This document shows positions 1 through 64,000 of a stretch of 64,000 nucleotides of DNA, one piece after another. The notes under the pieces are model-generated. The model worked only from the letters and a program-made list of their open reading frames with translations. It made no database searches and was not told where the DNA came from. How positions within the stretch are numbered: position 1 is the first letter of the stretch; every line of letters starts with the position of its first letter. The translations under genes and the position numbers were made by a program. Source of the DNA: a virus. Lineage: Duplodnaviria; Caudoviricetes. The stretch lies in the IMG/VR virus record IMGVR_UViG_3300027759_000044; one strand, written 5' to 3'.

Positions 1-1
1 T

Positions 2-919
2 GAAGGTCCGTTCCCAGCAGAAGTTGATCCTGCTACGGGAAAATTACCTCTTGCTAAAAGAGGTAAAAGAAAAGGACTACCGGTAAGTGATACATTAAAG
101 TATTATGCCGGTAATGAAAAAAATCTTCAACCTATGAGTCGTAATAGATATATCGCATATTTACCAACTGTACCGTTTGGTCCTGGTATTAAGAGTGGAA
201 GTGAGTTCCGTGCATTATGGGATAGATTTACTAAAGTTTTATTAGATCCAAAATCAACTCCCGAACAAAAATCTAAAGCAACAGAACTTAAAAAAGAATT
301 GGTTATGAACATGTATCCTGCAACTCAGGAGAATCCTAGATTAGCTGTCAATGTAGTTAAACTTATGGATAAAGGTATGAGCAATCCATTAACTAATAAA
401 TCAGATTTAGCAGAAGGATTATTAAATGAATTTGTTCCGCCAAGTAGCGGTGGGGGTGGCGAGAATGATAGAAATCGTAGAATAAGAAAACTATTAGAAA
501 TTGCTATACAAGTAGCAAAGCAAAAAAATGTTGATGAATTGGGTATGATACATGCTATGAATATGATAGCAGGTGATGACTTTTTTAGTGTAGCAGTTGA
601 AGGTATACTACCAGATATAACAGATAAAGAATATATGTTCGTACTACAGAGTGCCTATAAAACAGTAAAGCAAGGTTTGGCGGAAGCAGAAAAAACAGCC
701 AGAGTCTTTCACCCGCAATATGTAGATGTATACTTCTTAGATGGACCTAGAAGAACTCCTATTCTAGTTAATCGTAAAGTACCATATAATTTAATTGATA
801 GATATTTAGAAGTAGCTATTAAAAAATACAATCTACAACAGGGTCGTTTTGAGTTTAGAAACGCAGAAGAAGATCCAGTTAAGGTTACCGAAAGTGTGGA
901 TTATTTAGAAGAAAAATAA
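2..919 (+). CDS. 5'-truncated modular phage protein (Glu-linker family)
   Basis: Frame is open from base 2, upstream of the ORF-track Met at 134. Contains linkers LNEFVP, QGLAEA and VTES like neighbouring modular proteins. Confidence 0.75.
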   Translation, partial: EGPFPAEVDPATGKLPLAKRGKRKGLPVSDTLKYYAGNEKNLQPMSRNRYIAYLPTVPFGPGIKSGSEFRALWDRFTKVLLDPKSTPEQKSKATELKKELVMNMYPATQENPRLAVNVVKLMDKGMSNPLTNKSDLAEGLLNEFVPPSSGGGGENDRNRRIRKLLEIAIQVAKQKNVDELGMIHAMNMIAGDDFFSVAVEGILPDITDKEYMFVLQSAYKTVKQGLAEAEKTARVFHPQYVDVYFLDGPRRTPILVNRKVPYNLIDRYLEVAIKKYNLQQGRFEFRNAEEDPVKVTESVDYLEEK

Positions 920-970
920 TTTGACCCCCTTGTTTTGATGTAAATAATACTATCTTAACAAGAGGATCAA

Positions 971-1915
971 ATGGCAACAAAGAAAACAACCGAATCAACA
1001 GCAACTGCTGTAAAAACAACTAAAGCAAACAAGTCAGAAAAAACAGTTCCTGTAGAAAAAGTACAAGAAATTGCTGAACAGGCTGCGAAAGAACAAGCAC
1101 AACAGGCTCCTGCAGCCGGTCAAGTTCAGGTTAACGTAGACTACCTAAAAACTACTAAAGTACATATCGCTATGCCATGTTATGGTGGTATGCTAACAGA
1201 ATCAACATTTATGTCTTTTATCAAGTGGGCTAATACAGCTCGTCAACTTGGTATTGATTGGACATTAGAAACAATGGTTAACGAAAGTCTTATCAGTCGT
1301 GCCCGTAATACACTAACTGCTAAGTTCCTAGATATGCCAGACGCAACACATTTATTCTTTGTTGACGCTGACATTGGCTGGGAGCCATGGCATCTACTAG
1401 TTCTATTGAACCGTGACGTTGATGTTATTGGTGGTTTGTACCCAATGAAGACAATGCCAATCAAATGGGTTGTTAATGGCTTTGAAGGTGCTGAAGAAGG
1501 ACCAGATGGATTACAAGAAGTATCTAAAGCAGGTACAGGTTTCTTATTAATGAAGAAACATGTATTTGAGAAATTAAAATCTCATCCGGCGGTTAAGCAA
1601 TATAAAAACGACATTGGATTAGATCCAAAGTATGACCAACACTTAAAGACCTACTTTGATACAGCAGTTCGTCAAAATCGTTACTACAGCGAAGACTGGA
1701 CATTCTGTGAAAACTGGCGTGATATTGGTGGTAAGATTTGGATGGACAAACGTGTGTTGCTACGTCACTCTGGATCATATGTATTCTGTCAGGAAAATCA
1801 AGAACACTTAATGAAAACAATTGGACCTATGTTTATACAAGAACAGCAAGAAAAATTTGGAATTAAGTTCACCGATAAAGACGGTAACGAAATAAAGAAA
1901 ATAACCCCTGCATAA
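971..1915 (+). CDS. GT-A fold glycosyltransferase-like protein
   Basis: HIAMPCYGG start, ESLISRARN, FFVDADIGW (DxD), GTGFLL and SEDWTFC are typical of phage GT2-like proteins. SD GAGG upstream. Confidence 0.75.
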   Translation: MATKKTTESTATAVKTTKANKSEKTVPVEKVQEIAEQAAKEQAQQAPAAGQVQVNVDYLKTTKVHIAMPCYGGMLTESTFMSFIKWANTARQLGIDWTLETMVNESLISRARNTLTAKFLDMPDATHLFFVDADIGWEPWHLLVLLNRDVDVIGGLYPMKTMPIKWVVNGFEGAEEGPDGLQEVSKAGTGFLLMKKHVFEKLKSHPAVKQYKNDIGLDPKYDQHLKTYFDTAVRQNRYYSEDWTFCENWRDIGGKIWMDKRVLLRHSGSYVFCQENQEHLMKTIGPMFIQEQQEKFGIKFTDKDGNEIKKITPA

Positions 1916-1946
1916 TAAAGCCCCGAAAGGGGCTTTATTCTTTTTA
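1914..1946 (+). terminator. Rho-independent terminator
   Basis: AATAAAGCCCC-GAAA-GGGGCTTTATT 11-bp stem with GNRA loop, followed by a T tract, directly after the stop codon. Confidence 0.85.
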
Positions 1947-1947
1947 G

Positions 1948-1954
1948 ATAAATA
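1948..1954 (+). promoter_or_regulatory. T4-late-like promoter core (leaderless arrangement)
   Basis: ATAAATA 4 nt before ATG 1959; no SD. Confidence 0.6.
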
Positions 1955-1958
1955 CTCT

Positions 1959-3587
1959 ATGGACTTAAAAGAATTACATTCATTCAAAATGTCAGATGCA
2001 GTGACATTTCACGATAACCTCAATCCTAAACTGTTTCGTGGACAACATCTATGGCCTGAAGTAGAACTACAACTAAAAACAATAGCACAAGACTTTCTAC
2101 AAGAGATGGGTATACATGATTTGGATGTACGTGATATCACTATATCCGGATCTAACGCAGCCTACAGTTATACAGACCATAGTGATTTAGATTTACATAT
2201 CTTAGTCAATATGAAGGATTTGCCAGATGATGATATTTACCATGAATTCTTCAAAGCTAAAAAAGATTTATACAATGATTCACATGATATTACTATTAAT
2301 AGAATTCCGGTAGAATTATACATACAAGATGCGGCAGAACCTGTCACTAGTTTAGGTGAATATAGTGTTAAAGATAATAAATGGTTGCGTATGCCTGCAA
2401 AACGTAGAGCAAACTTTGACCAAACAGCTACTAAATCAAAATATATAAAACTATTAGACATTATTGATACAACATTACAATCTAATAAGATAGGCAAAGT
2501 CAATAAAATATTGAAGAAGATTAAACAATATCGTCAAGCTGGATTAGATAAAGGTGGTGAGTTTAGCCCTGAAAATCTAGCATATAAAGCATTACGTAGC
2601 CGTGGATATATTACAAAACTTTATGATTTAAGAGATAGGTTACATAGCAAACATTTAAGTCTGAATGGAATGTATTCTAATGTTAGTGAAAGTTTTGATA
2701 AACCGTATAAACTACTCAGATGGGAAAAGGGTGACTTTGGTGATGTAGACGCAATAGCACGATTAGATGACGGAACTTTTCTAAGTATCATGTTCAAGAA
2801 GGGATACAGTAAAGATACAAAAGAGGAAACATGGAGTGTTGTGTTTTGGAGAAACAATAGTCAAGAAGTCACGGGAGAAGGTGATTCTCAACGAGTATTT
2901 GCCACTGTGTTAAATGCTATACAAACATTTATTGAAAAGTATACGCCCAATAAAATAATCTTTGCGGCAAATAAAGTAGATGACACTGGACACGACACAC
3001 AAAGCAGAGCTAATCTATATGACAAATTAGTTCAGCGTTATGCCAAGTCTTGGGGATTTAAATCATTTAGAGCAGATAATGGCAATAAAGTTATCTACGA
3101 ATTGAGTAGGATAAAGAAAGATGTAGCAGAAGAATCGTTTGATGGCATAGAAATCTCTTTAGAAAAAGAAAATGATGAGATTATGGTGACAGCTATGGCA
3201 AATGGTAAAGAGTTAGGTCAAGTATTATTTGTAGAAGAAAATGGATATTTGTTACCACAAGATTTAGAAGTAGATGAACGTTACCGTGGTCAGGGTATTG
3301 CCTCTACTATGTATAACTATGTAAAAAGTCAAGGATATAAAATACGCCGTAGTGGTCAACAAACAGATTCAGGCGCCGGATTCTGGAGCAAACATCGCCC
3401 TGATCAAAATGTCTGGGAAGCATCAGGCTATATTCCTAGTGAAAAAGAGAAAAATAAACCACAATTTAGTACAGCATTAACATCAGATGTTAAGCCGGAC
3501 AGTATCAAAAAGAACGCAAAAGCATTCTATTGGAATACTAGTAGAGCAGGTATTCCACCAACAGCAAAGCCATCAGGCAAAATCTAA
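1959..3587 (+). CDS. Modular protein: Pol-beta-type nucleotidyltransferase + unknown domain + GNAT acetyltransferase
   Basis: SGSNAAYSYTDHSDLDLH (GS..DxD) and VELYIQD. C-terminal LEVDERYRGQGIAS is the GNAT acetyl-CoA motif A. Domains are separated by VSES, VAEES and VWEAS linkers. Confidence 0.75.
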   Translation: MDLKELHSFKMSDAVTFHDNLNPKLFRGQHLWPEVELQLKTIAQDFLQEMGIHDLDVRDITISGSNAAYSYTDHSDLDLHILVNMKDLPDDDIYHEFFKAKKDLYNDSHDITINRIPVELYIQDAAEPVTSLGEYSVKDNKWLRMPAKRRANFDQTATKSKYIKLLDIIDTTLQSNKIGKVNKILKKIKQYRQAGLDKGGEFSPENLAYKALRSRGYITKLYDLRDRLHSKHLSLNGMYSNVSESFDKPYKLLRWEKGDFGDVDAIARLDDGTFLSIMFKKGYSKDTKEETWSVVFWRNNSQEVTGEGDSQRVFATVLNAIQTFIEKYTPNKIIFAANKVDDTGHDTQSRANLYDKLVQRYAKSWGFKSFRADNGNKVIYELSRIKKDVAEESFDGIEISLEKENDEIMVTAMANGKELGQVLFVEENGYLLPQDLEVDERYRGQGIASTMYNYVKSQGYKIRRSGQQTDSGAGFWSKHRPDQNVWEASGYIPSEKEKNKPQFSTALTSDVKPDSIKKNAKAFYWNTSRAGIPPTAKPSGKI

Positions 3588-3612
3588 TAAGTTTCCATAT
3601 TATGGTATTTTG

Positions 3613-3619
3613 ATAAATA
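3613..3619 (+). promoter_or_regulatory. T4-late-like promoter core
   Basis: ATAAATA in the intergenic gap upstream of ATG 3643. Confidence 0.55.
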
Positions 3620-3642
3620 CACTATTAGTATGGAAATCCGTT

Positions 3643-5217
3643 ATGAAAATCAAACAAATCACTGAAAATACAACAGCAGGGTCAATAGCTACAGTAGAAA
3701 CCTCATTAGGTGGTACACAAAGTAGAGGAAATCCTAGCATATATGGCGGAAAGAAAGTAGGAACTCTATTCAAGGGTAAAAAGACTAAAGCCCCATATGC
3801 CAATAGCATCAATGAAAGTGCTGAACTAAGTGAAGCACAACTAGAAGAAGATGATGTTATTGTTGTTCCTGGACAAGGTCGTAGTCGTAAAAATGGATTT
3901 GTCCCACATGGACAAAGTCGTGTAGACCATGAAGTTGAAATGGCACGTAGTGATTTATTCAGTGCCGCAAAGAATGCTCAACAAGTTTATTCAATGATTA
4001 AAGATATTAGTGAAGATGAGGGTCTTGATGGTTGGGTACAAGAAAAGATTATCAAAGCTAATGACTATCTAAACACTATACGTGAATACTTAGAAGGTAA
4101 ACAAGTTCAAGGTGTAACAGAAAACAATCAAAGAGGTGATTCACTTGTTACTGACGCATTAAAAATAATGCGTGGTTCAGATTATCAAATGGATCCTGTA
4201 AGAGCAATAAAGACTGTGCTTGGGGAAAGAGAATACAATAGCCGTCGTGGTTTTTATAATTTCTATGTAAAACAACTAAGGGATATGTATGATCAGGAAG
4301 GTGTGGCGGAAGGTTCCAGAAACGCATATTTGAAACATAACAATTTAGTTGATATAGAAAAACCACTGGCTGGACTAAAAAGTGAGTTTGAGAAATTTTT
4401 ACAAACGCATGACCCTAAAGAAAAACAAAAATACCAACAAGGTATAAAACAACGAATCAAATCAGAACCAATGTTAGGACCAAAAGGCGTATTACCAGAG
4501 CAAGGTGTGGCGAAAGGCTATCAGTTAGATGAAGGTGCCGTTGAAACAATTACGGCATTAGTCAAGAAGATCCCTGGCATTGGCAAATATTATCAAATGG
4601 CTCAACAATACAAGCCACAACTGATTCAAATTCTAAAAACTAGTAAATCCGGTAAAGAAGTTAAACAAAAAATGGAACAGTTGGCAGCAAGTCAGTCTGT
4701 ACCGGTCGCTGAATCAGGTATGATGAAACAATTAGGTGGTTTGGCAGTTGGTGGTGGAAGTATTTTATCTACAATGTGGATGAATGCTATGGGAATGATT
4801 GATGGTGTGCTAGCACATGCGGCAGCAGGTGAGGTCGGTGGTGCAGTAGCATCCGGTAGTATCTTAGGATTAATTCCTGTAACACTAATGTTGTTTGCGG
4901 CAATGTTATTGTTCAAAGGATCACAACAAAGCAGTAATGAAAAAGCACAGGCATTTCAAGCACAACGTGGTCAGCAAGGTATGGCAGAAGGCAAACGTAA
5001 TTTGAAATGTGTATGTAAGACACATGGTACTATGCAATGTCCAGTACATACACCAAAAGATATTGAAGTAATAGAAGGTGCTAAAGTAGACCGTATGGTT
5101 AAGCATGTAGCACAATCAGAAAAGAAACTTGGTCATAGTAAAAAAGAAGCAGAGAACATTGCTTGGGCTACCGCTAACAAGCGTGGCATGTTAGATAACA
5201 AGAATAAGAAAGCGTAA
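3643..5217 (+). CDS. Modular phage protein with Glu-linker-separated domains
   Basis: Start moved from 3487 (overlaps the upstream gene) to MKIKQITE at 3643. Linkers INES, LSEA, QGVTEN, EGVAEG, QGVAKG, LDEG, QGMAEG and VIEG. One hydrophobic module and one CxCx6C module. Confidence 0.8.
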   Translation: MKIKQITENTTAGSIATVETSLGGTQSRGNPSIYGGKKVGTLFKGKKTKAPYANSINESAELSEAQLEEDDVIVVPGQGRSRKNGFVPHGQSRVDHEVEMARSDLFSAAKNAQQVYSMIKDISEDEGLDGWVQEKIIKANDYLNTIREYLEGKQVQGVTENNQRGDSLVTDALKIMRGSDYQMDPVRAIKTVLGEREYNSRRGFYNFYVKQLRDMYDQEGVAEGSRNAYLKHNNLVDIEKPLAGLKSEFEKFLQTHDPKEKQKYQQGIKQRIKSEPMLGPKGVLPEQGVAKGYQLDEGAVETITALVKKIPGIGKYYQMAQQYKPQLIQILKTSKSGKEVKQKMEQLAASQSVPVAESGMMKQLGGLAVGGGSILSTMWMNAMGMIDGVLAHAAAGEVGGAVASGSILGLIPVTLMLFAAMLLFKGSQQSSNEKAQAFQAQRGQQGMAEGKRNLKCVCKTHGTMQCPVHTPKDIEVIEGAKVDRMVKHVAQSEKKLGHSKKEAENIAWATANKRGMLDNKNKKA

Positions 5218-5218
5218 T

Positions 5219-8200
5219 ATGAGCAATATTCTAAAAGGTATATTAAACGAATCAAATCCCTTCTATGGGCACAATGATCCAGCCAGAGAATATGGAGCTG
5301 ATGATCCACCAAGATTTAACAAATCACGTTCTAGTTATCGTTCACAAGAAGATGATGATGAGTATGATCCGTATGGTTTAATAAGACAAGAAAAAGATTT
5401 TGCTAAAGGTCGTGCTATGAAGGCAGCGGCAGAAAAAGCACAACGTGATAGTGACCATGATAGATTAGCAACAGGTACAAATGAAGGTTTGGATGATCCA
5501 TGGGGAGATCAAGGTAACTTTGCAGGTGATAAGCCAGTTAATCTAGGCAATGTATCTATGAAGAACATACAAACAGGTGACACTGTTAAGTATCTTGGAC
5601 AATCATCACAAGTAGTTGCTATGAGTAAAGACCGCAAGTATTCTCGTATTAAAATTTCTAAAGGTATGGGTACTGTTACCCAAGATGTATTAACAAGTGA
5701 CTTACAACAATTAGGTCGTGGTACAGCAATAGAAGAAGATAATAATACTAGAATGAGAATGAATGATTACTATGATTTGGCAGATGCTATTCAGGAAAAA
5801 CTTAGAAATGCTATCAGAATGGGTAATAAAGAACTCATACAAAAATTAAACAAAGAACGTGATGAATTAGATGCACGTGTTAAACAATATGGATTGATGC
5901 CTGAATCACAACTAGATGAACTAGATACAAAGTTGGGTTTATATAAAATAGCAGCCGGCAAGGATGCTACTGCCGCCGATAAAGCAGGTGATTACACACG
6001 TGGTCATAAACGTTTCAAAGGTATTATGAAAGCAACCGAGAAAGAGTTTGCTAATGACGCAAAAAAGAAAAAAGATGCCGACGAAAAGAAATCTGCTATC
6101 AGTCAAGGTATAAATGAATTTTCTCCGGGTGCTACTGGCCCTAAAGGTCCTAAAGATTATGGTCAACCAAATAGCTCACGCTATATAGGTGGTAACAAGT
6201 TTGTAGTAGGTACTACTAACAACTATGTATTGACTGCAACAATAGACAAATGGGGATTAGAATGGGATGAGGATGATGAGATATGGTTCTTAGACAGTCC
6301 TGGTGCCGCTCATATTGCCGATGCTAGCGAAGGTGAAATAGAATTACCTCCTCCCCGTGAACAAAGAAATCAAATACATGATTTAGTAACTGATTATCTC
6401 AATGCTAGAAATTCTGCTGATTTACAAAAAGTAGCCGCATATTATGGTCACAGCAATGACGGTGAGATGGCAACAAATGAAGGTATAGAAGCACCTAGAT
6501 TTAACAGCAAGCAAGAAGTTATTAATCACTTTGTTAAAAACGGTAAAAGTGCGGCAGCAGGTGCAGCGGCATGGGAACGTGGTTATAGAGGTTCATCTAA
6601 TAAACCAATAGAGTTAAAGAAACCACCACAAAGAAGTTACCACGATGAACTAGATGATAAGCGTTATTCATCAATTGATGAAAATTTAGGTGATCAATTA
6701 AAATCTACATCATTTGAAGAATTAGTTAAAGCTAAATTAGCCATAGCGAGACAGATTGAAGCTGAAGCTGAAGCCTTTGAACGAGATTTGTATAAAAATA
6801 ACACGGTACAAAAAGCACAACAAGGTTTACGTAGAGAATTTGAACCAACACCAGTAGCACAGCCCGGTGAAAAGCATTCTGTATTAAAAGATAGATTAAA
6901 ATATTTAGATATTGCTAAACAAAAGTTTGAAGAAGTAAACAGATTAATTAATGCAATTAGAAAAAACTACCGACACTATGAAGTTGCAAACAAGATGGAT
7001 AAACTTGATAAGAGTCTACTACCATACGTTGAAGTTGGACCAAAAGATAATTATAAATCTTTATTTGTAAAATTAAGCAAAATTGAAACTGAGTTATCTG
7101 AACTGTATCCTACAGCAGCCGCTGCCGTAGCTAAGAAAAATAATCAAGGTGTAGCAGAAGGTTGGAGTCAAAAGTACAAGAGTAGTATCAACTGTAGTCA
7201 TCCAAAAGGATTTTCACAAAAGGCACATTGTGCTGGTAAGAAGAAACACAATGAGAGTATTGACAATATTATGGAGATGACTTGTCCTGATTGTGGTATG
7301 TGTGAAACTCATGTAGGCCATACTAATTTAGATGAAGCATGTTGGAAAGGTTATCACAAAGAAGGTATGAAAACCATGTTTGGAAAAGAATATCCAGACT
7401 GTAGAAAGAATAAAAAGAAAAATAAAACTAACAAAGAAGGTTTGGTGGAGGGCCCGGCGCTCTCTACGTCAACACTTACCGGTGAAATTCCTAGATTAAT
7501 GGGCATTCGAAAGAAAGAACAGAGAGACTTGATAGAAAAATATGCTCTCCACAACAGAGAGAAAGACTATTTTGAATTATTTGTAGAATTGTCAGGTAAA
7601 CCTATGCCTGAAATTTATAATATGAATGATTCACATCAGTTAGCGTATGAACTTTATAACTTAGGATCTCAAATTGCTAGTGATTGGCGCAATATTAGTA
7701 ACCCCGCATTCAGCCGTCGTGAATATCTCAACCAAATAATGAACGATTGGTATAATTTATTTAAAAAATCAATTCAAAAATACAAGAGTATGAAGCAAGG
7801 TTTGGCGGAGGAACAATTAAATGAATTGGATTTTTTTGCTCCTGTAACAACATTTATAAAAATGACTGATGGTAGTTATATTCAAGCAGATTGGCGCAAA
7901 AGCCAGGGTAATCCAGGACTTAGTGATTCCGCATCGTTTGTTAATTTTAAGCCAGTTAATCCAAATGTAGCAAAACAACTTGGGCTAGATAATTATCAAC
8001 GTAACAAATCTATCAGTAATTACAGAGACGGAACAATGGTCCCCGGAGGACCAATCCAAGGCAGTGGGCCTTTGGCTAATCGCGGATATGAAGTAGTAGA
8101 CTATAATAAACCAGAAACTATGGAAGAACTTCCGCCTGAAATAAAATCTGAATTAATAAAGTGGGTACAAAAGCAAAATGTAGTGGAAGAAAGTTGCCCA

Positions 8201-8650
8201 CATTGTAATGGCCCAATGTTTAGTGAAATGATAATGAATGAAAAGAAAGATGCTTGCTACTATAAAGTAAAGAGTCGTTACAAAGTATGGCCAAGTGCTT
8301 ATGCCAGTGGTGCATTAGTTAAGTGTCGCAATAAAGGCGCAAGTAACTGGGGCAACGGTGGAAAGAAAAATGAAAGTTCTATACTAGAAGGTATTAACCG
8401 AGCAGATGAAAGTTTACATGATTGGTTTAATAAAGAAAAATGGGTTCGTATGGATACTAAAGGAAAGATTAAAGGTCCGTGTGCTAGAGAACCAGGAGAA
8501 GGTAAACCAAAATGTTTGCCACAAAGTAAAGCACATAGTCTAGGTAAAAAGGGTCGTGCTAGCGCCGCTCAACGTAAACGTAGAGAAGATCCTAATCCAG
8601 AGCGTAGTGGTAAAGCTATCAATGTTGATACAAAGAAAAATAAAGGCTAA
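5219..8650 (+). CDS. 1143-aa modular phage polyprotein-like protein
   Basis: More than 15 xxE-[GSAND] linkers separate small modules, including Cys motifs CSHPKG..HC, CPDCGMC, CWKGY..DC, CPHC, CYYKVK..C and a C-terminal WF.EKWV..C module. Confidence 0.85.
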   Translation: MSNILKGILNESNPFYGHNDPAREYGADDPPRFNKSRSSYRSQEDDDEYDPYGLIRQEKDFAKGRAMKAAAEKAQRDSDHDRLATGTNEGLDDPWGDQGNFAGDKPVNLGNVSMKNIQTGDTVKYLGQSSQVVAMSKDRKYSRIKISKGMGTVTQDVLTSDLQQLGRGTAIEEDNNTRMRMNDYYDLADAIQEKLRNAIRMGNKELIQKLNKERDELDARVKQYGLMPESQLDELDTKLGLYKIAAGKDATAADKAGDYTRGHKRFKGIMKATEKEFANDAKKKKDADEKKSAISQGINEFSPGATGPKGPKDYGQPNSSRYIGGNKFVVGTTNNYVLTATIDKWGLEWDEDDEIWFLDSPGAAHIADASEGEIELPPPREQRNQIHDLVTDYLNARNSADLQKVAAYYGHSNDGEMATNEGIEAPRFNSKQEVINHFVKNGKSAAAGAAAWERGYRGSSNKPIELKKPPQRSYHDELDDKRYSSIDENLGDQLKSTSFEELVKAKLAIARQIEAEAEAFERDLYKNNTVQKAQQGLRREFEPTPVAQPGEKHSVLKDRLKYLDIAKQKFEEVNRLINAIRKNYRHYEVANKMDKLDKSLLPYVEVGPKDNYKSLFVKLSKIETELSELYPTAAAAVAKKNNQGVAEGWSQKYKSSINCSHPKGFSQKAHCAGKKKHNESIDNIMEMTCPDCGMCETHVGHTNLDEACWKGYHKEGMKTMFGKEYPDCRKNKKKNKTNKEGLVEGPALSTSTLTGEIPRLMGIRKKEQRDLIEKYALHNREKDYFELFVELSGKPMPEIYNMNDSHQLAYELYNLGSQIASDWRNISNPAFSRREYLNQIMNDWYNLFKKSIQKYKSMKQGLAEEQLNELDFFAPVTTFIKMTDGSYIQADWRKSQGNPGLSDSASFVNFKPVNPNVAKQLGLDNYQRNKSISNYRDGTMVPGGPIQGSGPLANRGYEVVDYNKPETMEELPPEIKSELIKWVQKQNVVEESCPHCNGPMFSEMIMNEKKDACYYKVKSRYKVWPSAYASGALVKCRNKGASNWGNGGKKNESSILEGINRADESLHDWFNKEKWVRMDTKGKIKGPCAREPGEGKPKCLPQSKAHSLGKKGRASAAQRKRREDPNPERSGKAINVDTKKNKG

Positions 8651-8652
8651 TA

Positions 8653-9093
8653 ATGTTATCAGATAATTTAAAAGTACTATTGGCTAGTACACAAAGTTTT
8701 GCTATCAAAACACAAAACTTTCATTGGAACGTGGAGGGAAGTAACTTCCCACAATATCACGATTTCTTTAATACACTGTATGAAGATGTAAATGCTACTA
8801 TTGATCCTATCGCTGAATATATCAGAATACTAGGTCAATATACTCCTGGCAGTTTGTCACGTTATACTGAACTAAGTATTATACAAGACCAAACTAAAGT
8901 TCCAAGAGCAGAACTTATGTTTGTTGAGTTACTACAAAATTGTGAAACAATGTCAGAACTTGTTGTTGCAATGTTTGATGAAGCTACAAATGAACGTCAG
9001 CAGGGTATTGCTAACTACATGGCTGAGTTACAAGACTTATACGGTAAGAAAGCATGGTTCATCCGTTCTACATTAAAAAGAGAACGTGAATGA
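8653..9093 (+). CDS. dps: Dps / ferritin-like DNA protection protein
   Basis: NFHWNVEGSNFPQYHDFF and DPIAEYIR are the Dps ferroxidase-centre motifs. Confidence 0.9.
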   Translation: MLSDNLKVLLASTQSFAIKTQNFHWNVEGSNFPQYHDFFNTLYEDVNATIDPIAEYIRILGQYTPGSLSRYTELSIIQDQTKVPRAELMFVELLQNCETMSELVVAMFDEATNERQQGIANYMAELQDLYGKKAWFIRSTLKRERE

Positions 9094-9722
9094 AAGCACA
9101 AGAGTTTATTATTGAAAATAACGATCAAGCCGCAGTAACTGCTCTGCAAAAAAAGCATGGATGGTCTACGGGTAGAACAGTTAATGGAGATCTCTATTTT
9201 ACCTGGCAAGGACTCGAATATGTGTTTTATGGTGAGCGTATGCGTATCAACGTCCCAAACACTGACCGCTCTATATCAGTTGTGTGGGGCAAAAAACCTG
9301 ATTGGCAAGGCCGAGGCAATGATGAAATCAGTTTTGCACAAGCAGTACAACGAAAAATTCTAAAATTTGACTTGGCAATTTGGCAACAATTGGACCGTGG
9401 CCAAATTAATGATTCACAAGCCCTACAAAAATTCAAGGTAGAAAACGAACGTCAGGCTAGAGAAGCAATTGCACAGGGTGCGACAGAAAGCATCAATGAA
9501 CAAGAAAATTCTAAAGTAGATTTGACACCTAATTATCCTAACTATGAAGTATTAATAGGAGAGTTTGTTGGCATAAGAAAAAATAGAGCAAGATTCTTAA
9601 TTGTAGCATCTGAACTTAAGCCGGGTGTGCGTGAGACTGATAATATATTCAGAGCAAAAACAACTAATACTCCAATCAGTATTGAGATTAGTAAAGTGAA
9701 AAATAGAACAGTAGTAGGATAA
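9090..9722 (+). CDS. Hypothetical protein with MKAxEFIIE leader
   Basis: ATGA overlap with dps. Leader and ATESINE linker match the modular family. Confidence 0.7.
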   Translation: MKAQEFIIENNDQAAVTALQKKHGWSTGRTVNGDLYFTWQGLEYVFYGERMRINVPNTDRSISVVWGKKPDWQGRGNDEISFAQAVQRKILKFDLAIWQQLDRGQINDSQALQKFKVENERQAREAIAQGATESINEQENSKVDLTPNYPNYEVLIGEFVGIRKNRARFLIVASELKPGVRETDNIFRAKTTNTPISIEISKVKNRTVVG

Positions 9723-9724
9723 AC

Positions 9725-10165
9725 ATGAAAAAAATATTAATAGCAATAACACTAACATTAACAACTATGGTGGCATTTGCACAAAAACAAAAGCCAATGA
9801 ATATATATGATTTCCCAATCACTAGAGTTATTGATGGAGATACTGTAGCATTTCAAGCAACATTCTTACCCCCGCCGTTAAAACAAGAACTAAGTATTCG
9901 TGTATTTGGTGTTGATACACCTGAAAAAGGTCATAGAGCGCAATGTCCAAGTGAAGATCAACGTGGTCAGGCTGCTACTGCATTTACAAAAAATGCTATC
10001 ACTAAAGCACAGAAACGTCAAGTAGCTATTGCTGATTGGGATAAGTATGGTGGACGTGTATTGGGTGATATATTACTTGATGGACAAAGTTTAAGAATGA
10101 TGTTAATACAGAATGGATTTGCAAGAGAATACTACGGAGAAGCTAAAACTTCTTGGTGTAACTAA
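9725..10165 (+). CDS. Thermonuclease (SNase-like) with signal peptide
   Basis: RVIDGDT, IRVFGVDTPE, DKYGGRVLG and N-terminal signal ending AFA. Confidence 0.9.
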   Translation: MKKILIAITLTLTTMVAFAQKQKPMNIYDFPITRVIDGDTVAFQATFLPPPLKQELSIRVFGVDTPEKGHRAQCPSEDQRGQAATAFTKNAITKAQKRQVAIADWDKYGGRVLGDILLDGQSLRMMLIQNGFAREYYGEAKTSWCN

Positions 10166-10166
10166 C

Positions 10167-10252
10167 ACACCTTAGGACCGGTACTAGTTACCGTGGTGTA
10201 GGCGGCTTCTGCCTTAAGTTATCCAATTCGCTACTGGACCTTATAAGTGAGC
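10167..10252 (+). ncRNA. Candidate structured RNA (3 stems + possible pseudoknot), unknown class
   Basis: Pairings ACACC/GGTGT, CGGTA/TACCG, AGGCGG/CTGCCT, TAAG/CTTA and TCCA/TGGA, with loop TTCGCT complementary to AGTGAG. GC-rich island in an AT-rich intergenic gap. Confidence 0.45.
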
Positions 10253-10259
10253 ATAAATA
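10253..10259 (+). promoter_or_regulatory. T4-late-like promoter core (leaderless arrangement)
   Basis: ATAAATA 5 nt before ATG 10265. Confidence 0.6.
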
Positions 10260-10264
10260 CTAAT

Positions 10265-11218
10265 ATGAGAGCAATAGAACTATACGAATCAGCCGCAACT
10301 GACCTAGCTAAGAAACTTCCTAGCTTAGAGAAGCACGACTATAATACCATTGACAAGTTAATGAAAAAGATAGCAAAGAAGCATCGTATAACCGGTGATG
10401 CATTACATGATTTATTTGTTAGAAAATATCACAAAACTCCAGACAGTTGGATTAAAGATAAACTAGATGAGGTTGGAGGACGACATTACAACCCGGATGG
10501 TACAACATATCGCGGATCCTATAATAAAATGCCAACATTAAATGATCCTAACGATATTTATAACAGGGCAGAAAGAGTACCATATAAAGATCCGGCTGGT
10601 GAGGAGCCTGCAACAGATGATAGTATTAAACAAATTATTCAAAATGGTTTAGACAGATTAACCGATGACCAACGAAAAGTATTAATTTTAAGATTTTGGT
10701 ATGACATGACATTACAACAGATTGGTGATAGGTTTGACTTGTCTAAAGATAGAATAAGACAAATTGAAGCTAAAGGATTAAGAAGATTACGAGATTCTGC
10801 TAGACATAAAGGATATGATCCCGAGTTATTAAAACCCTATATTACAGAATCTGAACAAGAAGATTTAAATAATAATCCTATTGTAAAGAAGTTTCTTGCT
10901 TGGACAAGTAAGAAGTTAAATTTAGAAAATACTCCAAAGATAGAGTTTAGTTATGATAGTGATGAAGCACAAGAAGGACATCATACTGGTAGACATAATC
11001 CAGAAACAGGTGAAGTATGGGTTTATTGTGCTAATAGAAACTTGGTAGATATCTTACGTACTGTGTTCCACGAATTAGTTCATGTACGTCAAGGCGAATT
11101 AAATATGATTAAGCCGGGTGACAGTTATCCAGGTAGTCCAATAGAAGCAGAAGCAGATGTAATGGCTGGAAAATATATTAAAATATTTGGAAAAGCACAT
11201 CCGGAAATCTTTCAATAA
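10265..11218 (+). CDS. Modular protein: small domain + sigma70 region-4 HTH module + HExxH metallopeptidase-like domain
   Basis: MRAIELYES leader. LTDDQRKVLILRF..MTLQQIG..F.LSKDRIRQIEAKGLRRLR matches sigma region 4. FHELVH..Q followed by EAEAD. Start moved from GTG 10247. Confidence 0.8.
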   Translation: MRAIELYESAATDLAKKLPSLEKHDYNTIDKLMKKIAKKHRITGDALHDLFVRKYHKTPDSWIKDKLDEVGGRHYNPDGTTYRGSYNKMPTLNDPNDIYNRAERVPYKDPAGEEPATDDSIKQIIQNGLDRLTDDQRKVLILRFWYDMTLQQIGDRFDLSKDRIRQIEAKGLRRLRDSARHKGYDPELLKPYITESEQEDLNNNPIVKKFLAWTSKKLNLENTPKIEFSYDSDEAQEGHHTGRHNPETGEVWVYCANRNLVDILRTVFHELVHVRQGELNMIKPGDSYPGSPIEAEADVMAGKYIKIFGKAHPEIFQ

Positions 11219-11228
11219 AGAGTAACAT

Positions 11229-12206
11229 ATGTCAATAACAATTACGGGTGGTATTACAATGTCAGGTGGATTGACAGTTGTACCCAAAATATTTTATTTA
11301 ATAAAAGCTATTTTTATTTTCGGAAACAACAGTGGTACTGCATGTAAAATAACCAACCTAGTATCAGACACCGGTGTAGTGGCTGCTGATATAACATATG
11401 CATCTGCTACTGCTAGATCATACCTTGCGGCAGCAGGTTATGGCAATGATAAAGCTATATTTGGATTTGGCGACCCCATCGCAAGCTCATATTCAGCAAT
11501 AACTAACCTAGTATCAAATACCGGTGTGGTTTCTTCAGATCAGGTTGCGGTCACTGGTACTGGTAGAGATTACCTTACAGCTGCAACTTATGGTGGTGAT
11601 AAAGCTATATTTGGATATGGAAGTACTGGTACATCAACTGCTGTAACTAACCTAGTTTCAAATGCAGGTGTAGTTGCGACTGATACTACAGGTGTTGGTA
11701 CTGCTAGATATGGTTTAGCAGCCGCAAGTTACGGTACTGATAAAGCTATATTTGGATTTGGATATAATAGTTCAACTTTTTACTCGCTAACTAACTTAGT
11801 AAGTAATACAGGTGTAGTTGCGACTGATACTGCTGGTGTTGGTACTGCTAGATTTGGAGTAGGAGCCGCAGGTTATGGCAATGATAAAGCTATATTTGGA
11901 TTTGGACTTACTAGTGGTGGTCCTAGTGCGGTAACATCAATAACCAACTTAGTGTCAAATACAGGTGTGGTTGCTTCAGATCAGGCTGCGCTCACTGGTA
12001 CTGATAGGACGCGCCTTGGCGCCGCAACGTATGGATCTGATAAAGCTATATTTGGATTTGGTGACATTAACAATGGTTCACAAGGAACTATTGGGAGGGC
12101 AATGACCAACTTAGTATCAAATACCGGTGTGGTTGCCGCAGATCAGGCGACAATCACAGGCACTGCCAGATTTGCTCTTGCGGCCGCATCATATTCATCA
12201 GCATAA
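11229..12206 (+). CDS. Six-repeat (about 48-54 aa) kelch-like beta-propeller, probable virion surface protein
   Basis: Six copies of KAIFGFG...TNLVSNTGVVAxD...GTAR..LAAAxY, with a short MSITITGG leader. Confidence 0.7.
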   Translation: MSITITGGITMSGGLTVVPKIFYLIKAIFIFGNNSGTACKITNLVSDTGVVAADITYASATARSYLAAAGYGNDKAIFGFGDPIASSYSAITNLVSNTGVVSSDQVAVTGTGRDYLTAATYGGDKAIFGYGSTGTSTAVTNLVSNAGVVATDTTGVGTARYGLAAASYGTDKAIFGFGYNSSTFYSLTNLVSNTGVVATDTAGVGTARFGVGAAGYGNDKAIFGFGLTSGGPSAVTSITNLVSNTGVVASDQAALTGTDRTRLGAATYGSDKAIFGFGDINNGSQGTIGRAMTNLVSNTGVVAADQATITGTARFALAAASYSSA

Positions 12207-12230
12207 ATTTTTTACGCACACGATCTAACT

Positions 12231-12238
12231 TATAAATA
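12231..12238 (+). promoter_or_regulatory. Perfect T4 late promoter TATAAATA
   Basis: Exact T4 late consensus in the intergenic region upstream of tilS. Confidence 0.55.
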
Positions 12239-12318
12239 TCTCTATACACAACCTATTATGTTGGAATTAACTAATCAATCACCCACTGACAAAATAGATA
12301 CTGAATAACCATTAATCA

Positions 12319-12347
12319 TTGCTAAACAAATCATTCTATGTTACAAT
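12319..12347 (+). promoter_or_regulatory. sigma70-type promoter (leaderless to tilS)
   Basis: TTGCTA-N17-TACAAT; the ATG at 12354 falls at the expected +1. Confidence 0.6.
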
Positions 12348-12353
12348 AGCTAA

Positions 12354-12950
12354 ATGATTAAGTTAACAGTACCCTTACCCAAAAGTATCACAATCGCATG
12401 TAGCGGTGGTGTAGATAGCATGGCAGTAGTTGACTTTCTAAGTCGCAAGCACGAAGTAACAATTGCCCATTTTAATCACAGAACACAAAACGGTGAAAAG
12501 GCCGCAGAGTTTGTTTCTAGGTATTGTGGTGATAATAATATCACTATGCTATATGGATCACCCCGAAGTCAAAAAAATAGCAAAGAAAGTCAAGAAGAAT
12601 ACTGGCGTAGAGAACGCTATAACTTTTTAAGCGAACTTGGTCCAGTTATCACTTGTCATCACTTGGATGATTGTGTTGAAACATATATTTGGTCAAGTTT
12701 ACATGGCACACCTAAAGTTATTCCATTAACACGTAACAATGTAATCAGGCCATTTCTAACTACTAGAAAACAAGATTTTGTTTATTGGTGTGAAAGTCAC
12801 AATGTATCCTGGATTGAAGATGAATCAAATAAGAATTCCAGATATACCCGAAATTATATTCGCAATGAACTAATGCCACATGCATTACATGTCAATCCAG
12901 GATTACCTAAATTGGTAAAAAAGATTGTAGAAGGTAAGCAAAATACTTGA
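12354..12950 (+). CDS. tilS: tRNA(Ile)-lysidine synthetase, N-terminal ATPase domain only
   Basis: IACSGGVDS PP-loop, AHFNH, RRERY, TCHHLDD.VET, IRPFL, W.EDESN and RNYIR. Confidence 0.85.
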   Translation: MIKLTVPLPKSITIACSGGVDSMAVVDFLSRKHEVTIAHFNHRTQNGEKAAEFVSRYCGDNNITMLYGSPRSQKNSKESQEEYWRRERYNFLSELGPVITCHHLDDCVETYIWSSLHGTPKVIPLTRNNVIRPFLTTRKQDFVYWCESHNVSWIEDESNKNSRYTRNYIRNELMPHALHVNPGLPKLVKKIVEGKQNT

Positions 12951-12975
12951 CTTCTCTACACACATCAAGTATACT
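12947..12975 (+). promoter_or_regulatory. sigma70-type promoter
   Basis: TTGACT-N17-TATACT. Confidence 0.75.
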
Positions 12976-12998
12976 AACTAATTATTTAAGGAGAAACT

Positions 12999-13265
12999 AT
13001 GTCAGATTATAACAGAACCTTTAACGGTGAAGCAAAAATTAAACTAACTCAACTAGTCAATGAAGGTATGCACGTACTACATGAAATTGATACATTGAAT
13101 GGTGGATTAAGCGATACTATTAAAGCAGTTGCAGAAGAACTTGAAATCAAGGCTTCTACACTAAAGAAAGCAATTAAAATTGCTCATAAAGCTTCATTGG
13201 GTCAAACTAACAAAGACCATGATGAACTCAACACTATCTTGGAAACTGTGGGCAAAACACTTTGA
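12999..13265 (+). CDS. T4 DsbA/GapR-like small dsDNA-binding protein
   Basis: 88-aa helical protein with an I.AVAEEL.I...LKKAIKIAHK pattern. Strong SD AAGGAG; sits directly before the polymerase. Confidence 0.5.
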   Translation: MSDYNRTFNGEAKIKLTQLVNEGMHVLHEIDTLNGGLSDTIKAVAEELEIKASTLKKAIKIAHKASLGQTNKDHDELNTILETVGKTL

Positions 13266-15979
13266 GTTACGTTGACGCTATTCATAGCAGGGATGAGGAT
13301 CGTATCTACGTTGTAGAGAGGGATAATAACGGCAAGCGTCAATACAAAGAATACCCTACCAATTACGTATTGTATTATCCTGATCCTAAGGGTAAACATC
13401 GTAGCATCTATGGCGATCCAGTCAGTCGTTTCAGTTCTCGCAAACGACAAGAGTTTGAAAAAGAAAGACGCATCCACTCAAATAAGAAACTGTTTGAAAG
13501 TGATGTACCGGTAGTCTTTCGCTGTCTAAGTGAAAACTATCTTGGCATTGATGCTCCTAAACTTCATACTTGCTTCTTTGACATTGAGGTGGACTTTGAT
13601 CCTGAAAAAGGTTTCAGTCCAACAAGTGATCCATTCAATCCAGTTACAGCTATCAGTTGTTACTTAGATTGGCTAGACCAATGCATTACATTAGTGATTG
13701 CTCCAAAACATATGAGCAGTGAAACAGCCCTAGAAATCACTAATGAGTTTGAGAATACAATGCTTTTCAAATCAGAGAAAGAAATGTTTGATGTTTTCTT
13801 TCAATTGATTGAGGATGCTGATGTATTGACTGGCTGGAACTCAGAGGGCTATGATATACCCTATATGGTCAATCGTGTTACAAGGGTAATGAGTAAAGAT
13901 GACACCCGCAAGTTTTGTTTGATGGGTCAACTTCCTAAAGCTAGAGAATATGAACGTTTTGGCAAGAGTGAAACAACTTATGACTTGGTAGGTCGTATTC
14001 ATTTAGATTATCTACAACTATACAAAAAGTATAACTATGAATCTCGTCACAGTTACAAACTTGACAGTATTGGTGAGATGGAAGTCGGTGAAAACAAAAC
14101 TCAATATGAAGGTACACTTGACCAATTGTATAATAAAGACTTTAAAAAGTTCATTGAATACAACAGACAAGATACGATGTTGTTGGTGAAGATTCACAAC
14201 AAACTTAAGTTTTTAGAATTAGCTAATCAACTTGCACATGAGAACACAGTATTGCTTCCAACAGTAATGGGTTCTGTGGCAATGATTGAGATGGCAATTT
14301 TTAATGAAGCCCATGAACGTGGCTTAGTAGTACCAGATAAAAAACGAAAGGTTGAAAATGAAGAAGAAATCCAGCAGGCAGCAGGTGCCTTTGTTGCTAC
14401 GCCGAAAAGAGGTATGCATGAATATGTCGGAGCAGTTGACATCAACAGTCTCTATCCCTCGGTTATTCGTGCCCTCAACATGGCAGGTGAAACCATCGTT
14501 GCTCAGGTCAGACAAACAATCACTGACAAATACATGCTTGATAAAGGCGTACGATTAGCAAGTGAAAAGAAACGTCACAAAGAAGGTGATGACGCAGTTA
14601 CAGGAAGTATTCTCTGGGAGAATCTGTTTGGTGCATTAGAGTATACAGCTATTATGAACCAAGAACGTGGTACAATTCTTACTGTTGACTTTGAAGATGG
14701 TCGCAGTGAAGAAATGTCTGCGGCAGAAGTTTGGAAGATGATATTTGATAGTCATAAGCCCTGGATGCTAAGTGCTAATGGTACAATCTTTACTTATGAA
14801 AAAGAAGGTGTCGTTCCCGGTCTACTCACACGTTGGTATACAGAACGTAAAGCTATTCAGAAACAAGCTAAAGAAGCATATGGCACTGATATGTTTGATT
14901 ACTACGACAAGCGACAACTTGTCCGTAAGATTTTACTTAACTCAGCATATGGTGCATTGTTAAATGAACATTGTCGTTTCTATGATAAGCGTATTGGTCA
15001 AAGTGTTACATTATCCGGTCGACAGATTGTTAAACATATGATGAGTACTATCAATGAAACAGTTGAGGGTATCTATTCACATGAGGGCAATGCTATTGTG
15101 TATGGTGATACTGATAGTTGTTACTTCACAGCTTATCCTACACTAAAGTCACAGATTGAATCTGGTGCGTTAGAGTGGAATAAAGAAACTTGTATTGGTC
15201 TATATGATGGTATTGCTGAACAAGCAAATGAAAGTTTTCCTGCATTCATGGAGAAAGCATTTCATGCTCCTAGAAAGAATGGTGCTATCATTAAAGCTGG
15301 TCGTGAACTGATCGGTGATCGTGCTATCTTTATCACTAAAAAACGTTATGCTATCAATATCTTTGACAAAGAAGGTAAACGTAAAGATAAAGACGGAGAC
15401 TTAGGCGATATCAAAGCTATGGGTCTTGACTTGAAACGTGCTGATACACCTAAGTATGTACAAGAGTTCTTAATGAATGTACTACAGATGGTTCTTCAAC
15501 AAGGTAAAGGTCGTGAGGATGTGATTGAAGCTGTCAAAGACTTCAAACGCATACTAACTGCACAGGATAGTTGGACTAAAGGTTCTCCTAAAGGTGTAAA
15601 CAAACTTACAATGTATGGTGACTTAGAAGCTAAGAGTAGTACAGGTCGTGCTAATATGCCCGGACATGTTCGTGCGGCATTGAACTACAATTACTTACGT
15701 AGAGTAAACGGTGACCAATATAGTCAAAAGATTATTGATGGTATGAAGGTTGTTGTATGTAAGCTTAAACCCAATCCATTAGGGTTTACAAGTGTAGCAT
15801 ATCCAGTAGATGAATTGCGTTTGCCCAAATGGTTTACAGAGTTACCATTTGATGATTCAGCAATGGAACAAACATTAGTAGATGAGAAGATTGATAACTT
15901 ATTGGGTGTATTAGATTGGGATATTCGTAGCAATACAGATACCAACAGTACGTTTGATGACTTATTCAGTTTCGGTTAA
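13262..15979 (+). CDS. Family B DNA polymerase (T4 gp43-like) with 3'-5' exonuclease
   Basis: ExoI FDIE, ExoII GWNSEGYDIPY, ExoIII YN.QD, DINSLYPS, KILLNSAYG, YGDTDS and KKRY. TTG start overlaps the upstream stop. Confidence 0.97.
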   Translation: MSYVDAIHSRDEDRIYVVERDNNGKRQYKEYPTNYVLYYPDPKGKHRSIYGDPVSRFSSRKRQEFEKERRIHSNKKLFESDVPVVFRCLSENYLGIDAPKLHTCFFDIEVDFDPEKGFSPTSDPFNPVTAISCYLDWLDQCITLVIAPKHMSSETALEITNEFENTMLFKSEKEMFDVFFQLIEDADVLTGWNSEGYDIPYMVNRVTRVMSKDDTRKFCLMGQLPKAREYERFGKSETTYDLVGRIHLDYLQLYKKYNYESRHSYKLDSIGEMEVGENKTQYEGTLDQLYNKDFKKFIEYNRQDTMLLVKIHNKLKFLELANQLAHENTVLLPTVMGSVAMIEMAIFNEAHERGLVVPDKKRKVENEEEIQQAAGAFVATPKRGMHEYVGAVDINSLYPSVIRALNMAGETIVAQVRQTITDKYMLDKGVRLASEKKRHKEGDDAVTGSILWENLFGALEYTAIMNQERGTILTVDFEDGRSEEMSAAEVWKMIFDSHKPWMLSANGTIFTYEKEGVVPGLLTRWYTERKAIQKQAKEAYGTDMFDYYDKRQLVRKILLNSAYGALLNEHCRFYDKRIGQSVTLSGRQIVKHMMSTINETVEGIYSHEGNAIVYGDTDSCYFTAYPTLKSQIESGALEWNKETCIGLYDGIAEQANESFPAFMEKAFHAPRKNGAIIKAGRELIGDRAIFITKKRYAINIFDKEGKRKDKDGDLGDIKAMGLDLKRADTPKYVQEFLMNVLQMVLQQGKGREDVIEAVKDFKRILTAQDSWTKGSPKGVNKLTMYGDLEAKSSTGRANMPGHVRAALNYNYLRRVNGDQYSQKIIDGMKVVVCKLKPNPLGFTSVAYPVDELRLPKWFTELPFDDSAMEQTLVDEKIDNLLGVLDWDIRSNTDTNSTFDDLFSFG

Positions 15980-15986
15980 ATTGGTG

Positions 15987-16015
15987 TTGCTATTCGTAAT
16001 ATATTCCTATATAAT
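15987..16015 (+). promoter_or_regulatory. sigma70-type promoter
   Basis: TTGCTA-N17-TATAAT, followed by a late-type CTAAATA at 16031-16037. Confidence 0.65.
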
Positions 16016-16056
16016 ACGTATCACAACTACCTAAATAGTTAAAACAAAGGAAAAAC

Positions 16057-16788
16057 ATGAAAGATAATTTACAAGATTTAATTCAACATACACATGGCTT
16101 AGGCTGTATTGAGTTAATTAAAGTCAGTGGAACTGACACAGAGACAACTGTAAACGCAGTAGCAGAAGATAAATCTGTTATTGTTAGTGGTGTTCTTAAA
16201 CATCCTAGCGCAGAGTTTATTGGTGTATTTGGTATGCCTAACTTAGGTAAGCTAAAAACAATTCTAGGCTTTGATGACTATGATGAACATAGTAAAATCA
16301 CTGTTACACGTGTTAACAAAGACGGGGTTAGTGTACCGGAATACATTCACTTTGAAACAAAAGCAGGTGACTTTGTTAACGATTATCGTTTGATGAGTAA
16401 AGCTATTGCTGATGAAAAAGTTAAAACTGTTACATTTAAGGGTACTATATGGGGTGTTGAGTTTGAACCCACTATTGTAGGCATTCAACGACTGAAACGT
16501 CAAGCAAGTGCTAATAGTGAAGAAAAGAACTTTACTACTAAAACAGAAAACGGTAATCTAATGGTTTACTTTGGTGACCCATCAACACACTCAGGTAACT
16601 TTGTATTTCACCCGGGTGTTACTGGTTCATTGAACAAAGCATGGATGTGGCCTGTTAAAGAATTCTTAAGCATCATGGATTTACCCGGTGATAAGATTAT
16701 TCGTATTAGTGATGCTGGTGCAACAGAGATTGTTGTTGACAGTGGTCTAGCAGTTTATCGTTATTTACTCCCAGCACAAGCGAAATAA
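16057..16788 (+). CDS. Probable DNA polymerase sliding clamp (gp45-like)
   Basis: 243 aa, alternating beta/alpha pattern, directly downstream of the polymerase. No diagnostic motif. Confidence 0.45.
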   Translation: MKDNLQDLIQHTHGLGCIELIKVSGTDTETTVNAVAEDKSVIVSGVLKHPSAEFIGVFGMPNLGKLKTILGFDDYDEHSKITVTRVNKDGVSVPEYIHFETKAGDFVNDYRLMSKAIADEKVKTVTFKGTIWGVEFEPTIVGIQRLKRQASANSEEKNFTTKTENGNLMVYFGDPSTHSGNFVFHPGVTGSLNKAWMWPVKEFLSIMDLPGDKIIRISDAGATEIVVDSGLAVYRYLLPAQAK

Positions 16789-18380
16789 TGGAACAAGACA
16801 ATCTATCAGCAAAACAAAACCCAGATTGGGCATTGTTCTTACCTGCAGTCAGTAGTTTTTATATTTCTGGCTTGGGTAAGCAACGTAAAGGGGAACAGTA
16901 CTTTGACCAAGCACGAATACCTGCTCAATTCAACGGTGATGTAGAGAAACTAAACTTTCTTAATAGTAAAGAAGGTCTCTATTATTACAAGTGGGGATTA
17001 TATAGTGCTGGTCATGCTAACTTAGATACAACCGTAAACGATCCTAGTGAAAGTATCATTAGAGAACGTGAGGCTGGTACGTTTATGTTAGGTGACTCTG
17101 GTGGATTTCAGATTCTTAAAGGTCAATGGCCGGCTGATTGGAAAGATCCTAATTGCCCTAAAGCTATGATTAAGCGTAAAGCAGTATTGAACTGGATGGA
17201 TACATACATGGACTATGGTATGTGTTTGGATATTCCCTCACAATCCTTAACTACCTTTCATATGAAAGATCCTAAAACAATTAAAAAAGATAAAGACGGT
17301 AATGATATTCCGGGTAGTGGAGTAAGTCTTCATGGCATCAGCACTATTGAAGAAGCTATCCGTGCTACCCATATCAATAATGAATACTTCATTAACAATC
17401 GTTCGGGCAAATGTCAGTTTTTAAATGTATTACAGGGTCGTACACATACCCAGTCTGATGATTGGTATGATGAAATGAAGAAGTATTGTGACCCAAACAT
17501 CTATCCAGACAATCACTTTAATGGTTGGGCATTCGGGGGACAGAACAAGATTGATGTACACCTAATGTTAACACGTATGATTGATATTATATATGATGGA
17601 CTATTAGTAGAGGGTAAACATGATTTGATTCATTGTTTGGGTACAAGTATATTAGAGTATGCTGTATTGTTTACTGATATTCAACGTGCTATTCGTAAGT
17701 ACCATAACCCAAAACTTAAAATTACATTTGACTGTGCAAGTCCTTTCTTTAGTGCGGCTAAAGGCTTAGCATATTTCAATACTAACATTGAGCATAATAA
17801 GAAATGGTCATACAGTATGGAAAAAACCGCTGAGAAGAAATCTTATGCTAATGACACACGTAAATATCGTGATGCTGTATTGGCTGAAGGCATCCATAAA
17901 GTCTTTACAGATAGTCCAGTAACTGATAAACTAGTGCTTAAGGATTTATGTTATCGTGGTCAAGGGTTCTTAGGACAACACGGTAAAGAGACCAAGACTA
18001 GTTGGGATACATTAAGTTATACATTGCTTCAAAGTCATAATGTATGGATGCATATGAATGCTGTACAAGAGGCTAATCGTCAATATGAAAAAGATATTGT
18101 TCCTAAGATGTTGATGAATGAGCAATTTGAGCGTGTATTGTTTAAAGATGTTATTGACGAAATTTTTAGTAAGAAAACTAAACAGGAAGCTATTGATTTA
18201 ATTGATGCTAACAGTAGATTATGGATGCAATTTCAATCAGGTAGTCAGGGTATTAGCGGTAAGAAAACTGTCAATGCGTTAACAAAATTTGAAGAACTAT
18301 TTGAAGTACAGACTGAATTAGAATTTGAAGAAGTAATAGAAGATAGCGATGATGCTATGAATGAGGCACTCGGAGAGTAA
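16788..18380 (+). CDS. dpdA: TGT/DpdA-like guanine base-exchange enzyme
   Basis: FMLGDSGGFQ (17094-17111) is the TGT catalytic Asp motif. Also LDIP, LNVLQG, GWAFGG and IHCLG of the TGT barrel, and TFDCASP. Clustered with folE, queD and queE. Confidence 0.75.
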   Translation: MEQDNLSAKQNPDWALFLPAVSSFYISGLGKQRKGEQYFDQARIPAQFNGDVEKLNFLNSKEGLYYYKWGLYSAGHANLDTTVNDPSESIIREREAGTFMLGDSGGFQILKGQWPADWKDPNCPKAMIKRKAVLNWMDTYMDYGMCLDIPSQSLTTFHMKDPKTIKKDKDGNDIPGSGVSLHGISTIEEAIRATHINNEYFINNRSGKCQFLNVLQGRTHTQSDDWYDEMKKYCDPNIYPDNHFNGWAFGGQNKIDVHLMLTRMIDIIYDGLLVEGKHDLIHCLGTSILEYAVLFTDIQRAIRKYHNPKLKITFDCASPFFSAAKGLAYFNTNIEHNKKWSYSMEKTAEKKSYANDTRKYRDAVLAEGIHKVFTDSPVTDKLVLKDLCYRGQGFLGQHGKETKTSWDTLSYTLLQSHNVWMHMNAVQEANRQYEKDIVPKMLMNEQFERVLFKDVIDEIFSKKTKQEAIDLIDANSRLWMQFQSGSQGISGKKTVNALTKFEELFEVQTELEFEEVIEDSDDAMNEALGE

Positions 18381-18389
18381 AAATTATAA

Positions 18390-18947
18390 ATGACTCTACT
18401 TTTAGTATCTAAACCTAATATTGAGTTCAATCCTAATAAACGAGTGTTTGTTAAAGAGAATGTCATATCATCTAAAGTATGTGATGAGATAATTGATTTT
18501 GGAAGAAATAATGTTGTTAAGGGAATAAATAAATACCCTGGTTTATTTCAAATAAGTTTTAAGACATGTTTGTTACCTATGGATCACGTAATACATTCAA
18601 TACTACAAGATGTTTGGGTTGAGGCTAGTAGTTTTATAGGAACTACTGTTGATTTTGTAGAACCATATGAATTAAAACAATATGGTAGTGGTGATTTTTT
18701 TGGTAAACATACAGATAATTATAATAGTCTTTCCAAAGATATTGACAGAAAGATAACAATGAGTATACAATTGTCAGATGATGAAGATTATGTAGGGGGA
18801 GACCTACTTGTTTTAAGTCAATCATATTCTAGGAAAAAAGGTAGTATTATTGCTTTTCCTAGTTTATTAACACATCAAGTAAACCCTATACTGAAGGGCG
18901 AGAGATGGTCATTAATTAGTTGGGCTTGGGGCCCTCAATGGAAATAG
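18390..18947 (+). CDS. 2OG-Fe(II) oxygenase (PKHD/prolyl-hydroxylase-like)
   Basis: HTD, RKITMSIQLS, Y.GGDL, FPS.L.HQV and RWSL.SW. Confidence 0.85.
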   Translation: MTLLLVSKPNIEFNPNKRVFVKENVISSKVCDEIIDFGRNNVVKGINKYPGLFQISFKTCLLPMDHVIHSILQDVWVEASSFIGTTVDFVEPYELKQYGSGDFFGKHTDNYNSLSKDIDRKITMSIQLSDDEDYVGGDLLVLSQSYSRKKGSIIAFPSLLTHQVNPILKGERWSLISWAWGPQWK

Positions 18948-18955
18948 GATTACAA

Positions 18956-19411
18956 ATGATAGAACAACATGAACAAGCAATGGCAGAGAAACGGTCTCGT
19001 ATTAAAAATAACGCATTACGTACAATCTTTGTACGTTTTCAAAAAGAAGGTATTCATAAATACCCAGCGGCAGCAACAGACCCAGCACTTGCTACAGGTG
19101 ATGAGTATGATGTTAGCTTTTTAGCTACTCCACATAGACACATCTTTCATTTTGAAGTGTCTATTGAAGTATTTCACAACGACCGTGATATTGAGTTTAT
19201 TCAGTTTAAAAGATGGTTAGAGAAGCAATATTCTCAAGGCATACTAGAATTGAATTACAAAAGTTGTGAAATGATTAGTGATGACCTCTATGAAGTTATT
19301 GCAACTCGATATCCAGATCGTAATATCGCTATTCAAGTATCGGAAGATAATGAGAACGGTGCTACTATTGTCTATAACACAAACAAACCTTATCAACAAC
19401 TCGCTATTTAA
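18956..19411 (+). CDS. dpdL: QueD-paralogous T-fold protein, DpdL-like (CDG decarboxylase candidate)
   Basis: LATPHRHIF = LxxxHRHxF (19121-19147), DRDIEF, SCEM and VSED.ENGA. Start moved from 18920. Confidence 0.7.
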   Translation: MIEQHEQAMAEKRSRIKNNALRTIFVRFQKEGIHKYPAAATDPALATGDEYDVSFLATPHRHIFHFEVSIEVFHNDRDIEFIQFKRWLEKQYSQGILELNYKSCEMISDDLYEVIATRYPDRNIAIQVSEDNENGATIVYNTNKPYQQLAI

Positions 19412-19422
19412 AGGAAAATATA

Positions 19423-19623
19423 ATGGCAAAACAACAATCTAATCCACGTGTTCAACAAATCTTTGAGGACCTAGAAAACTATCTAGCATTCTGTCAGGAC
19501 TATGGATACAAGTTTGATGAATCAACAATGTATGATATGCGTAGCTTTGCGTATCGTCAATTCACCAAAGCTGTGACTGGTAAGTGGGCTAAGGATCAAT
19601 GGCAGGAAGATGCACGTCCATGA
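19423..19623 (+). CDS. Small hypothetical protein
   Basis: SD AAGGA; translationally coupled to the next gene. Confidence 0.7.
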   Translation: MAKQQSNPRVQQIFEDLENYLAFCQDYGYKFDESTMYDMRSFAYRQFTKAVTGKWAKDQWQEDARP

Positions 19624-20819
19624 GAAAACTGTTTTACATGGGTCTTGAACCCTATAAAGCAAGGTACACTCTACAATTACAAGATTGGAATGAAAGTGTC
19701 TTTAAACAAAGAGGTATTAACTATGTTATCGTTCCAGGAGAAACATTAAGTAATGACCAAGCTATTGTGACAGGACAAGTACTAGATGCTCATGGACGTA
19801 CATACTTTGGTATGAGTCAATTAATGAATCTAGTAAAGATGATGAAGGAAGGTGAGTGTAGTAATGAAGATATTGTCTACTTTGAAGATATGTTTCAACC
19901 GGGCATTGAAAGCCTTCCTTATATACTTAAGCAAGTTCCTACTAATCTGCGTCCTCGCATATTTGTCCGTTGTCTTGCTCAGTCAATTGATCCGGATGAT
20001 TTCGTACATGTATGGGGAATGAGTGAATTCATGGGTCACTATGAGAAGATGGTTGATTCATTTGTTGATGGCGTACTAGCTTCTAATGAAGAAATGGTCA
20101 TGCATATGAAAATTGCAGGATGGAAGGCTCCAATCTATAATATTTCAGGATTAGCATTTGGTAAAGAAGAAGTACGCGGTCGTATCAACAATAACATCAA
20201 ACCATTCAATGAACGTAAGATGCGTATAGCATTTTCAGCACGTTGGGATCAAGAGAAGCAACCTGATTTCTATATGGATGTGATTGAAGAATTCTTTAAC
20301 CGTTTCGGTGAAAGAGATCGTCATGGTGTATATCGTAATGTAGAATTCTGTGTATTCAGTGGTAGTAAATTAAAAAGTAACAATGATAGTTATATGAAAC
20401 GAACCAATGATTTTCAAAATCGTGGTTTGTTAAAGGTTCACGAAGACCTAGATAAGAACGCATACTATGAGTTATTAAATGATACAAGAGTATTGTTTAA
20501 CTGTGCGCTACAAGACTGGGTAAGTAATACAGTTAGCGAAGCAGATAGTTTGGGTTGTAATGTATTGTATCCAGCATATCGCAGTTTCCCAGAAACGTTT
20601 GCGAATGATTATACAAGACTGTACACGCCCTGGAGTGTTGAAGATGCAACAATAAAGTTATATAATATGTTACATCATCCGCATGTAAATCAAGGTAAGA
20701 TTAGTGATTGGACTGATGGTACAATCGATAGAATTTGTGATATCCTAGAAAATAAAGGACAACAGTGGTTGCGTATGGATAGTGATTATCGAAAACATAC
20801 TAGAGAAAATAAATACTAA
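19620..20819 (+). CDS. GT-B fold glycosyltransferase
   Basis: FSARWDQEKQPDF and FNCALQDWVSNTVSEADSLGC.VLYP resemble GT4 C-terminal motifs. ATGA-coupled start at 19620. Confidence 0.75.
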   Translation: MRKLFYMGLEPYKARYTLQLQDWNESVFKQRGINYVIVPGETLSNDQAIVTGQVLDAHGRTYFGMSQLMNLVKMMKEGECSNEDIVYFEDMFQPGIESLPYILKQVPTNLRPRIFVRCLAQSIDPDDFVHVWGMSEFMGHYEKMVDSFVDGVLASNEEMVMHMKIAGWKAPIYNISGLAFGKEEVRGRINNNIKPFNERKMRIAFSARWDQEKQPDFYMDVIEEFFNRFGERDRHGVYRNVEFCVFSGSKLKSNNDSYMKRTNDFQNRGLLKVHEDLDKNAYYELLNDTRVLFNCALQDWVSNTVSEADSLGCNVLYPAYRSFPETFANDYTRLYTPWSVEDATIKLYNMLHHPHVNQGKISDWTDGTIDRICDILENKGQQWLRMDSDYRKHTRENKY

Positions 20820-20831
20820 AAGGAGAAAATT

Positions 20832-21521
20832 ATGTTTGAAACAACTTATGAAAACGAAATGTCATATCGTTCAGCAAGCGAAGTAAACTTAGCAATGGGT
20901 CGTGTTTATGGACACATGAGCATAGCAGTTATTGTATCAATGTTTGTCAGTTACTTTGTGGGCACTAGCCCGGAGTTACTTGAATTCTTTTTTACAGGCA
21001 TGCTAAAGTGGATTGTAATTTTTTCGCCGCTAGTAGCAATCTTTGGTATTAGCATGATATTAGCTACTAACCCAAGTAAAAGTCTAGCACAGTTGTGCCT
21101 ACATGGATTTGCAGCATTGATGGGATTAAGCTTTGCTACAATCTTTGCTGTGTTTACTATGGGTAGTATTGTGTCAGCATTTATGGGTGCAGCCATACTG
21201 TTTGGTGTAATGAGTGGCTATGGTTACTTTACTAAACAAAGCCTGGACAATGTTGGTAAGTTTATGTTTGTTGGACTAATTGCTATCATCATTGCCAGCA
21301 TTGTTAATATCTTTATCGGTAGTACTGTTATGCAAATGGTAATCTCAGCATTAGCTATTATCATCTTCCTTGGCCTAACTGCTTATGACACACAGAAGAT
21401 CCGTGAGGAACTTAGTGTAGAAACTAATGATTCAGCAGAAGTACGTGGAGCACTAACGCTGTATATGGATTTCATTAACTTGTTTATTAACTTGCTACAA
21501 CTGTTTGGTGATAGGAAATAA
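20832..21521 (+). CDS. Bax inhibitor-1/YccA family membrane protein
   Basis: Seven hydrophobic segments; AYDTQKI and ALTLYMDFINLFINLLQLFG. Confidence 0.9.
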   Translation: MFETTYENEMSYRSASEVNLAMGRVYGHMSIAVIVSMFVSYFVGTSPELLEFFFTGMLKWIVIFSPLVAIFGISMILATNPSKSLAQLCLHGFAALMGLSFATIFAVFTMGSIVSAFMGAAILFGVMSGYGYFTKQSLDNVGKFMFVGLIAIIIASIVNIFIGSTVMQMVISALAIIIFLGLTAYDTQKIREELSVETNDSAEVRGALTLYMDFINLFINLLQLFGDRK

Positions 21522-21523
21522 TC

Positions 21524-21718
21524 ATGGCAACACGCAAGAAAAAAGAAAATACAGAACCAACAGTAGTTAAGGGAAATCATTTGACCGTAACTACTTTCCC
21601 TGATGGCAAAACTATGTTAGAATGGGATGACGAAGCATTATTAAAAGAAGTGCGGGAAGCACTCAACTCGGTAGAAGTACCAAAAACAAAACGCAAATTA
21701 ACAAAGGAAAAACAATGA
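21524..21718 (+). CDS. Small hypothetical protein
   Basis: SD AGGA; coupled to neighbouring genes. Confidence 0.65.
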   Translation: MATRKKKENTEPTVVKGNHLTVTTFPDGKTMLEWDDEALLKEVREALNSVEVPKTKRKLTKEKQ

Positions 21719-21912
21719 GCGCACAAAACGATATTGAAACAAGTTTGGCAGCATACAATGCTGAAAATGATAAGTTTAACAAAGGCAACGCAGCCGCTGG
21801 TACACGTGCCCGTAAAGCATTAGCCGAATTAGCTAAAGCAGTTAAGGCTCGCCGTAACGAAATTACAGCAGAAAAGACCGCACGTGCCGAAGAAAAAGCA
21901 AAAGCTAAGTAA
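21715..21912 (+). CDS. Histone H1-like (Hc1-type) small basic protein
   Basis: KF.KGNAAAGTRARKAL.EL....K..R. Confidence 0.65.
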   Translation: MSAQNDIETSLAAYNAENDKFNKGNAAAGTRARKALAELAKAVKARRNEITAEKTARAEEKAKAK

Positions 21913-21917
21913 TCGTG

Positions 21918-21953
21918 CTAAATACAATGTAAGCTACACAACGGTAGCTTACA
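21918..21953 (+). promoter_or_regulatory. Late-type promoter followed by a perfect 10-bp 5' hairpin (folE leader)
   Basis: CTAAATA 21918-21924; TGTAAGCTAC-ACAACG-GTAGCTTACA. Confidence 0.55.
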
Positions 21954-21989
21954 CTTCAAAACAAAAACCATCACAAAGGAAGGTTATCT

Positions 21990-22679
21990 ATGAGTTATAA
22001 TAAAACAAAAACAGACCCAGAGTTGGGTCAACAAGTTCATGAACACTTAGTCAAAATGGGCGTTGAAACACCTACGTGGGATACACGTGGTGCAAATCTT
22101 GATAGAAAAATAAAAATTGAAATCATTACAGAACAATTTCAAAAGATTATGACAACCTTAGGGTTAGACTTATCAGATGATAGTTTAATGGATACACCTA
22201 AACGTGTTGCTAAGATGTACGTTAATGAAATCTTTTGGGGATTAGACTTTGAAGCATTTCCTAAATGCACAACAGTTGACAACAAGATGCAATACAACGA
22301 AATGGTTGTAGAGCGTAATGTTAATGTTCAATCTAACTGCGAACATCATTTTGTAGTCATCGATGGATTGGCTACTGTAGCTTATGTCCCTAAACAAAAA
22401 GTTCTTGGGCTTAGTAAGATCAACCGTATCGTAGAATATTTTAGCAAGCGACCTCAAATTCAAGAGAGGTTAACAGAGCAAATATTTCACACCTTACAGT
22501 TCATCCTTCAGACAGAAGATGTTGCAGTTATGATTGATGCACAACACTATTGCGTTAAAAGTCGTGGTGTAGAAGATACAGGTAGTAGTACTGTTACTTG
22601 TCGTTTAGGTGGCGGTTTCAAATCAGATCCTGCGGCACGACAAGAATTCCTACAAATTGCTAACAAAGGTTGCAAATAA
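21990..22679 (+). CDS. folE: GTP cyclohydrolase I
   Basis: DTPKRVAKM, SNCEHHF, GLSKINR, RPQIQERLT and HYCVKSRGV. Confidence 0.97.
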   Translation: MSYNKTKTDPELGQQVHEHLVKMGVETPTWDTRGANLDRKIKIEIITEQFQKIMTTLGLDLSDDSLMDTPKRVAKMYVNEIFWGLDFEAFPKCTTVDNKMQYNEMVVERNVNVQSNCEHHFVVIDGLATVAYVPKQKVLGLSKINRIVEYFSKRPQIQERLTEQIFHTLQFILQTEDVAVMIDAQHYCVKSRGVEDTGSSTVTCRLGGGFKSDPAARQEFLQIANKGCK

Positions 22680-22876
22680 TGTTAAAAGACAGACGATTTT
22701 TACTAGAACAAGAGATTACCAAAGCGCACGATGAGGCTGCAGCCATGTATTTGGATATTGTCACTCATGATAAAGATGTACATAGTCCAGAGTATCAACA
22801 TCTTAAGGATAAAATTATGAATTTACAGTTTGATCTTAACATTGTAAATCAGTTAATTCACAAAGGACACAAATAA
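22679..22876 (+). CDS. Small hypothetical protein
   Basis: TAATG-coupled to folE; start moved from 22670. Confidence 0.6.
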   Translation: MLKDRRFLLEQEITKAHDEAAAMYLDIVTHDKDVHSPEYQHLKDKIMNLQFDLNIVNQLIHKGHK

Positions 22877-23112
22877 TGGGATTTCGTAAACAAATAGACT
22901 ATAATTCAGTACATCATCAAATCTATATGTCTGGTGTAGAATTACATAGTAACTACAATGATGGATTCAATCAATTTGAAATCAAAAAAGACTTACATCG
23001 TATTAAATGGTTGATTGATGAGATTATGGCTGATGCCCCCACATTTGTAGGTGAGGATGAATTCTTAAAAGAACATGAACAAACTAAAATGTGGAGAACA
23101 CTTTCAAAATGA
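22876..23112 (+). CDS. Small hypothetical protein
   Basis: TAATG-coupled ORF. Confidence 0.65.
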   Translation: MGFRKQIDYNSVHHQIYMSGVELHSNYNDGFNQFEIKKDLHRIKWLIDEIMADAPTFVGEDEFLKEHEQTKMWRTLSK

Positions 23113-23576
23113 TATTTAATCATATTAAAGAACTTAAGGCACAGGGTAAAAAGATTGGCATTACCTTTAGCACGTTTGATATGCTTCACGCAGGTCACGT
23201 TGCTATGTTAAGCGAAGCAAAAAATCACTGTGATTACTTGATTTGTGGACTACAAACTGACCCAACAATTGATAGACCTGATACTAAAAATAAACCTATT
23301 CAAAGTATTGTAGAACGACAGATACAACTTGCGGCTTGTCGTTATGTTGATGAAGTAGTGGTATATCAAACTGAACAAGACTTAATTGACTTGTTATTGA
23401 TATTACCATTAGATGTTCGTATTTTGGGTACAGAGTATGAGGATAAAAACTTTACTGGCCGTAATGAGGGAGCAGGTCGTGCTATACAAGTAATATTTAA
23501 TAAACGTGACCACAGTTTCAGCAGTTCAAGTCTACGCAAACGTGTAGCAGAAGCAGAGAAAAACAAAAATGCCTAA
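23109..23576 (+). CDS. Cytidylyltransferase (TagD/RfaE-like)
   Basis: FSTFDMLHAGH (HxGH), GLQTDP..DRP, ER..QL and SSSSLR. ATGA-coupled start. Confidence 0.85.
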   Translation: MIFNHIKELKAQGKKIGITFSTFDMLHAGHVAMLSEAKNHCDYLICGLQTDPTIDRPDTKNKPIQSIVERQIQLAACRYVDEVVVYQTEQDLIDLLLILPLDVRILGTEYEDKNFTGRNEGAGRAIQVIFNKRDHSFSSSSLRKRVAEAEKNKNA

Positions 23577-24366
23577 AAGAATATTAGTAATGGGTTTACC
23601 GGGTGCTGGTAAAACTTATCTAGCACAACATATTGTAGACCACTTACAAGCAGAAAAGAAAAAAGTAAGTTGGCTAAATGCTGACGATGTGCGTAAGAAG
23701 TACAATGATTGGGACTTTAGTACAGAAGGGCGTGTTCGTCAAAGTTTACGTATGCGTGAACTAGCAGATAATATGACTGAATGTGATTATGTAATCTGTG
23801 ACTTTGTTGCACCATTGGTTGAGATGCGTAATAACTTTAAAGCAGATTGGACTGTTTGGGTTGACACTATCGACAAAGGTCGTTATGAAGATACAAACAA
23901 AGCATTTATTCCACCTGAAGTGTATGACTTTAGAATTAATGAACAGAAAAGTGAAAAGTGGAGTGAGTTTATTGCCGCACATATATTAGATAACAGACGT
24001 AGACCAGTATTTGATTGGCAAAAAGAAACTGTACAGATGTTAGGTCGTTGGCAACCATGGCATGAAGGACATCGTAAGTTGTTTGAACGTGCTATTACCA
24101 AGACTGGACAAGTAGTTATTCAGATTAGAGATTGTCAAGGTTGGCAAGGAAGTAATCCTTTTGCTATTGACCAAGTAAAGAGTTTTATTAAACGTGATTT
24201 AGATATGCTATATCAGGGTCAATATGAGATTCAAATTGTGCCAAATATTGTAAATATAACATATGGGCGTGATGTTGGATATAAGATTGAACAAGAAACG
24301 TTTGATGACGCTACTCATAATATTAGTGCTACTAAAATCCGAAAAAGTTTAGGATTTGGTAAATAA
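23569..24366 (+). CDS. Adenylylsulfate-kinase-like P-loop kinase fused to an HxGH nucleotidyltransferase
   Basis: GLPGAGKT, LNADDVR, then GRWQPWHEGH and ISATKIR. Confidence 0.8.
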   Translation: MPKRILVMGLPGAGKTYLAQHIVDHLQAEKKKVSWLNADDVRKKYNDWDFSTEGRVRQSLRMRELADNMTECDYVICDFVAPLVEMRNNFKADWTVWVDTIDKGRYEDTNKAFIPPEVYDFRINEQKSEKWSEFIAAHILDNRRRPVFDWQKETVQMLGRWQPWHEGHRKLFERAITKTGQVVIQIRDCQGWQGSNPFAIDQVKSFIKRDLDMLYQGQYEIQIVPNIVNITYGRDVGYKIEQETFDDATHNISATKIRKSLGFGK

Positions 24367-24370
24367 AGAT

Positions 24371-24433
24371 AGCGGTCTCGGCGTCATCCCGCTTTACAAA
24401 CTCTGCTGCCTATGCTATAATACAACATAGGAG
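24371..24433 (+). ncRNA. Candidate riboswitch resembling preQ1 class I, plus an SD-sequestering hairpin, in the queD leader
   Basis: P1 AGCGG/CCGCT, 13-nt loop, AC-rich tail, loop-tail pseudoknot options, and CCTATG/CATAGG hairpin covering AGGAG. Confidence 0.45.
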
Positions 24434-24439
24434 AACACA

Positions 24440-24922
24440 ATGGCAAACAAAAAATTCTTTTCAACAAAGACATACAGACAAATAGGGCCTGTCGCATACC
24501 GTCAATGGCGTGCCGACAGTCATTGTAACTTAATTCATGGCTATGCTATGAGTTTTCACTTTGAGTTTGAGGCTGACACACTAGATGCCCGTAACTGGGT
24601 AACTGATTTCGGTGGATTACGCCCTCTTAAAGATAAACTAGAAGAATGGTTTGACCATACTCTATTAGTCGCACAAGATGACCCCATGCGTGAACATCTA
24701 TTAGAACTAGGTAGATTGAAATTAGCTAAGATTACCGAAGTAGAACGCACTGGTTGTGAAGGTATATCTGACTTCTTATATGAATACATTAACACAATCT
24801 TTTTACCTAACTGCGGTAGTGAAGAAGCTAAACGTGTATGGTGCTGTAGAGTAGAGGTCCGTGAGACTGATAGCAATATGGCAGGACGTAGTGGTCATAG
24901 AGAAGATAGAGAGTTTGAATAA
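24440..24922 (+). CDS. queD: 6-carboxytetrahydropterin synthase
   Basis: HCNLIHGY, WVTDFG, FDHTLL, GCEG and VEVRET. Confidence 0.92.
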   Translation: MANKKFFSTKTYRQIGPVAYRQWRADSHCNLIHGYAMSFHFEFEADTLDARNWVTDFGGLRPLKDKLEEWFDHTLLVAQDDPMREHLLELGRLKLAKITEVERTGCEGISDFLYEYINTIFLPNCGSEEAKRVWCCRVEVRETDSNMAGRSGHREDREFE

Positions 24923-25338
24923 TGTTGAAAACAGAAATAGTAGATAAGGTAGGACATACCTTAGTAGACATATTTCATAGGCTTGCATTGTTTGGTATTG
25001 GTGCCGCAACAGTATGGGCTGCCGGTTGGACTTTTGCTGAACTGTTTCAAAAACATCACGCTACAGTTGGTGACCTGTTATTAATGTTTATCTATTTGGA
25101 AATAGGTGCAATGGTAGGCATTTATTTCAAGACCAATCATATGCCTGTCAGGTTCCTGCTATACATTGCAATAACAGCACTGACACGACATATGGTAGAT
25201 ATAATGAGTCATCAGCCAATTAATGTTGTTGAAATGTTAGCTGTAGCCGGCTCTACATTTGTTATAGCAATAAGCGTATTAGTTATTAGATATACTAGCG
25301 CAAAATATCCTAGTAACAATAAAGATGAGGTAGCTTAA
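24922..25338 (+). CDS. psiE: Phosphate-starvation-inducible PsiE family membrane protein
   Basis: LLLMFIYLEIGAMVGIYFKTNHMPVRFLLYIAITALTR. Confidence 0.8.
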   Translation: MLKTEIVDKVGHTLVDIFHRLALFGIGAATVWAAGWTFAELFQKHHATVGDLLLMFIYLEIGAMVGIYFKTNHMPVRFLLYIAITALTRHMVDIMSHQPINVVEMLAVAGSTFVIAISVLVIRYTSAKYPSNNKDEVA

Positions 25339-25384
25339 ATGCTTGAAACAATTTGTCAAATTGTACTATCAGGGAAATATTAAA

Positions 25385-26017
25385 ATGAGTTTTTTAGTAG
25401 CAAATTTACCACCAGTAAAATGTTTTGTTCGTAGAGAATTTCTGTATGACTTTGAGAAAGGTCACGGTGAACTCGAACCTTGCTGGTGGATATCAATAAA
25501 ATCTCAACGTAGCCAAGCATTTCGTATTGAATCATATTTAAATCAGTATGGTGCACTATATGATAAACTTCCATTACACGCATATTGTTGGAAACCCATA
25601 GAAGGTGAACCGTATCCTTTAGACTTTTTACAATTATGGAATAGTATGTCTTATGATATTACTGTAATTAAAAAAGCAATGATAGCAAATATGAGATGTA
25701 AAATTAAAATGAAAGATGGGTCGTGGTTAGAAGGAGAATATCTTTTTACTGTTGATTCCGCACATCCAGATTTTAATACAATAGATTGCGGTCATAGTGA
25801 AGATGTTGAGGATCACAAAAGTTTTAACTTTATTAAATGTGATAATGGTCAATTTGCCGCACAACCAAATAATCGTATTGTTATTTTAGAACCAGCAAGT
25901 AATCCTAAAGAAATGAAGATACCAGATTTTAATGTCGCTACTACTAGATGGAATGTTGAAATGGATCCAAAATGGGACTATGGACTGCCAGAAAACAAAT
26001 GGAGAATGAATGAATAG
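25385..26017 (+). CDS. Conserved-looking hypothetical protein
   Basis: VANLPP..CFVRREFLYD and GQFAAQPNNR; start moved from 25343. Confidence 0.7.
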   Translation: MSFLVANLPPVKCFVRREFLYDFEKGHGELEPCWWISIKSQRSQAFRIESYLNQYGALYDKLPLHAYCWKPIEGEPYPLDFLQLWNSMSYDITVIKKAMIANMRCKIKMKDGSWLEGEYLFTVDSAHPDFNTIDCGHSEDVEDHKSFNFIKCDNGQFAAQPNNRIVILEPASNPKEMKIPDFNVATTRWNVEMDPKWDYGLPENKWRMNE

Positions 26018-26201
26018 TTTAGAAAAAATCTGGGCTAGAGCAACCGGTCATTTAATGGGTAACACCGATGATGACAGGCCTGATGTACCTATTCTTACAT
26101 TGGGTGAAGCAAGGATCGCATTGTTCCTAAAAACTTTCTGGGTGGTGCTACATGTGATAACATGTTGTTTCATTATAGCAAATACAATACATAATTGGTA
26201 A
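26010..26201 (+). CDS. Small membrane protein
   Basis: Single C-terminal hydrophobic helix. Confidence 0.65.
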   Translation: MNSLEKIWARATGHLMGNTDDDRPDVPILTLGEARIALFLKTFWVVLHVITCCFIIANTIHNW

Positions 26202-26204
26202 AAT

Positions 26205-27053
26205 ATGAGTAACATAAAAATTTCAGAACTATTCTATAGTATTCAGGGTGAAGGTAGATATATGGGAGTTCCCTCCGTGTTCTTACGAACATTTGGATGT
26301 AACTTTAAATGTGCAGGCTTTGGCATGCCTAAAGGTGAAGTAAGTAAAGAAGTAGAAGATATTGCCGCAAGGGTTCACTATTATGATGATTATAAAAAAT
26401 TACCGTTGGTCAGTACAGGATGTGATAGCTATGCTTCATGGGATCCTAGGTTTAAGCATCTTAGTCCTGTTCGCCCCACCGATGATATTGTTGACAACAT
26501 TATGGCTATGCTTCCTCACAATCGCTGGATGGATGAGCACCTTGTCATCACTGGTGGAGAACCTCTACTCGGTTGGCAAAGAGCGTATCCAGATTTACTT
26601 TCAAATGAAAAAATGAGAGCATTGAAAGAGATTACTTTTGAAACTAATGGTACACAGGAACTTAGTCAAGACCTCGCAATATATTTACAGAAGTGGAAAA
26701 TTAACAGAGAAAAGAATGCATTAACATTTAGTGTTAGTCCTAAACTAAGTATCAGTGGTGAGAAGTGGGAAGAAGCTATTTGCCCTGATATCATTCGTCA
26801 ATATGAAAGTATCGGCTTTGTTTATTTGAAATTTGTTATCGCTACTAGTGAAGATGCATTAGAAGCAGATAAAGCTGTACAAGCGTTTCGTACTGGTGGG
26901 TTTAGGGGTCCGGTATACTTTATGCCGTGCGGTGGTGTAGAAAGTGTTTATAACTTAAACGCAAAGAATGTTGCTATTGAAGCAATGAATCGTGGTTATC
27001 GTTATAGCGATAGACTACAAGTACCACTGTTTAAGAACGAATGGGGCACTTAA
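26205..27053 (+). CDS. queE: 7-carboxy-7-deazaguanine synthase (radical SAM)
   Basis: ELFYSIQGEG, FLRTFGCNFKC...GCDS, VITGGEP, ETNGT and SVSPKL. Confidence 0.93.
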   Translation: MSNIKISELFYSIQGEGRYMGVPSVFLRTFGCNFKCAGFGMPKGEVSKEVEDIAARVHYYDDYKKLPLVSTGCDSYASWDPRFKHLSPVRPTDDIVDNIMAMLPHNRWMDEHLVITGGEPLLGWQRAYPDLLSNEKMRALKEITFETNGTQELSQDLAIYLQKWKINREKNALTFSVSPKLSISGEKWEEAICPDIIRQYESIGFVYLKFVIATSEDALEADKAVQAFRTGGFRGPVYFMPCGGVESVYNLNAKNVAIEAMNRGYRYSDRLQVPLFKNEWGT

Positions 27054-27292
27054 TGCCATTGGATAGTCTAGGTCATAATTCATACGATGATTTTTATCGT
27101 AACTGGTACTTAGGTGCAGAACTTAAATTTGTTTGGATTCCTGAAAAATGTAACTTGACAGGTAAACGTATTTGGTTGAAGAAGGCTTATAGACTAACAG
27201 TAATATCTAGATATACTGGTCCGGAAGAGCCTATATATGACCATCGTTGGCATGATAAGAATACCCATATTATGTGGTTGTTAAAAAGGTAA
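27053..27292 (+). CDS. Small hypothetical protein
   Basis: TAATG-coupled to queE. Confidence 0.6.
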   Translation: MPLDSLGHNSYDDFYRNWYLGAELKFVWIPEKCNLTGKRIWLKKAYRLTVISRYTGPEEPIYDHRWHDKNTHIMWLLKR

Positions 27293-27296
27293 ATAT

Positions 27297-27473
27297 ATGT
27301 ATGAATTAAGATATCTTGTCCAAAAAGGTTTGGATAATCCAAAAAAAGTGTTACAATATAGAACACAAATTGAATTTACCGATTATAGTTCTAAGACTGA
27401 TGATGGTAGATATATATCAATAAAAAAATGGGCTGAATGGCAAAATGTGCCTATAATAGATGAAACAAAATGA
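27297..27473 (+). CDS. 58-aa hypothetical protein (below the ORF-track cutoff)
   Basis: MYELRYLVQK...W.EWQNVPIIDETK; fills the gap and is ATGA-coupled to the next gene. Confidence 0.6.
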   Translation: MYELRYLVQKGLDNPKKVLQYRTQIEFTDYSSKTDDGRYISIKKWAEWQNVPIIDETK

Positions 27474-28807
27474 AAACGTATGATAAACGAATTGGCTTTT
27501 TAGTAAGCTATCAAACACTTATTCCTCATGGGGGAATAGGGCAATTTACTAAAAGTTTTTGTGAATTAATGGATCAACATAATATCAAAGTTGATATTAT
27601 TACAGACAAAGAACCACAAGATACTGAGTTTATAAAATCTATTCCTGCAAATATCATTGCACCATTAGAGTCATTAAAGTATACTGACCATAGCAATATC
27701 TTTATGTATGGTGATACATTTTGCTATGAACGAATGGCTAACTTCCGTACAGCAATTGTAGAAGCACTAGAACATAATCTATATGATTCATTAATTTGTA
27801 ACACATATGAAACAGTACAAGTGGCCAGTAATATGGGGCTTGAAGATTGTATTCAAATCATTGCTTACACACACTTAGAAAGTCAAATTTTTAAAGATAC
27901 AAAGAATCCTTTCTTGTTAAACACTAACGAAATGATGCGTCAACAATTAGAAACATCAGGTGTGTATGTGGGTACACAAAGTAAGTTTAATCAAGTAAAC
28001 ATTAGTAATACAGCATATCATTTACCTATTCCTATTACAGAAAAAGATTTATTAAAAGAACATCATAAGCCACGTGAAGGTATATTATTTGTTGGACGAT
28101 GGGAAGAAGGTAAAAATCCTGAATTGTTCTTAGATTTAATTGAACAAACAAAATTGCCCGCTAAAGTAATGACTAGTGCTAATGGTGCCAAAAAGTTTGA
28201 AGAACGACTACAAAAGATTGGTGTACCCTACGAAATTCGTGTAAGTATTATTGGCAAAGAGAAAGTAGATTTTATTACAAGTGCTAGAATTGCTTTTAAC
28301 CCAAGTACAGTAGAGAGTTACGGAATGGCTTTTTATGAACAACATATTCAAATGCCCACACTTGTATTAGAAAATCAACGCTGGCCTAATAACTTTAATA
28401 AAGATTTCTTTTACACTTGTACTAAGAAAGATATGGCAAGTAAAGCAAAAGAGTTATACGATATTTTTGAAAAAGCAGAGAGATGGTATAATTTAGGTTC
28501 ACTACAACACGCACAGGAACAAGAAGCCAGTGTTTATCATAAATGGGCAGAATGTTTTAGAGACTTTAAGCCTAAACAATCTAATAGTAATACGGCAAAG
28601 ATTTGTAGCGAGAATACAGTAAGGTTACAAGATTATATTAATGATTTAAACCGTAGTATTATTTGTATTGATGATGTGCGTAGTGTATTAACTAATAAGC
28701 ATAAGTTTAGAGTTATCTATACCGATGACGATACATATTTAACAAAAGACCCTAGTTTTGAACCAGAAGAAGAAACAGAAGGTCTATCATTATTTGAGGG
28801 TTTATGA
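27470..28807 (+). CDS. GT-B (family 4-like) glycosyltransferase
   Basis: PHGGIGQF, LFVGRWEEGKNPE and PSTVESYGMAFYE. Confidence 0.85.
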   Translation: MKTYDKRIGFLVSYQTLIPHGGIGQFTKSFCELMDQHNIKVDIITDKEPQDTEFIKSIPANIIAPLESLKYTDHSNIFMYGDTFCYERMANFRTAIVEALEHNLYDSLICNTYETVQVASNMGLEDCIQIIAYTHLESQIFKDTKNPFLLNTNEMMRQQLETSGVYVGTQSKFNQVNISNTAYHLPIPITEKDLLKEHHKPREGILFVGRWEEGKNPELFLDLIEQTKLPAKVMTSANGAKKFEERLQKIGVPYEIRVSIIGKEKVDFITSARIAFNPSTVESYGMAFYEQHIQMPTLVLENQRWPNNFNKDFFYTCTKKDMASKAKELYDIFEKAERWYNLGSLQHAQEQEASVYHKWAECFRDFKPKQSNSNTAKICSENTVRLQDYINDLNRSIICIDDVRSVLTNKHKFRVIYTDDDTYLTKDPSFEPEEETEGLSLFEGL

Positions 28808-29529
28808 AAATTGCATTTTTTGGTGATAGCTATTCGGACGTAGGCATAGAAGAATATAGAACAGGTACTGCCTGGCCTGAAGTATTGACTACATTAGTGT
28901 CGGCAAAGAATTCAGGATATTATGGTGTATGTGGTTCTTCAATATGGTATTCGTATACCCAACTGTTAAAATATATAGATAAACATGATGTTATTATATT
29001 CTGTTATAGTTCTGCTTATCGTTGGCCGTGTTTACCTGATCAGTTATTAGGTAGTAATTATAGGGTACATGAGAATTTTGATAAAAATCAACAGATGTCC
29101 AAATATATTGATGTATATAGTGATTTATTTACTGATGAGTTTTTAGAATTTACAGCCTCAAGTATTTTTACAGCAGTTAATAAATTATGCAAAGAGCGTA
29201 ATAAGTTTCTAATAAATGTATGTTGTTTTGGCAAAGAGATCTGGAATCGCACTCCTACTAACTATCCTGTATTTTTTAATATGGATGAAATTTCAATAAA
29301 TGAAACAGTTATTCAATATGGTAAAGTCGTCACTATGCGAGAAGTCATTCATAATCAAAGTGTCAATGACAAACGCCATTGTCATTTAAACGCTCCCAAT
29401 AATAAATTATTAGCTGAAATATTCAAAGATATTATAGAAAATAAAATATCTAATGTGGAAAGTGACTTATATAGTGAATATGATTGGGTAAGATTTGATC
29501 CACAAGTGGATGAATGGTTTGGTAAATAA
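28804..29529 (+). CDS. SGNH-hydrolase-like hypothetical protein
   Basis: IAFFGDSY, G..GSS and a C-terminal CHL motif. Confidence 0.5.
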   Translation: MKIAFFGDSYSDVGIEEYRTGTAWPEVLTTLVSAKNSGYYGVCGSSIWYSYTQLLKYIDKHDVIIFCYSSAYRWPCLPDQLLGSNYRVHENFDKNQQMSKYIDVYSDLFTDEFLEFTASSIFTAVNKLCKERNKFLINVCCFGKEIWNRTPTNYPVFFNMDEISINETVIQYGKVVTMREVIHNQSVNDKRHCHLNAPNNKLLAEIFKDIIENKISNVESDLYSEYDWVRFDPQVDEWFGK

Positions 29530-29530
29530 T

Positions 29531-30358
29531 ATGAAAAAAGTTTTAATTACAGGATGTTCAGGATATATCGGAAGTCATCTATCTAAGATGTTAGCTAATG
29601 ATTATGAAGTTCATGGCTTAGATATTGATGAACCTCAAGCACCACTAAATGAATTTTATCGTTGTGATATCAATAGACCATTTGTTATTCCAAACGACAT
29701 TGAATATGATAGTGTGATTCATTTAGCGGCATTAGTACGTGTAGGTGAAAGTGAACAAATACCTATCAAATACTATATCACTAATTTGAATGGGACAATG
29801 AATGTTATTAATAAGATAAAGACTAAAAACTTTATCTTTGCTAGTACAGGGGCGGCACAAGATTGTTCTAGTGCTTATGGTATCAGTAAACGTGCCGCCG
29901 AAGATGTTGTTAAAGAATATTGTACACAACACAAAAAACAAGATTATACTATCTTTAGATTCTATAACGTTATAGGAAGTGAAGGTTATGAACCAACTAA
30001 TCCTGATGGATTGATGTATAATCTAATAAAAGCCAGAACTACAAAAGAATTCACAATTTTTGGAGATGATTACAATACAAGTGATGGAACATGTGTACGT
30101 GATTATGTTCATGTAAATGAAATATGTGACGCATTGAAACAATCAATTGAAAAGCCCAGTAATAGTATAGAATGTTTAGGTCACGGTGTCGGAAAAACAG
30201 TAATTGATATTGTCAATATGTTTAAAGAAGTAAACAATATTGATTTTGAAGTTAAAGTGGGCCCAAGAAGAAAGGGTGACATTGAATCTAGTGTACTAGC
30301 TAATGTATCACCCTATATGCGTAATCTATATTATATGGAAGAGTTGTTGAAAGTTTAA
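29531..30358 (+). CDS. NAD-dependent sugar epimerase (GalE-like)
   Basis: VLITGCSGYIG, HLAAL, YGISK, FRFYNV.G, CVRDYVHV and RR.GD. Start moved from 29495. Confidence 0.9.
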   Translation: MKKVLITGCSGYIGSHLSKMLANDYEVHGLDIDEPQAPLNEFYRCDINRPFVIPNDIEYDSVIHLAALVRVGESEQIPIKYYITNLNGTMNVINKIKTKNFIFASTGAAQDCSSAYGISKRAAEDVVKEYCTQHKKQDYTIFRFYNVIGSEGYEPTNPDGLMYNLIKARTTKEFTIFGDDYNTSDGTCVRDYVHVNEICDALKQSIEKPSNSIECLGHGVGKTVIDIVNMFKEVNNIDFEVKVGPRRKGDIESSVLANVSPYMRNLYYMEELLKV

Positions 30359-31029
30359 GCTTGTGCTATTTGACTCATGGGTACACCTATTAGGTCTACT
30401 CCTCGTTTAATATGACTTACAGTTATATCTGTCTGTTGTTTAATGTAGTTGATACGCTCTTTATATCCAGGATGTGTTTTATCACCTAAATCCTCAATTT
30501 TTTCTTTTTTAGTCATATAACCAAATGCTTTATTAGGATCATATCCGGCCTTGTATGCTAGTTTTGCTCCAAATGCATCCGCTAATAATTCATTTTTTCT
30601 ATTTTGTGCGGTGGTCTGATTAGCATATCCATTGTGCTTATAAAATGCATGTCCCATTTCATGTGCAATAGTGTATGCTAATGCATCATCACTTAGATCC
30701 CAAAAAATACTTAGGTCTATTTTGATAACACCGTCTTTGTATGAACCCGCCGACCAAAGTTCTCCTACCTCATATGATAGTTTACCTATCTGTTTAAGCT
30801 GTTCAGGTGTTAACATTGATCTAAGTTTATTATAAACCTGTCCAACACGTACATTTAATCGCTTCCAGCGTTTATCCCACATATCATTAGTTTTAGGGTC
30901 TTTCCAACTATCCCATCTTTGGAACTCTCCTGCTTGTGCGGCAGGCATTGCTGAGCCAATTGCGGCTGCACCTGCACCTCTAAGTAAGTCACGGCGGGTT
31001 ATTTCAGTAATAAACTCATTTGCTCTCAT
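30355..31029 (-). CDS. M48-like zinc metallopeptidase with a Glu leader and Tat-like signal
   Basis: MRANEFITE, then TRRDLL...AQA; IAHEMGH, ELLAD..G and THP...R. Confidence 0.75.
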   Translation of the reverse strand: MRANEFITEITRRDLLRGAGAAAIGSAMPAAQAGEFQRWDSWKDPKTNDMWDKRWKRLNVRVGQVYNKLRSMLTPEQLKQIGKLSYEVGELWSAGSYKDGVIKIDLSIFWDLSDDALAYTIAHEMGHAFYKHNGYANQTTAQNRKNELLADAFGAKLAYKAGYDPNKAFGYMTKKEKIEDLGDKTHPGYKERINYIKQQTDITVSHIKRGVDLIGVPMSQIAQA

Positions 31030-31030
31030 G

Positions 31031-32659
31031 TTAATGCTTCAATAATAAGGTTGACAATACATCTTGTCTATTAGCACTGATATCACCTTCACCCGGAGCA
31101 ATAATAACATTCCATTTCTGTATATTATTCTTTTGTGGAGTAGCCATCATCTCATTGTAATCAATGATGCTATCACGTTTTAAATTATATGCTGCCGCTA
31201 ATCTATCTTTTAATTCTTCTAATGCGGCAGCATCACGTGGTTGCCATGCACCATCAGCAGTTTTATCTAACTTCCCATCCTTATCTTTCTTTAATAAGTC
31301 ATAGAACAATTTACTTGGAACAATACGACTATTCTTAGTTTTATCTAAGTTAGCATCCTGTGCTTTAACTTGTTTCTCTTGGCTAGTACTTGCACCTTCA
31401 CTCCAGTTAATAATGAAGTTATTTGGCTTTTGACCTAATGCCGCATCTGCTATCTTTGTATAAGCATAGAACTTAACATCAGGGTGAGCGGCAGCTAATT
31501 TAAATGCTAGGTCTTGATATTCTGGACTAAAGAAATCACCAGCATCATGCCAACGTATAGTTAGATTATAACCACCTTTTTGTGCCAGTTTTTCTTCTTT
31601 TGTAATTTCATTACTTAATTGATTGAAGAAACCATCTGGATCGTTCAATAAGAAAGTTAGTATTCTTCCGTCACTTAACCAAGGACCTTCAAATTGAACC
31701 TTACCGCCCTTCATAGCGAAACACTCTATTTTACATGAACCAGCACCCGGACATGTATTAACTACTATTAGTTCGTTTGTGCCTTCATCTAGTGCTATAC
31801 CAACTAATGCGGCAAAACCAATATTAAAGAATTGCTCTAGTTCACCGTTACTATGCTTCATTTTCTCATTTTGTTTAAGAAGTTTCTTTGGACGAACACC
31901 CAATGCTGTTTTAATTTGGTCTGTGTCGTATTTCTTACCTTCTTCATTGTAGTATTTTACTACACTTGAGCGATGGATGTAAGGTAGTTTATATTTGTCT
32001 GTTTTACCCTTTTCACGATTACGAATTCTATCTAAGTAATCGTCTAGTTCTTGACCTTTTAGTTCACGTGTTTGTGCTGGTAGTTTGGTTGCTTCGGATA
32101 CTTTTTTGTCATCCCAATCATCATCCCAATCATCATTATTTTTTGGGTGCTGTCCCCAGTCTGTCTGGTTAACTATAGCATATGCAACCTCAGGTGGTAC
32201 ACCTGCTCGTTTAGCAAAAAATTCTTTGTTACCCGGCTCATTAAACCAAGCCCAAAAATCGTTTCCTAGTGATTTATAATAAGTCCACATAAGTTTTTTA
32301 ACTTCACTGAATCTAGGATGTAATGATACTTCACCCTCCAACACACTTTGTTGTTTATGATTTGTAGATTGTTTACTCTGTTTATTACTATCAGGGAACA
32401 TTATGGAAATACTTTTACCATAAGCCTGATCAATTGTCTTAGGATCTATTTTAGATTTATCAGTTCTAGCCTTATGTGTAAACTGTGCTAATTCTTCAGG
32501 GGACATTTTATCTAATTCTTCGGAAGACATTTCATCTATTTGTTCTTCCGGTTCATCACCCGATTGAGCAAGGAATTGATCCATACTCATAACTTTGATG
32601 CCGCCAACCGCACCCGGTAATTTGGGCGTTGCACCCTCAAATAATTCTGTAAAGTTCAT
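31031..32659 (-). CDS. Modular protein with a C-terminal Gp88-like (radical-SAM-like) domain
   Basis: MNFTELFEG leader and IDEM, VLEG and VSEA linkers. TCPGAGSC..ECFA, RWHDAGDF and FYAYTK. Confidence 0.7.
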   Translation of the reverse strand: MNFTELFEGATPKLPGAVGGIKVMSMDQFLAQSGDEPEEQIDEMSSEELDKMSPEELAQFTHKARTDKSKIDPKTIDQAYGKSISIMFPDSNKQSKQSTNHKQQSVLEGEVSLHPRFSEVKKLMWTYYKSLGNDFWAWFNEPGNKEFFAKRAGVPPEVAYAIVNQTDWGQHPKNNDDWDDDWDDKKVSEATKLPAQTRELKGQELDDYLDRIRNREKGKTDKYKLPYIHRSSVVKYYNEEGKKYDTDQIKTALGVRPKKLLKQNEKMKHSNGELEQFFNIGFAALVGIALDEGTNELIVVNTCPGAGSCKIECFAMKGGKVQFEGPWLSDGRILTFLLNDPDGFFNQLSNEITKEEKLAQKGGYNLTIRWHDAGDFFSPEYQDLAFKLAAAHPDVKFYAYTKIADAALGQKPNNFIINWSEGASTSQEKQVKAQDANLDKTKNSRIVPSKLFYDLLKKDKDGKLDKTADGAWQPRDAAALEELKDRLAAAYNLKRDSIIDYNEMMATPQKNNIQKWNVIIAPGEGDISANRQDVLSTLLLKH

Positions 32660-33588
32660 AATATTTCTTTTCTAGCCTTTGCTACCATTTGTTCGGCAAG
32701 CATTAATAATTCTTCCATCTGCTCAATAGATTCACAATTCCATCTACGTAAACTCTTGTTAATGTTACTATTTGGATCTCTTGCTGTTTTAGCACTAGTT
32801 CTACTTTTCTTCATGCCCTTCATTCTAGCACAGAATGATTTACGGCGTTTAGCGGCTTTACTGCCCTTTTTAAGTTTGCTAGGTTTAGTAGTAACTGCTG
32901 TTTGAATCTTGCTACCGGGATGACTACGGCGATAGCTACTTACAGACTTTTTACTCATACCACCTACTCTTGGGTTGTTATGCTTTGACCAAGTCTCACC
33001 TTCATTCAATTCTAAATCGCTATGATTAAACGCAATGTAACTATCTCCGTTCTCATCACCTATTCTAATAACAAATACTCCCGCATCTTCATCACCTGAT
33101 TCATCTTGACCGATATCCCAACCCATTGAAGCTAATGTTTTTTGTGCTTTTGCCATTTGTTGTTCTGTTCCATGCCACCATTGAGCAGCCAGTTGTTTTA
33201 GAATTTCTTCTTCATCTGGCTCATGGTCATCACCATTACTAGGAGCAAATTCATTTAATGATTCGTTTTGTTGCCCAAGTGGAATATTAGCAATATCAGC
33301 TACAGTAATATTAACTAAATTGGTTGTTCCATTTGCTATACGAGCAAAATGTCCTTGGTTGTGTAAATTCATCATTACGTAATACAGATAGTTTGGGTCA
33401 AGAACATCTGTACGTACTACTTTGACACCAATACGTGATGGATCAAATTCTTTAACAGGCTTACCCACTGTCTTATCACTACCTTTACGTATTAACCAAA
33501 AGTCAGCATCCGGCATATTGGTAGCAATTTTTGCTATGTCTTTCAGTCTGGTTCCTGAACTCTCTGATATAATTTCGGTAAATCTCAT
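32656..33588 (-). CDS. Modular protein: HsdS-like module + acidic module + basic C-terminal module
   Basis: MRFTEIISES leader. LDPNYLYY.M....G.F...A.GTT.L.NIT..DI.NIPL resembles an HsdS half. Linkers LNEFAP and LNEG; C-terminal RRKSFCARM..RRWNC. Confidence 0.75.
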   Translation of the reverse strand: MRFTEIISESSGTRLKDIAKIATNMPDADFWLIRKGSDKTVGKPVKEFDPSRIGVKVVRTDVLDPNYLYYVMMNLHNQGHFARIANGTTNLVNITVADIANIPLGQQNESLNEFAPSNGDDHEPDEEEILKQLAAQWWHGTEQQMAKAQKTLASMGWDIGQDESGDEDAGVFVIRIGDENGDSYIAFNHSDLELNEGETWSKHNNPRVGGMSKKSVSSYRRSHPGSKIQTAVTTKPSKLKKGSKAAKRRKSFCARMKGMKKSRTSAKTARDPNSNINKSLRRWNCESIEQMEELLMLAEQMVAKARKEIL

Positions 33589-33606
33589 TGTCTTGTCCGT
33601 AAATAG

Positions 33607-33635
33607 TTGACTTTATTGCGTAGGTATGCTACACT
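33607..33635 (+). promoter_or_regulatory. sigma70-type promoter
   Basis: TTGACT-N17-TACACT upstream of uvsE; a divergent late core TATTTAT lies at 33642-33648 on the - strand. Confidence 0.7.
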
Positions 33636-33667
33636 GTATATATTATTTATCACTTTGGACTATTACT

Positions 33668-34693
33668 TTGACAAATCAATCTATCAAACGCATCGGCTTT
33701 GCTTGTAAATGGGCAGAAATTAACAGTAAAGGTGAGATTGTTTCAGCCGAAGGTCTTAATACGGGTGGAACTACACAAGCATGGGCAAAGCGCAATAATC
33801 GTAGTGTAGTAGAAGAAAAGATTATGGATGTTGCTAAACGCAATATTATGAATACTCACGCATTGGTTAAGCGTGTTGCTACATTAGAACCCGAATTGCG
33901 TATGGTTCGTCTTACTAGCGATATGTTGAGTTTTTATACTATGGATGGTTACAAAGAATTTTGGCAAAGTACTGATGTACAGAATAGCTTACAACGTTGG
34001 ATGGCACCCATTGGTGAAACAGCTAGGGCTAACGATGTTCGTCTTAGTTTTCATCCTGACCAATTTGTAGTTTTAGCAAGTGACCGTGAAGAAGTAGTAA
34101 ATAAGAGTATAGAAGAATTTGAATATCATTGTGACATGGCCCGCATGATGGGTTATGGGCAGAAGTTTCAGGATATCAAAATCAATGTTCACATCTCTGG
34201 TAGAAAAGGTCCTCAGGGTATCAGAGATGTTTATGGTAGACTTAGCCCCGAGGCACGAAACACACTTACATTAGAAAATGAAGAATACACACATGATCTT
34301 ACAGACTGCTTATCATTATCTGACCTCGTACCTACGGTCATGGACATCCATCACCACTGGATTAAAACTGGAGAATATATTCAACCGACTGATGATCGGG
34401 TTAAAATGGTTAGGGATAGTTGGCGTGGTTTGCGCCCTACTTGCCATTACTCCGTCAGCCGTGAGGACGTACTTGTTGGACATCCCGGATCACAGTTACC
34501 CGCTCATGGTGCGTTGATAGAAGCCGGACATAGTAAACAGAAGCTTCGGGCACATAGTGATTATTATTGGAACGAAGCGGTAAACGATTGGGCATTGACA
34601 TTCTTAGATAACTTTGATATAATGTGTGAATCAAAGGCAAAGAATCTTGCCAGCTTTAAACTATACGAAAGATACAAATGTTTGACAAAATAA
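33668..34693 (+). CDS. uvsE: UV damage endonuclease
   Basis: RIGFACK, MVRLTSD, RLSFHPDQFVVL, LENEE, DIHHH, HYS, AHSDY and DIMCESKAKN. The ORF-track start at 33626 lies inside the promoter, so TTG 33668 is preferred. Confidence 0.88.
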   Translation: MTNQSIKRIGFACKWAEINSKGEIVSAEGLNTGGTTQAWAKRNNRSVVEEKIMDVAKRNIMNTHALVKRVATLEPELRMVRLTSDMLSFYTMDGYKEFWQSTDVQNSLQRWMAPIGETARANDVRLSFHPDQFVVLASDREEVVNKSIEEFEYHCDMARMMGYGQKFQDIKINVHISGRKGPQGIRDVYGRLSPEARNTLTLENEEYTHDLTDCLSLSDLVPTVMDIHHHWIKTGEYIQPTDDRVKMVRDSWRGLRPTCHYSVSREDVLVGHPGSQLPAHGALIEAGHSKQKLRAHSDYYWNEAVNDWALTFLDNFDIMCESKAKNLASFKLYERYKCLTK

Positions 34694-35094
34694 AAAACCT
34701 ATTTAAAAAACAAGAGATTGAACCTGTTGTTAAGAAAGAGCCTAAGCCTAAACAACAGAAACCCCTGACACCTGAACTTACAGAAAAAGAAAAAGCTACG
34801 GCAGCTAGTGAACCATACGTTGCTATTATCAAAGTAGAATTGAATCCTGAAAATATAAATGACGGTGCGTTTGAGTTGGATTGGAATGACAAATTTGTTT
34901 TGAACTTAATTAAAGCAGGTTACAAACAACGTGATGATGATACTGACCAACTTATAGTAGAAAGATGGTTTCAGTACACCTGCAGAAATATTGCTTTAGA
35001 GCTATATGACCAACAAATTGCTGATCCCGACAACCGTGATTCAAGGGTAATTCGTACTAAGGATTTAGGTAACGGTCGAACAGAAGTAAGTTAA
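34678..35094 (+). CDS. Conserved-looking hypothetical protein
   Basis: Overlaps the uvsE end; FELDWNDKF..L..AGY motif. Confidence 0.7.
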   Translation: MFDKIKNLFKKQEIEPVVKKEPKPKQQKPLTPELTEKEKATAASEPYVAIIKVELNPENINDGAFELDWNDKFVLNLIKAGYKQRDDDTDQLIVERWFQYTCRNIALELYDQQIADPDNRDSRVIRTKDLGNGRTEVS

Positions 35095-35118
35095 TTTATC
35101 CAAATAACACAAATATAG

Positions 35119-35147
35119 TTGACATTTATCGGTTTCTATAGTATACT
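35119..35147 (+). promoter_or_regulatory. sigma70-type promoter
   Basis: TTGACA-N17-TATACT. Confidence 0.8.
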
Positions 35148-35202
35148 TGCTCTTGTGAGTTGAATAATATTCTTCACACAGACATTTTTACAAAGGAAAC
35201 AT

Positions 35203-36411
35203 ATGTCAAACTCTAAAACAGCAGGTACCTTCAAATTCAAATGGGTACCAAATTCAAAGTCAGTAACTAAAAAAGATTTACCAAACAATGAATTAGATCA
35301 AACCCCCGGTTATGTAGAACAAAACAGTATTACTAATCTAGTTAAAGACTTTAAGAACAGCGATTTTTTTAAAACGCTTAAAGATTTTCTAAAAACTGAA
35401 GATTATAAAAATGAGAGCAAGGGTAAGCCTCAACGATACAATCAAATACCCAAATTAGAATCAATCCCGATTCTATATCTTTTTACTGCTTTAGCCGTTC
35501 AACGAAAGATTGACTGGGATCATTTGTTCAGAATTGTAACAACATGGGATTCACGCAGGCCTGCTACGGTTAATGTAATTCGTTTACCTGGATCAAATAC
35601 ATACTATATTACAGACGGCCAACATACAGTATTAGCTATTGCTATTCGTGCAATGTTAGGTTTGTTCGAAGATATTGACAAAAATGATTGGATGAATGTC
35701 TCAGTAAATTGTCAAGTTGTAGAAACAAATGATTTCAGTTTTGCACGTGAACACTTTTTGGGTATTAATGGCGAAGATAGACTTCCAATCATGCCCTTTG
35801 ACACACACAAGATTCATGTGTTTGGTAGTCGGTTAGACAATAGTAAACAAGAAAAATATATCATTGCCGATAGACGACAATCAGCACTTGAAAAATATAA
35901 TTTGATTCCGGTACATCCTGAGAGCCTTGATCGTTTTAAGCCAGGTGCATTGATTCATTGTAATCTTATTAGAAAATTAGATGTAGAAGATATTCACTTC
36001 CTCGGCGAGAATCATAAACAATATTGGCCACAAGAGCCACTTGATTCAATTGAAATGTTACCATTTCAAGAATTGCGTAAGAAACTTCTTAAAGAGGGTG
36101 CTGACTTTGATACACCTGAATTCAAAGAATTTATGCGAGACTTAAATTCACTTGTTAAAGAAGTAGCCGGTGGTTGGGCTGAGTTTAAAAATCTAACACA
36201 ACAACTATACCCTAAATATTATATTAAAGCATTTAGTGATAAGCCTGCAGGATGCCCCAAAGATGCATCATTAGTACTATTAATGCAATTGTATGAAAAA
36301 GCGGGTGGAACATATCCTTATGTTCCTCAAAGTTTGACTACACGGTACCGTGAAAACAAAACACAAATGTTCAATCATTTAGACATTGCTCAAAAGGATA
36401 AATTCAAATGA
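35203..36411 (+). CDS. ParB/Srx-like (DGQH) domain protein
   Basis: VIRLP...YYITDGQHT, E..F..IN; SD AAGGA. Confidence 0.6.
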   Translation: MSNSKTAGTFKFKWVPNSKSVTKKDLPNNELDQTPGYVEQNSITNLVKDFKNSDFFKTLKDFLKTEDYKNESKGKPQRYNQIPKLESIPILYLFTALAVQRKIDWDHLFRIVTTWDSRRPATVNVIRLPGSNTYYITDGQHTVLAIAIRAMLGLFEDIDKNDWMNVSVNCQVVETNDFSFAREHFLGINGEDRLPIMPFDTHKIHVFGSRLDNSKQEKYIIADRRQSALEKYNLIPVHPESLDRFKPGALIHCNLIRKLDVEDIHFLGENHKQYWPQEPLDSIEMLPFQELRKKLLKEGADFDTPEFKEFMRDLNSLVKEVAGGWAEFKNLTQQLYPKYYIKAFSDKPAGCPKDASLVLLMQLYEKAGGTYPYVPQSLTTRYRENKTQMFNHLDIAQKDKFK

Positions 36412-36833
36412 ATATGATGCTTTACATTGCTGAGGCGTACGGAAAAGTTAAACCCGGTATTACTAAAAGCGCAAAAAATAGGATCATTTCATATGATAAG
36501 GGAAATAACAACCCTGCGATCTATCATATGTATGTCGCAATTAATGGTTATGACGAACATGTTAGAAATTGCGAGAATTATGTTATGCGACAATTATTTC
36601 CTTTCTTGGAAAACCCGCAATCTAATCGTAAACCAAGTGAATACGTTGATCCAAAACATACACAAATTACGACTGAATATGTACGTGATATTGTTGAGGA
36701 TAGGATCATAAGTCATCCACTTAAAGTTAAACGAGTTAAGAAGGTATTTTTACCTATCACACGATATAACATAAAAACTATCGTTGATGGAATTAAGAAT
36801 TTTCCGGATAAATATTTAGAAGATATTACTTAA
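36408..36833 (+). CDS. GIY-YIG superfamily (T5orf172-like) nuclease
   Basis: LYIA..YGKVKPGIT....RI.SY..G and a later E; ATGA-coupled to the upstream gene. Confidence 0.55.
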   Translation: MNMMLYIAEAYGKVKPGITKSAKNRIISYDKGNNNPAIYHMYVAINGYDEHVRNCENYVMRQLFPFLENPQSNRKPSEYVDPKHTQITTEYVRDIVEDRIISHPLKVKRVKKVFLPITRYNIKTIVDGIKNFPDKYLEDIT

Positions 36834-36842
36834 CAAAATCAA

Positions 36843-36870
36843 TGGGTTGTTGTATTTTTACAACAACCCA
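36843..36870. repeat. Perfect 12-bp inverted repeat abutting an early promoter
   Basis: TGGGTTGTTGTA-TTTT-TACAACAACCCA. Confidence 0.9.
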
Positions 36871-36875
36871 AAAAT

Positions 36876-36904
36876 TTGACAATAAAGCCAACCGAGTGTA
36901 TAAT
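36876..36904 (+). promoter_or_regulatory. sigma70-type early promoter
   Basis: TTGACA-N17-TATAAT, perfect consensus. Confidence 0.85.
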
Positions 36905-36935
36905 ACATAGTATTAAAGCTAATAAAGAGGTTAAA

Positions 36936-37157
36936 ATGTCTCATCAAGAATTTGAAAGCAATGTGTCTTACTTGGTCCGTCCGTTGTTAAATGACAACGA
37001 ACACGCAGGATTTTTCTCTGATACTGGTACATTGTTTGCTGAATGTTCTGAAAATACTGCCCGTAGTATTTTTCACAGATTGAGCAAAGAATTTGGTGTC
37101 GGAAAAGTACAAATAAATGGTCCTATAAACGGTGAATACTCCTACGATTTTGAATAA
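36936..37157 (+). CDS. Small early hypothetical protein
   Basis: SD GAGG; start moved from 36876, which is the promoter -35. Confidence 0.7.
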   Translation: MSHQEFESNVSYLVRPLLNDNEHAGFFSDTGTLFAECSENTARSIFHRLSKEFGVGKVQINGPINGEYSYDFE

Positions 37158-37158
37158 T

Positions 37159-37187
37159 TTGACATTAAATGGAACTTGTGCTATAAT
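37159..37187 (+). promoter_or_regulatory. sigma70-type early promoter
   Basis: TTGACA-N17-TATAAT, perfect consensus. Confidence 0.85.
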
Positions 37188-37216
37188 ACATTTTCATTCA
37201 ATTGAAGGGTGCCAAC

Positions 37217-37402
37217 ATGACTGTAGCTATTATTAGTAATCTTCCGATATCGGAATTAGAAAAAGCACGGGTTCATTATAAACTTATCGCTAAACTAGTA
37301 GATAAGAAATTGAGAATCCGTTATCGTGGACCACGATATGATACAATGCGTTTGTATACCTTAAAAAGGCATGCTGTACGTTTTAGTGTTTACTTTGAAT
37401 AA
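37217..37402 (+). CDS. Small basic hypothetical protein
   Basis: ATG after AAGGG; start moved from 37202. Confidence 0.6.
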   Translation: MTVAIISNLPISELEKARVHYKLIAKLVDKKLRIRYRGPRYDTMRLYTLKRHAVRFSVYFE

Positions 37403-37412
37403 AAAAATTATT

Positions 37413-38228
37413 ATGAAAAACGACCGTGAATGGGCTGAGCCTGCAGAAAAAGAAGTTGCTGTGGCACTCAATGGTGGTACTACATCTACTCACATTACTG
37501 CCATTGCCGATAAAATTAAATCTCAAATAGTAACACGTTTTCCCAATGAGCAAATGGTAAAAGCTATTTGGATTGGTGGTGCTGATTATGGAAATGTAGG
37601 TGATGTTAGAATAGAACTTACATCATCTATTGTTCCAATTGAATTGAAATTCAGTTTAGAAGAAGGTAGAGGCACCGCTAAAAATCTTAGTGCTAAACTT
37701 TTTCAAAAAAGAATTGACCCATCAATTTTATCATATATTGAATATGATAAACAGTTTGGTTATAAAAAACAACGTTTTGATTTGATTGAATCATTGACTG
37801 GAAAGACATATAAAAGAGACAATGCTTATCATGCCGACTTGCGAATTTTACGTGACACTAATCCAAAAGTGTTAGATAAAATTGCTGATATTACAGCACC
37901 CGGTCAAGAAAAATATGCTGAGTACGTTGCTAAAGAATGTAATAATCATTTGGATAAAGTAAACATTCTAGTACAAAGCCTATTAAATAAACAAGTGCCC
38001 GATATGTTGTATTGTGTTGTTCGAAACTTTAATACATCCACTCAAGCAGTAGAGTTTATGGATTTTGATAAAGAAAATACAGTTGTCAAAGTAGTAGCAT
38101 CAGGAAAAAGTATTCGGTGTTTTAATAGTAATGGCAAAGACGTTGTAAGATTTTCTGTTCACTGGAAAAACATTTGCCAAGGTGGAAAGAGTCCCTGCTT
38201 TAATGTTTTCATTGGCAATGAATATTAA
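37413..38228 (+). CDS. Putative type II restriction endonuclease (PD-(D/E)xK)
   Basis: E near the N-terminus, GDVRIEL...PIELK active-site pattern, C-terminal RFSVHWKN..QG..SPCFNVF; adjacent to a methyltransferase. Confidence 0.55.
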   Translation: MKNDREWAEPAEKEVAVALNGGTTSTHITAIADKIKSQIVTRFPNEQMVKAIWIGGADYGNVGDVRIELTSSIVPIELKFSLEEGRGTAKNLSAKLFQKRIDPSILSYIEYDKQFGYKKQRFDLIESLTGKTYKRDNAYHADLRILRDTNPKVLDKIADITAPGQEKYAEYVAKECNNHLDKVNILVQSLLNKQVPDMLYCVVRNFNTSTQAVEFMDFDKENTVVKVVASGKSIRCFNSNGKDVVRFSVHWKNICQGGKSPCFNVFIGNEY

Positions 38229-38249
38229 TCTGGACACATATTTTCTAAA

Positions 38250-38257
38250 TATAAATA
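38250..38257 (+). promoter_or_regulatory. Perfect T4 late promoter TATAAATA
   Basis: Exact consensus between the endonuclease and methyltransferase genes. Confidence 0.55.
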
Positions 38258-38282
38258 AACTACATAAAGGTATAATAAAAGT

Positions 38283-39227
38283 ATGTTTCCATATATAGGC
38301 GGTAAAGCACATCACGTAGGTTGGTTAGACCCATTGTTCCCGAACAAATTTGATAAATTTGTAGAAGTGTTCGGCGGTGCAGGTTGGGTTAGTGTAAAAA
38401 GCAAAAAAGTAGAACAAGCTACTACTAGAATTTATAATGACTTTAATCCATTACTGGCTAACGTATATGAATGTTTTAGAACAGATCCTACAGGTCTATT
38501 GGCTAAAATGAATGCTACTACAAAAAGTGATATCAATTTGTATAAACAATATCAACAAGAACTATTCGGGACACTTGACTGGACTAAGGTAACATTAGGA
38601 GATATTGATTTAGCTGTAAAATACTTATATTTACAAACACAAGTTTTTGCTGGTACACCACTAAGCACTACTAATGTTCCTTATTTTACAGAAACAAAAG
38701 CAGGTGGAAAATATCCTAGCAAGTATGATACCCTTAAAAAGAAACTTGGTAAAGATGTTTTAGTTGATAGACTACAACAGATTACATCAGTTGAACAAAT
38801 GGATTGTATTGATCTCATAAAAAAGCATGATAGCAAAGATACATTCTTTTATGTAGATCCTCCCTACTATAAAATGGAATTCTACTATAGCAAAGACTTT
38901 CCCAGAGAGAAACATCAAGAACTAGCTGATGTTTTAGCTAATATTAAGGGTAAGTTTGCTCTAAGCTATTATGACTTTGATGAACTTAAAGAGTTTTATC
39001 CTGAAAACAAGTTTACATGGCATCGTCAGGGTGTTTACCGTAGTGCGGCTACTCGCAGTGGTAACAATGACAATTACAAAGAAAAGAGTAAAGGTACAGA
39101 GATTTTAATTATGAACTACAGTCCACCTGTAGTTGTACCAAAAGTTACTAAAAAACTCAAAACTAAAAAAACTGACACTAAAAAAACTGACACTAAATTA
39201 GATAGCAGTTTATTTGTTTACTCCTGA
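38283..39227 (+). CDS. DNA adenine methyltransferase (Dam-like, D12 class)
   Basis: FPYIGGK, VEVFGGAG, YND, FYVDPPY, LSYY and EILIMNY. Confidence 0.92.
   Translation: MFPYIGGKAHHVGWLDPLFPNKFDKFVEVFGGAGWVSVKSKKVEQATTRIYNDFNPLLANVYECFRTDPTGLLAKMNATTKSDINLYKQYQQELFGTLDWTKVTLGDIDLAVKYLYLQTQVFAGTPLSTTNVPYFTETKAGGKYPSKYDTLKKKLGKDVLVDRLQQITSVEQMDCIDLIKKHDSKDTFFYVDPPYYKMEFYYSKDFPREKHQELADVLANIKGKFALSYYDFDELKEFYPENKFTWHRQGVYRSAATRSGNNDNYKEKSKGTEILIMNYSPPVVVPKVTKKLKTKKTDTKKTDTKLDSSLFVYS
39163..39197 (+). repeat. 15-bp tandem repeat x2.3 in the methyltransferase tail
   Basis: CTAAAAAAACTGACA repeated; encodes KKTDTKKTDTK. Confidence 0.85.
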
Positions 39228-39229
39228 TA

Positions 39230-39258
39230 TTGACAATAAAAGTAAGTTGTGTTATACT
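39230..39258 (+). promoter_or_regulatory. sigma70-type promoter (leaderless)
   Basis: TTGACA-N17-TATACT; ATG 39265 falls at the expected +1. Confidence 0.75.
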
Positions 39259-39264
39259 TCAATT

Positions 39265-39429
39265 ATGAACGAAAAAGTTGAACTTTACTGTACCCAAAAT
39301 GACGAAGGTCAATGGTTAGTATGGTTCCCTCATCCTCTAGGTGGAATGGATGTATTAGAATCATTTGATAATGAATCTGATGCTAAAATTTTTTATCAAC
39401 AACAATTAAATGACGCAGACTATACATGA
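39265..39429 (+). CDS. Small hypothetical protein
   Basis: Start moved from 39214; ATGA-coupled to RNase H. Confidence 0.6.
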   Translation: MNEKVELYCTQNDEGQWLVWFPHPLGGMDVLESFDNESDAKIFYQQQLNDADYT

Positions 39430-40430
39430 GCTCCAAATACGCACTAATCGATACCGCAAATACTTTCTTCAGGGCACGGCATGTTGCTTCACGCAATAGC
39501 ACAACAGAGGAGAAGATAGGCATGGCCTTACATCTGACATTAGCAAGTGTCAATCAAGCTGTAAAACGTTTTGGCATTGACCACTGCGTTTTCTGTTTAG
39601 AAGGTAGGAGCTTCCGCAAAGATACATATGCTCCTTATAAAAAGAATCGTGTAGTTGATGCTATGTCTATTACTGAAACAGAGGCCGAAGAGTCAAAAAT
39701 GTTTTGGGAAACATACTCAAAATTTACCCAATATATTTCAGAGAAGACCAATGTAACTGTATTAAGACACGAACGGGCTGAAGCGGACGATATGATTGCC
39801 CGCTGGATTCACATGCATCCAGCAGATTCACACTGGATAATTTCCACAGATAGCGATTTTCAACAATTAGTGGCGCCAAATGTTAAAATTTATAATGGGG
39901 TAACTAACGAGTTAATTACACTTGAAGGATATTTTAAAGAAAATGGTAAGCCAGTTCTTGATAAGAAAACTAAAGAACCCAAACTATTAGAAGATCCTGA
40001 GTATATTTTATTTCGCAAAATTTGCAGGGGGGATCCGGGCGATAATATTTTTGCGGCCTATCCCGGAGCTAGAGAAAAAGGCACTAAGAATAAAGTTGGC
40101 ATTCTTGAAGCGTTTCAAGATCGTCATAAAATGGGCTACAACCATAACAATTTCATGCTTAGCCGATGGACCGACCATGAGGGTAATGAAGTAAGAGTTA
40201 GGGACGCTTTTGAAAGAAATCGAGGCTTGATAGATTTAACAGCACAACCTCAAGAAATCAAAGATGCTGTGGATCAACGTATCCGTGAAAGTGTACGAGT
40301 TGAGACTACGCCTCACGTAGGAATTCATTTTATGAAATTCTGCGGCCGATATGATTTGGTAAAACTTAGTTCACAAGCGGATTCTTATGCGGCATGGTTA
40401 AATTCACCATATACAGGGAGTTTAGTATGA
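39426..40430 (+). CDS. rnh: T4 RNase H-like 5'-3' exonuclease
   Basis: LIDTANTFFR, FR...Y..YKKNR, EADDMIA, STDSDF and GDPGDNI. Confidence 0.9.
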   Translation: MSSKYALIDTANTFFRARHVASRNSTTEEKIGMALHLTLASVNQAVKRFGIDHCVFCLEGRSFRKDTYAPYKKNRVVDAMSITETEAEESKMFWETYSKFTQYISEKTNVTVLRHERAEADDMIARWIHMHPADSHWIISTDSDFQQLVAPNVKIYNGVTNELITLEGYFKENGKPVLDKKTKEPKLLEDPEYILFRKICRGDPGDNIFAAYPGAREKGTKNKVGILEAFQDRHKMGYNHNNFMLSRWTDHEGNEVRVRDAFERNRGLIDLTAQPQEIKDAVDQRIRESVRVETTPHVGIHFMKFCGRYDLVKLSSQADSYAAWLNSPYTGSLV

Positions 40431-40639
40431 GTGAACGAATCAGAGAATTGATTAAACAGGTAGGAACCGATGTAAGCGGTAAATGGATGAATGTTGACAA
40501 TGTAGAAAAGTTCGCCGAGTTGATTGTGCAGGAATGTGTTGAAGTTGCTGACCATTCCAATGTTAACGGCAAAAGCATAATTGGTGAACGGATTAAACAA
40601 CATTTCGGAGTTGAAACTTGGGAAAAACTAGGAGAATGA
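40427..40639 (+). CDS. Small protein of the EKFAELIVxEC family
   Basis: ATGA-coupled; related to 48271 and 48488. Confidence 0.7.
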   Translation: MSERIRELIKQVGTDVSGKWMNVDNVEKFAELIVQECVEVADHSNVNGKSIIGERIKQHFGVETWEKLGE

Positions 40640-40640
40640 A

Positions 40641-40838
40641 ATGAATAGAGATTACAATAACCTACAATACATTTTAAACAAAACACCAGATGAATTACAT
40701 AAGTGGTGGAACTCATTGGATGATGAGGATCAATCATATGCTATGGAAATCATTATAGAATATCGTAAAATGCTAGATGAACCAATAGTAGAGGATTTGT
40801 CTATTGCCCGTGATATACTAAAACAGTTTATGTTATAA
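40641..40838 (+). CDS. Small hypothetical protein
   Basis: SD GGAG; compact operon packing. Confidence 0.65.
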   Translation: MNRDYNNLQYILNKTPDELHKWWNSLDDEDQSYAMEIIIEYRKMLDEPIVEDLSIARDILKQFML

Positions 40839-41077
40839 TGGCAAGTTTAGCAGAATATTTCAAAGCTAACCGATACTCGGGTAAATATAGTATCGGTGAC
40901 CGTGTTATAGGTAAATGGAATAAGATTCCCTTTGTCGGTACGGTGGGTAATGATACACTAATCAATGAGATTGAAGGTCCAAGAATTAGTGTACATTTAG
41001 ATTTACCTATCAAATATAAGGATGTAGTATATAACGTTTTAATTGTTAAACACAAAGATATAAGGTTATTCACATGA
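40838..41077 (+). CDS. Small SH3-like hypothetical protein
   Basis: IGDRV.G.W..IPFVGTV beta-rich pattern; coupled. Confidence 0.6.
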   Translation: MASLAEYFKANRYSGKYSIGDRVIGKWNKIPFVGTVGNDTLINEIEGPRISVHLDLPIKYKDVVYNVLIVKHKDIRLFT

Positions 41078-41358
41078 GCAACATATCCGCACCCACTCCC
41101 TTACTTAATTATACCTTACGGTATAATATGCTAAAAGATATCATAGAAGCTACAAAGAAAAATGATATTAAAAGGGATGACAATAGGGAAAAAGATAAAA
41201 TATTAAGTATACAATCAGACAAACGTTTGGATCAACATAGGTTATTTTTAGAAAACATACAAGAAGTAAAACGATATGAATCGTTGAAACTTACCCGAGA
41301 ATACCAGGAGTACCAATATCTATATAGTTTAGGTACAAAGGTTGACAAATACATTTAA
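41074..41358 (+). CDS. Hypothetical protein
   Basis: ATGA-coupled ORF. Confidence 0.55.
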   Translation: MSNISAPTPLLNYTLRYNMLKDIIEATKKNDIKRDDNREKDKILSIQSDKRLDQHRLFLENIQEVKRYESLKLTREYQEYQYLYSLGTKVDKYI

Positions 41359-41370
41359 TAATGTTACACT
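41342..41370 (+). promoter_or_regulatory. sigma70-type promoter
   Basis: TTGACA-N17-TACACT. Confidence 0.75.
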
Positions 41371-41388
41371 TACACAGAGGAATAAAAA

Positions 41389-41850
41389 ATGACAAAAACA
41401 CTAATTGCTAAACCTGTAGTTAAAAATCAATTCTGGATTGTTACAGATGGTAAAGAAAAAGTTGGTAACGTATTAGCTGATGGATCCGGCTTTGAAGTTA
41501 AATTGAATGGCAATAAAAGTCATTATAAAAACACTACGGCTATCAAACGTAAAACAAATATTGAATTTGAATCTGTTCAAAAAGCAGATAAAACTAAACA
41601 TGACCTACCCTTCAAGGTGTATCCTACAACAGGAAAAGTGTTTAATAGCATGTTAGATATCAAACGTAAATTACATTTATTTACAACAGGAACTAAAAGC
41701 AAGTGTTATCATGCCGCAGGCTGGTTTGTAATACAACAGGGAAGTGAAAAAACAACAGTTTTTTGTCCTAAATACATCTTTATTGAGCGGTATCCATATT
41801 ATGGTCCGTATAAAACAGAAGATGAAGCAAAAAGCATGATAAATAACTAA
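41389..41850 (+). CDS. Conserved-looking hypothetical protein
   Basis: SD GAGG; FCPKYIFIERYPY.GP motif. Confidence 0.7.
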   Translation: MTKTLIAKPVVKNQFWIVTDGKEKVGNVLADGSGFEVKLNGNKSHYKNTTAIKRKTNIEFESVQKADKTKHDLPFKVYPTTGKVFNSMLDIKRKLHLFTTGTKSKCYHAAGWFVIQQGSEKTTVFCPKYIFIERYPYYGPYKTEDEAKSMINN

Positions 41851-42050
41851 TGATACATATTAAGCGATTCGTGGATAAAATTACCCTGATAGAAGGCAAA
41901 CAGGGACGAGATGTGGTTATTCCCATAAGTGAGGCCCGCGGATTGCGTGATGAGTTAACTAAATTACTTGTAGATAACTATGAACTTTTACAAAATACAA
42001 ACAAAGTAGAACCAGTATTTCAAGTAGAGATGAACGGTGGTAGATTTTAA
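41850..42050 (+). CDS. Small hypothetical protein
   Basis: ATAAATA (41839-41845) 4 nt upstream; coupled. Confidence 0.7.
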   Translation: MIHIKRFVDKITLIEGKQGRDVVIPISEARGLRDELTKLLVDNYELLQNTNKVEPVFQVEMNGGRF

Positions 42051-42343
42051 TGAGTAGAACACAACCTAAAATATTGCTTGAATTAGTAGACAAAGTAACA
42101 TACAAATGTGATCAAATTGTAGAAGCCGCGGGTATCTGGGCTGTATTTTATGACGGTCAACCTATCAATTTAAAAAGCCAACACTACTTAGATAACGAAG
42201 CTACACCTAAGTATAAAAAAACTAGCTTCAGTAACCCAGGACATGCACGTAATTTATGTCGTAAATTGAATGTACAATTCAAAACAGATAAGTTTACAGT
42301 TGTGTTTATGAACTCCGGTAGAGTTGTCTACCCAGATGAATAA
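42050..42343 (+). CDS. Conserved-looking hypothetical protein
   Basis: WAVFYDGQPINLK...KYKKTSFSNPGHA. Confidence 0.75.
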   Translation: MSRTQPKILLELVDKVTYKCDQIVEAAGIWAVFYDGQPINLKSQHYLDNEATPKYKKTSFSNPGHARNLCRKLNVQFKTDKFTVVFMNSGRVVYPDE

Positions 42344-42743
42344 GCGTAAGACACTTAAAGAAACTATAACAGAAGTTGTATTGGCTCAACTTCCTGATTC
42401 ATTACTCCAAGAAAAAAACATCTCAGTAGATAAGCTACTATTCAAGTGGTGGATGACTGGGCGCCAAGATGGCTTGCGTTTAACTGATGTGGGTGATCTA
42501 GCATTTAGAACAGCAGAAATAGAATTCTATCAGTATGAACTCAAAATACAGCCCGAAACTCAATATCATGCTTACATACTAGAACTCAATAAAAAAATTA
42601 AGTGCCCATATTATATGGGGGTAAATAAACTTGAAAAAAGAAGTTTTCCCTACATCCGATTTTATGACAGTAAAATTGCTATGATGATTAGTCTGTATGG
42701 AAATGTAAATGAATATTTAGATAGCATAAAGGTAAAAAAATGA
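42324..42743 (+). CDS. Hypothetical protein
   Basis: ORF in a compact operon. Confidence 0.7.
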   Translation: MSTQMNKRKTLKETITEVVLAQLPDSLLQEKNISVDKLLFKWWMTGRQDGLRLTDVGDLAFRTAEIEFYQYELKIQPETQYHAYILELNKKIKCPYYMGVNKLEKRSFPYIRFYDSKIAMMISLYGNVNEYLDSIKVKK

Positions 42744-42904
42744 CAGAAAAGAAAAACCCAAATCCATTTATTAATTTAGCTAACGAAGCTAAAAAGAAAA
42801 ACACACCAATGTTAACAGGTAAAAAGTCTGAACAAAAAGCTCCAAAGCCTAGTAAAGGTTTTGGCGGTTCAAGTGTTGTGCGTAGAACGGGAAGGGGTGG
42901 TTAA
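42740..42904 (+). CDS. 54-aa basic protein (below the ORF-track cutoff)
   Basis: MTEKKNPNPF...RRTGRGG; ATGA-coupled. Confidence 0.6.
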   Translation: MTEKKNPNPFINLANEAKKKNTPMLTGKKSEQKAPKPSKGFGGSSVVRRTGRGG

Positions 42905-43383
42905 TACCACTCACCTTCATTACGCATACGTTTAATGAAGTTTAAATAGGTACTACACACTCCGTAGCATCTTAAATGTACTGTACTGAGTAATCCGCGA
43001 TCTTTAAGTTCAGGTAAAACAATAATACTAGTATCATTAACTGGAACAGTTCCTGGTGTCCATAACTTATTACTACTAGTTAGTGCATTGACCATACTAT
43101 TAGGTTGATAGAAGTAGTTTGGATATTGTCTTAATGATTGTGTAGTAAACCAATCATATGTTTCCTGATTACCGCATTTAATCCAAAAACGATTACCCTG
43201 TAGATATTTGTCAGTAACTGGGATAGGTGCTTGTTCTGGCCCTACACAAAGGATGCTATCTATCCTCCAAACATCAACCATACAAGAGAAACCATTATTA
43301 AATGATCTGCCTATTTGGTCGGGAGTATTGGCATCTTCATAGTTTTTTCCATCAAAGATTCCCTGATAAGATATATATAACAT
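42901..43383 (-). CDS. Degenerate PLC-like/glycerophosphodiester phosphodiesterase-fold protein
   Basis: ISYQG (cf. IAHRG), ANTPDQI (cf. ENT...I), GFSCMVDVW (cf. GFDVEIDVW) and GPE (cf. GHD). Late core 43388-43394 lies 4 nt upstream. Confidence 0.55.
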   Translation of the reverse strand: MLYISYQGIFDGKNYEDANTPDQIGRSFNNGFSCMVDVWRIDSILCVGPEQAPIPVTDKYLQGNRFWIKCGNQETYDWFTTQSLRQYPNYFYQPNSMVNALTSSNKLWTPGTVPVNDTSIIVLPELKDRGLLSTVHLRCYGVCSTYLNFIKRMRNEGEWY

Positions 43384-43472
43384 AATGTATTTATGTCAAC
43401 GAAACAGTTGGCTACCGCGTTATATATATGTAGACTATAAAATCTACTTCATTAACTTAAAGGAAACTTAAA

Positions 43473-43733
43473 ATGAAAACATTAGCAATCGCCCTAATCA
43501 CAACGTTATCAGTAGCTACAGCAATGGCAGCTGAACCAGCAAAAGCTCCAGCAACACCTGCTCCGGCTGCTACAGCACCGGCTGCACCAGCTAAAGCAGA
43601 GGCGCCAAAAGAAGAAATGAAATTGGCTAAGAAAAAGGACGCTCCCAAGGCAGACACTAAAAGTGATGCCAAAACTGCTAGTCCAGCACCAGCAAAAGCT
43701 GACGATAAAAAAGCCGAAACTTCTAAGAAGTAA
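43473..43733 (+). CDS. Secreted low-complexity Ala/Pro/Lys-rich small protein
   Basis: Signal peptide ending AMA, then AP/AK repeats; SD AAGGA. Confidence 0.75.
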   Translation: MKTLAIALITTLSVATAMAAEPAKAPATPAPAATAPAAPAKAEAPKEEMKLAKKKDAPKADTKSDAKTASPAPAKADDKKAETSKK

Positions 43734-43950
43734 TCCATACCGACTCATAGCAATTAGAACCTGGGGTCTTGATCCTAATAAGGTTCTAGTTGATGATGAG
43801 GACATATTAGTTAATTCCCGTCGTATTATACTAAAGATTGAAACCTCTTTAGATATCAATGAGGACTTAACTGATTATGTTCAGTTGAGATTGTTTCTGG
43901 CCAGAGAAATGGCTATGTCAAAATATAGAGAAATCTATCAACCGGCATAA
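43663..43950 (+). CDS. Hypothetical protein, true start uncertain
   Basis: Fills the gap 43734-43950, but the annotated start overlaps the upstream gene. Confidence 0.35.
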   Translation: MMPKLLVQHQQKLTIKKPKLLRSNPYRLIAIRTWGLDPNKVLVDDEDILVNSRRIILKIETSLDINEDLTDYVQLRLFLAREMAMSKYREIYQPA

Positions 43951-44016
43951 ATATATATGAAGTTACGGGTTCTTCATAAAAACCTAACTTTTAAACACAC
44001 ACATAGGAGATATAAA

Positions 44017-44289
44017 ATGTTTAACACAGCAACTTACGCCTTTATTGACGGCGTTTCAGACTTTAAAAAGAAATTCGTAGAACAAACAGTTCAACACGAA
44101 GGCATCAAAACAGCAATGAATTCATTCGTTGATGCACAAGCAAAATACACTAAATCAGCCGCAGATGCAGGAATGCAATCTATGATGGCTTTGGGTATGA
44201 TTTTCACAAGCAAAGATTTCTACACAGAAATGGGTGATCAGTTTAAAACAATGGTCCCTGCTTTTAATACAAAGAAAGCTAAAAAGTAA
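44017..44289 (+). CDS. Helical small protein, possibly phasin-like
   Basis: SD AGGAGA; late core ATAAATA at 43947 and a structured leader. Amphipathic helical sequence. Start moved from 43957. Confidence 0.6.
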   Translation: MFNTATYAFIDGVSDFKKKFVEQTVQHEGIKTAMNSFVDAQAKYTKSAADAGMQSMMALGMIFTSKDFYTEMGDQFKTMVPAFNTKKAKK

Positions 44290-44290
44290 T

Positions 44291-44458
44291 ATGAAGAAAA
44301 TTCTAGGAATGCTATTAGTGTTCCTAGGTTTCTCTACAGATACCTATGGCACTGAGTTAGAAAAATATATAGTCGGCCGAAATCCACAAGATATAGGCGA
44401 CATTGAGCGATTGACCTATGAGTTCCATCGCAAACAATCAAATTGGAGATTTCTATGA
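44291..44458 (+). CDS. Small hypothetical protein
   Basis: LEKYI..RNPQD..DIERL..EF; start moved from 44234. Confidence 0.6.
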   Translation: MKKILGMLLVFLGFSTDTYGTELEKYIVGRNPQDIGDIERLTYEFHRKQSNWRFL

Positions 44459-44538
44459 ACACACTTAAACAACTATTTCAAAGCCTCTTAGAGGCAATCA
44501 GCGATATTAAAAAATATAAAGCAAGTAAAATGCCATGA
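44455..44538 (+). CDS. 27-aa peptide
   Basis: SD GGAG, ATGA-coupled; MNTLKQLFQSLLEAISDIKKYKASKMP. Confidence 0.4.
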   Translation: MNTLKQLFQSLLEAISDIKKYKASKMP

Positions 44539-44660
44539 TAGTTACTAATTGGTGGCCGGTTTCAGATGAAGAATGGGAAAGATTGAATTTCCCCGAAAGA
44601 TTTGAACAACCTAAAAAAATGCTATATACTATCTGAACATTTATACAGTAAGGAAACAAA

Positions 44661-44927
44661 ATGTCAGACTACACACCAAAAGTACCAGAAGTTAAATTCA
44701 ATAAAAACGGTTACGAGATTCGTACTGAAATTCTTAGACAAGCACAAGACCTTGTTGGCCAAGAGTTTTCATACAAATGGCAAGGTTGGGAAGTTTCTCA
44801 AGAAAAAGATAAAGATGGTAAACTTGTAACTAAAGTAGGTATGCCAGAATTTCCCGGAGTTGACAAAGTTTTAGAAACTGCGGAAAAGATGTACAGCTTT
44901 GTAAATCAAGCCACTAATAAAAAATAA
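44661..44927 (+). CDS. Conserved-looking hypothetical protein
   Basis: SD AAGGA; NKNGYEIR..IL..A.D motif. Confidence 0.75.
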   Translation: MSDYTPKVPEVKFNKNGYEIRTEILRQAQDLVGQEFSYKWQGWEVSQEKDKDGKLVTKVGMPEFPGVDKVLETAEKMYSFVNQATNKK

Positions 44928-45826
44928 TGAAACACAATAAATTGACCATTGTGTCCGTATTTGGACACAACGATGGTTCCGCTGCCATACCTTCTATAGT
45001 TAAAAGTATGCAGGAATTACCCGGTAGTAAAGGACTACTTCTGTCTCCGGTAAAACCACAAAATTTACCAACTTCAGTTGAGTGGAAAAAAATTGGTAAT
45101 TTAACTTATAAACAATACTCAGTTTTTATGATGCATTCTTTATATGCGTTTATTGAAACAGATTATTGTTTAGTAGTACAAGAAGATAGTTGGGTATTAA
45201 ACGGTAAAATGTTAACTAAAGAATTCTATCAATATGATTACGTTGGTCCACCGACACATTGTGGATTTCAATTTAATAAAGAAAATACGCTAATAGAAGC
45301 TTTATATTTAAAATATCAATGGATTCATTATTCAAATATAGAAGTAGTACAAAATGGTGGATTTTCATTAAGAAGTAAAAAATTTTTAGAAGCATGTAAT
45401 GTTCATGGTATTACTCATACTTCTCCCGATCCAGTAAAATTAACAAATATTAATAATATTAAAGAGGAACTGTTATGGAGTCATATTTGGAATGAAGATG
45501 TACATCTTACAGGGTTGATTAAACATCAATTAATTAGTCATGGTTATAAATTTGCACCATTGGAGGTAGCAACAAGATTTGCTATTGAATATCTAGATCC
45601 TATATTACATACTGGAATAAACTTTGACGAAATAGTAGGTCATCATGCTAAATCTAGAATTCTACTAGACAATAATCGAGTTATGGTACCAAACAATATC
45701 AGTCAGATGGAAAATTCAACTGAATTAGAAAAAGAATTAATCCATTGGATGTCTACTAAAAAGGGATATACTATTACAGTAGATCCTAATTGGGCTAGCG
45801 AATTTAATACCGTCATCCCCGCCTAA
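44927..45826 (+). CDS. DUF5672-like glycosyltransferase-fold protein, copy 1
   Basis: VQEDSWVLN, YDYVGPP, NGGFSLRSKKFL and WNED. Confidence 0.7.
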   Translation: MKHNKLTIVSVFGHNDGSAAIPSIVKSMQELPGSKGLLLSPVKPQNLPTSVEWKKIGNLTYKQYSVFMMHSLYAFIETDYCLVVQEDSWVLNGKMLTKEFYQYDYVGPPTHCGFQFNKENTLIEALYLKYQWIHYSNIEVVQNGGFSLRSKKFLEACNVHGITHTSPDPVKLTNINNIKEELLWSHIWNEDVHLTGLIKHQLISHGYKFAPLEVATRFAIEYLDPILHTGINFDEIVGHHAKSRILLDNNRVMVPNNISQMENSTELEKELIHWMSTKKGYTITVDPNWASEFNTVIPA

Positions 45827-45845
45827 ATCACTAATAAAAATATTA

Positions 45846-46751
45846 ATGTTACATAATCAGTTAACCATTGTATCAGTGTTTGGACACAATGATGGTTCTG
45901 CCGCTATACCTTCCATAGTTAAAAGTATGAAGGAGTTACCCGGTAGTAGAGGACTACTTCTGTCAATTAAAAAACCAGAAGACCTACCAAACGACATTGA
46001 ATGGAAACGTATATTCAATCTAAATTACAAACAATATACACTTTTTATGATGCATTCTCTATATGCGTTTATTGAAACAGATTATTGTTTAGTAGTACAG
46101 GACGACAGTTGGGTGTTAAATGGAAATAAATTTGTTGAAGAATTTTATCAATATGATTATATTGGGCCGCCAACACATTGTGGATTTCAATTTAATAATG
46201 ATGCTTCGTCAATTGAACATCTATTTTTACAATTTCATTGGCTTGATAAACCTAATACATTTGTGGTACAAAATGGTGGATTTTCGTTAAGAAGTAAAAG
46301 ATTCTTAGAAGCATGTAATGTAAATGGCATAACTCATACTATACCCGAACCATTAAAATTAAAAAATGATTCAACAAAAAAAGATAATTTGTGGATTCAT
46401 AATTGGAATGAGGACGTACAGCTTACTGCACTTTTTAGACCAATCTTAACAAGTTGTGGATATAAATTTGCGCCATTGGATGTAGCATCAAAATTTGCTA
46501 TTGAATATCTAGATCCAATTTGGCATAAAGGTATAGAGTTTAATAATATTGTAGGTCATCATGCTAAATCCAGAATCTTATTACCAAATAATTTAATAAG
46601 AGTTCCGAATAATGTAGGTAAAATAGGTAAAATGGAAAAAGATTTTATTAATTGGCTAAAAAATAAAAAGGGATATAATATTATTATGGACAAAGATTGG
46701 GAAAGTAAATTTGGTGGAGGTGACGCCTCAGATAAAAATGTAGTGCGTTAG
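45846..46751 (+). CDS. DUF5672-like glycosyltransferase-fold protein, copy 2
   Basis: Tandem paralog of 44927 with the same motifs. Confidence 0.7.
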   Translation: MLHNQLTIVSVFGHNDGSAAIPSIVKSMKELPGSRGLLLSIKKPEDLPNDIEWKRIFNLNYKQYTLFMMHSLYAFIETDYCLVVQDDSWVLNGNKFVEEFYQYDYIGPPTHCGFQFNNDASSIEHLFLQFHWLDKPNTFVVQNGGFSLRSKRFLEACNVNGITHTIPEPLKLKNDSTKKDNLWIHNWNEDVQLTALFRPILTSCGYKFAPLDVASKFAIEYLDPIWHKGIEFNNIVGHHAKSRILLPNNLIRVPNNVGKIGKMEKDFINWLKNKKGYNIIMDKDWESKFGGGDASDKNVVR

Positions 46752-46765
46752 TATTCAAAAATTTA

Positions 46766-46787
46766 CCCCATTAAATGGGGCTTTTTT
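46766..46787 (+). terminator. Rho-independent terminator
   Basis: CCCCAT-TAA-ATGGGG then CTTTTTT. Confidence 0.7.
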
Positions 46788-46794
46788 ATACCCA

Positions 46795-46846
46795 AAATTT
46801 GACAATAAATGGATCTTCTGCTACAATAGAATCTTAGACAGTTAGA
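46795..46846 (+). promoter_or_regulatory. Extended early promoter repeat, copy A
   Basis: AAATTTGACAATAAATGGAT..TACAATAGAATCTTAGACAGTTAGA; -35/-10 with a 17-nt spacer. Confidence 0.85.
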
Positions 46847-46859
46847 TAAAGGAAACGAA

Positions 46860-47195
46860 ATGACTACATTCATCAAAGGCAATTTCTACGGTACTGAGTA
46901 CGTTGACTACACAAACCCAGTTGATGGTACTACAAAGTTTGTAGCCCGATTCAAATATGTTCGTGGAACTAAAGCTAGTTTCCTTACATTCCTTACAAAG
47001 AACTTTACAGTTGAGGAATACTTTAGCCGTTTAGAAAAGGGTGAGGCTCCGCTTGAAATCGTCGGTTCTAAAGGTTTCATTCAACCCCATATCAAAAAAA
47101 TGCTGAAAGAACAGGGTTATCCAGTTTCCAAGGCAGGGTTTGAGCAATTAGTACAGGATAATGTTGCTAAAACACAACAAAGATTAGCCGCTTAA
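46860..47195 (+). CDS. Early hypothetical protein
   Basis: SD AAGGA after promoter A. Confidence 0.75.
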   Translation: MTTFIKGNFYGTEYVDYTNPVDGTTKFVARFKYVRGTKASFLTFLTKNFTVEEYFSRLEKGEAPLEIVGSKGFIQPHIKKMLKEQGYPVSKAGFEQLVQDNVAKTQQRLAA

Positions 47196-47245
47196 ATTTG
47201 ACAATAAATGGATTTGGGCTTATAATAGAATCTTAAACAGTTAAA
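47194..47245 (+). promoter_or_regulatory. Extended early promoter repeat, copy B
   Basis: AAATTTGACAATAAATGGAT..TATAATAGAATCTTAAACAGTTAAA. Confidence 0.85.
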
Positions 47246-47259
47246 CAACGGAGTTAAAC

Positions 47260-47526
47260 ATGAAAGCATTGCAAAAATACATTGACCAGAAGAATCACTG
47301 GAACTCAATCTTTAAAGGTGAGCAATACGAAATTGCTACTCAAGCTGGTCGTCAACGTTTGGCAGATCAAATTGATTCTGCTCTCAGCCCAGAGAATTTG
47401 ACTTGTGATGGAGAACTGCCCCGTGCAGAAGTTAACCGTCGCTACAAAGAATTGATGACTGCCGCTAAACAACTGAAGCAGTTGGATCCATCTGTTAAGT
47501 TTTACGAATACGAAACTGAAGTTTAA
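47260..47526 (+). CDS. Early hypothetical protein
   Basis: SD GGAG; LSPENLTCDGE motif. Confidence 0.75.
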   Translation: MKALQKYIDQKNHWNSIFKGEQYEIATQAGRQRLADQIDSALSPENLTCDGELPRAEVNRRYKELMTAAKQLKQLDPSVKFYEYETEV

Positions 47527-47536
47527 GGAGAAGATT

Positions 47537-48274
47537 ATGCCCGGATTTACTAACGTATCAAATATGACTAGCCGTCAAATTCAACGTATGGGTCACGAGG
47601 ACGATGTTACTCCATATCGTGCTAAAACTAGAACACAAAAAGTTACAATTAACTACAATGCCGATGATGTATGGAGTGCGGCATGTTCGGCTCAACGTAT
47701 TAACGGAAGTTACATTAAGTTGAGTGTAGTATCCGAATCAGATCCAGCTACAACAAAGTTATCCAATCGTATGATTGTTGAACAATTGTTGGCAAACCTA
47801 TCAGGTATCACCGACGAGGATCGTGAACAGGGTAAGAAGGTTCGTGCGTTTTATCAAGCATTGACTTTCAAAATCTTGCAAGGCAAACAACTAAGTGACT
47901 TTGATAACACCGCAATGCTGATTGCTAACAGAGAGGTTATTACTGGTAACTATGATGTTGCTGTAATTGCTAGTTTGCCCTCATGTTATGAGCGTGGTGT
48001 TGTACGTCAAACAGCAGACCAACGTATCAACTTTGCTACAGGTGGTTTTATTGGTAAAGCTAATGACAAGGTGAATGCTTCTATTGAAGTATTGAAATCA
48101 GTATTTTCAATGAAATGGAATACTAACTATGTTACCGGTATTACTACTGATGACCAAGTAGTGTTTTTTGCTTATAAAGAAGCATTGGACATTGGTAAAG
48201 TGTTAAACATTGCAGGTACTGTCAAAGCACATAGAGATAACAGTACACAACTTAATCGTGTAAAGGTATTATGA
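47537..48274 (+). CDS. Early hypothetical protein with a possible C-terminal OB-fold
   Basis: SD AAGGAG; GTVKAH....TQLNRVK ending. Confidence 0.7.
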   Translation: MPGFTNVSNMTSRQIQRMGHEDDVTPYRAKTRTQKVTINYNADDVWSAACSAQRINGSYIKLSVVSESDPATTKLSNRMIVEQLLANLSGITDEDREQGKKVRAFYQALTFKILQGKQLSDFDNTAMLIANREVITGNYDVAVIASLPSCYERGVVRQTADQRINFATGGFIGKANDKVNASIEVLKSVFSMKWNTNYVTGITTDDQVVFFAYKEALDIGKVLNIAGTVKAHRDNSTQLNRVKVL

Positions 48275-48498
48275 ACACAGAATTGATTCAGAAATTAAAA
48301 TCGCAATGTATCTTCCGTGAACAACGTGGTACTAATGCTTTTAATAGTTACATGGTAGATCGGTTTGATAGTGAAAAGTTCGCAGAACTGATTGTACGTG
48401 AGTGTGACCGTTATGCCCGTAGTGTGTGGGAACATGGTCCGTTGTTAGGTAGAGATTTATTAATCCATTTTGGAGTTGAGGAGATGAGTGATGAATAA
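48271..48498 (+). CDS. Small protein of the EKFAELIVxEC family
   Basis: DSEKFAELIVREC...HFGVE is shared with 40427. Confidence 0.7.
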   Translation: MNTELIQKLKSQCIFREQRGTNAFNSYMVDRFDSEKFAELIVRECDRYARSVWEHGPLLGRDLLIHFGVEEMSDE

Positions 48499-48721
48499 AG
48501 ATATTGAAATTCTATTCAAGCAAGCAGGTGGTTATGTTGAAGTTGATAGTGAAGGTAATCGTTTTACCTATACACAGGACTTTGACCCTGATACTTTTGC
48601 TAGTTTAATTATTCAAAATTGTATTCAAACATTAGTCAATTATGGCTATACAGATGCGGCAACTGTTTTAGAAACAGAGTATGCTGAAGATTGGCAAAAA
48701 ATGGAATTTCCGGAGATTTAA
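48488..48721 (+). CDS. Small protein, distant EKFAELIV family member
   Basis: FKQAGG...FASLIIQNC. Confidence 0.65.
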   Translation: MMNKDIEILFKQAGGYVEVDSEGNRFTYTQDFDPDTFASLIIQNCIQTLVNYGYTDAATVLETEYAEDWQKMEFPEI

Positions 48722-48723
48722 TT

Positions 48724-48852
48724 ATGACAAAATTATTAGTAGGCTTTGTTCTTGGCATCGTTGTTTCAACAGTAGGCTTTAGCGGCATTGCTAAAATGGC
48801 TGACAACGGTGTAGAAAAAGTTAAACAGGTAACTGTTGAACAATCTAAGTGA
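48724..48852 (+). CDS. 42-aa membrane peptide (below the ORF-track cutoff)
   Basis: MTKLLVGFVLGIVVSTVGFSGIAK...; SD GGAG. Confidence 0.6.
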   Translation: MTKLLVGFVLGIVVSTVGFSGIAKMADNGVEKVKQVTVEQSK

Positions 48853-48881
48853 AATATAAACGTAAAAAGGTGGAGGATATT

Positions 48882-49310
48882 ATGGGACTAGATATGTATG
48901 CTTATGTTGCTAAAAAAAGAGGGCAATACAATGAATTCTACGAAACCGCAGAGTTTGATGGAACAACAAATGATTTTGAAAGTGAAACAGTTACTAAGCC
49001 ACATGAACTTGCGTACTGGCGTAAGCATCCTAACTTGCATGGTTGGATGGAACAACTATGGATTAGTAAAGGGCGTCCAAGACAAAGTGTTGGTTGGCCT
49101 ATATTCAACGGCATTGAACTTGAACTAACATGGGATGACTTGGATAACCTTGAACGTGCTATTCGTCACGGTCAACTTCCGGATACAGAAGGTTTCTTCT
49201 TTGGTAATCCTGCAGACAATCATTACTATGAACAAGACCTTGAATTTGTAAACAACGCTAAGGCAGAAGTGTTCCTGGGATTAAAAGTATTTTACAATAG
49301 CAGTTGGTAA
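48882..49310 (+). CDS. Conserved-looking phage protein (MGLDMY...YWRKH)
   Basis: SD GGAGG; start moved from 48849. Confidence 0.75.
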   Translation: MGLDMYAYVAKKRGQYNEFYETAEFDGTTNDFESETVTKPHELAYWRKHPNLHGWMEQLWISKGRPRQSVGWPIFNGIELELTWDDLDNLERAIRHGQLPDTEGFFFGNPADNHYYEQDLEFVNNAKAEVFLGLKVFYNSSW

Positions 49311-49335
49311 CTAAATACCCCGTAAGGGTAACATC

Positions 49336-49518
49336 ATGGACACTATTAAAACAACAATTATAACAATGCTAGTAATCGTAGGAATGATTTGGTTTGTACG
49401 AGAGGGTACCGACGATCCTGATTATGTTGTACTAGAGTATCAGTGTTCCAAACTAGACACATATGAACAAGTGCCTGATCAGGCATATGAAGAATGTAAT
49501 AATCGTAAGGCAAAATAA
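49336..49518 (+). CDS. Small membrane-anchored protein
   Basis: N-terminal TM helix, two Cys; CTAAATA at 49311. Confidence 0.6.
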   Translation: MDTIKTTIITMLVIVGMIWFVREGTDDPDYVVLEYQCSKLDTYEQVPDQAYEECNNRKAK

Positions 49519-50003
49519 TGGCTATCTTATATCGCATCAAACCACAAGATAAAAAATCTATTGAGGCATACTATGATGTTTATAGTAAAGATGAACAAGG
49601 TAATATCCGCAGTTGGAGTGTAACCGAAACATATCGTTGGGGTCAAGGATTCGTAGAAGATGAATCTGAGTTACCTTTTAGTGATGATAGAGAACATATT
49701 GTAGATTCTGAAATTGGGTGGGGATGTGAACTTGATGACCTTTGTGCTTGTTGGTTTGAGTTTGATGATAGCTTTACTGATGAAGAAAAAGCCGAAATTG
49801 AACAAGCATGGGAAGATGGTGGAGCAGGATGGCTATATGATAGTGAACATAAATGGGAAGTTGACTATGAAAGTATAACTATTTTGGGTCCATATATAGT
49901 TGACAAAGTTGACGAAGATGTGTATAATGTAAGTATTGAAACAATAGAACTTAAACCCCGTCCACCTTTTGTAGCAACAACAGCGTGGCCATTCTCAGGA
50001 TAA
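49518..50003 (+). CDS. Acidic hypothetical protein
   Basis: TAATG-coupled; D/E- and W-rich. Confidence 0.7.
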   Translation: MAILYRIKPQDKKSIEAYYDVYSKDEQGNIRSWSVTETYRWGQGFVEDESELPFSDDREHIVDSEIGWGCELDDLCACWFEFDDSFTDEEKAEIEQAWEDGGAGWLYDSEHKWEVDYESITILGPYIVDKVDEDVYNVSIETIELKPRPPFVATTAWPFSG

Positions 50004-50006
50004 TAT

Positions 50007-51341
50007 ATGTCAGCAAGTTGGATTAATAAATTAAATGAATCAGATAGCCGCCTGCACAAGGAAGATATCATTTTACAGGCGCTTGAGGCAAGTGTCCTAG
50101 GTAGCACTAATGCTCAGATTTTTCTGGGTTTGACCAAAGCTTGTTACAATCCTTATGTGACATTCGGTGTACGAAAAGTGTCTGATACAGTAGGTATCGT
50201 TGATGCTGAAAATCCTTGGAGTGAGTTTAATACATTACTGACTATGTTATCACAACGTGATTTGTCAGGTAATGCCGCACTAGATGCTATCAATGAAATG
50301 AGTGAACGTTTTGATAGTATAGAATGGAATACATTCTGTGCTCCTGTTATTCGTAGAGATTTACGTGCAGGCATTTCAGATAAAACAATCAATAAAATCT
50401 GTAAGAAAACACAATACGAAATTCCAATCTTTGGTTGTCAACTTGCTACTAATAGCGAAGGTCGTCCTGAGATGAAAGGTACTAAACGCCTAGAACCTAA
50501 GCTTGATGGTGTTCGTGTATTGATGATGGTTATCCCGGGTGCAAGCGAAGGTATAACTACAGTTTGCTACAGCCGTAATGGCAAAGTGTTTGATAACTTT
50601 GGTCACATTGAAAAACAGATTAGCGACAACTTTGTTAAGATTGCCAGAGGACATCAGAACGCATTGATTAACGGGTTTGTATTAGATGGAGAAGTGATTG
50701 GTAATACATTCCAAGAACTGATGCGACAAGCACGCCGTAAGACTGATGTACAAGCAGATGACAGTGTGTTCAATATCTTTGATATTATTCCATTAAGTGA
50801 TTTCCGTGAAGGACATTGGAATGCTCAACTACGTAAACGTATTGCTATACTTGAACATATTCGGCACGTAGTTGACACTATGCCTAACGTAGAGTTGTTG
50901 CCTCACATCATGGTTGACTTAGATACAGCCGCAGGTAAGGATCAACTTGAACGCTATGCTAAGGATAATGTCAATGCAGGGTTTGAAGGCATTATGATTA
51001 AAGAATTAGAAGCTCCATATATCTGTAAGCGTAGCACTGATTGGATGAAATGGAAGCCAACATTAACCGTAGACTTGGAGGTCGTAGGTGTTGAAGAAGG
51101 TACTGGTAGAAACTTGGGAAGACTTGGAGCATTGGTTTGTCATGGAGTTGACGACGGGAAAGAAATTACAGTCAATGTGGGTAGTGGCTTTAGTGATACT
51201 GATAGAGATGACTATTACACTAACCGTAATTTGGTCATTGGTCGTACTGCTGAAGTCTTGTGTGATGTGATTACCCAAAATCAAGACGGAACGTATAGTT
51301 TGCGTTTCCCCAGATTTGTTCGTTTCCGTGACGATAAATGA
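50007..51341 (+). CDS. ATP-dependent DNA ligase
   Basis: EPKLDGVR (motif I), LDGEV, FDII, EGIMIK, KWKP and SLRFPRF. Confidence 0.95.
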   Translation: MSASWINKLNESDSRLHKEDIILQALEASVLGSTNAQIFLGLTKACYNPYVTFGVRKVSDTVGIVDAENPWSEFNTLLTMLSQRDLSGNAALDAINEMSERFDSIEWNTFCAPVIRRDLRAGISDKTINKICKKTQYEIPIFGCQLATNSEGRPEMKGTKRLEPKLDGVRVLMMVIPGASEGITTVCYSRNGKVFDNFGHIEKQISDNFVKIARGHQNALINGFVLDGEVIGNTFQELMRQARRKTDVQADDSVFNIFDIIPLSDFREGHWNAQLRKRIAILEHIRHVVDTMPNVELLPHIMVDLDTAAGKDQLERYAKDNVNAGFEGIMIKELEAPYICKRSTDWMKWKPTLTVDLEVVGVEEGTGRNLGRLGALVCHGVDDGKEITVNVGSGFSDTDRDDYYTNRNLVIGRTAEVLCDVITQNQDGTYSLRFPRFVRFRDDK

Positions 51342-51366
51342 TAGAATAACTCAATAGGAGAATAAT

Positions 51367-52620
51367 ATGGTAACAGTTGTAAAACATGAATGGCATCAGC
51401 ACGATAGACAATATGCTATTGAAATTGATGAAGCACTATTAAGTGAAATCTATCCTGATTTAGATGAGGATGAAATTAAACAAAAACTCGCAGACCTCGA
51501 GGCAGGTGAAATTGACTACGAAGAAGTGCTTGACGATGCCAATGAAAATGACGTTGAGATTGAATGGGAATTTCAATATGATGACTGTTGGACTGACCGT
51601 AAAGGCGGGTATGAAGTTACATATGAACTAGGTGATGAAGACAGTTGGCATAGTGACCCTCCTCCACCAGAGCCTACGCACAAATGTACTAAGTGCAAGT
51701 GGGTAGGTCAAAGCTATGATGCCGAGTGGTCTTGGGTAGATAAAGAGGGTACTGAAATTGATGACCCTAGAAAAATTTGTCCAATGTGTGAAAGTGATAC
51801 TGAATTAACAGAAGCAGGTATCAAAGATAAAAAAGAATCTGATGAACGTTCTGCACGATGGGCTAAAGAAGCAGTAGATGATGAAGAAGATGACGAACCC
51901 ATTGATGCGACCGAACTAGAGGCAGCATTAGAAGAACTTAAACAAGAATTTGAGACACTTGTGGCAGAACCAGATGTGTTACCTAACTATCCAGCCGGTG
52001 AATACACCATTCGTATTTGGGGTCGTACACGTGAAATTGGTGTACATAAGATTAAGAAAGCACAATACGATTATTGGAGTGATGAAGACCACGAAGATGA
52101 TTTGAGTGATGCTCTTAATGAAAGCTACGATTATGATGAGAACAAAACTCCCAAAGCGGCACAATTTGATTTGCCTTATTATGAGTATCAGGGCAAACAT
52201 TCATTCTGGGGCTTTGACCAAGATGATACTCACATGACCATTACTAATAGTGAAGGTGAAGAGATTTATGAAGGTGATTTAGAATCATTTATTGCTGAAG
52301 CACACGGAGAAGAAGATAGTCGTTGGGAAGCCACAGAAGAACTAGAAGAACTATATCCAGAACATCTAGGTAAGGGTTATTGGTTGATGTGGACACAAGG
52401 TGGTAAAGGTAGTTGTATACAAACTACTATTGAGATTGAAGAAGGTCAAGAGTTTGATCCTCGCAAACTTAAAGTCCTTAACTGGGATATTCAAGGTACA
52501 AGTGTAGTTACACGTTTAGTGTATGACGGTGATGAACTTGATGATAATGGTATGGATAGTGAACATGACAACTGGCGTGGTCAGTGGGCACAGTTTGATG
52601 TATATCATAATACAAAATGA
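51367..52620 (+). CDS. Very acidic protein with a zinc ribbon
   Basis: CTKC...CPMC; extreme D/E content; SD AGGAG. Confidence 0.75.
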   Translation: MVTVVKHEWHQHDRQYAIEIDEALLSEIYPDLDEDEIKQKLADLEAGEIDYEEVLDDANENDVEIEWEFQYDDCWTDRKGGYEVTYELGDEDSWHSDPPPPEPTHKCTKCKWVGQSYDAEWSWVDKEGTEIDDPRKICPMCESDTELTEAGIKDKKESDERSARWAKEAVDDEEDDEPIDATELEAALEELKQEFETLVAEPDVLPNYPAGEYTIRIWGRTREIGVHKIKKAQYDYWSDEDHEDDLSDALNESYDYDENKTPKAAQFDLPYYEYQGKHSFWGFDQDDTHMTITNSEGEEIYEGDLESFIAEAHGEEDSRWEATEELEELYPEHLGKGYWLMWTQGGKGSCIQTTIEIEEGQEFDPRKLKVLNWDIQGTSVVTRLVYDGDELDDNGMDSEHDNWRGQWAQFDVYHNTK

Positions 52621-52829
52621 ACGCATATACTTTAGTAGGTCAATCTTATGTATTTGAAGATGGCAACAGGATTGAAGTAATACAGGTAAAAAAGACTGAT
52701 GAGGATCGTGGTGATTATTTAGTTACATATCACGTTACTCACGGTCCTGGTATTCCTCAAAAGCTAGTTTTACCTGTAGCTGAATTTCTTAGTTATTATA
52801 GTCACTTATTTGACGTTAGTATAGACTAA
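52617..52829 (+). CDS. Small hypothetical protein
   Basis: ATGA-coupled. Confidence 0.65.
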   Translation: MNAYTLVGQSYVFEDGNRIEVIQVKKTDEDRGDYLVTYHVTHGPGIPQKLVLPVAEFLSYYSHLFDVSID

Positions 52830-52836
52830 ATATTAG

Positions 52837-54366
52837 ATGCGCCTTAAATTTTTATCATTCTCAAATCTCACATTATTAGTAGCACTATCATTAAGTTCAG
52901 TAGCTGCCTGGTATAGTATAATTGGCTTAACCGCTATCTTTGCAGGTGCGGTTATTCCTGTTATTATTATGGGTGGTATCCTAGAAATAGGAAAGATCAC
53001 TACAACTGTTTGGTTACGCAAGTACTGGAGTCGTTGTGGCTTCCTACTTAAACTATACCTTGTACCTGCTGTTATTGCATTAGCATTACTCACTAGCATG
53101 GGTATCTTTGGCTTCCTAAGTAAAGCGCATATGGAACACGGTTTAAATACCGGTGATAGCCAGGCTAAGTTATCATTGTATGATGAGAAGATAAAAACAC
53201 AACGAGATAATATTGAGTTAGCCCGTAAAGCATTAACTCAAATGGACAATCAAGTTGACCAACGATTAAGTCGCGGTGATAGTGAGAATAGTGCTGAACG
53301 TGCTGTACAGATTCGTAGACAACAAGCAGGTGAGCGTAGTAGATTACAAAAAGATATCGGTGATGCTCAAAAAGAAATTGCTAAATTAAACGAAGAACGA
53401 GCACCTATTGCGGCAGAGAATCGTAAAGTAGAAGCAGAAGTTGGACCTATCAAATATATTGCCGCATTGATGTATGGTGATAATGCTGATAACAATATGT
53501 TAGAGAGTGCAGTACGTTGGGTTATTATTTTATTGGTTATTGTATTTGATCCATTAGCTATTGCGTTAGTGTTAGCTGCCAATGCAAGTAAGGAATGGGA
53601 TGAGGAGGGTGACAGCCCTCTAGGGACTGAACCAATATCAACTCCCACTGTCACAGAACCAGCATATGAGCCTGATGATGGTCCATTAACTGATGACCAA
53701 ATTAAACAGATTATTGCAATGGCAGGAACCCCCAAACATCCTATTAACTGTTACATGTGTGGCACTGAGTTGGTTAATGCTACTGGCATTGGTTTATTCT
53801 GCCCAAATAAATTATGTGATGTTAAAGATGGTCCTTTTGAAGAACCAGAAGTAGAACCTAAAACTATATTAGAACAACATCCTTACTTAAGTAAACCATT
53901 TGTGAGTTTTGACACTAAACCAATGGTTGCTCCAAAAGAAGAAATAGTAGAAGATACATCAGAAATTATTCAATCCGAGAAACCTTATAAGGAATTAGAA
54001 GGTGGTTATGTAATGTTTGAAGATAAACATTACCAAATGGATGCATTAAAGAGTTTACGCCCAGATATATTTATGGCAACTGCTGATAGTCAACGTTCAA
54101 TTAGTACAAATTTTGGTATTAAATTTCCAGATGGTGCTAATAAAGGGGATGTATTTGTACGAGTAGATTCATTACCAAATCGTGTCTATAAGTATGACGG
54201 TCGTAAATGGATTGAGGTTCAAAAGGAACAGTCGGATACCTATCTACATAACCAAAAATATATCAAATATCTGGTTGAAAAGATAGAAAAGGGCGAATAC
54301 GATTTGGATTTATTGTCCGAAACTGAAAAGGAACAGATAGAATTGTTCCTAAAGAATCAAAAATAA
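52837..54366 (+). CDS. Membrane protein with a periplasmic coiled coil and cytoplasmic C-terminal domains
   Basis: N-terminal TM helices, long heptad region, TM (IILLVIVFDPLAIALVLAA) and a CxxC...CxxxxC motif. CTAAATA lies 4 nt upstream. Confidence 0.75.
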   Translation: MRLKFLSFSNLTLLVALSLSSVAAWYSIIGLTAIFAGAVIPVIIMGGILEIGKITTTVWLRKYWSRCGFLLKLYLVPAVIALALLTSMGIFGFLSKAHMEHGLNTGDSQAKLSLYDEKIKTQRDNIELARKALTQMDNQVDQRLSRGDSENSAERAVQIRRQQAGERSRLQKDIGDAQKEIAKLNEERAPIAAENRKVEAEVGPIKYIAALMYGDNADNNMLESAVRWVIILLVIVFDPLAIALVLAANASKEWDEEGDSPLGTEPISTPTVTEPAYEPDDGPLTDDQIKQIIAMAGTPKHPINCYMCGTELVNATGIGLFCPNKLCDVKDGPFEEPEVEPKTILEQHPYLSKPFVSFDTKPMVAPKEEIVEDTSEIIQSEKPYKELEGGYVMFEDKHYQMDALKSLRPDIFMATADSQRSISTNFGIKFPDGANKGDVFVRVDSLPNRVYKYDGRKWIEVQKEQSDTYLHNQKYIKYLVEKIEKGEYDLDLLSETEKEQIELFLKNQK

Positions 54367-54395
54367 TTGACAATAATTGGAGAGTGTGTTAATAT
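54367..54395 (+). promoter_or_regulatory. sigma70-type promoter
   Basis: TTGACA-N17-TAATAT. Confidence 0.65.
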
Positions 54396-54425
54396 ACACA
54401 TATCTTAAACTTATTGGAGATTTAA

Positions 54426-55061
54426 ATGAAATTCAAATTATTAGCTTTAGTAACTGCTCTTTCGCTAGCGGGCTGTTCTGGTATGAAACGTGGTGAGGGT
54501 GAATTTGAACAAATTCGTAATCAAAAACTGTCCACGTCATTCAAACAAGATACAATTCGTATTGAAACTGATTGTGCTTGGTATACATGGAATAAATCAA
54601 ATTGTGAAATAGTTAGTATTGAGGCAATAGGCACAGCAAGTACTAATGGTAACACAGAAAGTAATCGGCGAACTGCATTAATTCGTGCTGGTGATCATGC
54701 CCGCGCAAGTGTTCGTCATTTTATCCAAGAAGATGTTTCTAGCACACGTGTAAATAATACACTTGCTAAAAACGTTGAAAAGGCAAGTGACCGAATGAAA
54801 TCTCGCACAACAACAGGTGAGGTTGTCTCAATGAGTGATACTGATGCTGAAAAAGACACTAATCATTCAGTACGTGAAAATAGCAATGATACCGCGTATC
54901 AACTAAGTGAAAATATTCGTGTTAATGCTCAGGGCATCTTACGTGGATTCAAGGTTATTAAACAAGAGGTTACTGCGCCGCAAGAAGTTGCTGTAACTAT
55001 TCGTTGGGATAAAGAATCCGAAAAAGTTTCAAATCAATTGCGTAAAAAATTCGGTAACTAA
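54426..55061 (+). CDS. Lipoprotein (LPP20-like)
   Basis: Lipobox LAGC; A..A..RA pattern and C-terminal V.VTIRWD. Confidence 0.7.
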   Translation: MKFKLLALVTALSLAGCSGMKRGEGEFEQIRNQKLSTSFKQDTIRIETDCAWYTWNKSNCEIVSIEAIGTASTNGNTESNRRTALIRAGDHARASVRHFIQEDVSSTRVNNTLAKNVEKASDRMKSRTTTGEVVSMSDTDAEKDTNHSVRENSNDTAYQLSENIRVNAQGILRGFKVIKQEVTAPQEVAVTIRWDKESEKVSNQLRKKFGN

Positions 55062-55063
55062 TT

Positions 55064-56089
55064 ATGCGTTTATTGTTGATAGCGGTATGTTTTATACTTA
55101 CCGCATGTGCTTCTACCTCTAAATCGGATAATTACATTCGTAGTACTGGTGTAGGCAATACCTACGAAGAAGCAAAAAACAATGCTTTTAAAGAAGCAAT
55201 TGAATACCATTTGGGTGTTGCAATTGCCAGTGAACGTGAATCACATAATGAAAATCTAACAAAGAATCAAATCCTTGCCTACAGTGCAGGTTATGTTGAT
55301 GAATATAAAATTATTTCACAACAACAAATCGGTAATAAAGTACATGTGGTACTAGATGTTAAGCTGTCTTTACTTAGATTAGGTGATAGGATTATGTCTA
55401 AGGGTAAAGATAGCAAAAATCTTGATGGTCCTAAACATGATAGTCAATATAAATCCTTCTTGGAAAATAAACAGAATGGTGATAGAATACTTGATAGCGT
55501 GTTGAATGATTATCCTAAACGAGCGTTTGACATTAAACAAAATGAATATACTATAAAAATTGATTCTAATAGAAATTTAATATTGATTGTTCCGTATGTT
55601 ATGAAGTGGAATGCCAATTATATTAAAGCATTTGATGATACTATTAAATTACTATCTGACGGCACTTTAAATTTACTTGAAGAATTTGTATTGGGAAACG
55701 CAAAAAGGAATAGGGCTAACTTTAACGGATCTGCCTATTTAGACTGGTCCGGATCTGTAAATTTAGGTAAAGGAATTTATTATTTTAAGGACTCTATTAT
55801 ACCAAAAAAATTAGTTCAAGGATTAGAAAAGCCTATGATCAATATGGAAATTAAAGACAATCGTAACCAATTACTGTATAGTAAATGTTTTAAGCACGGT
55901 GAAAATAAATATTATAAATTTGACTATGCTTTTGGTTCAACCGATCTTGAGATTTATCAACGTTCAAGTGAGAATACTCATATCTCCTTGGACATCCATC
56001 AGAATAGTAGTTTGGCACGTATGATGAAAAATTTATTTACAATTGAATTATCCGTCATACCTAAAAAGTTATGTCCACCTACTGAATAA
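55064..56089 (+). CDS. Lipoprotein
   Basis: Lipobox LTAC; [13 protein letters not shown] motif. Confidence 0.7.
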
Positions 56090-56102
56090 GATAAGTATTA
56101 AT

Positions 56103-57308
56103 ATGTCAACAGAAACAAAATTAAGTCATTGCTCATTCTGCGGTAATCATAAAGATACCGTAAATAAATTAATCGTAGGAGAAGATGTTGCTATTTGTAG
56201 CGATTGTATTGAACTCTGTACACAATTAATGGTGGATGAAAATAACTCATCGGAAGAGGTTATAGAAAAAGACCATCTTAGATATGATCCAGAAACTATT
56301 AAAGATTTTCTAGACCAGCATATCATTGGTCAAATTAATGCTAAAATGGTTCTTAGTGTAGCTATAGCTAATCACTATAAGCGTATTAACAATCCTCCAA
56401 AAGATTTAGAAATTCATAAAGGTAACGTATTACTGATCGGACCAACTGGTTCAGGTAAAACGTTGCTTGCTAAGACAGTAGCAAAATATCTCAAAGTGCC
56501 CTTCATTGTAGCTGATGCTACAAGTTTAACAGAAGCTGGATATGTAGGTGATGACGTTGAATCTATGATTAGTATGCTAGTCAATGCCGCAGGTGGCGAT
56601 CCTAAACTAGCAGAACGTGGTATTGTGTTTGTTGATGAAATTGACAAGATTGCCCGTAAAAGCGAAGGTGCAAGTATTACCCGTGATGTGTCAGGTGAGG
56701 GTGTACAGCAAGCATTATTAAAGATGGTTGAAGGTACAGTTTGTCGTATCCCGGCTGGTGGTGGACGTAAACATCCTAGTGGCGATATGATTGAGGTCAA
56801 TACAAAAGATATTCTATTCATTGCCGGTGGTGCTTTTGTTGGATTAAAAGATATTGTTAACAATAGAATAAATGGAACTAGTATTGGATTTGGTGCTGAA
56901 ATTAAAGACTCCCGCAAAGATGGTGATTTGTCTATGGTTAGTCCAGATGATTTAACACGATTCGGTATGATCCCTGAATTCATTGGACGTTTCACTACTA
57001 CAGTTAATGTAGATAATTTAACCAAAGATGAAATGATTCAGGTCCTGACAAAAGTTAAAAACAACTATATTGACCAATATAAGTATCTATTAAGTTTAGA
57101 TGATATTGAGTTAGATTTTACAGAAGATGCTATTTCTCAATTAGCTGAGAATACGATGAAATTAAAAACCGGTGCTCGTGGCTTACATACAGAGATTGAA
57201 AAGGTTTTAATGCCTCATATGTATAACACTAAGAAGTACCGTGAAAACAACATTAAAAAGATAAATATTAATCAGGAGCAAATTTTACAGCCAAAAGCCG
57301 CAATATGA
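56103..57308 (+). CDS. clpX: ATP-dependent Clp protease ATPase subunit
   Basis: CSFCG..C..C zinc finger, [41 protein letters not shown] loop and GARGL. Start moved from 56043; ATAAGTA lies 5 nt upstream. Confidence 0.96.
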
Positions 57309-57523
57309 TTAGAGGACGCAAAGTTTTAGTTAATGACGGAAATACAGAAAAGGCCCTACGTAAATTCAAAAAAATGATTACGGATTATGGTACTTTACAA
57401 GAAGTCCGTGACCGACAAGAATTTGTGAAACCTACTGTTAAACGCAAACTAGCTAAAAGTCAGGCTAAAAGACGTTGGGACAAATATTTGCGTGAACAAA
57501 CTTTACCTAAAAAGTTGTTTTAA
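57305..57523 (+). CDS. rpsU: Ribosomal protein bS21
   Basis: [14 protein letters not shown].....G.L.EVR.R..F.KPT.KR. Confidence 0.9.
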
Positions 57524-57562
57524 TTGCCCTAAATAATATATTTCTTTACACAATCTAGTATA

Positions 57563-57626
57563 ATAAATACTTTTCTATCGATGCCTAACGGGTCTATAGA
57601 AGAAAAAATCTTGCTTTACAAAGGAG
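57563..57626 (+). promoter_or_regulatory. Late promoter + 5' hairpin + ROSE-like SD hairpin (dnaK leader)
   Basis: ATAAATA, TTCTAT..ATAGAA stem, then TCTTGCT-TTACA-AAGGAGA. Confidence 0.55.
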
Positions 57627-57632
57627 AAAACT

Positions 57633-59528
57633 ATGAGCAAAGTAATCGGTATCGACCTAGGTACCACAAATTCATGTGTAGCCGTTATTGAAAACGGAAT
57701 TCCCAAAATAATTGAAAACAGCGAAGGTGCAAGAACTACTCCATCAATCGTTGCCTATGCCAATGATGAGATCCTAGTAGGTGCTAGTGCTAAACGTCAA
57801 TCAGTTACGAACCCAAAAAACACTATCTATGCTGCCAAGCGATTAATTGGACGTAAGTTCACTGAACAAGCCGTTCAAAAAGATATTGACTTGATGCCAT
57901 ATAAAATCGTTAAAAACGAGAATGGTGATGCATGGGTAGAAGTATTAGATAAAAAACTAGCACCCCCTCAAATTAGTGCTGAAGTCTTACGTAAAATGAA
58001 AAAGACTGCCGAGGATTATCTCGGTAAAGAAGTAACACAAGCTGTTATTACTGTACCGGCTTACTTTAACGATAGTCAACGTCAAGCTACTAAAGATGCA
58101 GGACGTATTGCAGGATTAGAAGTACTACGTATTATCAACGAACCTACAGCGGCTGCATTAGCATATGGTGTAGACAAACAAGACAAGAAGGATCGTAAGA
58201 TTGCTGTCTATGACTTGGGTGGTGGTACATTTGACGTATCTATTATTGAATTAGCAGATGTTGAGGGCGAAACTCAAATTGAAGTATTATCAACTAACGG
58301 TGATACATTCTTAGGTGGTGAAGACTTTGACCAACGTATCATGGACTATTTAGTTGACGAGTTTAAGAAAGACAATGCGGTTGATCTTAAGAAAGATATG
58401 CTAGCACTACAGCGTTTAAAAGAAGCGGCTGAGAAGGCTAAGATTGAATTGTCAAGTTCAGCACAAACAGATGTTAACTTACCATATATTACAGCCGATG
58501 CTAATGGTCCTAAACATTTGAATGTTAAGTTAAGTCGTGCTAAATTAGAATCATTAGTTGATGAATTAATTCAACGTAGTATTCAACCATGTAAGCAAGC
58601 AATGACTGATGCAGGTGTTTCTACATCTGATATTGATGAAGTTATTCTTGTTGGTGGTATGACACGTATGCCAAAAGTACAAGAAATTGTTGAATCATTG
58701 TTCGGTAAAGCACCTCGCAAGGATGTTAATCCAGACGAGGCAGTGGCAGCGGGTGCGGCACTTCAAGGTAGTGTATTAGCTGGTGAACGTACAGACGTAT
58801 TGTTACTTGATGTTACCCCATTAAGTTTGGGTATTGAAACATCAGGCGGTGTGTTTACTAAGTTGATTAAGAAGAATACAACTATTCCAACTAAACATTC
58901 ACAAGTGTTTTCAACAGCAGATGACAATCAACCAGCTGTAACTATTAAGGTTGCACAAGGTGAACGTGATTTGTTTACATACAATAAGATATTAGGTGAA
59001 TTTAATTTAGAGGGTATTCCACCTTCAATGCGTGGTGTTCCTCAGATTGAAGTTACCTTAGATATTGATGCTAACGGTATTCTTAATGTAAGTGCCAAAG
59101 ACAAAGGTACAGGCAAAGAGAATAAAATCACTATCAAATCTGATTCTGGATTAACTGAAAAAGAAATTCAACAGATGGTTAATGATGCTGAAGAAAATGC
59201 TGAATCTGATGCTAAACAAGTTAAATTCATTCAAGCAAAAAATAGCGGTGAATCAACCTTGAACAGTTTCCGTAAAGATTATGAAAAATACGGTGACAAA
59301 GTTACATCGGAAGAAAAAGAAAAAGCATCCAATGCTATTGATGCTTTGGAAGTTGCATTAGCTGGAACTGACGTTGAAGAAATTGACAACAAAGTTAAAG
59401 AACTATATGAAGCTATTGGTCCTGTTACTAAGGTTAAATCCGAAGAGGAACAAAAAGCTAAAGAAACATCTGAATCACAAAAGTCTGACGACAATGTGGT
59501 TGATGCAGAGGTTAAGGAATCAACTTAA
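57633..59528 (+). CDS. dnaK: Chaperone DnaK (Hsp70)
   Basis: [34 protein letters not shown] and VGGMTRMP. Confidence 0.98.
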
Positions 59529-59538
59529 CCTAAACAAA

Positions 59539-59591
59539 ATCGGGTGCCGCATTCGGCGGGCCCGATATCGTCATAACTTGCTTATTAGGAG
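59539..59591 (+). promoter_or_regulatory. ROSE-like RNA thermometer leader of hsp20
   Basis: GC-rich hairpin ATCGGG..CCCGAT, then CTTGCT-TATT-AGGAG (UUGCU paired to the SD). Confidence 0.6.
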
Positions 59592-59597
59592 AAAAAC

Positions 59598-60047
59598 ATG
59601 ACAACAAAAACACTAACCCTTCGTGCCATTGATATTCCATCAATTCACAAATTTGGCATCGGATTTGATTCCATGCTAGATAAATTAATGCTAGCCACAG
59701 CCGGGCAAACAAATACTAACTATCCACCTCACAATGTTATTAAAACAGGTGAGGAGACTGTAACCATTGAGATTGCTGTAGCTGGATTTGGTGAGAACGA
59801 TTTAGATATAAAATTAGATAGTAATGCTTTAATTATATCCGGTTCTAAATCACGTGAAGAAATGCTTAACTATGAATATTTACATAGAGGATTGAGTAAT
59901 AGAGATTTTACTCAAACATTCCCTTTAGCTGAACATGTTGAAGTTATACATGCTGAAGTAAAGAACGGGATTCTTTCTGTTTATTTGGAACGTAAAATTC
60001 CAGAAGAAAAGAAGCCGAAATCTATTGCTATTACTTACACTAAGTAA
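59598..60047 (+). CDS. Small heat shock protein Hsp20 (IbpA-like)
   Basis: NYPPHNV, IEIAVAGF, YLHRGL..R.F..F.LA and NGIL.V.L.R.IPEEKKP.SI.I. Confidence 0.95.
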   Translation: MTTKTLTLRAIDIPSIHKFGIGFDSMLDKLMLATAGQTNTNYPPHNVIKTGEETVTIEIAVAGFGENDLDIKLDSNALIISGSKSREEMLNYEYLHRGLSNRDFTQTFPLAEHVEVIHAEVKNGILSVYLERKIPEEKKPKSIAITYTK

Positions 60048-60062
60048 TATAATAAATTTTAC

Positions 60063-60092
60063 ATAAATAAGAGTGCGGGGAAACTCGCACTC
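60063..60092 (+). promoter_or_regulatory. Late promoter followed by a 9-bp GNRA hairpin (clpS leader, or - strand terminator)
   Basis: ATAAATA then GAGTGCGGG-GAAA-CTCGCACTC. Confidence 0.6.
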
Positions 60093-60109
60093 ACAACTAA
60101 ATTAACTAT

Positions 60110-60418
60110 ATGGCAAAAACAGAAATTAAAACAATACTTAAACCAAACTTGAGTTTAGTAGAACCCCCATTATTCAAAATCATTTATTTGAATGATGAAG
60201 TAACTAGTATGGAATTTGTTGTGGGTAGTCTAATTGAATATTTCAATTATACCGATGATACAGCATTACATATTACAGAAAATATACACAGTCAAGGTAG
60301 TGCTGTTGTTGCTGTTTTACCCTATGAAATTGCCGAACAAAAAGGCATTGAAGTAACAGTATCAGCACGAAGTCAAGGTTACCCTCTACAGGTTAAAGTA
60401 GAGTCTGAGACTGCTTAA
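60110..60418 (+). CDS. clpS: Clp protease adaptor ClpS
   Basis: PPLFKIIYLNDEVTSMEFVV, IHSQGSAVV..YEIAEQK and YPL. Confidence 0.9.
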   Translation: MAKTEIKTILKPNLSLVEPPLFKIIYLNDEVTSMEFVVGSLIEYFNYTDDTALHITENIHSQGSAVVAVLPYEIAEQKGIEVTVSARSQGYPLQVKVESETA

Positions 60419-61107
60419 ATTTCTATTCTTTTAGCCCAATAAGGGTTTCTGTTATAATAACTATTGTTAATATAGGTGATTCCATCAATTACAATATCAA
60501 CGGTTTTATCATAATCACCGTATATCCAGTGAGTTACTTTAGCCTCGAGGTCTTTGATTAATGATAATTTAAGTGGTGGGACAGAATGAATTATATCAGG
60601 CTCTTCACCGAACAACAATTCATAGCTAGGCGCTGAATGACTGACAATTATAATTTTCTTCACATCTAAATGTAATTGTAGTTTTTCTATAGAATTGCTT
60701 AAATAACCAATGTCTTGATATCGTTCGTGTTCTATGGCGTCTATTGGTAATAAAGGATAAGTATCCTGTTGATTAAACCAACCATTAGATCCTACAATAG
60801 CAATACCATCGATGATGACTACATGGTTATGTAAATAAGCTACGTTGCGTATACTTTTACATATGTTAAAAAGTTCATCGGTGCGGTGTGCTAAATTATT
60901 TACACCCTCATATTCTAATGATCCTGCGGTGTAGAACACACCTTGATAAAAGTGTGATAAATGTAATAGGGTTTGATGTATAGTACGTAAATCATTACTG
61001 ATGTTACCTGCTATAATACAATAGAGACTTGTTGCTTTACCTTCCCAACCAAATAGTTCGTTAGGTTTAAGATTTAAGTCACTGATTACATCAAACCCTA
61101 TTTTCAT
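60415..61107 (-). CDS. Degenerate calcineurin-like metallophosphoesterase
   Basis: SDLN (cf. SDLH), AGNI (cf. AGDI), GSLEY (cf. GNHEY), SHSAP (cf. THHAP) and YGDYD (cf. HGHTH). Confidence 0.6.
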   Translation of the reverse strand: MKIGFDVISDLNLKPNELFGWEGKATSLYCIIAGNISNDLRTIHQTLLHLSHFYQGVFYTAGSLEYEGVNNLAHRTDELFNICKSIRNVAYLHNHVVIIDGIAIVGSNGWFNQQDTYPLLPIDAIEHERYQDIGYLSNSIEKLQLHLDVKKIIIVSHSAPSYELLFGEEPDIIHSVPPLKLSLIKDLEAKVTHWIYGDYDKTVDIVIDGITYINNSYYNRNPYWAKRIEI

Positions 61108-61122
61108 TAATCAATTCAGTAG

Positions 61123-61458
61123 TTATTTTGCTACTGTTATTTTTGGCTTTGCAGGCGCCTTAGGTTTTGCTGTTTTTGCAGGTGCCTTAGCTGGAGCTTT
61201 AGCGGCTGTTTTTGCAGGTGCCTTAGGCTTTGCAGGTGCTTTGGCCTTCTTAGCAGGTGCCGCAATTGAAGCTTCTGTTCCTGCAGGAATTACTTCAACT
61301 TTTGGTGTTTCGGCTTTAACTGGTTCTGCTACTGGAGCAGGGGCTTCTACTTTATAAGAAGCAGTAATACTTGATTTATCGTCCCCGCGGACAATATTTC
61401 TCATAAAAAACCACCAAACACCTACACCCAAAATGACCAATACTATAATAATTTCCAT
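61123..61458 (-). CDS. Membrane-anchored PAK-repeat protein
   Basis: N-terminal TM helix and KAPAK repeats; SD AGGAG. Confidence 0.75.
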   Translation of the reverse strand: MEIIIVLVILGVGVWWFFMRNIVRGDDKSSITASYKVEAPAPVAEPVKAETPKVEVIPAGTEASIAAPAKKAKAPAKPKAPAKTAAKAPAKAPAKTAKPKAPAKPKITVAK

Positions 61459-61556
61459 TTAATTTCTCCTAAACATATATTTAATCACGGACATTAAAAC
61501 GGTTATTTTTCCTAATATATTGTTACATTGCATGGCCCTGCTACAATAAATACATT

Positions 61557-62048
61557 ATGACAAAAAGATCCGAACTTTCCAAACTAATGCGTGAACCGCT
61601 ACCAAGTATCGGTTACCAAAAACGTCTAAGCTATCGCACAACTCAAGCTGAGGTAGTAGAACTATACAAAATAATCAATCAGGTATGCTTTAACAATAAA
61701 TTGAACATGCCTGAAATTGAAATCACGCCCCGATGTAGGAAATATTGGGGAATGTGCTTTGCTAGTTATGATATAGTTAAATATCGCAAAACCTATTGTA
61801 AAATCCGTCTCATGGACAAATGGTTCTGTAAACAATGGTTAATCACTACCCTGGCACATGAAATGGTTCATCAATATCAATGGGATATTGACGGAGCTAA
61901 ACGTGAACGTGAGGGTAAGGAAAGAATAATGAGTCATGGTCCTAGCTTCTATGCCCATAGAGAAAGACTAGCTAAACACGGAATATCATTAAAAGTAGGT
62001 CATGGCCAAAAACGTTGGCTCAAGCATCAAAGTTTTGCCAAGTGTTGA
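61557..62048 (+). CDS. SprT-like zinc metalloprotease
   Basis: TLAHEMVH and SHGPSF; ATAAATA lies 4 nt upstream. Confidence 0.85.
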   Translation: MTKRSELSKLMREPLPSIGYQKRLSYRTTQAEVVELYKIINQVCFNNKLNMPEIEITPRCRKYWGMCFASYDIVKYRKTYCKIRLMDKWFCKQWLITTLAHEMVHQYQWDIDGAKREREGKERIMSHGPSFYAHRERLAKHGISLKVGHGQKRWLKHQSFAKC

Positions 62049-63125
62049 TTATTTGATATTTGGATTCTTAACTACGTTACCGTATTGATCCACTAGGATA
62101 ACGTCTTTTGTACCCTTCTTACCTATACCGCGAGTTAATGTAACTCCTAGGGGACGAATACCTGCTATTCCTAAACTTTCACTATTACGTCCACTGTCAT
62201 TTCGTAACTGCCAAACCATCAGATGGCTTTCTGGTATATCAGCAGAACTAGTAATAACTGCATGACAATCAACTGTTACAGTAGGACCATCTTGTACAAA
62301 GTGTTCCGGTTTGAATGTTTGAATAACAATTCCACCTTTAGGATTTAAATCACTTCCAAAGATAGCATTCAATGCTTCTTCTTCTGTTGGCTCTATAACA
62401 ATTTCCTTACTTAATTCATACACAGGAACTATGCCATTCTTTTTCTTACTCTCACCAATTTTATTAAGTTTAATATGACCTTCTTTGACTAACTTATCTA
62501 ATATACTACGGGCACGTTGTCCAAACAAATTGTCAGCACTTTCCCACATATCAGCATTTAACTTTTTAATACTTATTGGTAGAAATCCTTTAGGACTTTG
62601 TAACACAACGTCGGCTTTTTTACGATTACCGGTATCACGTCCTGCAACATTAACATTGATACAATTCTTAATGGTCATCTTTTTACCACGTGGGTCAACA
62701 AATGTTACATTAGCTGATCCGTACTTTTCAACTACAGATTGAATGATACTAGCTAACTCAATCTCATTGGCTATACCGGCACTATTATCACCTTGGCCGC
62801 CACTGTCTTTTATGACAACTTTTACTGGACCATTGGCAAAAATTATACCACCCAAACTGCTTATCCCTTTATCCATAGAGTATTCAACCCCATCATGTGG
62901 ATATGCTTTTTTAAGTACTGCTAGCACTTCTTGTAAGATATCATCTCGGAATTCAGCTTTCTTTGCACCATCAGGAATTTGTACCAAAACATTGATTTTA
63001 TTGCCGTTAATTTTGAAATCTTCATACCCAGCTTTACGCAGAGTCTGTTCCACATCATGTTTGGTAACAGTCTTTAATTGGTCATCCGCTTCAACCAAAG
63101 TTCTTGTAAATTCAGTATATCTCAT
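62049..63125 (-). CDS. PD-(D/E)xK-like nuclease domain protein with a Glu leader
   Basis: MRYTEF..LVEA leader; NE, KADVVL...ISIKK nuclease-type pattern. Late core at 63168-63174 on the - strand. Confidence 0.55.
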   Translation of the reverse strand: MRYTEFTRTLVEADDQLKTVTKHDVEQTLRKAGYEDFKINGNKINVLVQIPDGAKKAEFRDDILQEVLAVLKKAYPHDGVEYSMDKGISSLGGIIFANGPVKVVIKDSGGQGDNSAGIANEIELASIIQSVVEKYGSANVTFVDPRGKKMTIKNCINVNVAGRDTGNRKKADVVLQSPKGFLPISIKKLNADMWESADNLFGQRARSILDKLVKEGHIKLNKIGESKKKNGIVPVYELSKEIVIEPTEEEALNAIFGSDLNPKGGIVIQTFKPEHFVQDGPTVTVDCHAVITSSADIPESHLMVWQLRNDSGRNSESLGIAGIRPLGVTLTRGIGKKGTKDVILVDQYGNVVKNPNIK

Positions 63126-63203
63126 GTATAATATCTCAAATAATGTGCTAATTATAGCACTATTAAGTATTTATCGCAAAACATTTTTAAAGAAGGAAAC
63201 AAT

Positions 63204-63794
63204 ATGAGTTTAGTCCCAATGGTGTTAGAACAAACAAGTAAAGGTGAACGTAGCTATGACATTTATAGTCGTCTATTACGTGACCGTGTTATCTTGCTTG
63301 AAGGGGAAGTACATGACCAAATGGCAAATCTAATCGTTGCTCAACTGCTATACTTAGAAAGTGAAGGTTTTGAAAGGGATATCAGTCTTTATATCAACAG
63401 CCCGGGCGGCTCTGTAACAGCTGGTATGGCCATCTATGACTGTATTCAATTCATTAAACCCGATGTTCAAACAATCGTTATGGGTCAAGCCTGTTCAATG
63501 GGTTCATTACTAGCACAAGCCGGTGCTAAGGGTAAACGATTTATGTTACCAAATGCTAGACATATGGTACATCAACCGTCAGGGGGCGCACGTGGTCAAG
63601 CCACTGATATGTTAATTCAAGTAGAAGAAATTCTTGCTATGAAGAAAAACCTAACTGAAATCTATGTTAAGCACAACAGCGCAGGTAAGACGTTTGAACA
63701 ACTTACGGCTGATATGGAACGTGATAACTTTATGTCTGCTAAACAAGCACTTGAATATGGATTGATTGATAAAATTATGGAGAAAAGAGATTAA
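63204..63794 (+). CDS. clpP: ATP-dependent Clp protease proteolytic subunit
   Basis: [23 protein letters not shown] (catalytic Ser), MVHQP (His) and DMERDNFM (Asp). Confidence 0.97.
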
Positions 63795-63796
63795 TA

Positions 63797-64000
63797 ATGA
63801 ATCTGATTCTTAATCCTGCTAATGAATTAATTTATATCAAGGATATGACTGATATAATTGATTTTAAATCTATTATTAGTGAGTTTAATAATTTAAAATT
63901 TATTAAAAATACTCAAAATGAAATAACAGATAAATTAAACTTATTTGATGACATTAAATTTCAAAATAGTAAAAAATTATTGGAATTAGAATGTAAAAAT
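63797..64000 (+). CDS. 3'-truncated AT-rich hypothetical protein
   Basis: Open from ATG 63797 to the window end (68 codons). Confidence 0.55.
   Translation, partial: MNLILNPANELIYIKDMTDIIDFKSIISEFNNLKFIKNTQNEITDKLNLFDDIKFQNSKKLLELECKN

Follow-up and report, generated by a model that had tools for sequence, protein, structure and literature searches.

Does the short leader of a queD-like phage gene act as an RNA switch, and to what might such a switch respond? The question is raised by a gap of 73 nt that separates two ORFs, one with its end at 24366 and the other, of 160 aa, with its start at 24440, in the window, i.e., the whole 64,000-nt stretch of lake phage DNA analysed here (IMG/VR record IMGVR_UViG_3300027759_000044). 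An earlier note, made from the letters of this DNA, had placed in the gap a structured RNA switch similar to the preQ1-I riboswitch, with the caveat that a promoter overlaps the element. The comparison with the leaders of related phages indicates that the leader is very probably a functional, structured cis-regulatory RNA. A more specific reading, in which a small H-type pseudoknot aptamer works as a small-molecule translational ON riboswitch for the queD-like gene, seems to us reasonably probable; here, we infer both the binding and the direction in vivo.

Architecture of the queD Leader

The motif fills the gap between the two ORFs, the upstream one resembling, in a profile search, a kinase joined to a nucleotidyltransferase. 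P1, the GGCG/UGCC pairing, the CCUAUG/CAUAGG hairpin, AGGAG, TTTACA, and TATAAT, all named in the earlier note, were each found by a sequence check of the window exactly where that note had placed them, and the features of the leader, like the queD-like gene, all lie on the plus strand. Helix P1 is formed by AGCGG (24371–24375) and CCGCU (24389–24393) and starts, in the clade of the window, 5 nt after the upstream stop codon. Its 13-nt loop (24376–24388) spans three parts: L1, UCUC (24376–24379), with a consensus of N-C-U followed by a variable, mostly pyrimidine stretch; the 5′ strand of P2, GGCG (24380–24383); and L2, UCAUC (24384–24388), whose C24388 lies directly 5′ of the P1 3′ strand, in the place of the preQ1-I specificity cytosine. 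Downstream of P1 comes the 13-nt L3, UUACAAACUCUGC (24394–24406; consensus W-U-A-Y-A-A-A-Y-U-C-U-G-C), and then the 3′ strand of P2, UGCC (24407–24410).

The last two bases of P2, C24409–C24410, also belong to a Shine-Dalgarno (SD) sequestering hairpin (24409–24431), in which CCUAUG (24409–24414) pairs with CAUAGG (24426–24431) around an 11-nt loop. The SD sequence itself, AGGAG (24429–24433), lies 6 nt before the ATG at 24440, and its A24429, G24430, and G24431 are paired in the hairpin. The minimum free energy of the window leader (z = +0.5 versus shuffles) corresponds to a fold no more stable than that of shuffled sequence, which counts against the riboswitch reading; the case rests on the comparison with other phages.

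Distribution of the Motif and Its Link to queD

Among deposited phage records, megablast found no match, and distant blastn searches returned short coding matches only. The queD-like protein has hundreds of relatives among IMG/VR contigs, some of them 230–524 kb long. The upstream regions of the first set of queD-like genes gave 57 distinct leaders, nearly all of which keep the motif with P1 changed compensatorily. To avoid circularity, a gene-blind scan was performed, in which a 14-base pattern from L2-P1-L3 was searched against IMG/VR and gene content was ignored. The motif filter demanded a perfect P1, the cytosine before the P1 3′ strand, the L3 core, and some loop letters (C-U of L1); P2 was never selected. 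The collected loci contained 191 motif instances in which P1, this cytosine, and the L3 core were all present. The nearest ORF downstream is queD-like for 183 of these, with 35–100% amino acid identity to the window protein. In most of the remaining eight, one extra gene, encoding a cupin, a CmoB-like methyltransferase, or a more canonical QueD, precedes queD. A second, more divergent set of queD-like genes carried the motif at 50 of 80 loci and added new clades, including those with P1 of UGCGG/CCGCA and AGUGG/CCACU.

As sampled here, the motif comes from phage contigs only, with more than 120 distinct IMG/VR leaders. Bacterial and archaeal genomes, searched with a pattern that covered about half of the family and whose outcome does not thereby prove cellular absence, gave three matches (two Idiomarina MAGs and one Saccharibacteria MAG), all lacking P1; these look like chance occurrences inside other sequence.

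A covariance model of the leader matched the 64-kb window once, with 87 bits (13 bits for the next best match), and also found one match in each of four phage genomes of 230–352 kb. One match per genome, with queD downstream, points to a single-copy, gene-specific element. The second-best match in the window (59507–59600; 13 bits, E 0.6) has ACAAA..UC.G..UGCC in common with the leader, together with GGAGAAAAACAUG ahead of the ORF at 59598; chance probably accounts for it. The 524,565-bp IMG/VR record that contributed two leaders (L013 and L048) contains two copies of queD with the motif, which are separated by about 470 kb, oppositely oriented, and each matched by the model; the assembly may have fused two related genomes. 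The aptamer is also represented in contigs from lake RNA libraries, one of which spans the upstream gene, the aptamer, and queD. These contigs, in which strand, starts, and level are not readable and which may stem from DNA carry-over, are weakly indicative of transcription through the aptamer.

Covariation of P1 and the Pseudoknot Helix P2

Five compensatory types of P1 occur among the leaders: AGCGG/CCGCU, ACCGG/CCGGU, AGAGG/CCUCU, UGCGG/CCGCA, and AGUGG/CCACU. When one mismatch was allowed in P1, 128 of 139 candidates were still perfectly paired; the 100% pairing of P1 in alignment A1 (MAFFT, sequence alone, 134 leaders) is partly by construction, as the filter required P1. P2 was outside the filter and hence provides a clean test. 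It was assessed in A1 and in a second alignment, A3 (MAFFT, sequence alone, 128 distinct aptamers including the new clades), the use of which was restricted to P2 because the P1 5′ strand was misplaced in some rows.

In A1, 82% of the cells of four P2 pairs were paired, versus 35–51% with the partner slid, and three of the four pairs changed on both sides. In A3, five P2 pairs were paired in 78.4% of cells, versus 52.0 ± 1.6 in shuffles (0/500 reached the observed value) and 22–53% in slid controls; double-sided changes occurred in all five pairs, the innermost one being represented by UA (32), AU (28), GC (22), and CG (19). An alignment-free permutation gave the same picture: the longest helix between loop and tail had a mean length of 4.06 when each leader was combined with its own tail, versus 3.50 ± 0.08 with the tails of other leaders (0/2000). 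P2 is G+C-rich and comprises 4 bp in the window and 4–6 bp elsewhere, with matched strands such as GGCG:CGCC, GGUG:CACC, GGAA:UUCC, GAAC:GUUC, GACA:UGUC, GGGC:GUCC, GACGC:GUGUC, GGCAU:AUGCC, UGGUA:UACCA, and GACAA:UUGUC.

The covariation analysis of homologous queD leaders that the earlier note had called for thus reveals covariation in both P1 and P2 across more than 120 distinct leaders, and the pairing of GGCG (24380–24383) with UGCC (24407–24410) that it had suggested covaries strongly. Its alternative pairing, between CGG of the loop and CUG of the tail, was rejected as unsupported: CUG lies inside the invariant UCUGC and displays no covariation, and CUGC stays invariant while P1 changes. 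The AGCGG:CUGCU helix of the minimum-energy fold was discarded as well, as CUGC is invariant and P1 varies to ACCGG, AGAGG, and UGCGG. Judged from the alignments, the pseudoknot composed of P1 and P2 is a real structure.

Conserved Unpaired Bases

The L2 sequence UCAUC is found in about 87% of the distinct aptamers, and UC precedes the P1 3′ strand in 112 of 128. The final C of L2 and the C-U of L1 were filter requirements; the former is also present in all motif-bearing queD leaders gathered without that requirement. L3 has 13 nt in 127 of 128 aptamers, with a near-invariant A-rich part and UCUGC, and L1 starts with U, C, or A, followed by C-U and 1–8 further bases. Altogether, about 20 unpaired positions are near invariant across the aptamers. 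The conservation of the unpaired UCAUC and AAAYUCUGC fits a putative binding pocket.

The invariance of the unpaired bases and the strict association with one gene would also be compatible with a protein site. The pseudoknot could be an operator for the queD-like enzyme itself or for a phage translational regulator, with no metabolite involved, in the way of the pseudoknot of T4 gene 32 mRNA; there are known cases of a phage protein that binds a pseudoknot in its own mRNA (gp32; cited in PMC10690425). Autoregulation by a co-evolving protein is hard to reconcile with an aptamer that remains constant while the queD-like proteins diverge to 35% identity and form several subfamilies, and with the occasional presence of another gene in the first position. 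In its small size, its cytosine adjacent to P1, and its A-rich L3, the motif is similar to pseudoknot aptamers for small molecules. We regard a protein operator as unlikely.

Expression Platforms and the Predicted Direction of Control

The SD hairpin CCUAUG/CAUAGG is itself supported by comparison, with 95.6% of cells paired and double-sided changes in A1. The window hairpin has a predicted energy of −5.7 kcal/mol, and the remnant left once two C residues are taken by P2 has +0.5 kcal/mol; formation of P2, which takes C24409–C24410, is therefore expected to abolish the hairpin. This arrangement is recurrent: in minimum-energy folds of the platform only, bases of the P2 3′ strand pair with the SD (64 leaders) or with the start codon/AUG region (47 leaders), giving a total of 111 of 119 leaders. 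The proposals of the earlier note that GGCG/UGCC competes with the SD-hiding hairpin and that the queD leader contains a structured RNA switch are both upheld by these data and by the covariation of the H-type pseudoknot.

The platforms that hide the SD include CCUAUG/CAUAGG, GUCUUC/GGAGAC, and CUCUAUU/AAUAGAG, and those that hide the start codon include CCAUUG/CAAUGG and UGUCAUC/GAUGGCA. One aptamer, found in the leader of its linked gene in 183 of 191 instances, is thus combined with at least four unrelated platform designs. The joining of a single aptamer to several expression platforms is, as read from these sequences, the classic signature of a riboswitch.

Since the 3′ strand of P2 is the anti-SD or anti-AUG strand, a stabilised pseudoknot should turn translation ON, a direction that the earlier note had not specified and that is predicted from the wiring of the structure. 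In the absence of the ligand, the 6-bp hairpin CCUAUG/CAUAGG would hide part of the SD; ligand binding would stabilise the pseudoknot so that P2 takes C24409–C24410, the rest of the hairpin would fall apart, and the ribosome-binding site would open. ON control of a biosynthetic gene is unusual, which counts against the riboswitch reading.

Predicted Promoters in and around the Leader

The same DNA contains a sigma70-like promoter (24393–24421) with TTTACA (24393–24398), a 17-nt spacer, and TGnTATAAT (TATAAT at 24416–24421), which is the best promoter-like site in 10 kb (11/12 + TG). The CCUAUG/CAUAGG platform is shared by 73 distinct leaders, whose loop hexamer retains T1 and A2 in 73/73 and T6 in 71/73, with position 3 variable; the remaining loop varies in length and sequence, and the spacer to T(T/A)TACA has 17 or 18 nt. 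The constraint on the loop hexamer has the pattern of a sigma70 −10 element, and the embedded promoter looks genuine. The caveat of a promoter overlapping the element was thus well placed, with TAnnnT conserved in 71–73 of 73 loops. Five perfect 12/12 TTGACA-17-TATAAT sites are present on the plus strand of the window (34595–34623, 36876–36904, 37159–37187, 47198–47226, and 49900–49928), mainly in the gaps that precede ORFs; host-type promoters are thus evidently in use in this phage.

With its −35 element in L3 and its −10 element in the hairpin loop, the embedded promoter would initiate near 24428, inside the 3′ strand of the hairpin, and would yield an mRNA that lacks both the aptamer and the anti-SD strand and would be translated constitutively. 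We think that both readings hold true, i.e., that the switch operates on long transcripts and that the internal promoter, presumably in use, supplies an open message. Should the embedded promoter give rise to most queD transcripts, the aptamer would matter little in the clade of the window, which also counts against the riboswitch reading.

A stem-loop followed by a near-consensus sigma70 promoter has the exact layout of the PeSL cassettes (PMC4122927), and the promoter looks functional, so the locus could be a DNA element only, a composite stem-loop terminator with an early promoter and no RNA switch. Such cassettes occur in multiple copies before many genes, whereas the phage motif is single-copy and tied to queD. 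The covariation between the loop and the promoter spacer has no explanation at the level of DNA and already contradicts this possibility, and clades without the −10 element nonetheless keep the aptamer. There is no U run after the P1 stem in many members, which read CCGGUAUAC; P1 with UUU as an intrinsic terminator was rejected on this ground, and the site is absent from the terminator scan list. A DNA element alone is, in our view, highly implausible.

Other clades place a promoter differently. In several of them, a consensus TTGACN-17-TATAAT promoter ends 7–8 nt before P1 and there is no upstream ORF; such spacing implies that the aptamer opens the transcript. One such clade (L225, L230, L242, L253, L260, L264, L267, L270, and L280, at about 1400–1503 in each) has the sigma70 promoter 7–8 nt before P1 of the UGCGG/CCGCA type and a CCAUUG/CAAUGG platform that hides the start codon, not the SD. 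Transcripts of this kind bear on the idea of a ligand-independent RNA device, in which folding kinetics, temperature, upstream translation, or RNA stability sets translation. In the clade of the window, P1 lies so close to the upstream stop that a terminating ribosome would melt it, and the two states are close in energy. The start of the transcript at the aptamer, with no upstream ORF, in other clades speaks against such a device, and the approximately 20 near-invariant unpaired positions far exceed the need of simple competing helices. We therefore hold it to be quite improbable and retain the ligand-responsive switch as the preferred reading.

Of 128 distinct upstream contexts, 52 have a TAAATA motif 9–16 nt ahead of P1, as is often the case in the clade of the window; in the window itself, the motif (24360–24365) overlaps the upstream stop codon. 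It is a candidate phage late-type promoter, from which transcripts would start at about P1. ATAAATA also occurs 4–40 nt before ORF starts elsewhere in the window (1948, 20809, 43947, and 61546; also 38251 and 60063), e.g., in ATAAATAC, with the ATG within a few bases. The distribution of ATAAATA/TAAATA hints at a T4-like late promoter motif with very short leaders.

The queD-like Gene and Its Pathway

The gene downstream of the leader (24440–24922) encodes a T-fold protein of 160 aa that matches Pfam PTPS (3e-15) and phrog_2389, annotated as ‘QueD-like’ (2.4e-41), and that reaches 33.5 bits versus a cut-off of 89 in the NCBIfam QueD model. It contains SHCNLIHGY, and solved QueD homologues have HGH. 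By these features, the protein is divergent and may be no standard CPH4 synthase. The divergence of the enzyme (HGY, score below the QueD cut-off) makes guesses about the ligand from pathway logic soft. In one clade (L245:1076-2022), a more canonical QueD (CSHLHGHNY, 76.6 bits) separates the motif from an HGY-type paralogue, and two further loci, L284 and L286, carry two different queD-like paralogues in tandem after the motif.

The earlier note had claimed that the pathway lacks QueC, and no full-length QueC was found in the complete close relatives; this absence fits a phage pathway that stops short of preQ0/preQ1. A search of relatives with the Pfam TGT model gave no DpdA match, which says nothing on the presence of DpdA. 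Two ORFs lie between the queD-like and the queE-like gene (24922–26017), one for a PsiE-family membrane protein, whose start overlaps the queD stop by one base, and one for a 224-aa protein matching phrog_3704 (‘ferredoxin’) without a Pfam hit. The deazaguanine genes are flanked by sugar-nucleotide genes (23091–24366 and 27470–30358), resembling a heptose-1-phosphate adenylyltransferase, a kinase with nucleotidyltransferase, a group-1 glycosyltransferase, and an NAD-dependent epimerase, which may belong to a pathway for a glycosylated base or a surface sugar.

The candidate ligand would most likely be a guanine-faced heterocycle from or near this pathway: a 7-deazaguanine (CDG, DG, preQ0, or preQ1), guanine, or a pterin, e.g., dihydroneopterin triphosphate. 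In its fullest form, which we put forward tentatively, as possible rather than probable, the proposal is that the leader belongs to an uncatalogued riboswitch class that has a fold like that of preQ1-I, recognises another guanine-faced metabolite (dihydroneopterin triphosphate, CDG, 7-deazaguanine, or free guanine), and switches ON the first dedicated enzyme of DNA hypermodification. The same DNA would double as an early promoter, the gene being constitutive early and ligand-gated on longer transcripts.

Riboswitches are reported to be very rare in phages; the only examples recovered in one survey were of the c-di-GMP-I and glutamine classes, and the survey raised the possibility that phages use classes still to be discovered (PMC5473149). 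The present candidate occurs abundantly among phages of lakes, some of them represented by complete genomes of about 350 kb, and its covariation is unusually clear for its size. It is associated with a pathway by which guanine is replaced in phage DNA, and the identity of the ligand would show which signal times DNA hypermodification. If the proposal is true, the motif provides a naturally occurring ON switch that is compact, at about 45 nt, and a case from nature with which to study how the preQ1-I fold can be rewired, and the overlap of aptamer and promoter within the same 50 bp constitutes an instructive case of dual coding.

Comparison with Known Systems

When the whole window was searched with Rfam at the gathering score, no family matched. 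The preQ1-I model RF00522 (gathering score of 39 bits) had no match in the window and, with E ≤ 10 allowed, also failed to match the AGAGG variant L077 and the 201 nt surrounding the leader; in the genomes of five relatives, its best matches reached at most 19.7 bits, a chance level, and none lay on the queD leader. None of the Rfam preQ1 models, a search with which the earlier note had recommended, matches the leader. Low-score Rfam matches near it (PsrR1, aspC, Pseudomon-1, and a snoRNA) were dismissed as being on the wrong strand and at chance level. As Rfam offers no match, nothing borrowed from a known class supports ligand binding. No description of the motif was found in Rfam 15 or in the searchable literature; it may be among the more than 10,000 unnamed candidates of a viral structured-RNA catalogue (PMC10690425).

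The PeSL cassettes of T4-like phages are composites of a stem-loop terminator and a promoter; each genome carries them in many copies, ahead of unrelated ORFs, and they mediate shuffling (PMC2839356, PMC4122927). The phage motif resembles them in that a stem-loop directly precedes a near-consensus sigma70 promoter, with overlap of the two, within a large phage genome but differs in being single-copy and gene-specific and in its loop-to-spacer covariation.

In the T4 genes e and soc, long transcripts hide the ribosome-binding site in a hairpin, and a promoter inside the hairpin gives open transcripts (see also PMC3014915). The likeness of the queD leader to this type of SD unmasking comprises a −10 element in the loop of the SD hairpin, a predicted start in the 3′ strand of the hairpin, and a promoter-derived mRNA without the anti-SD strand. 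In contrast to the T4 cases, its long transcript carries a covarying pseudoknot able to release the SD, and its internal promoter is sigma70-like, not late-type.

The resemblance to preQ1-I claimed by the earlier note (RF00522; types I–III, e.g., B. subtilis queC, T. tengcongensis, C. antarcticum, and E. coli) stands as far as the general plan is concerned: a small H-type pseudoknot with a 5-bp P1 and a short P2, a cytosine directly 5′ of the P1 3′ strand, an A-rich L3 after P1, control of translation via SD accessibility, and a link to a gene of the 7-deazaguanine pathway. Even the dinucleotide that precedes the P1 3′ strand, UC, is characteristic of type I, with AC in types II and III (PMC11625349). 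The resemblance does not extend to a match with RF00522, to the loops, or to the regulatory logic. Members of the preQ1-I family have a short L1, UU in types I and III, and a short A-rich L3 that runs straight into P2/SD, and the preQ1 riboswitches reviewed in the same work follow OFF logic, in which ligand binding buries the SD or forms a terminator (PMC11625349). The L1 of the phage motif, in contrast, consists of N-C-U with 1–8 extra bases, its L3 is fixed at 13 nt with a non-A block, YUCUGC, before P2 and an invariant UCUGC end, and its P2 excludes the SD and has its 3′ strand in the anti-SD/anti-AUG strand, so that binding is predicted to switch ON.

An ordinary preQ1-I switch that binds preQ1 or preQ0, turns queD OFF, and is too divergent for the Rfam model would explain the shared plan, the type I UC, the A-rich L3, and the association with a gene of the queuosine/deazaguanine family. 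We consider it very unlikely in view of the failure of RF00522 to match the leader at E ≤ 10 (its weak matches in the relatives' genomes lie elsewhere), the loop differences, the opposite wiring of P2, and complete relatives that lack a full QueC. The motif is best read, on comparative grounds, as a new preQ1-I-like riboswitch candidate.
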